Of a stretch of DNA of 25,208 nucleotides, positions 1 through 25,208 are shown in pieces. The stretch's first letter is position 1. Each line of letters starts with the position of its first letter. The notes under the pieces were generated by a model. That model had not been told where the DNA came from. It did not search any database and saw only the letters and a program-made list of their open reading frames with translations. This DNA comes from a virus (taxonomy: Duplodnaviria > Caudoviricetes): positions 1 through 25,208 of the IMG/VR virus record IMGVR_UViG_3300025084_000201. One strand, 5' to 3'. Both the position numbers and the translations under genes were made by a program.

Positions 1-179
1 CAACAGTATTTCCTTTTGTTGCTATATATGAAAATACAGTTAATATGAATTTTGGTGGCTATACACGATCATCAATCTCAAGTGCGGCAGCCGATGCTAA
101 TGGCTACGGAACTTTTGAATACGCACCACCATCAGGTTATTACGCAATTTGCACTAAAAACTTAGCGGAGTACGGATAA
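1..179 (+). CDS. 3' end of a tail fibre / SPRY-like lectin-domain protein (partial, runs off the window)
   Basis: Not in the ORF track. Frame 3 is open from the window edge: TVFPFVAIYENTVNMNFGG...GYGTFEYAPPSGYYAICTKNLAEYG, with TAA at 177-179 abutting the next ATG. The NFG...FxYxPPxGYxAxCTxNL ending is typical of SPRY/concanavalin-like domains in marine phage tail proteins. Confidence 0.7.
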   Translation, partial: TVFPFVAIYENTVNMNFGGYTRSSISSAAADANGYGTFEYAPPSGYYAICTKNLAEYG

Positions 180-1226
180 ATGGCTTATACAAATATAGAC
201 GACCCATCTGCATATTTTCAGGCTAAGACCTATACTGGTAATGCTACTGATAATACACCAATAACCAACGATGGTAACAGCAATTTACAAGCTGACTGGA
301 TTTGGTTTAAAAGAAGAAGCTCTACTGAGAACCATGTATTAGCTGACTCTACAAGAGGAGTAACAAAATGGTTGTTTAGTAATTTAACTAATGCTGAAGG
401 CACTTCTACGGCACGACTTAAATCTTTTGATACAAATGGTTTTACTTTGGGTGATACTGGTTCTACAAATCAAAATGGTGCAAATTTTGTAGCATGGGAA
501 TGGAAAGCCAATGGTGGTACGACCTCAAGCAATACGGATGGAGATATAACTTCAACTGTACAAGTTAATCAAGATGCTGGGTTTAGTATTGTTACAGATT
601 CACCATCCAATAATACAGCTAGAAGCATAGGTCACGGATTAGGCGTTGCACCTCAAGTTGTTATTAGACGAGCAAGAACTCGAGTAGAAAGTTGGAGAGT
701 ATTTCACAGTTCAGCAGGTTCAACAGGCTCTTTAAAACTTAATGATAGTTCTGCATACAATTCTAGTACAGTTTTATTTACTGGAGTTACTTCTTCAACT
801 TTTGGAGTAGGAACAGATTTTTCAGTTAATGGTAATTACAACTATGTAAGTTACTGCTTCGCAGAAAAACAAGGCTACAGCAAGTTTGGTTCGTATAAAG
901 GTAACGGAAACACAAATGGTGCTTTTGTTTATACAGGCTTCAAACCTGCTTGGGTAATGGTGAAACAAAGTAATACAGCTAGAAATTGGCAAATATTTGA
1001 TAATAAAAGAGACGGATATAACAAAGACTATATGCCGAGATTACAAGCAGATAACGATTCACCAGAAGCTGCAAGTTCTGGAGCTAGTATGGATTTTGTA
1101 AGCAATGGTTTTAAAATTAGAACAAGTCAAACAGGAGCAAATCAAAACGGTGGAACATACATCTACATGGCATTTGCAGAAAATCCATTCGTAACATCAA
1201 CAGGAATCCCAACAACAGCGAGGTAA
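180..1226 (+). CDS. Tail fibre / receptor-binding beta-rich structural protein, 348 aa
   Basis: Three internally similar units (YTGN...WIWFKRR...VAWEW; FSIVT...HGLG..P...YVSYCF; FGSYKGNG...GFKPAWVMVK...YIYMAFAE), rich in G/S/T/N. This pattern is common in marine phage tail proteins. Confidence 0.7.
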   Translation: MAYTNIDDPSAYFQAKTYTGNATDNTPITNDGNSNLQADWIWFKRRSSTENHVLADSTRGVTKWLFSNLTNAEGTSTARLKSFDTNGFTLGDTGSTNQNGANFVAWEWKANGGTTSSNTDGDITSTVQVNQDAGFSIVTDSPSNNTARSIGHGLGVAPQVVIRRARTRVESWRVFHSSAGSTGSLKLNDSSAYNSSTVLFTGVTSSTFGVGTDFSVNGNYNYVSYCFAEKQGYSKFGSYKGNGNTNGAFVYTGFKPAWVMVKQSNTARNWQIFDNKRDGYNKDYMPRLQADNDSPEAASSGASMDFVSNGFKIRTSQTGANQNGGTYIYMAFAENPFVTSTGIPTTAR

Positions 1227-1229
1227 ATT

Positions 1230-1850
1230 ATGTGGGCTTTAGTAGAATCAGATAACGTAACACAAGTCTTTACAAGACCTAAAGGTATGACTATAGGAGA
1301 AGTTAATTACCCTAGCAATATCTTTATGCTTTGGACAGCTTCTGAATTAGAAGCTATAGGGATTTATGAAGTCGTTATCGACAACACAAACTTAAAAGAT
1401 AAAGAGTATTACATCAACACCAATCAAAGCTTTGACTTTGCAGACGGCGTTGTAACAGCTTCATACGGTGTGGCAACTGCTAAACCTTTAGATGATGTTC
1501 TATGGCAAGAAGGCGATGAAGGTATGCCAGAAGAAACATCTGTAGGCGATGTAAAACAACCCGGTATCCGTCAAGGCTATAAAGATACTATCAACTCTCA
1601 AGCCGGTGGTATCTTACAAGACACTGACTGGATGGTTGTTAGAGCTGCAGAAGGTGGTACAGCCGTACCAAGCGATATAGCAACTTGGAGAGCTGCAGTG
1701 CGTACAAAGTCTAATGACATGTGTACAGCTATTGACGGTGCTGCAGACGTAGATGCTTTAGCAGCTTTATACACTTATACAAATACAGGTACTGAAGAAA
1801 GTCCTGTTTACACAAGACCTTTAGGTGAGTTTCCAGAACTAGGAGCATAA
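1230..1850 (+). CDS. Tail fibre assembly chaperone-like protein, 206 aa
   Basis: The C-terminal LQDTDWMVVR...VPSDIATWRAAVR resembles the L..TDW....W..YR signature of tail assembly chaperones. The protein is acidic and directly follows the tail fibre genes. Confidence 0.6.
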   Translation: MWALVESDNVTQVFTRPKGMTIGEVNYPSNIFMLWTASELEAIGIYEVVIDNTNLKDKEYYINTNQSFDFADGVVTASYGVATAKPLDDVLWQEGDEGMPEETSVGDVKQPGIRQGYKDTINSQAGGILQDTDWMVVRAAEGGTAVPSDIATWRAAVRTKSNDMCTAIDGAADVDALAALYTYTNTGTEESPVYTRPLGEFPELGA

Positions 1851-1851
1851 C

Positions 1852-2094
1852 ATGGAACTATCAGCATATATTATTTGGAACATCTTTATAACTTTAGTCT
1901 TAGCCCCTATATGGTTTCAGATTAGGCAGAACACTTCAGAGCTTAGAAGACAAGATATATTGCTGAACAAAACACGTGAAGGTATTGCGAAAGATTATGT
2001 AACCAAAGATGAGCTAAGAAACGATATGACAATCATAATGGAAAGAATGGATAAAATCAGTGAAAAGCTTGACAAACTCTTTGAAGTTAAGTAA
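1852..2094 (+). CDS. Small membrane protein (N-terminal TM helix plus coiled coil), 80 aa; possibly lysis-related
   Basis: Hydrophobic AYIIWNIFITLVLAPIWF, then a heptad-like tail (MERMDKISEKLDKLF). AGGAG Shine-Dalgarno upstream. Confidence 0.6.
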   Translation: MELSAYIIWNIFITLVLAPIWFQIRQNTSELRRQDILLNKTREGIAKDYVTKDELRNDMTIIMERMDKISEKLDKLFEVK

Positions 2095-2095
2095 A

Positions 2096-2218
2096 ATGGT
2101 AGTAAAGAAGAAAAAAACTAAGAAGCTTCCTGCTTCGACCTTAGTTATTTCAATTACTACTGTACCTTCAAAGATGTTGAAGAAATTAACACGTAGGAAA
2201 AACAATGGCAAAAGATAG
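2096..2218 (+). CDS. Small, very basic protein, 40 aa (not in the ORF track)
   Basis: MVVKKKKTKKLPASTLVISITTVPSKMLKKLTRRKNNGKR*. The ATG is 1 nt after the upstream TAA and the TAG overlaps the start of the next gene, so it fills the gap exactly. Confidence 0.6.
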   Translation: MVVKKKKTKKLPASTLVISITTVPSKMLKKLTRRKNNGKR

Positions 2219-4484
2219 AAAAAAAAGAACTAAAAAGTATAAAGCTACTTATAAAACAGATGGTCGTGTCGACATGAGTCAAGGTGGTCGAGTTGGTTAT
2301 CGTGAAGGTGATGAAATTCGTATAGACCCTGCAACTGGTCAAGCATTACAAAATCAACAAGCTGGAGAAGCTGAACCTGCACCTATTCCGGCACCTAGAA
2401 AAGCAAGTAAACTATTATATTCAGATGGAATAGCCCCTGAAAAACCAGCCCCTGTATTAGAAACTAGAAATGCTAGAGCAGATGCTATTAGACAAAATAG
2501 AGGTCAATTAGAGTTTGACCAAAGCTATGATTTTAATATTCCCGGTACTCCCGGATATAATCCTAATCTTCCTACAAAAGCACCTACTGGTCCGTTTGGT
2601 GGACCTCTGGGCGGTTCTCCTGCACCGACTCCTGCACCGACTCCTGCACCGACTCCTGCACCTTTAACAAAAGAAACATTTGAAAAAGAACGTAGAGAAA
2701 GAATGATTGAAGCTGGTAGAGAAGCTGAGAAAATTGCTAGAGGAGAGATACCAGAGGGAATTATTCCACAACAAGAAATAGTTTCTGTCCCTACAGGACC
2801 TGCATATGAATCAGAGGCTATGCAACTTGCTGAAAGAAAAGGAGTTAGTCCTGAATTAGTTAAAGAAGTTGGTACTGAAGCTGTACAACAAATAGAAGAT
2901 ATTTCGACAGTTAAAACTCCTGAGCCTGTTACTGCTGCTAAAATTGAAGCTGAACAAATTACAACAGCTCCTGAAGTTGCTGTAGCTCAAGGTGAAATTA
3001 AACAAGAAGCTTTAGCAAAAGCTGCAGGAGTAGAGAGAGTAGACCCTATTCAAGCGGTTACAGTTGATATACCTGAAGGTGCATTAGCTGAAAGAGTTAT
3101 TGGTACTCTTAGTCAAGACTCTAAAGCTCAAGCAGCTCAAAATGCTGGAACATCTTTAGCAAGAGTTACACGAGCTAAAAAACAATTACGTAATGCTGGT
3201 CTTAGTGAAGAAGATATTACAGAGCTTGGTAATGACCCTGAAGCACTTGAAGCAAGGCTTACTGAGTTTACTGAAGAACAAAGAGGGATTATTGAAGGGT
3301 TACCTCAAGAAGCTTTAGTATCTAATCAGTTAGACAGTTTATTAAGTGGCATTGAAGAAGGTGAAATACCCTCGTGGGCTAGACCTGCTGTTGCATCAGT
3401 AGAACAAATGTTAGCTCAAAGAGGTATGTCAGCCTCAACAGTTGGTAGAGACGCCTTGCTCAATGCAATTATTACTTCAGCGATACCGTTAGCTCAGTCT
3501 AATGCTCAAGCAATACAACAAAGTGTTTCACAACAAAAAACAATTGAAGCACAAGCTGACTTACAAAATACACAGTTTAGACAACAAACTGCCATGCAAA
3601 ATGCACAAAATGTTTTTGCAATGGACATGGCTCAGTTCAGTGCTGATCAACAAACCAACTTAGCTAACAGTAAATTTTTACAAACAGTAGGTTTAACTGA
3701 AGCAAGTATGGAGCAACAATCAGCTCTACAAAACGCAGTGTTAATGTCACAAGCTAATTTAGCTGAAGCAGACTTTTATCAAAAAGCACAAATACAAAAT
3801 GCTCAAGCTTTTTTATCTATGGATATGGCAAATTTAAATATCCAACAACAAGCAAATGTATTACAAGCTCAACAAGAACAGCAAAGAATGCTATCTAATC
3901 AAGCTGCAACAAATGCTGCAAGACAGTTTAATGCTGCAAGTGAAAATCAAACACAACAATTTATGGCAAGTTTGAATACACAAGTTAGTCAGTTTAATTC
4001 TCAACAAGAAAACGCAGTAAAGCAATTTAACGTACAACAGGCTAATGCTGCTGAAGCCAGACGAGTTCAAAATGAATTAGAAGTTAATAAGGCTAATGCT
4101 GCTATTGTTAATCAAGTAAAACAATTTAATGAACAAATAGATTTTAACAGAGAACAGTTTAATGTGCAAAACGCACAAGCAATTGAGCAGTCAAATGTAG
4201 AATGGAGAAGGAAAGCTAACTTAGCTGACACTGCTGCACAAAATGCTATTAATCAAGAAAACACTAAAATGGCATTTAATATATCTTCTCAAGCTCAAGC
4301 ATTTTTATGGCAAGAGTTAAGAGACCAAGCCGACTATGATTTTAGATGGGCTAATGATACAGCTACAAGAAAAGTACAAGCCATGGTAGCTGCTTCAAGT
4401 GCAGAAGGTGATGCTGCTAAAAATTGGCAGACTAATTTTAATAATGTTTCATCAACCATTGATAGAATGTTTGGTATAGGATAG
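2205..4484 (+). CDS. Internal virion / DNA ejection (pilot-like) protein with a long Q/N/A-rich 11-residue-repeat coiled coil, 759 aa
   Basis: Basic N-terminus, Pro-rich linker, and 22 consecutive 11-aa repeats at aa 451-692. AGGA SD upstream. Located after the tail genes. Confidence 0.7.
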   Translation: MAKDRKKRTKKYKATYKTDGRVDMSQGGRVGYREGDEIRIDPATGQALQNQQAGEAEPAPIPAPRKASKLLYSDGIAPEKPAPVLETRNARADAIRQNRGQLEFDQSYDFNIPGTPGYNPNLPTKAPTGPFGGPLGGSPAPTPAPTPAPTPAPLTKETFEKERRERMIEAGREAEKIARGEIPEGIIPQQEIVSVPTGPAYESEAMQLAERKGVSPELVKEVGTEAVQQIEDISTVKTPEPVTAAKIEAEQITTAPEVAVAQGEIKQEALAKAAGVERVDPIQAVTVDIPEGALAERVIGTLSQDSKAQAAQNAGTSLARVTRAKKQLRNAGLSEEDITELGNDPEALEARLTEFTEEQRGIIEGLPQEALVSNQLDSLLSGIEEGEIPSWARPAVASVEQMLAQRGMSASTVGRDALLNAIITSAIPLAQSNAQAIQQSVSQQKTIEAQADLQNTQFRQQTAMQNAQNVFAMDMAQFSADQQTNLANSKFLQTVGLTEASMEQQSALQNAVLMSQANLAEADFYQKAQIQNAQAFLSMDMANLNIQQQANVLQAQQEQQRMLSNQAATNAARQFNAASENQTQQFMASLNTQVSQFNSQQENAVKQFNVQQANAAEARRVQNELEVNKANAAIVNQVKQFNEQIDFNREQFNVQNAQAIEQSNVEWRRKANLADTAAQNAINQENTKMAFNISSQAQAFLWQELRDQADYDFRWANDTATRKVQAMVAASSAEGDAAKNWQTNFNNVSSTIDRMFGIG
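2617..2662 (+). repeat. Perfect 12-bp tandem repeat (CTCCTGCACCGA x3.8) encoding (PAPT)n
   Basis: Units at 2617-2628, 2629-2640 and 2641-2652, with a partial unit at 2653-2662. Confidence 0.95.
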
Positions 4485-4493
4485 GAGATTAAA

Positions 4494-5468
4494 GTGGGAA
4501 AACTAAGAAAAATTGCTAAAAAAATTGGCAAAGGTATAAAAAAAGTTGTCAATAAAGTTGGTCGAGCTTTTGGAAAACTAGGAATTGTTGGTCAACTGGG
4601 AATGATGTTTTTAATGCCTTATGCTATGTCCGGGCTAAGTCACTTATGGAGCAGTACCGTTGGTAAAGCCTTCGGTCAATTTGCAACACAAGGGTTGTCT
4701 CAAGGTACAACAACTTTTGCATCTAGATTAGTAGCTGAAGGAGGATTAAAAGGAGCTGTTGGACAAGCTATGGGAGCTATTCATAGTGCTGGTTCTGCAA
4801 TAGGAACTGCTTATAATTCTCTTAGCACAGCAATATCTAATGGCTTTGATAGAGCTGGTAATTTTTTACAAGGCGAAGGTTTTACTTTAAGTGAAGGAAG
4901 GACTCCTGTATTCGGTAGTGGAGCTGAAGATATTATTAAAGAAAGTGCAGTAGAACAAACTGCTTTAGAAGAATATGCAAAAAGAGAAGGAGTATCTTTA
5001 AATGAAGTAGGCAAAAAATTAGATACTGGAAAAATTTTAGGAATCGAAGATAAAGCAATCACAGATGTTATTGCAGAAAAGAAAAGCTTACTTGAAAGAG
5101 GAAAAGATTTTGCTTCACAATCTTATGATTCTATGGTAAAAGATTTAACTGATCCTTCAAAGTATGGTAAGAAAGCAGCTCAAACTGCTTTTGCACATTT
5201 ACAAACAGCATTAGCTCCGGCAATGCCACAACAAACGCTTAATATTGTTAGACCTTTAGATATTGGAACTATTGATGCATTTAATACTCAAGGTATATTT
5301 AATCAAGCAGACTTTACAAGTATGAATAATGCTTATCAAGCACAAGGAAGTTCTTGGGGAGCAACAAATCAACTTGGACAGTCTTATCTTATGGAACAAG
5401 CAAGTATGGGAAGTACAAACTATATTAATGATATGAGAAGACTTCAAGGATATGGAGGAAATAATTAA
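4494..5468 (+). CDS. Probable ejection protein with a cationic amphipathic N-terminus and Gly-rich hydrophobic helices, 324 aa
   Basis: GTG start with AGGAG SD. MGKLRKIAKKIGKGIKKVVNKVGRAFGKLG is followed by hydrophobic IVGQLGMMFLMPYAM and GxxxG-type segments. Confidence 0.6.
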   Translation: MGKLRKIAKKIGKGIKKVVNKVGRAFGKLGIVGQLGMMFLMPYAMSGLSHLWSSTVGKAFGQFATQGLSQGTTTFASRLVAEGGLKGAVGQAMGAIHSAGSAIGTAYNSLSTAISNGFDRAGNFLQGEGFTLSEGRTPVFGSGAEDIIKESAVEQTALEEYAKREGVSLNEVGKKLDTGKILGIEDKAITDVIAEKKSLLERGKDFASQSYDSMVKDLTDPSKYGKKAAQTAFAHLQTALAPAMPQQTLNIVRPLDIGTIDAFNTQGIFNQADFTSMNNAYQAQGSSWGATNQLGQSYLMEQASMGSTNYINDMRRLQGYGGNN

Positions 5469-6061
5469 TGAGAGAAGAGTTTAACCAAGAAGGGATAGAT
5501 GCTCTTGTTAATGCAGGAAAACCTATTCCGGGACAGTCTTTAACAAATAGCCCTGATCAAGGTTATCCTTGGGAAGGACCCCCTGAATTTACTAACTTTA
5601 GAGAAGCTTTAAATTTTATTGCTGAAGAGCTTTTAGTAGAAGATATTTATGTTCCTCTTATGGTTGGTATTGGGCAGGGAGTTCCTGTTTCTGATGTAGC
5701 TTTACAAGTATTACAAAGAGGTTTTCAAGAGGGTAAATGGAACCCAGATTTATTGTTATTATTGTTAGAGCCTGTAATGTATTTACTAATGGCGTTATGT
5801 GAGAAAGCAGGGATTAATGACTATCGTTTAACAGGGGATGAAGAAGATGATCTTGAACCCGAAGATGAAAATGAAATAGCTGAAATGAGAGCTAATAATT
5901 TAAAAAAATATGCTGATAGTAAAATTGATAAAAATAGGAAAGTTCCTGAGGGAGTTTTACCAAAAGAAATTGTAGAAGATATTGAAGAGCTTGAAATACC
6001 TGAAGGATTACTTAGTAGACCTCAACAAGCTCAACCAAGTTTATTAGGACAGCAGGAGTAA
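5468..6061 (+). CDS. Acidic hypothetical virion-module protein, 197 aa
   Basis: GGAGG SD and TAATG overlap with the upstream gene. Carries a PIPGQSLT...PWEGPP motif. Function not recognised. Confidence 0.6.
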   Translation: MREEFNQEGIDALVNAGKPIPGQSLTNSPDQGYPWEGPPEFTNFREALNFIAEELLVEDIYVPLMVGIGQGVPVSDVALQVLQRGFQEGKWNPDLLLLLLEPVMYLLMALCEKAGINDYRLTGDEEDDLEPEDENEIAEMRANNLKKYADSKIDKNRKVPEGVLPKEIVEDIEELEIPEGLLSRPQQAQPSLLGQQE

Positions 6062-6064
6062 AGA

Positions 6065-8029
6065 ATGGCTAACGGTTTATATGAAGGTGATGGTGGAGTT
6101 TCTTTTGGTCAAGAACAGTTTGAAGCAAAAAGAAAAAGAGAAGAAAAGGAACAAAAAAAACAACAGCGAATACAAGAAAGTTTATATGCTATTAATCTTA
6201 CAGCAGCAGGAGCCAATTGGTTAATTAATAGAAATGCTGAAGAAGCAGAAAGAAACGGAGCTGTCGCACGATCACATTATTTAGCTAAAAATGAAACTGC
6301 TAAAGAATGGAATACTATGCATAAAGAATATGAAAAGCTAGGTTATTCCAGAGATCAAATGCTCGAAGCTGAAACAAGAAAAAAACTTAGAAATCATTTA
6401 CTTGGTATTTATGGTGAAGAGTTTAATGTTGATGGCTTTAGTGATGCTATCAATGAAATTTCTAAAAATTATTCTAAGAATCCTGACAATTTAGCATCTT
6501 GGAATAAAACTGTAGATGCTCAATTAGCTATACCAAACTTATCTCATGAAGATATGATTGAACTTATTAGGGCAGAGGGAGAAGCTCCAAAAACTATTGG
6601 TTCGTGGTTCGGTAACAAAATATTAAAAATGGCTAAATCACATGATAAGGAAACTTTAACAGAAGAAGATAAATTAGCTAAAGAAAAATTACTCAGTGGT
6701 TTAATTGGAGATCAATTTAAAAATGCTACTTCTGCTCTTGAAGCTTATGGTAAACTAGGCAATCCTGTCGAACAGCTTGTAGAGTTTATGAAAAGTGAAG
6801 AAGGTAAAAAAATTACAGTTTACAAAGACTCCAATGTTAATACATTTGAAAACGTTGTCGAGGATAAATATGGAGGAAAATCTAAAGTTACATTTGCAAC
6901 AACAATTGCACAAGCTCCCGATGGTTCGCCAGTACAAATCGGTGATGCTATACCTATGGGTTCCTATACTCTTACAGGTGAACGAAAAACTCGTAATCCT
7001 ACAGAGTTAAAAACAGGGCAAGATGATATAATTGCTTACATAAATAGGGCAAAAGATGTAGACTTAGAAGATTTTTACAAAAATGAATTTAAAGATAATC
7101 CAGTATCTTATACTAATAATATTTTAGATACTGCAGAAAACCTGATAAGTACACAAGGCTTATCAAAAACTCAAGCTATAGCAGCAGCTACTGAATATGT
7201 ATCGGGACAAGACTCTATTATTGTTGATACTAATATGAGCTTGTTTGATTTAGATAATATGCAGGGTACAGTTAACACTGAAAAATTACCTCAATATATT
7301 GAAAGTATTAAACAAGTAAAGCCTGAATATGGAGTTGAGCAAGAACTTAGAGGAATGAGAGATCAATTTTTATTAGCTATTAAAGAGTCAGAGTTGGATG
7401 ACCAACAAAAAATAGATGAAGAACTAGCTCTTAATAGTATTATGAAAAATGCTGGTATTATTCCAGCCGAGGAATATAATAACCTTGTTATAAATGGAGG
7501 TAATGAATCTCCAGAAGTAAAAACGTGGTTGCAAGAATTAAATGAAATACCTTATGCTGGTAGAGTATCAGAATTTTTAGTAGGGGAGGAGCTTGATCTG
7601 TATGATGCAGCATGGTTAGCTCCCGGTTATGGACTTTATAAAATTGGGGGTAAAGTTGCTAGTAAAACTTTAATTCCTAAATTAGCAGATAACATAATAA
7701 AATCTAAAAAAGGACAAGCCTCGATAAATAAAATTAGAACAAGAATGATGGAAGGCTTTAGCAATACAGCAGATAAAGATAATTTTTTAAAAGGACTTAC
7801 CATTGTAGAAAAAGCAATTTTTAGAGCTATGTCTAAATCAGAAAAAAATGTAAGTACTCCTATGTTACAAATTTTTAGAAAAGAGCTTGCGGAAATGCCG
7901 GGTTTATATCTTAAAGCCTATCTTCCTAGTTTAAAACAAACAGTTGGCTGGGGTTTATTTGGTGGTTTATCTGCGTATGGATTCTATAGTAAAGCCACTT
8001 TACCTGAAAAAAAAGAAATTGAAGATTAA
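6065..8029 (+). CDS. Large helical probable internal virion protein, 654 aa
   Basis: AGGAG SD. Mostly helical and charged, with a C-terminal Gly-rich hydrophobic segment (VGWGLFGGLSAYGFY). Sits directly upstream of the giant protein, like T7 gp15 before gp16 (positional inference only). Confidence 0.55.
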   Translation: MANGLYEGDGGVSFGQEQFEAKRKREEKEQKKQQRIQESLYAINLTAAGANWLINRNAEEAERNGAVARSHYLAKNETAKEWNTMHKEYEKLGYSRDQMLEAETRKKLRNHLLGIYGEEFNVDGFSDAINEISKNYSKNPDNLASWNKTVDAQLAIPNLSHEDMIELIRAEGEAPKTIGSWFGNKILKMAKSHDKETLTEEDKLAKEKLLSGLIGDQFKNATSALEAYGKLGNPVEQLVEFMKSEEGKKITVYKDSNVNTFENVVEDKYGGKSKVTFATTIAQAPDGSPVQIGDAIPMGSYTLTGERKTRNPTELKTGQDDIIAYINRAKDVDLEDFYKNEFKDNPVSYTNNILDTAENLISTQGLSKTQAIAAATEYVSGQDSIIVDTNMSLFDLDNMQGTVNTEKLPQYIESIKQVKPEYGVEQELRGMRDQFLLAIKESELDDQQKIDEELALNSIMKNAGIIPAEEYNNLVINGGNESPEVKTWLQELNEIPYAGRVSEFLVGEELDLYDAAWLAPGYGLYKIGGKVASKTLIPKLADNIIKSKKGQASINKIRTRMMEGFSNTADKDNFLKGLTIVEKAIFRAMSKSEKNVSTPMLQIFRKELAEMPGLYLKAYLPSLKQTVGWGLFGGLSAYGFYSKATLPEKKEIED

Positions 8030-8031
8030 CT

Positions 8032-11000
8032 ATGACACTACTTTCTACCAAGGGAAATAAAAAATCTCGTTTAGGTCGTAATTATACATTAGATGATTTA
8101 GAAAAAAACGAAGACTTTCAAGAAATATCAGAAAGGTTTTTAAGTTCTGTAGGAGAACAGTCTGATGATATATTTGAGTATTTAAGAGACTCTGATTTTA
8201 ACTTATTTAATGGTATGCAACGTGCCATAAATAGTGAAAAATTCACTCAACAGCAAAAAGACGACTATAAATATCTACGTTCTCGTTTTGACAGAGCAGA
8301 CATGGGCAGCTTGAAACAATATATTGAGCTTGTTAAAGATGCTGCTGTTGATATTTCGACAGACCCAACTGCTATTGCTGCTGCTTTATTAACTCCTGTT
8401 ACTGGAGGAACTTCTTTTGGTGCGAGACAGGCGGTAGCAACTGGTGTAAATCAAGGTTTAAAAAATATAGCAAAAAGTAAAATTACTCCTGCTCAAACAG
8501 TTGGAATTGCTGCAGCAGAAGTTGGTGCATGGACAGGTCTAGATAATCATTTTAGACAAAACACCGAAATAAATACCAATATGAGAAAGCTTTATTCTAA
8601 GCCTGAATTAGTAGGCAGTACAGCTATTGGAGCTTTGACAGGTGGTATTTTTGGAGGACTTGCAAGAAAAAACGAGTTCTTCCAAGACAGACTAGAAAAA
8701 CTTTATACTGATGATGGCTATAGAAAAGAAGCCGGTAGTGATTTATTATATAATTTAAGAAAAGCAAAAGATACTTTACTAGCTAAAACACTTGCAAGTC
8801 CTGCTTGGATTTTAAAAACTGATGCAGAGTTTTCACCCACTGCAAGATTACTGGGTCAAAAATTTACTTCAGAGTTTGATAAAAGTTTAGTAGCTAAAAC
8901 TAAACGTAGAGTAGGTTATTCATATGCTGAAGATATTAACTTTAGAAGAGGTAATTATAAACTAGGATTTGATGAAGCTGTTGCTCCAATTAGACAGGTT
9001 GGAGAAGTTTTACCAGAAGATGAACAAGCTGTTATAACTTTAATGCGAGGCGGTGAAGTTGCTGGAGCAAGTCAGGCTGTAAGACAAACTGCAGAAAATT
9101 TAAGATTATTTTTTGATCAAATTAAAAAAGATGCAGAAGAAGTTGGTCTGGACCCTAAGTATATAGAAAATTATTTTCCTCGTTCTTGGAACAGAGACGC
9201 CATTAAAAGTAATCCTGAAGTATTTAAACAAAAATTAATTGATAATAATATTGTCGAAGCTGATAAAGCTGATAGTGTTGTTGAGGGAATGTTAAATAAA
9301 CAAAACGAACTTTATAGTTCTCATTCAAATCTTTTAACTCAAGCCCGTAAGTTTGAAAATTTAGATGATAATGAATTTGCAGAATTTCTTACAAATGATT
9401 TAGTTCCTGTTACTACAAATTATTTTATGAATGCTGCTAAGACTATTGAGCATAAAAAACATTTTTTAAATGCTGGTCGAGACGTTAGAGTAATAGGAAA
9501 AACTGAAGACGAAAACCTTATATTATTTAAACAAGATAATCAATCTCAGTTTGTTGAAAGATTTATTAATCCTATTGATGCTGAATTAAGGGCAGCAAGA
9601 AAAGGTAAAGGATTATCAGCTAAAGAAAAACAAAGAATTATTGATGTGTATAAATCTGTTACTGGTCAGGTTGATTACTTTGACAGTGGCTTAATCCAAG
9701 GTATCTATGATGGTACTAAACTTGCTAATGCTATGGCTTATCTGCCACTAGCTACTGTATCTTCATTGTCAGAAGCATTCATTACACTTGGTAAAGCTCC
9801 AACAAGTTCTGCTATCAAAGGAGCACAAGATGGTATTACACGAGGTCATAAATTATTTACCTCTGAAATATCTCAACTATTAAAAGAAAAACATAACTTG
9901 ACAGATGATGAAGTATTAAAAGAAATGAATAGTGTATTTCTTGCCGTAGATGAAGCAATGTCTGATGTAACAAATCGTTTATCTGGAGAAGGATTACAAA
10001 ATGAGTTTTTACAAAAACAAGCTAGACGTTTTTATAGATTTAATTTACTTATACCTTGGACAAAAACAGTTCAACTTGCTTCGTTTTCAACAGGTAAAGA
10101 TTTAATTCAAACAAACTTAAAACAATTAGCAGACCCTAAAGGACTTAGTAAATCTAAAATAGAAAGATTAACAGGTGAATTAAATGATCTAGGTATAGAT
10201 ATTGATAAGGGTCTGACGTGGACTAAAAAGTATGGGGATGAAGTAACAGACCAAGCGAAGTCTGATGAGTTTTACCGTAATGATATTATTAGAGGTGCTG
10301 GAAGATTTACAAATGGAGTTATCTTACAGACATCTAGAGAATATGCAACTGTTCCTACTTTTATGACAAATCCAAAAGTAGATATATTTACACAGTTTTT
10401 AAGATATCCCACAGTTTTTGGTAATACTGTATTACGAAACTTTGCTAGAGATACAATAACTGATACTACAGTTAACGCACCTAAACTTGCAGCCTTTGTT
10501 TTAATGTCTACAAACGTTGCTAAGGCTACTAATTACTGGAGAAGTTCTCCTGAAGAAAGAGAAAGAATAAAAGACGATGGTACTGATTGGAGAGATACTT
10601 TAAAAGCCTATCAACGTGTTGGACTTCTTGGTCCATTGGAATATCCGGTTAGAATTACTGAAGGTATTTCATATGGTCAGAATCCACTAGTGGCTACAAC
10701 TGGTGTTGGTGGTCCAGTCATTAATGATATCATTGGGTTAACTTTATATAACCGAGGATTTTTAGAAACAGCAGCTAGAAAAATTCCTTTAACAGGAACT
10801 AAAAATATTTTTGACAGAGCTGTCGGAGATATTATGGAAGAGTATACAGGATTTAGAGACCCTTATACTCCTTTACAAAAAGCTGCAAAAGAAATAGATA
10901 AAAAGATTCTGAAAGGATTTAGAGAAGGAGCTGATGTCGTAACAGCCAGAGAAACAGAAGAGGCTAGTTTACTTACAAGAAACAGATTATTAAAGTTTCA

Positions 11001-12708
11001 AGGTGGTCCTGTATCTCAAATAGACCCATATACTATGCAAGAAATAGATTATAGAGATCAGTTTTCCGTAGGTGGTGTAGTAGGCGAAGAAGTAATAGAA
11101 GGTCCGGAAGTTCCTTTTACAAAAGATAACGCTGCTGAAAGAGTTAATCCTTTTACTGGAGAACCTTATCAAGAACAAATGGATAGACTAGGTTTTAGTA
11201 AAGGTCAAATAGTCATGGTTCCTCCTGAAAAGAAAGAAATAGATAGTCTTAAAAAAACTATTGATTCTATGATTGGTTCATACGAAAATAAAAATGAATA
11301 TGTTTCTAAATTAAATAACGTATTAAGTCCTTATCATAAAATAAGTTTTCCAAATTCATTTAATTTATTAAAAAGAGAACTTGTAAATTATGTTTATAAA
11401 GACGAGCCTAAACTATCATTTCAATCAGATGTTGAAAAAAGAATTGCAGAGCAGGGTAAAAATAAATTATTAAAAGTTATTAATTTTAAATTACAAAATG
11501 AATTAAATTTAAAAAAAGAGGGATGGAATCCTAGTAAAACTGCTGCAGTTTTAAAATCACCTTTTGAAAAAGTGATAGAAGTTAGTAGAGTAAAGAAAAA
11601 TATTGGAGGTAAAATTGCTTCTAAATTTATTTCAAAAGCTTATGATAAATCATTGGCTCAGAAAACTCAAATAGCTACAACAGGTGGTACATATTCAAAA
11701 GCTGCAAAAATTATGGAAGACTATCAGAAATTTAACTCACTAGATTATGGTTCCGGAATGCAAGTGAATCAAGCTAAACAAGCTTTAAATGCAGACACTT
11801 TTGAACCGTTCCCTCAACTAGATAAAGCAGAAAAATATGGGATGCCTGATTTTGTAAGAGCAGAAGATATAAATAAAAAATATGATTTTATTACAAACTT
11901 TTCAGTTCTAAATGTTTTACAAAAAGCAGATCGAGATAAAGCTGTAAAAAATATTGGAAGGTTATTAGATGATAACGGTATGGCTATTATTACAGTTAGA
12001 TCAAAAGATGATGTTTTAAAAGCATCACCAAAAGCAAAAAGCAAACTTTCTGATTCAGAGCTTATCACAGCAAAAGGAACTTATCAAAAAGGTTTTACCC
12101 GTAAAGAATTAAAAGAATATTTAAATAAAACTTTAGGTGAAGACTATGATGTAATGGACTTACCTAACAAATATAAAATGTCTGGTGTCGGTGTTATTAT
12201 TAGAAAAGTAAGGAAGCCTTATAATGAAGGTGGTCCAGTTAGACCTGAGTACATTGGTAAAGATGCATATGAATCAGCTATTTTAAAGTTTGCTGAATCA
12301 GATTTAGATGCTCAATTACTCCGTGAGTTTGCGTGGGTTGAGTCAAAGTTTGCAACTGATAAAGAAACTTTTAGAAAAGATAACAGAAGTGCCTATCAAA
12401 TAACACCTATTAGATTTCAAGACTATACAGATTCTTTAAAAGAAGATTCTGAAGTAGGTGCTGGATTAAGAAGATATGTTTCAAAGATGGAAAAAAAATA
12501 TGGAGCAAATTATCAAGACATCGCATATGATGACCTCAATAATCCTGAAATAGCTACCCTAGTCACAAGGGCTTTATTAAAAAGAGTACCGGAACCAATC
12601 GGAGAAACAAAAGAAATAAGAGCAAAGCAGTGGAAAAAAGACTGGAACACGGAAGAAGGGGCAGGTACTGTAGAGAAATATTTAACAGATTTAAAATATT
12701 TAAAATAA
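8032..12708 (+). CDS. Giant internal virion (ejection) protein, 1558 aa, with a C-terminal class I SAM methyltransferase (aa ~1196-1393) and a lysozyme/transglycosylase-like domain (aa ~1404-1558)
   Basis: The N-terminal ~980 aa are helical with Gly/Ala-rich hydrophobic stretches and a YFPRSW motif. MTase motifs: LDYGSG, YDFITNFSVLNVL, LLDDNGMAIITVR, GTYQKGF. Lysozyme-like motifs: AWVES, AYQI, WNTEEGAG. Confidence 0.75.
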   Translation: MTLLSTKGNKKSRLGRNYTLDDLEKNEDFQEISERFLSSVGEQSDDIFEYLRDSDFNLFNGMQRAINSEKFTQQQKDDYKYLRSRFDRADMGSLKQYIELVKDAAVDISTDPTAIAAALLTPVTGGTSFGARQAVATGVNQGLKNIAKSKITPAQTVGIAAAEVGAWTGLDNHFRQNTEINTNMRKLYSKPELVGSTAIGALTGGIFGGLARKNEFFQDRLEKLYTDDGYRKEAGSDLLYNLRKAKDTLLAKTLASPAWILKTDAEFSPTARLLGQKFTSEFDKSLVAKTKRRVGYSYAEDINFRRGNYKLGFDEAVAPIRQVGEVLPEDEQAVITLMRGGEVAGASQAVRQTAENLRLFFDQIKKDAEEVGLDPKYIENYFPRSWNRDAIKSNPEVFKQKLIDNNIVEADKADSVVEGMLNKQNELYSSHSNLLTQARKFENLDDNEFAEFLTNDLVPVTTNYFMNAAKTIEHKKHFLNAGRDVRVIGKTEDENLILFKQDNQSQFVERFINPIDAELRAARKGKGLSAKEKQRIIDVYKSVTGQVDYFDSGLIQGIYDGTKLANAMAYLPLATVSSLSEAFITLGKAPTSSAIKGAQDGITRGHKLFTSEISQLLKEKHNLTDDEVLKEMNSVFLAVDEAMSDVTNRLSGEGLQNEFLQKQARRFYRFNLLIPWTKTVQLASFSTGKDLIQTNLKQLADPKGLSKSKIERLTGELNDLGIDIDKGLTWTKKYGDEVTDQAKSDEFYRNDIIRGAGRFTNGVILQTSREYATVPTFMTNPKVDIFTQFLRYPTVFGNTVLRNFARDTITDTTVNAPKLAAFVLMSTNVAKATNYWRSSPEERERIKDDGTDWRDTLKAYQRVGLLGPLEYPVRITEGISYGQNPLVATTGVGGPVINDIIGLTLYNRGFLETAARKIPLTGTKNIFDRAVGDIMEEYTGFRDPYTPLQKAAKEIDKKILKGFREGADVVTARETEEASLLTRNRLLKFQGGPVSQIDPYTMQEIDYRDQFSVGGVVGEEVIEGPEVPFTKDNAAERVNPFTGEPYQEQMDRLGFSKGQIVMVPPEKKEIDSLKKTIDSMIGSYENKNEYVSKLNNVLSPYHKISFPNSFNLLKRELVNYVYKDEPKLSFQSDVEKRIAEQGKNKLLKVINFKLQNELNLKKEGWNPSKTAAVLKSPFEKVIEVSRVKKNIGGKIASKFISKAYDKSLAQKTQIATTGGTYSKAAKIMEDYQKFNSLDYGSGMQVNQAKQALNADTFEPFPQLDKAEKYGMPDFVRAEDINKKYDFITNFSVLNVLQKADRDKAVKNIGRLLDDNGMAIITVRSKDDVLKASPKAKSKLSDSELITAKGTYQKGFTRKELKEYLNKTLGEDYDVMDLPNKYKMSGVGVIIRKVRKPYNEGGPVRPEYIGKDAYESAILKFAESDLDAQLLREFAWVESKFATDKETFRKDNRSAYQITPIRFQDYTDSLKEDSEVGAGLRRYVSKMEKKYGANYQDIAYDDLNNPEIATLVTRALLKRVPEPIGETKEIRAKQWKKDWNTEEGAGTVEKYLTDLKYLK

Positions 12709-12944
12709 TGTTATTATATACAGAAAAGCAATTAGACGTGGCATACAGAATAGACTGTAAAGCTCGTAGTCAATCAGATGAGCCTTGGATAACTCGTGAA
12801 GACTTTAGACCTTTGTATGAAGATTTGATAGAATCTTACATGATTGCATACAAAGAAGATGATATTTTTTCTACAACTATACCGGAGTATTTAGTAGATT
12901 CAGTAAATGATTTACTTTCTTTAACTTTAACTACAGAAAATTAG
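12708..12944 (+). CDS. Hypothetical protein, 78 aa (MLLYTEKQLD...)
   Basis: Start moved to the ATG at 12708 (TAATG coupling with the giant gene). The track's upstream extension overlaps the previous gene. Confidence 0.6.
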   Translation: MLLYTEKQLDVAYRIDCKARSQSDEPWITREDFRPLYEDLIESYMIAYKEDDIFSTTIPEYLVDSVNDLLSLTLTTEN

Positions 12945-12945
12945 T

Positions 12946-13380
12946 ATGGGTTTTCCTTTTGAAATAATTACAATGCTTGGTTCAACGTTATTAAGTGGAT
13001 TACTTAGTCTATGGTCTCAACGTATGAAGGCTAAACAAGAAGAACAGAAGATGTTAATTGCTAGAACTGAAGTTCAAAATGCTGCTATCTCAGATGCTAG
13101 AACTTATGAGAACAAAGGATTTCAATGGACAAGAAGAATTATAGCATTGACAGCAATTTTTTCTATTGTATTACTTCCAAAGCTTGTACCGTTATTCTAT
13201 CCTGAAGTTTTAGTTACAGTTGGCTATACCAATTGGAAGCCCGGATTTTTATTTTTTACAGATGGAAAAGAAATATTTGAATGGATTTCATTTAATGGAT
13301 TAGTTATCACTCAACTAGATACTAATTTAGTATCAGCTATTATTGGTATGTATTTTGGTGGCAGTCTTGTCAAGAAATGA
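12946..13380 (+). CDS. Holin-like membrane protein with about 3 hydrophobic segments, 144 aa
   Basis: Hydrophobic N-terminus, charged coil, WTRRIIALTAIFSIVLLP TM segment, and a C-terminal IIGMYFGGS resembling the 3TM (GTA-type) holin pattern. Confidence 0.55.
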   Translation: MGFPFEIITMLGSTLLSGLLSLWSQRMKAKQEEQKMLIARTEVQNAAISDARTYENKGFQWTRRIIALTAIFSIVLLPKLVPLFYPEVLVTVGYTNWKPGFLFFTDGKEIFEWISFNGLVITQLDTNLVSAIIGMYFGGSLVKK

Positions 13381-13658
13381 AAGAGTTTATAAGTGCCATA
13401 GAGACTATAGGGATTCCGGCTGCTGCTGCAATAGGCTTGGGTTACTTAGTATGGACACTATTTAAAAGTTTAATTTCAGACATCCACAAAAAACTAGATA
13501 CGCAACACACGATGATTGTTTCCTTGATTGATAGGATAAGGCAAATGGATAATGATATGATACGTATCGACACATTGGTTCGTACTGCATTAAAGTTACC
13601 ACCAGACGTTGCTAGAATAGCTCGGGCTGATGGTAAGAAAGACGTAAGAAAAGATTAG
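13377..13658 (+). CDS. Small membrane protein (one TM plus coiled coil), 93 aa; possible lysis accessory
   Basis: ATGA overlap with the upstream gene. TM segment IGIPAAAAIGLGYLVWTLF and a charged C-terminus. Last gene of the + arm. Confidence 0.55.
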   Translation: MKEFISAIETIGIPAAAAIGLGYLVWTLFKSLISDIHKKLDTQHTMIVSLIDRIRQMDNDMIRIDTLVRTALKLPPDVARIARADGKKDVRKD

Positions 13659-13660
13659 AG

Positions 13661-13879
13661 TTACTTTAAAACGTTTAACTCTCTTTGTAAATAGTTATGT
13701 AAATCCCCCATTTTATTTTTTCCTTTCTTTAAAATAGCTTTTATTATATCTCGTTCATCTACAGGAAATATTTCGTCTACTTTGTTTTCAGGAAGCATAC
13801 TAAACTCTGTAACAATTTTATTATCTCTTGTAAGAAGCACTTTAAAACTTACTAAGTTAGCTTCACTTTTATTAACCAT
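13661..13879 (-). CDS. Hypothetical protein, 72 aa (MVNKSEANLVSFKV...)
   Basis: Start moved to the ATG at 13879, which has a GGAGAG SD and overlaps the nrdB stop. Last gene of the - arm. Confidence 0.6.
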   Translation of the reverse strand: MVNKSEANLVSFKVLLTRDNKIVTEFSMLPENKVDEIFPVDERDIIKAILKKGKNKMGDLHNYLQRELNVLK

Positions 13880-14855
13880 TATCACTCTCCAAATTTGCAA
13901 AGGTTATCTTATCCTGTCTACCACGTAGTCCTGCTTTCATGTAAGAAGTAGCACGACCTTCAAAGAAGTTCTGATGTTCAACACCCATCACTTCATCCAA
14001 CCAACCTAGAGGATTCTCACGTTGGTCATAGTTGGTTTTAAGACCAAGCTGTAACAATCTTCTATCGGCTATGTATCTATTGTAAGCATACATATCTTTC
14101 TTGGTAAGACCCTGTAAGTCTCCCATATCAAACACTAGGTCTAAGAATTTATCTTCTAGTGTTACCATCTGTCTACAAATCTCGTAGAGTTCTGCTTTAA
14201 AATCATCTGTCCATATCTCTATGTTCTCTTGAATAAACTCTCTAAACAATTTAGTCATAGCTTCAACATGCATAGACTCATCACGGATAGAGTAAGTAAC
14301 TATCTGTCCCATACCTTTCATCTTGCCGAACCTTGGAAAGTTTAACAAGATTGCAAAGCTACTAAACAACTGTAGTCCTTCTGTAAAAGCTGAATAGACT
14401 GCTAAAGTTTTTGCAATACTTTTCTTATCTTTCTTGATGGTCTTGATGTTATGAACATACTCGTGTTTATCAGCCATTTCTTCGTACTCTGCAAAAGCTT
14501 TGTACTCTATCTCAGGCATACCCACTGTATCAAGGAGTAAGCTGTAAGCATGTTGATGGATAGACTCCATGTTTGCAAACGAACCCATCATCATACGTGC
14601 TTCAGGCTTTCTAAATATACGCATGTATCTATCGACATAACCTGCACCAACGTCTACATCGGATTGAGTAAACAACCTAAAGATTTGGGTAAGTAAATTC
14701 TTTTCTTTTGAATCTAACTCCTGCCAATCTTTTACATCAGTGTGTAGTGGTACTGACTCCGGCATCCAATGCATTTGGTTTTGTAAGACATAGTAGTCAA
14801 ACATCCACGGGTTATCGAATGGTTTGTAGTAATCTCTCGTGTCTAATAAGCTCAT
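13872..14855 (-). CDS. nrdB: Ribonucleotide reductase class Ia beta subunit, 327 aa
   Basis: HWMPESV; metal ligands in FTQSD, ESIH, TEG and RDESMH; radical Tyr in ESIHQHAY; C-terminal NFFEGRATSY. Confidence 0.95.
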   Translation of the reverse strand: MSLLDTRDYYKPFDNPWMFDYYVLQNQMHWMPESVPLHTDVKDWQELDSKEKNLLTQIFRLFTQSDVDVGAGYVDRYMRIFRKPEARMMMGSFANMESIHQHAYSLLLDTVGMPEIEYKAFAEYEEMADKHEYVHNIKTIKKDKKSIAKTLAVYSAFTEGLQLFSSFAILLNFPRFGKMKGMGQIVTYSIRDESMHVEAMTKLFREFIQENIEIWTDDFKAELYEICRQMVTLEDKFLDLVFDMGDLQGLTKKDMYAYNRYIADRRLLQLGLKTNYDQRENPLGWLDEVMGVEHQNFFEGRATSYMKAGLRGRQDKITFANLESDNG

Positions 14856-15031
14856 CTGTTCTCCTTGTTAAATTTCTTAACTAAATATTTTAAATTTTCA
14901 ATTACGTATCCTGCGTAATCTTTTGTTTTTGAGAATGGGTCTTTATGTTCATCACAATAATCTAACCACATCCTACTTGTAAAGCCAGAAAACTTCTGAC
15001 TAAACACCTTGTCAAAGTCTGATTGTTTCAT
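14852..15031 (-). CDS. Hypothetical protein, 59 aa (not in the ORF track)
   Basis: MKQSDFDKVFSQKFSGFTSRMWLDYCDEHKDPFSKTKDYAGYVIENLKYLVKKFNKENR*. AAGGA SD; its TGA overlaps the nrdB ATG (ATGA). Confidence 0.75.
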   Translation of the reverse strand: MKQSDFDKVFSQKFSGFTSRMWLDYCDEHKDPFSKTKDYAGYVIENLKYLVKKFNKENR

Positions 15032-15032
15032 A

Positions 15033-15176
15033 TTAATCCTTTGGTAAATAAACTATAACAGCAGAGTTACATTTAGGACAAGTTAAATTAGTTTCCATAA
15101 TATACTCATCGTTCTCATCTTCTATGTCGTGATCTCCACCCCATATTAGTTCTGTTCCACAATGCCAACAACCCAT
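15033..15176 (-). CDS. Small CxxC...CxxC metal-binding (zinc ribbon-like) protein, 47 aa (not in the ORF track)
   Basis: MGCWHCGTELIWGGDHDIEDENDEYIMETNLTCPKCNSAVIVYLPKD*. The ATG is 1 nt after the nrdA stop, with a GAGG SD. Confidence 0.8.
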   Translation of the reverse strand: MGCWHCGTELIWGGDHDIEDENDEYIMETNLTCPKCNSAVIVYLPKD

Positions 15177-15177
15177 A

Positions 15178-17103
15178 CTATCCCTCACAAGCTATACATT
15201 CAGCATCATCTAATTTAATACGCTGAACTTTTAAGTTTACATTTTCTACACTACGAGCAGCATTAGACCTGAAGTAGTATAGAGATTTAAGTTTGTTCAT
15301 CCCATACCAGTGTACATCATTAACGTACTGCATGTACTCATCGTGTACTTCCTGTGACTCTGTAGCCTTTGGAAGTGTAAAGAAAAGATTAACTGATTGT
15401 GCTTGACAGATAAACTCTTGTCTTTTAGAAGCATGTTCTATAATCCATATCTGATCTATCTCATTAGCAGTTTTAAATATTTCTTTTTCATCATCTGTTA
15501 AGATATCAAGGTGCTGTACTGAACCATCGTTACCTGCAATGTCTTTCCACAATGCAGTCAACTCATCTTTCTTTAAACCTTTATCTTGTAGTATCTCGTC
15601 TAAGTATTTGTTTTTAACTTGGAACGAACCTGAGAGAGTCTTGTGCGTATAAACGTTAGCACGATATGGCTCAATCGAAGGAGAAGTACCGCCACATATG
15701 ATACTAGAACTAGCGTTAGGAGCAACAGCGAGTAGATGAGCATTACGCCTCCCACTACCACTGACATCGGGAGCTTCACCCCTGTCCTCTGCAAGTCTTT
15801 CAGAAGCTCTGGTTGCTTGTGTTTTAAGATATTTAAACGCTTTATGATTGAAGCCCGTAGCATAGATACCTTCAAAAGGTAAGTTGCGTGATTGGAGATA
15901 CGAATGGAATCCCATCGCACCAAGACCCAACGACCTTTCTCGATAAGCCGAGTAGGCAGATTTAGTAAAGCCTTCTTTGCCCGGCTTAATATGTTTTTGA
16001 AACCTTTTAAAGTTTGCATTGTACTCTCCTAAGTTATCTGTATCGACAGCGTTATCAATATAATGTTGAAGCACGTTGTCTAGCATGGTTATTAAATCTT
16101 CAATGAACATAGGGTTTTCTGACCATTCATCAAAGTATTCTAAGTTGACAGAAGATAAACAACATACTGCTGTTCTCTCTTCGTTAGTAGGTAACGTAAT
16201 CTCAGAACAAAGATTGCTCTGTTTGATTTCTAATCCTAAATCTTTTTGTTCTTTAGGTAAAGCTTCGTTACATCTATCTATGTTGACCATGTAAGGCTCA
16301 CCTGTCTCTGCTCTAGCATTAATGATCTGCCACCACAAGTCTCTAGCATTTACAATCTTAGTAGGCTCGTTAGTCTTAGGGTCAATCAATCTAAAGTCTG
16401 CATCTTCTTCAACAGCTTTCAAGAACTCATTGGTAATGTTAATACCATTATGAAGATTAAGATTCTTACGATTAATATCTCCACCTGATTCTTTACGCAT
16501 GTTAATGAACTCTTCAATCTCCGGATGAGATATATCCATGTAAGCTGCATAAGAACCACGTCTTGTTGTGCCTTGATTAAAGGCTAACATCTGAGAATCT
16601 ACGACATGGATGAAAGGAATTGAACCAGTAGAACGACTGCCATGAGTAGTAGAAATACCGTTACTCCTAATATCTCCCCAATATCCACCAATACCTCCGC
16701 CTGAACTCGCCAACCATATATTCTCGTTATAGTGAGCAGATAAACCATCCCTGCTGTCAGGTACATAATTGAGGAAACAGCTAATAGGAAGCCCACGACT
16801 TGTTCCTCCGTTACTAAGTATAGGAGTGCTAAACATGAACCAACAGTTGGAACTGTAGTGATAAAGCCTTTGAGCCAAGTCAAAATCTGTGTGACCTTTG
16901 TAGGTAGCTCCGAAGACTGAGGCTCTGGCAAATGCTTCCTGTGCGTGTGTTTCTTTAACTTCGATTTCCCCATCTTTATTACGTTTCTCCCATAAGTATC
17001 TATCCTTGAGTGTGTCAAGGCTAAACTTATCTAAATTTTTTTCGTTACTATAATTTATTTTTATACCAAGATATTCCTTGATACCTACTTTATCTTCTAT
17101 CAT
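15178..17103 (-). CDS. nrdA: Ribonucleotide reductase class I alpha subunit without ATP cone, 641 aa
   Basis: STPILSNGG, PISCF, GGGIG, SNLCSEI (catalytic Cys/Glu), APNASSS, QAQSVN, KSLYY and C-terminal CIACEG. Confidence 0.96.
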   Translation of the reverse strand: MIEDKVGIKEYLGIKINYSNEKNLDKFSLDTLKDRYLWEKRNKDGEIEVKETHAQEAFARASVFGATYKGHTDFDLAQRLYHYSSNCWFMFSTPILSNGGTSRGLPISCFLNYVPDSRDGLSAHYNENIWLASSGGGIGGYWGDIRSNGISTTHGSRSTGSIPFIHVVDSQMLAFNQGTTRRGSYAAYMDISHPEIEEFINMRKESGGDINRKNLNLHNGINITNEFLKAVEEDADFRLIDPKTNEPTKIVNARDLWWQIINARAETGEPYMVNIDRCNEALPKEQKDLGLEIKQSNLCSEITLPTNEERTAVCCLSSVNLEYFDEWSENPMFIEDLITMLDNVLQHYIDNAVDTDNLGEYNANFKRFQKHIKPGKEGFTKSAYSAYRERSLGLGAMGFHSYLQSRNLPFEGIYATGFNHKAFKYLKTQATRASERLAEDRGEAPDVSGSGRRNAHLLAVAPNASSSIICGGTSPSIEPYRANVYTHKTLSGSFQVKNKYLDEILQDKGLKKDELTALWKDIAGNDGSVQHLDILTDDEKEIFKTANEIDQIWIIEHASKRQEFICQAQSVNLFFTLPKATESQEVHDEYMQYVNDVHWYGMNKLKSLYYFRSNAARSVENVNLKVQRIKLDDAECIACEG

Positions 17104-17378
17104 TATATGTTCTCTTTGTCGTGTACATAAAGCATTATTATAGCATAGTGTAATATTTTAAGCAAGTCTTTTCTGTTCTTTCCTTCTTTATTACCGTAGC
17201 GTTTAGCATACTTCATAATATTACCAAGACTAAAGCCCTCACCATGTCCCGAATCAATAATAACATCGGTAGCCTGATATTTATCGGATGCATAATGCTG
17301 ACTGTATGTAGCATCAATGTATCCTTTAAGCTCTTGTAATAGTTTGTCTTCATTAAATTTGTAATTAGTTTTCTTCAT
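17103..17378 (-). CDS. DUF3310 (T7 gp1.7-like) protein, 91 aa; possible nucleotide kinase
   Basis: QHY...GFSLGNIMKYAKRYGNKEG...DLLKILHY signature. Start moved to the ATG at 17378 (AGGA SD). Confidence 0.75.
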   Translation of the reverse strand: MKKTNYKFNEDKLLQELKGYIDATYSQHYASDKYQATDVIIDSGHGEGFSLGNIMKYAKRYGNKEGKNRKDLLKILHYAIIMLYVHDKENI

Positions 17379-17802
17379 GTTTCCATTCCTTAGGTAAAGT
17401 CTCTTCGCTATACCATGTAAAGTTATTTGTTTCAGCCCATTCAGCATGTGTTCTTTTTGTTCCATCTTTCCTAACCTTGGCTCCCGGCATAGGAGAGAAA
17501 GGCTTTTGAAATAAAAATATTAACTCAGTATTTTTTGGAAGTGCTTTTCTAATATGAATATATTTACTGTACTCAGCGTGGTCCCAAAACCTACCCTTTG
17601 CTTCTAAGAGTATTGTCTTACCCTCTATCTCTCGAACAAAATCAGCTTCGTATTTATGTTCAACAACATATTGTATGACATCCCAATGATGTTTCCAGTC
17701 TTGAAGTATTCCCAAATGAATGTCATACTCCCATCGACTGTCATACCCTTTAGGTACGTTAATCTTTTTAGGTCTAGGTTTTCTAGGTACTCTTCTAGGC
17801 AT
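17365..17802 (-). CDS. T7 endonuclease I-like Holliday junction resolvase, 145 aa
   Basis: YDSRWE, YEADF...LEAKGRF (PD-(D/E)XK core), FLFQ...HAEWAETNNF. Confidence 0.85.
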   Translation of the reverse strand: MPRRVPRKPRPKKINVPKGYDSRWEYDIHLGILQDWKHHWDVIQYVVEHKYEADFVREIEGKTILLEAKGRFWDHAEYSKYIHIRKALPKNTELIFLFQKPFSPMPGAKVRKDGTKRTHAEWAETNNFTWYSEETLPKEWKHEEN

Positions 17803-17960
17803 TAATGAATGCTCCGAGCTTCTCTTGAGTCTACTTCTATTTTAAGAATTGTTGATAAGTCTGTTAAAATATCACTGGGTATAGCATCAATTGGTTCACC
17901 ACTGGCTAACTCGTGTGCAAGTAGTAATAAAATTTTTTCTAATCTATCATTATTTTTCAT
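17802..17960 (-). CDS. Hypothetical protein, 52 aa (not in the ORF track)
   Basis: MKNNDRLEKILLLLAHELASGEPIDAIPSDILTDLSTILKIEVDSREARSIH*. GAGGA SD and TAATG overlap with the endonuclease start. Confidence 0.7.
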   Translation of the reverse strand: MKNNDRLEKILLLLAHELASGEPIDAIPSDILTDLSTILKIEVDSREARSIH

Positions 17961-18219
17961 GTATAATATCCTCGAGAGTTATCTCATTTATTGGTTTAGT
18001 TTTTGAAACCTTTTTAATTTTTTTAACTATCCACTTTAATGAAAAAGAAGAAAGCCGAATCTGATTATTAGCATAAATATGAGTGTCTGTAGGTAGTAAA
18101 TCAAATGCATTTTGTTTATCTATCTTTTCTTTTTCTGAATCAGACACCAAATTTTTAACCCAATCAACCAAGAGTTCTAGTGATTTTTTTCTAATTTTTT
18201 TAGCTCTTTGTGCATTCAT
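17950..18219 (-). CDS. Hypothetical basic protein, 89 aa
   Basis: GGAGGAG SD and ATGA overlap with the exonuclease stop. Confidence 0.65.
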   Translation of the reverse strand: MNAQRAKKIRKKSLELLVDWVKNLVSDSEKEKIDKQNAFDLLPTDTHIYANNQIRLSSFSLKWIVKKIKKVSKTKPINEITLEDIIHEK

Positions 18220-19088
18220 AATATCTCCTCCACGTTTGGAACTTTAACAATATTTGTAAAATAAACTGGTCCTTTGGCATACTTAAAAACTCTTAAACCT
18301 TTACCATTATTACTGTCAGAATGGCACTTATATTTATAAGGACAATAGGTACATTCTTTTGGAAGCTTCATGTTTCCTGCTTTACCTTCGGCTATTGAAG
18401 GATAGCAAAAATCAGGAGGTGTTTTTTTCTTGATAGCTTTTTTTATAGTTTTAATTCTATCTTTAATATTCGGCTTATCTAAATCTTCAGGTCTAAAAAG
18501 AGTTAGTTCTCCAGTTTCTTTATTAATTACTAAGAAACCACCAGCACTGGTTTGTTCTGCTGCTTCATATCCGGCAAGTTGTGCTAGATAACCAAACGTA
18601 TCTTGTTCTGCTAGTGTTCCATCATTAAATTTTTTAAATGCATATCCAGACGCTGACTTAACATCGACAACTTCACCATCAATTTTACAATCCATGTGTC
18701 CTTTAATTCCACTAACAGTTACTTCTTTTTGTTCTGAATCAACACTGTGTCCTGCAAGTCTAACAAAAAATAAAAGTAGAACCTCTAGTAGATGTCCATA
18801 CAAAAATTTAATAAAAGTGCTTGGTTGTAGTTCAGTGTCGGCATCTTTTTCTTCATGCATATCAAACCATAACTGCCTATCAGGTTTTCCAATATTAGAC
18901 ATACGAAGATTATTAGACGTAGCCCTGTTAGCTCCAACAGGAGTAGCCCAGTCGACTAATGCTTGAGTCATATCTTCGCTAAACTTTTCTAAAAGTTTTG
19001 GAGGAATAACAATAGGCTCACCCTTTGAAAGGGATGATATTGTATTATATATATCAGGTACTAAATTGTCAAGCTGTTTCTTTTTCAT
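18216..19088 (-). CDS. PD-(D/E)XK exonuclease (Cas4/RecB-like), 290 aa
   Basis: LRMSNIG, GHLLE, IKGHMDC...VDVKS, QLAGY and CTYCPYKYKC motifs. Confidence 0.85.
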   Translation of the reverse strand: MKKKQLDNLVPDIYNTISSLSKGEPIVIPPKLLEKFSEDMTQALVDWATPVGANRATSNNLRMSNIGKPDRQLWFDMHEEKDADTELQPSTFIKFLYGHLLEVLLLFFVRLAGHSVDSEQKEVTVSGIKGHMDCKIDGEVVDVKSASGYAFKKFNDGTLAEQDTFGYLAQLAGYEAAEQTSAGGFLVINKETGELTLFRPEDLDKPNIKDRIKTIKKAIKKKTPPDFCYPSIAEGKAGNMKLPKECTYCPYKYKCHSDSNNGKGLRVFKYAKGPVYFTNIVKVPNVEEIL

Positions 19089-19620
19089 ATTCTTCCTCAG
19101 TTATACTATCAATTAAACTGATAGCTTTTTTAATAGACAGTTTAAACCATTCACCATTTCTTTCTATAGCTTGTTTGCTACAAAGCTTGTGTGCGTTTGA
19201 TTCAGCAAGTCTTCTGTTTTTAAAGTCTTTATAATATTCAAGTTTATAATCCCGCATAGGCGAAGATGTTTGATATTGGTTACATCTGTCAATTGCTTCT
19301 ATAGCCATACCAACTTTAATCCAGCCTTTCCAAGCAGGGTTTGTAATAATATATACTTGACCTTCTTTACTACTAGAATAGCTAGATAAAGATTGAAACG
19401 CAGCATCTTCAAATGTTTTGTAATGTCCGGGTTTATACAACGGATGAGTTTTACTTATGTACTTACCGTTAACAAACATTCGTTCTGTGTTTCTTTTAGT
19501 ATATTTTTCTAAAGTCGCATAGCATGGAATACATACTTTTTCTTTTCTTTCTTTACGTGAGGGTTGCCAATTATCATCAGTTAATTTAACCCCACACTCG
19601 TTACAATTAATGTGTGTCAC
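19069..19620 (-). CDS. Zn finger plus T5orf172/GIY-YIG family nuclease, 183 aa
   Basis: N-terminal CNEC...CIPC; GQVYII...WIKVG...R...QTSSP...E...H...NGEWF is the T5orf172 pattern. Confidence 0.8.
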   Translation of the reverse strand: MTHINCNECGVKLTDDNWQPSRKERKEKVCIPCYATLEKYTKRNTERMFVNGKYISKTHPLYKPGHYKTFEDAAFQSLSSYSSSKEGQVYIITNPAWKGWIKVGMAIEAIDRCNQYQTSSPMRDYKLEYYKDFKNRRLAESNAHKLCSKQAIERNGEWFKLSIKKAISLIDSITEEEYEKETA

Positions 19621-21391
19621 TCCAGTTTCCTCCTATTTTATATTCACCATCTAACGGACAACGCATGTTAAAATATGTTCCTGCATCTATAATACTTTCA
19701 ACAGCAAGTTGACCAACTCTATTAGCTTGACATTCTTTTACTTCTATTTGCCATTCATCATGAATATTACCTACAAATTTATAATCAAGATTTGCAAGAG
19801 ACAAACGAGTATTCAGTAGTATCAACCCCTTTTTCATTGCTACTGCTCCTCCTCCTTGTAATAAGGTATTTAAAGCAGCGTGTTCATGTCTAACAAATAT
19901 CTTTCTACCATCTAAACCTTTTAAAAATTTTTTCTTTGCTGCTCTATCAACTCGTTCTTTAAGAGTTCTAAGTGTTGGGAGACTACTAAAAAAGCGTTCT
20001 CGCAACTTCTTACCGTCTGCTCTGCTTCCATTAACAATGCTTCCAAGTTTTTCGTCTCCTGCTCCGTATATGAGTGCATAGATGAAAGTTTTTGCCTGAT
20101 CTCTTGATTCAAGTCCAGCAAACTTTTGGTTAGTTGTGTGAATGTCTCCATTGATAATTTCATTTACATACTCCTCGTCAGCCATGTAGTGTGCTAACAT
20201 TCTTAATTCTAATCCACTTGCATCTACACCTACAAGTTTATATCCATCAGGTACTGTCCAACAAGACCTGCACTCTTTACCAAAAGGACTATATACAGCA
20301 GGTACTTGAGCCATGTTTGGGCTTCTGTGTGCCATTCGACCTGTAATAGTACCAGTACAAATAACAGAACCATGAACTCTGCCATCGTTTTTAACAGCAT
20401 CTAACCATGACTCAACTTGAGCAGCTCTTTTTTGTAAGAGTAAAAACTCTGCAATTAATTGAGCTTCTTTAATATGAGATATTTTTTTTAGTGTTCCTTC
20501 ATCAACAATAGGTTGTCCTGTTGGGGTAAATCTTTTAGGCTTCCAACCAAAATCAATTAAGTACTCACCTATTTGTTTTCTACTTCCAAGATTAAATTCT
20601 TGTAGCTCTTGCCTCATGAAAGAGTTCATATCATTAGTCTCTTTCCTTTCTAAATATTCCTCTTCAGTTAAACCTGACTTAGACAGTGTTCCATCTTTTT
20701 TAAGTTTTGGAAACACACGTTTAACATCCACAAGTTTAGGTTTAAAAGTATGATGAACTTCTGTTTCGACTTCTTTTTTTCTTTTATTTAAAGAACTTAA
20801 TAAAAGTGTAGCATTTTTTTCATCAAATAAAAATCCTTGTTGTTCCTGATCTGATAATATCTTACTTGTTTCATGTTCAATTTCTACAGAATCTTTACTA
20901 AATCCTGAACTGTCTGATCTAAGTTTTTCTAAAACTAATTTATTTACTTTTACATCTTGAATACAATAGTCCATCATTTCTTTACTGTAAGATTTAAAAT
21001 CAGGCGAGTCTGACTTAGGGCAGTTGAGTTTCCATCCCCATTTTTCTAGGCTGTGTCCACCTTCTCTTGTCGGGTGTAACAGTCTTGATAGGGTCAAGGT
21101 ATCAAGAACTTTAGCATGTTTATATAAATCAACATGCTTTAGTTTTTTAATTATGGGGAGATCAAAGCCAATGATGTTGTGACCAACTAGAATATCGGCT
21201 GACTTTAGAAACTCAATGCCCTCGTCAATTTGTGTAGGATCAAATGAATATACTTTATTATTTTCATCAATAGCAACAATACACCAAATACTATCAGCAG
21301 CCGGAACTCTTTCCAGTTCCCCTGTTTCTTTATTTTTTGATTCAAATTCCCAAAGCAATCCATTCGTTTCAATATCAAATACTAATTCCAT
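19607..21391 (-). CDS. polA: Family A DNA polymerase with 3'-5' exonuclease (T7 gp5-like), 594 aa
   Basis: Exo I FDIET, Exo II GHNIIGFD, Exo III YCIQD; TGR, motif A DASGLELR, motif B RDQAKTFIYALIYG, motif C IHDE. Confidence 0.96.
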   Translation of the reverse strand: MELVFDIETNGLLWEFESKNKETGELERVPAADSIWCIVAIDENNKVYSFDPTQIDEGIEFLKSADILVGHNIIGFDLPIIKKLKHVDLYKHAKVLDTLTLSRLLHPTREGGHSLEKWGWKLNCPKSDSPDFKSYSKEMMDYCIQDVKVNKLVLEKLRSDSSGFSKDSVEIEHETSKILSDQEQQGFLFDEKNATLLLSSLNKRKKEVETEVHHTFKPKLVDVKRVFPKLKKDGTLSKSGLTEEEYLERKETNDMNSFMRQELQEFNLGSRKQIGEYLIDFGWKPKRFTPTGQPIVDEGTLKKISHIKEAQLIAEFLLLQKRAAQVESWLDAVKNDGRVHGSVICTGTITGRMAHRSPNMAQVPAVYSPFGKECRSCWTVPDGYKLVGVDASGLELRMLAHYMADEEYVNEIINGDIHTTNQKFAGLESRDQAKTFIYALIYGAGDEKLGSIVNGSRADGKKLRERFFSSLPTLRTLKERVDRAAKKKFLKGLDGRKIFVRHEHAALNTLLQGGGAVAMKKGLILLNTRLSLANLDYKFVGNIHDEWQIEVKECQANRVGQLAVESIIDAGTYFNMRCPLDGEYKIGGNWSDTH

Positions 21392-21400
21392 AATGTTATC

Positions 21401-23071
21401 CTAAAAAGAGTTTATAATATCATCTTCAATATTAAATTCATTATCAAATATTTCAGATAATCTTCCTGTATCTTTATCGTAAATTAAAGAAGTTGCCATG
21501 CCTACGTCACCTGTGTATCTTGATTTAAGTACACGAAGTCTTGTAGTCCTTGCTTCTTCTTGATCGTCTGATTGTTGATTACGTTCCAATGCAATCACAC
21601 AATCTGATAGCTGTCCAATGCTGTTAGAGCCACGGAGGTGAGAGAGACTAACTTCAATTCCATTCTCATGTCCTTTGTTACCATCGACTCGTCTGAGGTG
21701 GGATACAAGAATTAAACCTGCACCCGTCTCTTCAACTAAACTTCTAAGTCTAGTCATAATATTATCAATGGCTCGTCTCTCATCACCTTCGGCAAGGGCA
21801 CTCACCAGCATATGTAAATGATCTACGACCACCCACTTACAATCACAACCAACAATTAAATATCTTAACTTTGCAAAGATATCATCTATTTCATTTGTTC
21901 CAAAATGAGCATGTATAAATACTTTATCATCTGCAAAAACTTTATCAAACATAGCAATCAATGTATCTTCATTAAACTTTTCTCTTTCTTGATCAACATA
22001 TAATCTAGCATTTGCTTCAATAGAAAGGACACCATCCACTGTTCTTCTCCAGTCCTCTTCAAGTGCTATGATTCCTACATTATCATTAGTATTTTTTACA
22101 AGCCAATGTTCTAGTTCCCTCGTGATACTAGACTTACCAAGTCCTGTTCCACCTGTAAGAGTTACAAGCTCACCTTGTCTCAAGCCATACAGCTTTTCAT
22201 TTAAACCCTTCCAAGGGTAGGGAACACTTTCCTTTTTCTCACGATTTAAAAAGGCTTTTTGTTTTTCAGAAACACGTATGATACCACTTGGAGTATAGGT
22301 CTTTGCATCCCACCAAGAATTAGTAAATTCTTTATATTTTGATTTGATAAGCATGTCGTTAGCATCTTTGTAACCATTAGGAAGAGTTACAATTTTAGCT
22401 TTTCCCGGCTTAATTATAGTAGCAACCTTTTGAGCTGCTTCTCTACCTTGTTTATCTTTATCAAAACAAATAACAATATTATCAAAACTTTCTACATATT
22501 CTAAATTTTCTTTAATGTCTTTGACTGCTGAAGCTGCTCCTCTAATAATCGACACGACTGCCCACTTACTACCGAGTAGTTCATAGGCAGCCATAGCATC
22601 ACACTCTCCCTCAGTAATCGTTAGATATTTTCCTCCTTCTTTAAATAATTGTTGTCCGAACAGTCCAACACCTGAAGGTGACACATCAAATGAGAACTTT
22701 TTATCACGAACATATCTAACTTTGTTAGCAGTAATTTCATTGTTAATATACAGTGGATAAATGTGTTGTGCTAATTGTCCTGCTTGATCATAAACAACTT
22801 TAACACCATATTTTTCGGCAGTTTCTTTTGAAATATTTCTATCAGAAAGTTTGGCAAAAACACCCCCATGGTGATTTAATTCTCTTACCGTTTCTCTTAC
22901 AACTGGTGATTTTTGTAATGATTCTACTGTATTCTTGCTTTTAAAAGTTGGAAAGAACTCATCGCAACTAAAGCACTTTGCAGAACCATCTTCATTAACA
23001 GACAAGGCATCGCTGCTTTTACAAGCAGGGCAAGGCTGATGATACTTAATAAATTTTAATTGATTTTCCAT
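21401..23071 (-). CDS. T7 gp4-like DNA primase-helicase, 556 aa
   Basis: Zn finger CPAC...CFSC, TOPRIM ITEGECD and FDKD, Walker A GGTGLGKS, Walker B VVVDHL, LRGS...QLSD, KSRYTG. Start moved to the ATG at 23071 because the track start lies inside a terminator. Confidence 0.95.
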   Translation of the reverse strand: MENQLKFIKYHQPCPACKSSDALSVNEDGSAKCFSCDEFFPTFKSKNTVESLQKSPVVRETVRELNHHGGVFAKLSDRNISKETAEKYGVKVVYDQAGQLAQHIYPLYINNEITANKVRYVRDKKFSFDVSPSGVGLFGQQLFKEGGKYLTITEGECDAMAAYELLGSKWAVVSIIRGAASAVKDIKENLEYVESFDNIVICFDKDKQGREAAQKVATIIKPGKAKIVTLPNGYKDANDMLIKSKYKEFTNSWWDAKTYTPSGIIRVSEKQKAFLNREKKESVPYPWKGLNEKLYGLRQGELVTLTGGTGLGKSSITRELEHWLVKNTNDNVGIIALEEDWRRTVDGVLSIEANARLYVDQEREKFNEDTLIAMFDKVFADDKVFIHAHFGTNEIDDIFAKLRYLIVGCDCKWVVVDHLHMLVSALAEGDERRAIDNIMTRLRSLVEETGAGLILVSHLRRVDGNKGHENGIEVSLSHLRGSNSIGQLSDCVIALERNQQSDDQEEARTTRLRVLKSRYTGDVGMATSLIYDKDTGRLSEIFDNEFNIEDDIINSF

Positions 23072-23083
23072 GTTTGACCCTTG

Positions 23084-23116
23084 AAATAAAAAGGCACCCA
23101 TATTGCAGAGTGCCTT
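23084..23116 (-). terminator. Rho-independent terminator
   Basis: Minus strand reads AAGGCACTC-TGCAATAT-GGGTGCCTT (9-bp stem with one G:U pair) followed by TTTATTT. Intergenic. Confidence 0.75.
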
Positions 23117-23128
23117 GGTTAAAAATAA

Positions 23129-23380
23129 CTATTGAGATTCAGTTGTATCTTCTTTCTCAGTAGTCTCTGTCTGCTCTATCTTAGCTTCATCACACTCTAA
23201 AAGTAACTGTTCCAAGTTAGCTCTATGTGTTCGTGAAGCAAAGTCTAAAGCTTCAATAACGACTTGCAAAGTACCTACTTTTTGTACAGTTACAGTAGCT
23301 TCCTGCTTCTTTTGCTCATCGTCAATGTTATTGATGTCGAATAAGTTTTCACCATCTTCATTTCTAATAGTGATAATCAT
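23129..23380 (-). CDS. Acidic hypothetical protein, 83 aa (MIITIRNEDG...)
   Basis: Start moved to the ATG at 23380, 1 nt after the SSB stop, with GGAG upstream. Confidence 0.65.
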   Translation of the reverse strand: MIITIRNEDGENLFDINNIDDEQKKQEATVTVQKVGTLQVVIEALDFASRTHRANLEQLLLECDEAKIEQTETTEKEDTTESQ

Positions 23381-23381
23381 T

Positions 23382-23819
23382 TTAAAATTCTTCTCCACCA
23401 TCAATAGCTTCAAACTCTGCACCATCCCCTGACTTATACTGTACTAAGTCAAGCACTTGCATAGCTTGAAAATCAAGCCCTTTAAAGTTTCCATATTTAT
23501 TCGAAACTTCCCATTCATTATATTGAACTTTAACTCTAGAACCATTGCCTACTAACTCATCCATTGGGACTTTGTTAGCATCTACAAGCGTGGGTGCTTT
23601 GCGAACCATCCCGTTGGGACCATTCACTTTACGTTTAAAGTTTATAGATCGACCAACAACTTCGTCTTGAATCGTTAGATTTTTTACTTTAAATCCACGT
23701 CTTTCAAAGTCATCAGCCACTGAATCCTCAAGCACTAAATCTACTGTATACACAGGCTCAAACTTAGTGTTTGGGGTTGTTACACTAGCCCAATAGGCTA
23801 CTCCTTCTTGTATTGCCAT
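23382..23819 (-). CDS. Single-stranded DNA-binding protein (T7 gp2.5-like), 145 aa
   Basis: G.AYWA...PNTKF, VGNGSRVKV, QAMQVLDLVQY, and an acidic tail ending in Phe (DGGEEF). ATG at 23819 with AAGGAGGT SD. Confidence 0.85.
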   Translation of the reverse strand: MAIQEGVAYWASVTTPNTKFEPVYTVDLVLEDSVADDFERRGFKVKNLTIQDEVVGRSINFKRKVNGPNGMVRKAPTLVDANKVPMDELVGNGSRVKVQYNEWEVSNKYGNFKGLDFQAMQVLDLVQYKSGDGAEFEAIDGGEEF

Positions 23820-23855
23820 ATAAATACCTCCTTGGTTTGGCGTTTTGTGAAAACA

Positions 23856-23884
23856 ATTATACACTAATCACTTGAGGATGTCAA
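23856..23884 (-). promoter_or_regulatory. Perfect-consensus sigma70 promoter for ssb
   Basis: Minus strand TTGACA (23884-23879), 17-nt spacer, TATAAT (23861-23856). Confidence 0.9.
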
Positions 23885-24089
23885 GCAATATGTCTTTCAT
23901 TGTTATGTGTGTTGTATCAAATAAAGTTACAATAAATTTTTCACCTTCTTTTTTAATCTCGTAAGGTATTTTATTCTCATAAAATTCTTTATAATTTTTT
24001 GTAATATATTCATCAAACTTTCTTAATTGTTTCTTGTCAAAAATAGCTGTGGTTTCTTCTTCTAACATTCTCTGATATAAATAATTCAT
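23868..24089 (-). CDS. Hypothetical protein, 73 aa
   Basis: TAAGGAG SD; tightly packed between neighbours. Confidence 0.65.
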   Translation of the reverse strand: MNYLYQRMLEEETTAIFDKKQLRKFDEYITKNYKEFYENKIPYEIKKEGEKFIVTLFDTTHITMKDILLDILK

Positions 24090-24100
24090 AAAGCTCCTTA

Positions 24101-24826
24101 TTAATTAATTGTAAATGGTATTGAACAATTTGTTGTTGTAACACTTTCAAAATTTAAATCTAAAACGTATCGTTTAACAGCTCTTTTTAATCTTGAATTA
24201 TTAGTACCTATAATATTAATATTGATAGGTGTTCCTACTTCGAGATCAAACTTAGCATTAAATTTTTCAGTATTTTTTATTGTAATATTTTTAATATAAG
24301 TTACAAATTTTCTATTTGATTTAGGTCTAGGACATGAAGCCTTTGATAAAGATTCTTTAACAATTTTAGAAGGGGTCTGAGGCTCACTGAGAGTCTCTGT
24401 ATAAACCTCTTTGCTCTGTCCCAATGCTTGGGTACCAGTCAACACTCCGAAACCTCCTGTGGCTCCTGTCGTATTGACTATTTCTTCAGAAGTTTCAAAA
24501 GTATTTTCAAAATTTTCAACCTCTTGTCTTAATTCATCAAGCAAAGATAAAACATTAAGAATGTCTTGTGAAGTTTCATACTCTAAACTATTTATTCTAT
24601 CTTCTAAATTATTTATAGAATTTAAAATAACATTTTGTCTAGCTAAAACATTATCATAAATATCCGTCTTAGCATCTAGTTGAATTTGTAAAGTTTTTAA
24701 AGCTTTACGCATACCTTTTACGTCTTCTGAGTTATCACTTATTTTTGAGCCAACAGTCCAAGATGTGGTGGTTGCTCCAATAAATAAAATAAATAATAAA
24801 ATTTTAAATATAATATTTTTTTTCAT
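24101..24826 (-). CDS. Membrane-anchored/periplasmic protein with a coiled coil and a TonB C-terminal-like domain, 241 aa
   Basis: MKK plus hydrophobic anchor, heptad region, S/T/E/G linker, then FNAKFDLEVGTPININII...RLKRAVKRYVLDLNF...SIPFTI, which resembles the TonB_C pattern. AGGAG SD. Confidence 0.55.
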   Translation of the reverse strand: MKKNIIFKILLFILFIGATTTSWTVGSKISDNSEDVKGMRKALKTLQIQLDAKTDIYDNVLARQNVILNSINNLEDRINSLEYETSQDILNVLSLLDELRQEVENFENTFETSEEIVNTTGATGGFGVLTGTQALGQSKEVYTETLSEPQTPSKIVKESLSKASCPRPKSNRKFVTYIKNITIKNTEKFNAKFDLEVGTPININIIGTNNSRLKRAVKRYVLDLNFESVTTTNCSIPFTIN

Positions 24827-24859
24827 TTGTCTCCTGTTTATTTAATTAATAATAAATAA

Positions 24860-24889
24860 ATCTTAACATAAAAAAACTACTTATGTCAA
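24860..24889 (-). promoter_or_regulatory. sigma70 promoter with extended -10, upstream of the TonB-like gene
   Basis: Minus strand TTGACA (24889-24884), 18-nt spacer ending in TGT, TAAGAT (24865-24860), in an AT-rich intergenic region. Confidence 0.7.
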
Positions 24890-24904
24890 GATTTAATAGT
24901 AACT

Positions 24905-25208
24905 TTATGCAACCTCCTGTGCTGTCCACCAAGTAGGCTTAGTTCTATTGCGTTCCCATTTGGCATAGTGTTTTTCGTTAATGCAGTAATCACGATAAGC
25001 AACAATAGGGTCTTCATCTTTGTACTCCTCAGGCATAGCCTGTGCTAATGGTGTCATGCTTGTATGTGTAATGTTGTCGGGCATCTTACTCAATGGTTCT
25101 TCTAGCTTGACAACACTTGCATGTTTCCTACCATACCTATACTCATACTCCAAGCCTAGTGCTAGGAAGTGTCGATACAACCATGAGTAGTTAGAGCTAG
25201 ATTCTCTA
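24905..25208 (-). CDS. Pyrimidine dimer DNA glycosylase (DenV-related) family protein, C-terminal part (partial)
   Basis: The frame stays open to the window edge: RESSSNYSWLYRHFLALGLEYEYRYGRKH...QAMPEEYK...AYRDY...KW...R.KP.WW, the pattern of the phage family usually annotated as DenV-like. Confidence 0.65.
   Translation of the reverse strand, partial: RESSSNYSWLYRHFLALGLEYEYRYGRKHASVVKLEEPLSKMPDNITHTSMTPLAQAMPEEYKDEDPIVAYRDYCINEKHYAKWERNRTKPTWWTAQEVA

Follow-up and report, generated by a model that had tools for sequence, protein, structure and literature searches.

A short peptide at the joints of exchangeable modules in predicted ejection proteins of marine phages

Introduction

Ejection proteins of the T7 gp16/internal virion protein D type vary in the lysozyme domains that they carry and also bear passengers bound for the cytoplasm, among them a SAM methylase site in gp60 of phage H66; these passengers are integrated, and the available passages describe no repeated fence motif (Hardies et al. 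2016, PMC4819975). In T7 gp16 itself the muralytic domain is N-terminal, and the C-terminal part is found in the cytoplasm (PMC8954989). Polyvalent proteins combine several conflict-related domains per polypeptide in variable combinations, and their processing has been proposed to proceed via built-in zincin peptidases, a common if not universal theme; the word 'glycine' is absent from the available text (Iyer et al. 2017, PMC5512222). The siphophage tail protein T5 pb2 is cut after R1127, a site that is not presented as a shared motif in the available passages (Linares et al. 2023, PMC10038345). One cargo protein of crAss001 spans capsid and tail, and no word for cleavage occurs in the available text (PMC10172136).

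The protein described here is encoded on a viral metagenomic contig, of which the whole stretch of 25,208 nucleotides analysed is called the window. Like T7 gp16 and internal virion protein D it is a large helical predicted ejection protein encoded by the final gene of the late arm; unlike internal virion protein D it bears a C-terminal train of cargo that is exchanged at a fixed peptide. The variable combination of domains resembles that of polyvalent proteins, with which its relatives share ART-PolyVal, lysozyme and methyltransferase domains, whereas no zincin-like metallopeptidase family of Pfam was found in the window protein or in the 59 related proteins scanned (compare PMC5512222, as far as available). 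Cargo on ejection proteins is thus already known; the fence motif was not found described in the literature searched.

Results

The predicted ejection protein and its neighbours

The last gene of the late operon encodes the largest protein of the window, which is mainly helical.

4494..8029, + strand: three genes (324, 197 and 654 aa) upstream, in the position of other ejection proteins, with no conserved motif; role inferred from gene order
8032..12708, + strand: giant predicted internal virion (ejection) protein, 1558 aa, core plus cassette tail (ORF call)
8032..10983, + strand: core, mostly helical, T7 gp16/internal virion protein D-like, without a motif copy (sequence and fold matches)

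Judged from sequence and structure models, the product is predicted to be an ejection protein of the T7 gp16 type that enters the host together with the DNA. Searching the PDB by sequence gave no match to the core; by fold, the five best matches all came from PhiM1, T7 and E1004 and were ejectosome or core proteins, the best with E 1.6e-4 and a TM of only 0.18, for a core model of pLDDT 55. Matches in a viral library included internal virion protein D, and tblastn matched the core to a Bruynoghevirus virion protein of roughly 1,050 aa, which has the size and position of Pa223 gp53, a protein termed gp16-like and detected in virions (10.1101/2025.06.11.659172). From this counterpart we infer that the window protein is present in the virion and ejected. 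Single-sequence folding of the tail gave a mean pLDDT of 36, and that model was not used.

Motif copies and modules of the tail

An earlier note on this DNA had proposed five copies of a peptide motif in the tail, all of which are present.

10984..11013, + strand: motif copy 1, RLLKFQGGPV, residue 985, position 4 basic
11053..11082, + strand: motif copy 2, RDQFSVGGVV, residue 1008
11185..11214, + strand: motif copy 3, RLGFSKGQIV, residue 1052, Gln in place of the second Gly
11587..11616, + strand: motif copy 4, RVKKNIGGKI, residue 1186
12211..12240, + strand: motif copy 5, RKPYNEGGPV, residue 1394

The first 984 residues hold no copy, in agreement with the motif-free N-terminal part that had been claimed. 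Among 3000 shuffles of the window protein, none had more than one match to the pattern of the earlier note; since these very copies had served to derive the pattern, the test on homologues given below is the stronger one. A profile, whose seeds included four of the five window copies, scored the five at 15–23 bits and the next-best site in the protein at 1.9. At the DNA level the copies share an identity of 0.48, where random recoding gives 0.475, so that their similarity indeed lies mainly at the protein level. Copies 3, 4 and 5 were correctly placed at domain borders, as they open the last three modules of the tail.

11002..11070, + strand: M1, a 23-aa module of the IDPYT type that relatives may lack (38 copies in 120 proteins)
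11071..11202, + strand: M0, a 44-aa module without a family name, more constant than any other element of the tail (98 copies in 120 proteins)
11203..11604, + strand: orphan module M10, 134 aa
11605..12228, + strand: class I SAM-dependent methyltransferase-like cassette, 208 aa, with LDYGSG at 11740
12229..12708, + strand: terminal lysozyme/transglycosylase-like cassette M14, 159 aa

Neither M0 nor M1 had a match among cultured phages, and M0 had none in the PDB. M0 is represented by 244 clusters at 50% identity. Motif counts from an M0-based search are circular, since the query contained the motif, and were not counted as evidence. For M10, no family was found in Pfam, PHROGs or NCBIfam, the Atlas gave unnamed clusters below its recognition threshold, and in other proteins weak relatives of it stand ahead of the same methyltransferase. 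The methyltransferase cassette, which starts with a basic amphipathic helix, matches Methyltransf_23 of Pfam at E 1.5e-5, below the cut-off; matches to substrate families are likewise below cut-off (TIGR04096, E 0.0012), and no PDB relative was found. The same methyltransferase type also occurs in unfenced polyvalent proteins. M14 matches phrog_3108, with matches to SLT clusters as a lead, and in relatives other muralytic families take its place.

Conservation of the motif in homologues

A first, core-based scan for related loci had given 2 loci; an alignment-based scan kept 77 (best 80 of 140). Across 120 homologues the motif takes the form R-x-x-[F/K/L/Y]-x-x-G-G-x-V. A fixed strict pattern matched 212 times in 64,668 tail residues and once in 113,732 core residues, and shuffled tails gave a mean of 3.55 matches. 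A chance pattern or a chimeric assembly, which might be suspected since the pattern was fitted after the fact and the window comes from a metagenome, is refuted by these counts, by the variety of module arrangements given below and by a contig covering 9500–13345 with 2 differences, which comes from another sample, one not flagged as a possible source; this explanation is hardly credible any longer. The arginine, the position-4 residue and the valine are kept at fixed spacing in otherwise unrelated proteins.

Among 186 distinct sites, the second glycine is present at 167 and missing at 19, and position 4 is lysine or arginine at 36; at 7 of them the C-terminus is no more than 25 residues away, and 14 are arranged in tandem. 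At the joint after M0, the arginine and first glycine were kept in 32/32 distinct cases where cargo follows; where nothing follows, the first glycine was kept in 0/6. The second glycine was kept in 25 of the 32 joints with cargo and is thus dispensable, which does not suit the cleavage at GG inferred in the earlier note.

Gain, loss and exchange of modules

The 120 homologues contain 335 modules, with 34 clusters of at least 100 aa, in 42 arrangements, and the relatives' cargo includes ADP-ribosyltransferase-like (ART-PolyVal) modules and lysozymes. Alignments between homologues end within 10 residues of a motif in 170 of 412 cases (41%, random 15%) and start there in 111 of 230 (48%, random 9%), 72 of the ends landing on the two glycines. 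The nearest relative, P0002, has every module except the methyltransferase. At the DNA level, two loci (L035 and L036) share 99.4% identity along 6,294 nt, part within the first glycine codon of a motif and match again from the gene end; some other DNA breakpoints fall within modules. A tree gave 32 changes, counted without a shuffle control, and eight runs over 9500–13400 showed no joint skipping the methyltransferase in contigs, which drop rare variants. Muralytic-type modules stand last in 81/81 cases. As far as sequence comparison goes, modules are therefore gained, lost and exchanged at the motif, and the interchangeable cargo foreseen in the earlier note is borne out.

Repeated DNA at the joints, or a recombination site at the nucleotide level, was sought and rejected, as only short chance families and a single match of 13 nt, shared by copies 1 and 5, appeared, and identity was no higher than recoding gives. 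The further idea of the motif as a recombination joint accordingly holds for the place of exchange and fails for a DNA-level signal beyond the constraint on the peptide.

The clustering of breakpoints on the two glycines, the low confidence of residues 962–1033 in the predicted model and a slight over-use of GGT codons at both glycines (0.70 versus 0.53) would also suit a plain linker, that is, a flexible hinge or unfolding point inherited with the cassettes and offering micro-homology for exchange, which nothing reads. Such a linker would not account for three residues held at fixed spacing in unrelated proteins, and the DNA identity of the 120 joints lies at the recoded expectation (0.518 versus 0.516); together with the motif's place in another late gene, described next, this makes the explanation quite unlikely.

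The motif in other late genes and in cultured phages

Other motif-bearing ORFs, whose existence had been anticipated, were found in the window and in relatives.

2205..4484, + strand: 759-aa late protein, basic N-terminal leader ending in two tandem motif copies (2265–2294 and 2289–2318)

The N-terminal motif occurs in 32 of 46 ORFs of this family, 13 of the 14 misses being clipped by contig ends, with no cassette joint evident there, which again speaks against a plain linker. Two head-region genes of relatives carry the motif too, and the small gene following their capsid gene encodes a basic peptide of 38–63 aa with little beyond motif repeats. Altogether four kinds of late gene carry the motif, against 0/674 ORFs on the opposite strand of related loci. 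It is almost missing from the families of the other predicted ejection proteins (ORF 4494 family 0/42, ORF 5468 family 0/56, ORF 6065 family 2/45).

The closest cultured DNA polymerase (51%) is that of HTVC115P, an HTVC103P-type pelagiphage, and the closest late arm is that of HTVC103P-type/HMO-2011-type phages, gp40 of HTVC115P matching the window core only distantly (E 1e-6). The motif core is borne by gp40, gp72 and gp73 of HTVC115P and by gp25 and gp49 of HMO-2011; the HTVC115P homologue of ORF 2205 has no motif, and the distant cores found in Bruynoghevirus and Slicky01 are not followed by a motif tail. The late regions of phiEco32, CHOED, phiM6 and TL were rejected as further cases, since they gave scattered weak matches and a large protein without a motif tail.

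Such a distribution would fit an uncut docking or packaging tag that attaches to a head protein such as the portal or scaffold, its repeats holding the chain in the prohead or ordering its exit. Tandem and terminal copies, the repeat peptide, the tolerance of change at the second glycine and the outcome of the protease search given below would all suit such a tag. The joint after M0, however, decays without following cargo, which a plain address would not need; since the other ejection proteins and the HTVC115P homologue are poor in or free of the motif, it is not a general packaging signal, and T5 is cut at a similar site. A docking tag is thus the lesser possibility, on the unlikely side without being far-fetched.

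Discussion

The remaining explanation is that the motif is a maturation cut site at which modules are freed from the predicted ejection protein, a reading for which the chances appear evenly balanced. By our own translation of NC_005859, on which the placement of R1127 rests, residues 1127–1131 of T5 pb2 are R-A-E-G-G, so that the only mapped cut found at such a site lies two residues before the two glycines. If T5 pb2 is the model, the cleavage 'at GG' of the earlier note is in the wrong register. GG stands in this register (x-x-G-G after the cut residue) in 4/5 window copies, copy 3 having GQ. The likeness is partial: T5 pb2 is a siphophage tail protein with one mapped cut, and the T5 site matches the x-x-G-G core only, lacking the Arg and Val flanks and falling outside the five best profile scores in pb2. 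P22 gp7 was rejected as a model, its cut adjoining KGG in a different register.

Double-glycine leaders and viral Gly-Gly polyproteins are processed by a dedicated C39 or clan CE cysteine protease with an invariant Gly-Gly before the cut. The present system differs in its less strict second glycine, and no C39 or clan CE family was found in the 67 ORFs of a 97%-complete relative (G003) or in 29 window proteins and segments. The only peptidase family in those 67 ORFs is the tail-fibre chaperone S74, and HExxH is found in none of the listed ORFs; the protease that the earlier note had suggested looking for was thus not recognised in this relative. At the terminal and tandem sites and in the repeat-only peptide a cut would free hardly anything, which also counts against cutting, as do the dispensable second glycine, the distant cores without a motif tail, the DNA breakpoints within modules and the wording on crAss001.

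If the joints are cut nonetheless, the core would bring the whole chain into the head, where an unrecognised protease, supplied by the host or by a phage gene outside the known families, would cut after position 4 as in T5 pb2. Separate exit of the freed pieces would let the terminal muralytic module work in the periplasm and bring the methyltransferase to the cytoplasm, as it would the ADP-ribosyltransferase-like cargo that relatives have; the last position of muralytic-type modules beside cytoplasm-type cargo fits release. Exchange would occur by ordinary recombination, the product surviving if an intact joint precedes the new module.

Similar peptides occur in tape measure proteins, lambda gpH holding FATGG and RGYATGGYV and JBD30 gp46 FASGG and HATGG. 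The domain after FASGG in JBD30 is a predicted 'hook' (PMC11445458), and a hook-type domain was found in the portal-scaffold gene of the window phage's relatives, a separate gene; M0 as a homologue of the hook was rejected (hhalign probability 1.2%). It is tentatively proposed, with more doubt than cutting itself, that one x-x-Gly-Gly processing code may be common to siphophage tape measures and podophage internal proteins, read by an unrecognised protease and serving marine podophages as a plug-in socket for injected enzymes. The peptide following the cut would then act as a further address: cytoplasm-type cargo (methyltransferase, ADP-ribosyltransferase-like) would bear a basic amphipathic helix there, and most cell-wall enzymes none.

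The formerly unannotated 575-residue tail has become a readable cassette array, and hundreds of proteins from marine phages can be divided into cargo modules by the rule that the motif provides. Should the copies be docking tags, this group of phages would have a first defined address for its internal proteins; should the joints be cut, the motif would link the long-known, unexplained maturation of the lambda and T5 tape measures with podophage ejection proteins.

Genomic context and the ejection-protein core

The window covers part of a marine podophage genome, organised in two converging arms:

180-13658, + strand, late arm with the late genes
− strand, replication arm with DNA polymerase A, primase-helicase and ribonucleotide reductase

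The nearest polymerases are those of HTVC103P-type pelagiphages (HTVC115P, 51%). A 322-nt gap (14856-15177) without any ORF of at least 60 aa separates two ribonucleotide reductase genes, and a 241-aa early-arm protein (24101-24826, − strand) with an N-terminal hydrophobic segment and a coiled coil has no above-cut-off family in Pfam or PHROGs. Where the two arms meet, the relative G003 has a block of CsgF, CsgG, FecR and CHASE2-adenylate/guanylate cyclase genes (L057:14671-19381) that is absent from the window.

A single 3,938-nt contig from a separate run, which is not flagged as a possible source, covers positions 9500-13345 with two differences, so the ORF at 8032-12708 (+ strand, 1558 aa) is not an assembly chimera. 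Its designation in the earlier note as a giant ejection protein is well supported, although inferred. PHROGs and tblastn searches match the core to a Bruynoghevirus virion protein of ~1,050 aa, and the Bruynoghevirus protein of that size in phage Pa223, gp53, has been termed gp16-like and found in virions (10.1101/2025.06.11.659172). Residues 1-1061, modelled from 52 sequences, are nearly all helix (mean pLDDT 55), and PhiM1, T7 and E1004 supply the model's top five PDB matches, each an ejectosome or core protein (best E 1.6e-4, TM 0.18). Among the matches in a viral library are internal virion protein D and large polyvalent proteins.

The motif and the modules of the tail

The five motif peptides (R-x-x-[F/K/L/Y]-x-x-G-G-x-V, with GQ for GG in copy 3 and Ile for the final Val in copy 4) were found at the coordinates proposed previously, starting at 10984, 11053, 11185, 11587 and 12211, and the first 984 residues carry no copy. 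The tail modules, all on the + strand, are:

11002-11070, M1, 23 aa
11071-11202, M0, 44 aa
11203-11604, M10, 134 aa
11605-12228, methyltransferase, 208 aa
12229-12708, M14, lysozyme/transglycosylase-like, 159 aa

The homologue set comprised the best 120 of 248 proteins found with the core, the window protein included (909-2,218 aa; 49-88% identity across the searched core region). The strict pattern occurred 212 times in 64,668 tail residues versus once in 113,732 core residues, shuffled tails averaged 3.55 matches, and all 120 tails had at least one motif copy. The 186 distinct sites give the consensus R(165)-x-x-[F 104, K 28, L 23, Y 21, R 8]-x-x-G(182)-G(167)-x-[V 115, I 25]; the profile that picked them had itself been built from this set, which biases the counts towards the consensus.

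Split at the motif, the tails fall into 335 modules, which group into 52 clusters and form 42 arrangements; 34 of the clusters include members of at least 100 aa. The nearest relative, P0002, has the window's train minus the methyltransferase; a phage tail lysozyme takes the place of M14 in P0003, P0005 and P0006, and P0004 has an extra module inserted between M0 and M10. Cargo with family names among 29 relatives scanned includes three lysozyme families, ART-PolyVal and L5 gp82-like domains. Modules assigned to the muralytic class (some clusters by Pfam, others by inspection) were final in 81 of 81 cases. They mostly lack a basic amphipathic opening (M3, M7, M8 and M14: net charge −1 to 0, moment 0.20-0.35; exceptions M6 and M49), which most cytoplasm-type cargo possesses (+2 to +4, 0.37-0.66; exception M41). 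The window protein at 4494-5468 starts with a long basic amphipathic helix resembling this post-motif stretch. The cargo module M2 (660-830 aa; P0011-P0020 and others, 36/120 homologues) belongs to no Pfam or PHROG family and has internal hypervariable segments; M12 is its 132-aa truncated form.

A set of 98 longer proteins carries the methyltransferase. In the five closest (70%) the motif fences it on either side, and other lysozyme-type modules come after it. Overall, the motif stands on its N-side in only 9 and on its C-side in only 16, and the distant carriers are mostly unfenced polyvalent proteins. M0 occurs in 244 clusters at 50% identity. Its 62 long hits comprise 15 with the window-type core and 47 others, of which 12 have an HTVC115P gp40-like core.

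Exchange of cassettes at the motif

The proposal that modules swap at the motif was borne out among the homologues. Of 412 pairwise alignment ends, 170 lay no more than 10 residues from a motif (15% at random), as did 111 of 230 starts (9% at random), and the two glycines alone hold 72 of the ends. A tree of 115 cores requires at least 32 changes of terminal muralytic type (77 rows, 11 types; a count without a shuffle control). P0028 and P0029 carry different lysozymes on cores that are identical where aligned. At the DNA level, loci L035 and L036 are 99.4% identical across 6,294 nt, split at position 9456 within the first Gly codon (9455-9457), and regain identity at the gene end. Cassettes are exchanged at the motif. 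Among 77 close pairs, several further alignments stop −11 to +3 nt from that codon; others stop within the 740-aa M2 or downstream modules, so mosaicism is not limited to the joints.

In run X14, a contig from another phage agrees with the window over 11171-11205, a stretch of some 35 nt that runs as far as motif copy 3, and differs beyond it; this short match may mark another cassette start at the joint.

As noted previously, the similarity is mainly at protein level: DNA identity at 120 joints was 0.518 versus 0.516 expected after recoding, so constraint acts on the peptide. In 61 of the 120 proteins the position of the joint after M0 could be fixed independently of its glycines. Where cargo follows, Arg and the first Gly were kept in 32 of 32 distinct cases (GG in 25); where the protein ends there, Gly was present in none of six, two of which stop before that position.

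Other motif-bearing genes

The wider search for motif-bearing ORFs recovered the 759-aa late protein at 2205-4484 (+ strand), two head-region genes of relatives and proteins of cultured phages. The late protein has a basic leader followed by two motif copies. In related loci, 32 of 46 family members exceed the motif threshold, contig ends truncating 13 of the 14 misses, and none of 674 opposite-strand ORFs matched. The late protein has matches in 26 cultured-phage records (HTVC103P-type, HMO-2011-type and a few others). The head-region genes occur in four long relatives (G001-G004, 71-97% complete):

L081:9834-10463 (G003), L083:4252-4917, L085:7852-8535, L088:6145-7032, portal-to-scaffold gene, acidic, 209-295 aa
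L081:12532-12687, L083:6962-7153, L085:5625-5783, L088:9071-9187, basic motif-repeat peptide directly after the capsid gene

The former has 2-3 motif copies and also a domain that occurs in tape measure proteins close to their C-terminus; its product is a candidate reader of the motif. This near-invariant 'hook' domain, a siphophage tail domain in a podophage head gene, lies between motif copies. The peptide (38-63 aa) consists largely of motif repeats and exceeds the threshold in three of four relatives. The motif core also occurs in cultured HTVC115P (gp40, gp72, gp73) and HMO-2011 (gp25, gp49). In HTVC115P the motif-repeat peptide, gp73, is sited between portal and scaffold.

Cutting site, docking tag or linker

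Whereas exchange at the motif is observed, its molecular reading is a proposal. We predict, at about an even chance, that the motif is a cutting site. The tape measure protein pb2 of T5 is cleaved after R1127 (PMC10038345), and residues 1127-1131 of the translated NC_005859 read R-A-E-G-G, which places the cut after motif position 4, two residues before GG. Lambda gpH is likewise cut (PMC10038345) and has two x-x-G-G-type sites near its C-terminus; the literature search found no mapped cut position. The muralytic domain of T7 gp16 is N-terminal, and its C-part goes to the cytoplasm (PMC8954989), whereas in the window protein the muralytic module is last, beside a methyltransferase, an order that release of the pieces would explain more easily. 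Against cutting, the profile gives the T5 site, which has neither the motif's Arg nor its Val, a poor score; the second Gly is variable; and no protease was recognised among 67 ORFs of the 97%-complete G003.

Tandem copies (14 of 335 sites) and terminal copies (7 of 335) speak against cutting and would suit an uncut docking tag, an explanation we regard as unlikely; other predicted ejection proteins lack the motif, which argues against a general packaging address. That the motif is a plain linker appears more improbable still.

Relation to known proteins

The literature already describes IVP-D proteins that carry passenger domains (PMC4819975) and polyvalent proteins for which processing is proposed (PMC5512222). 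A full-text literature search, whose coverage excluded most subscription papers, found no description of the motif in phage virion proteins. The cassette architecture is real and undescribed, and it is built on a known kind of protein.
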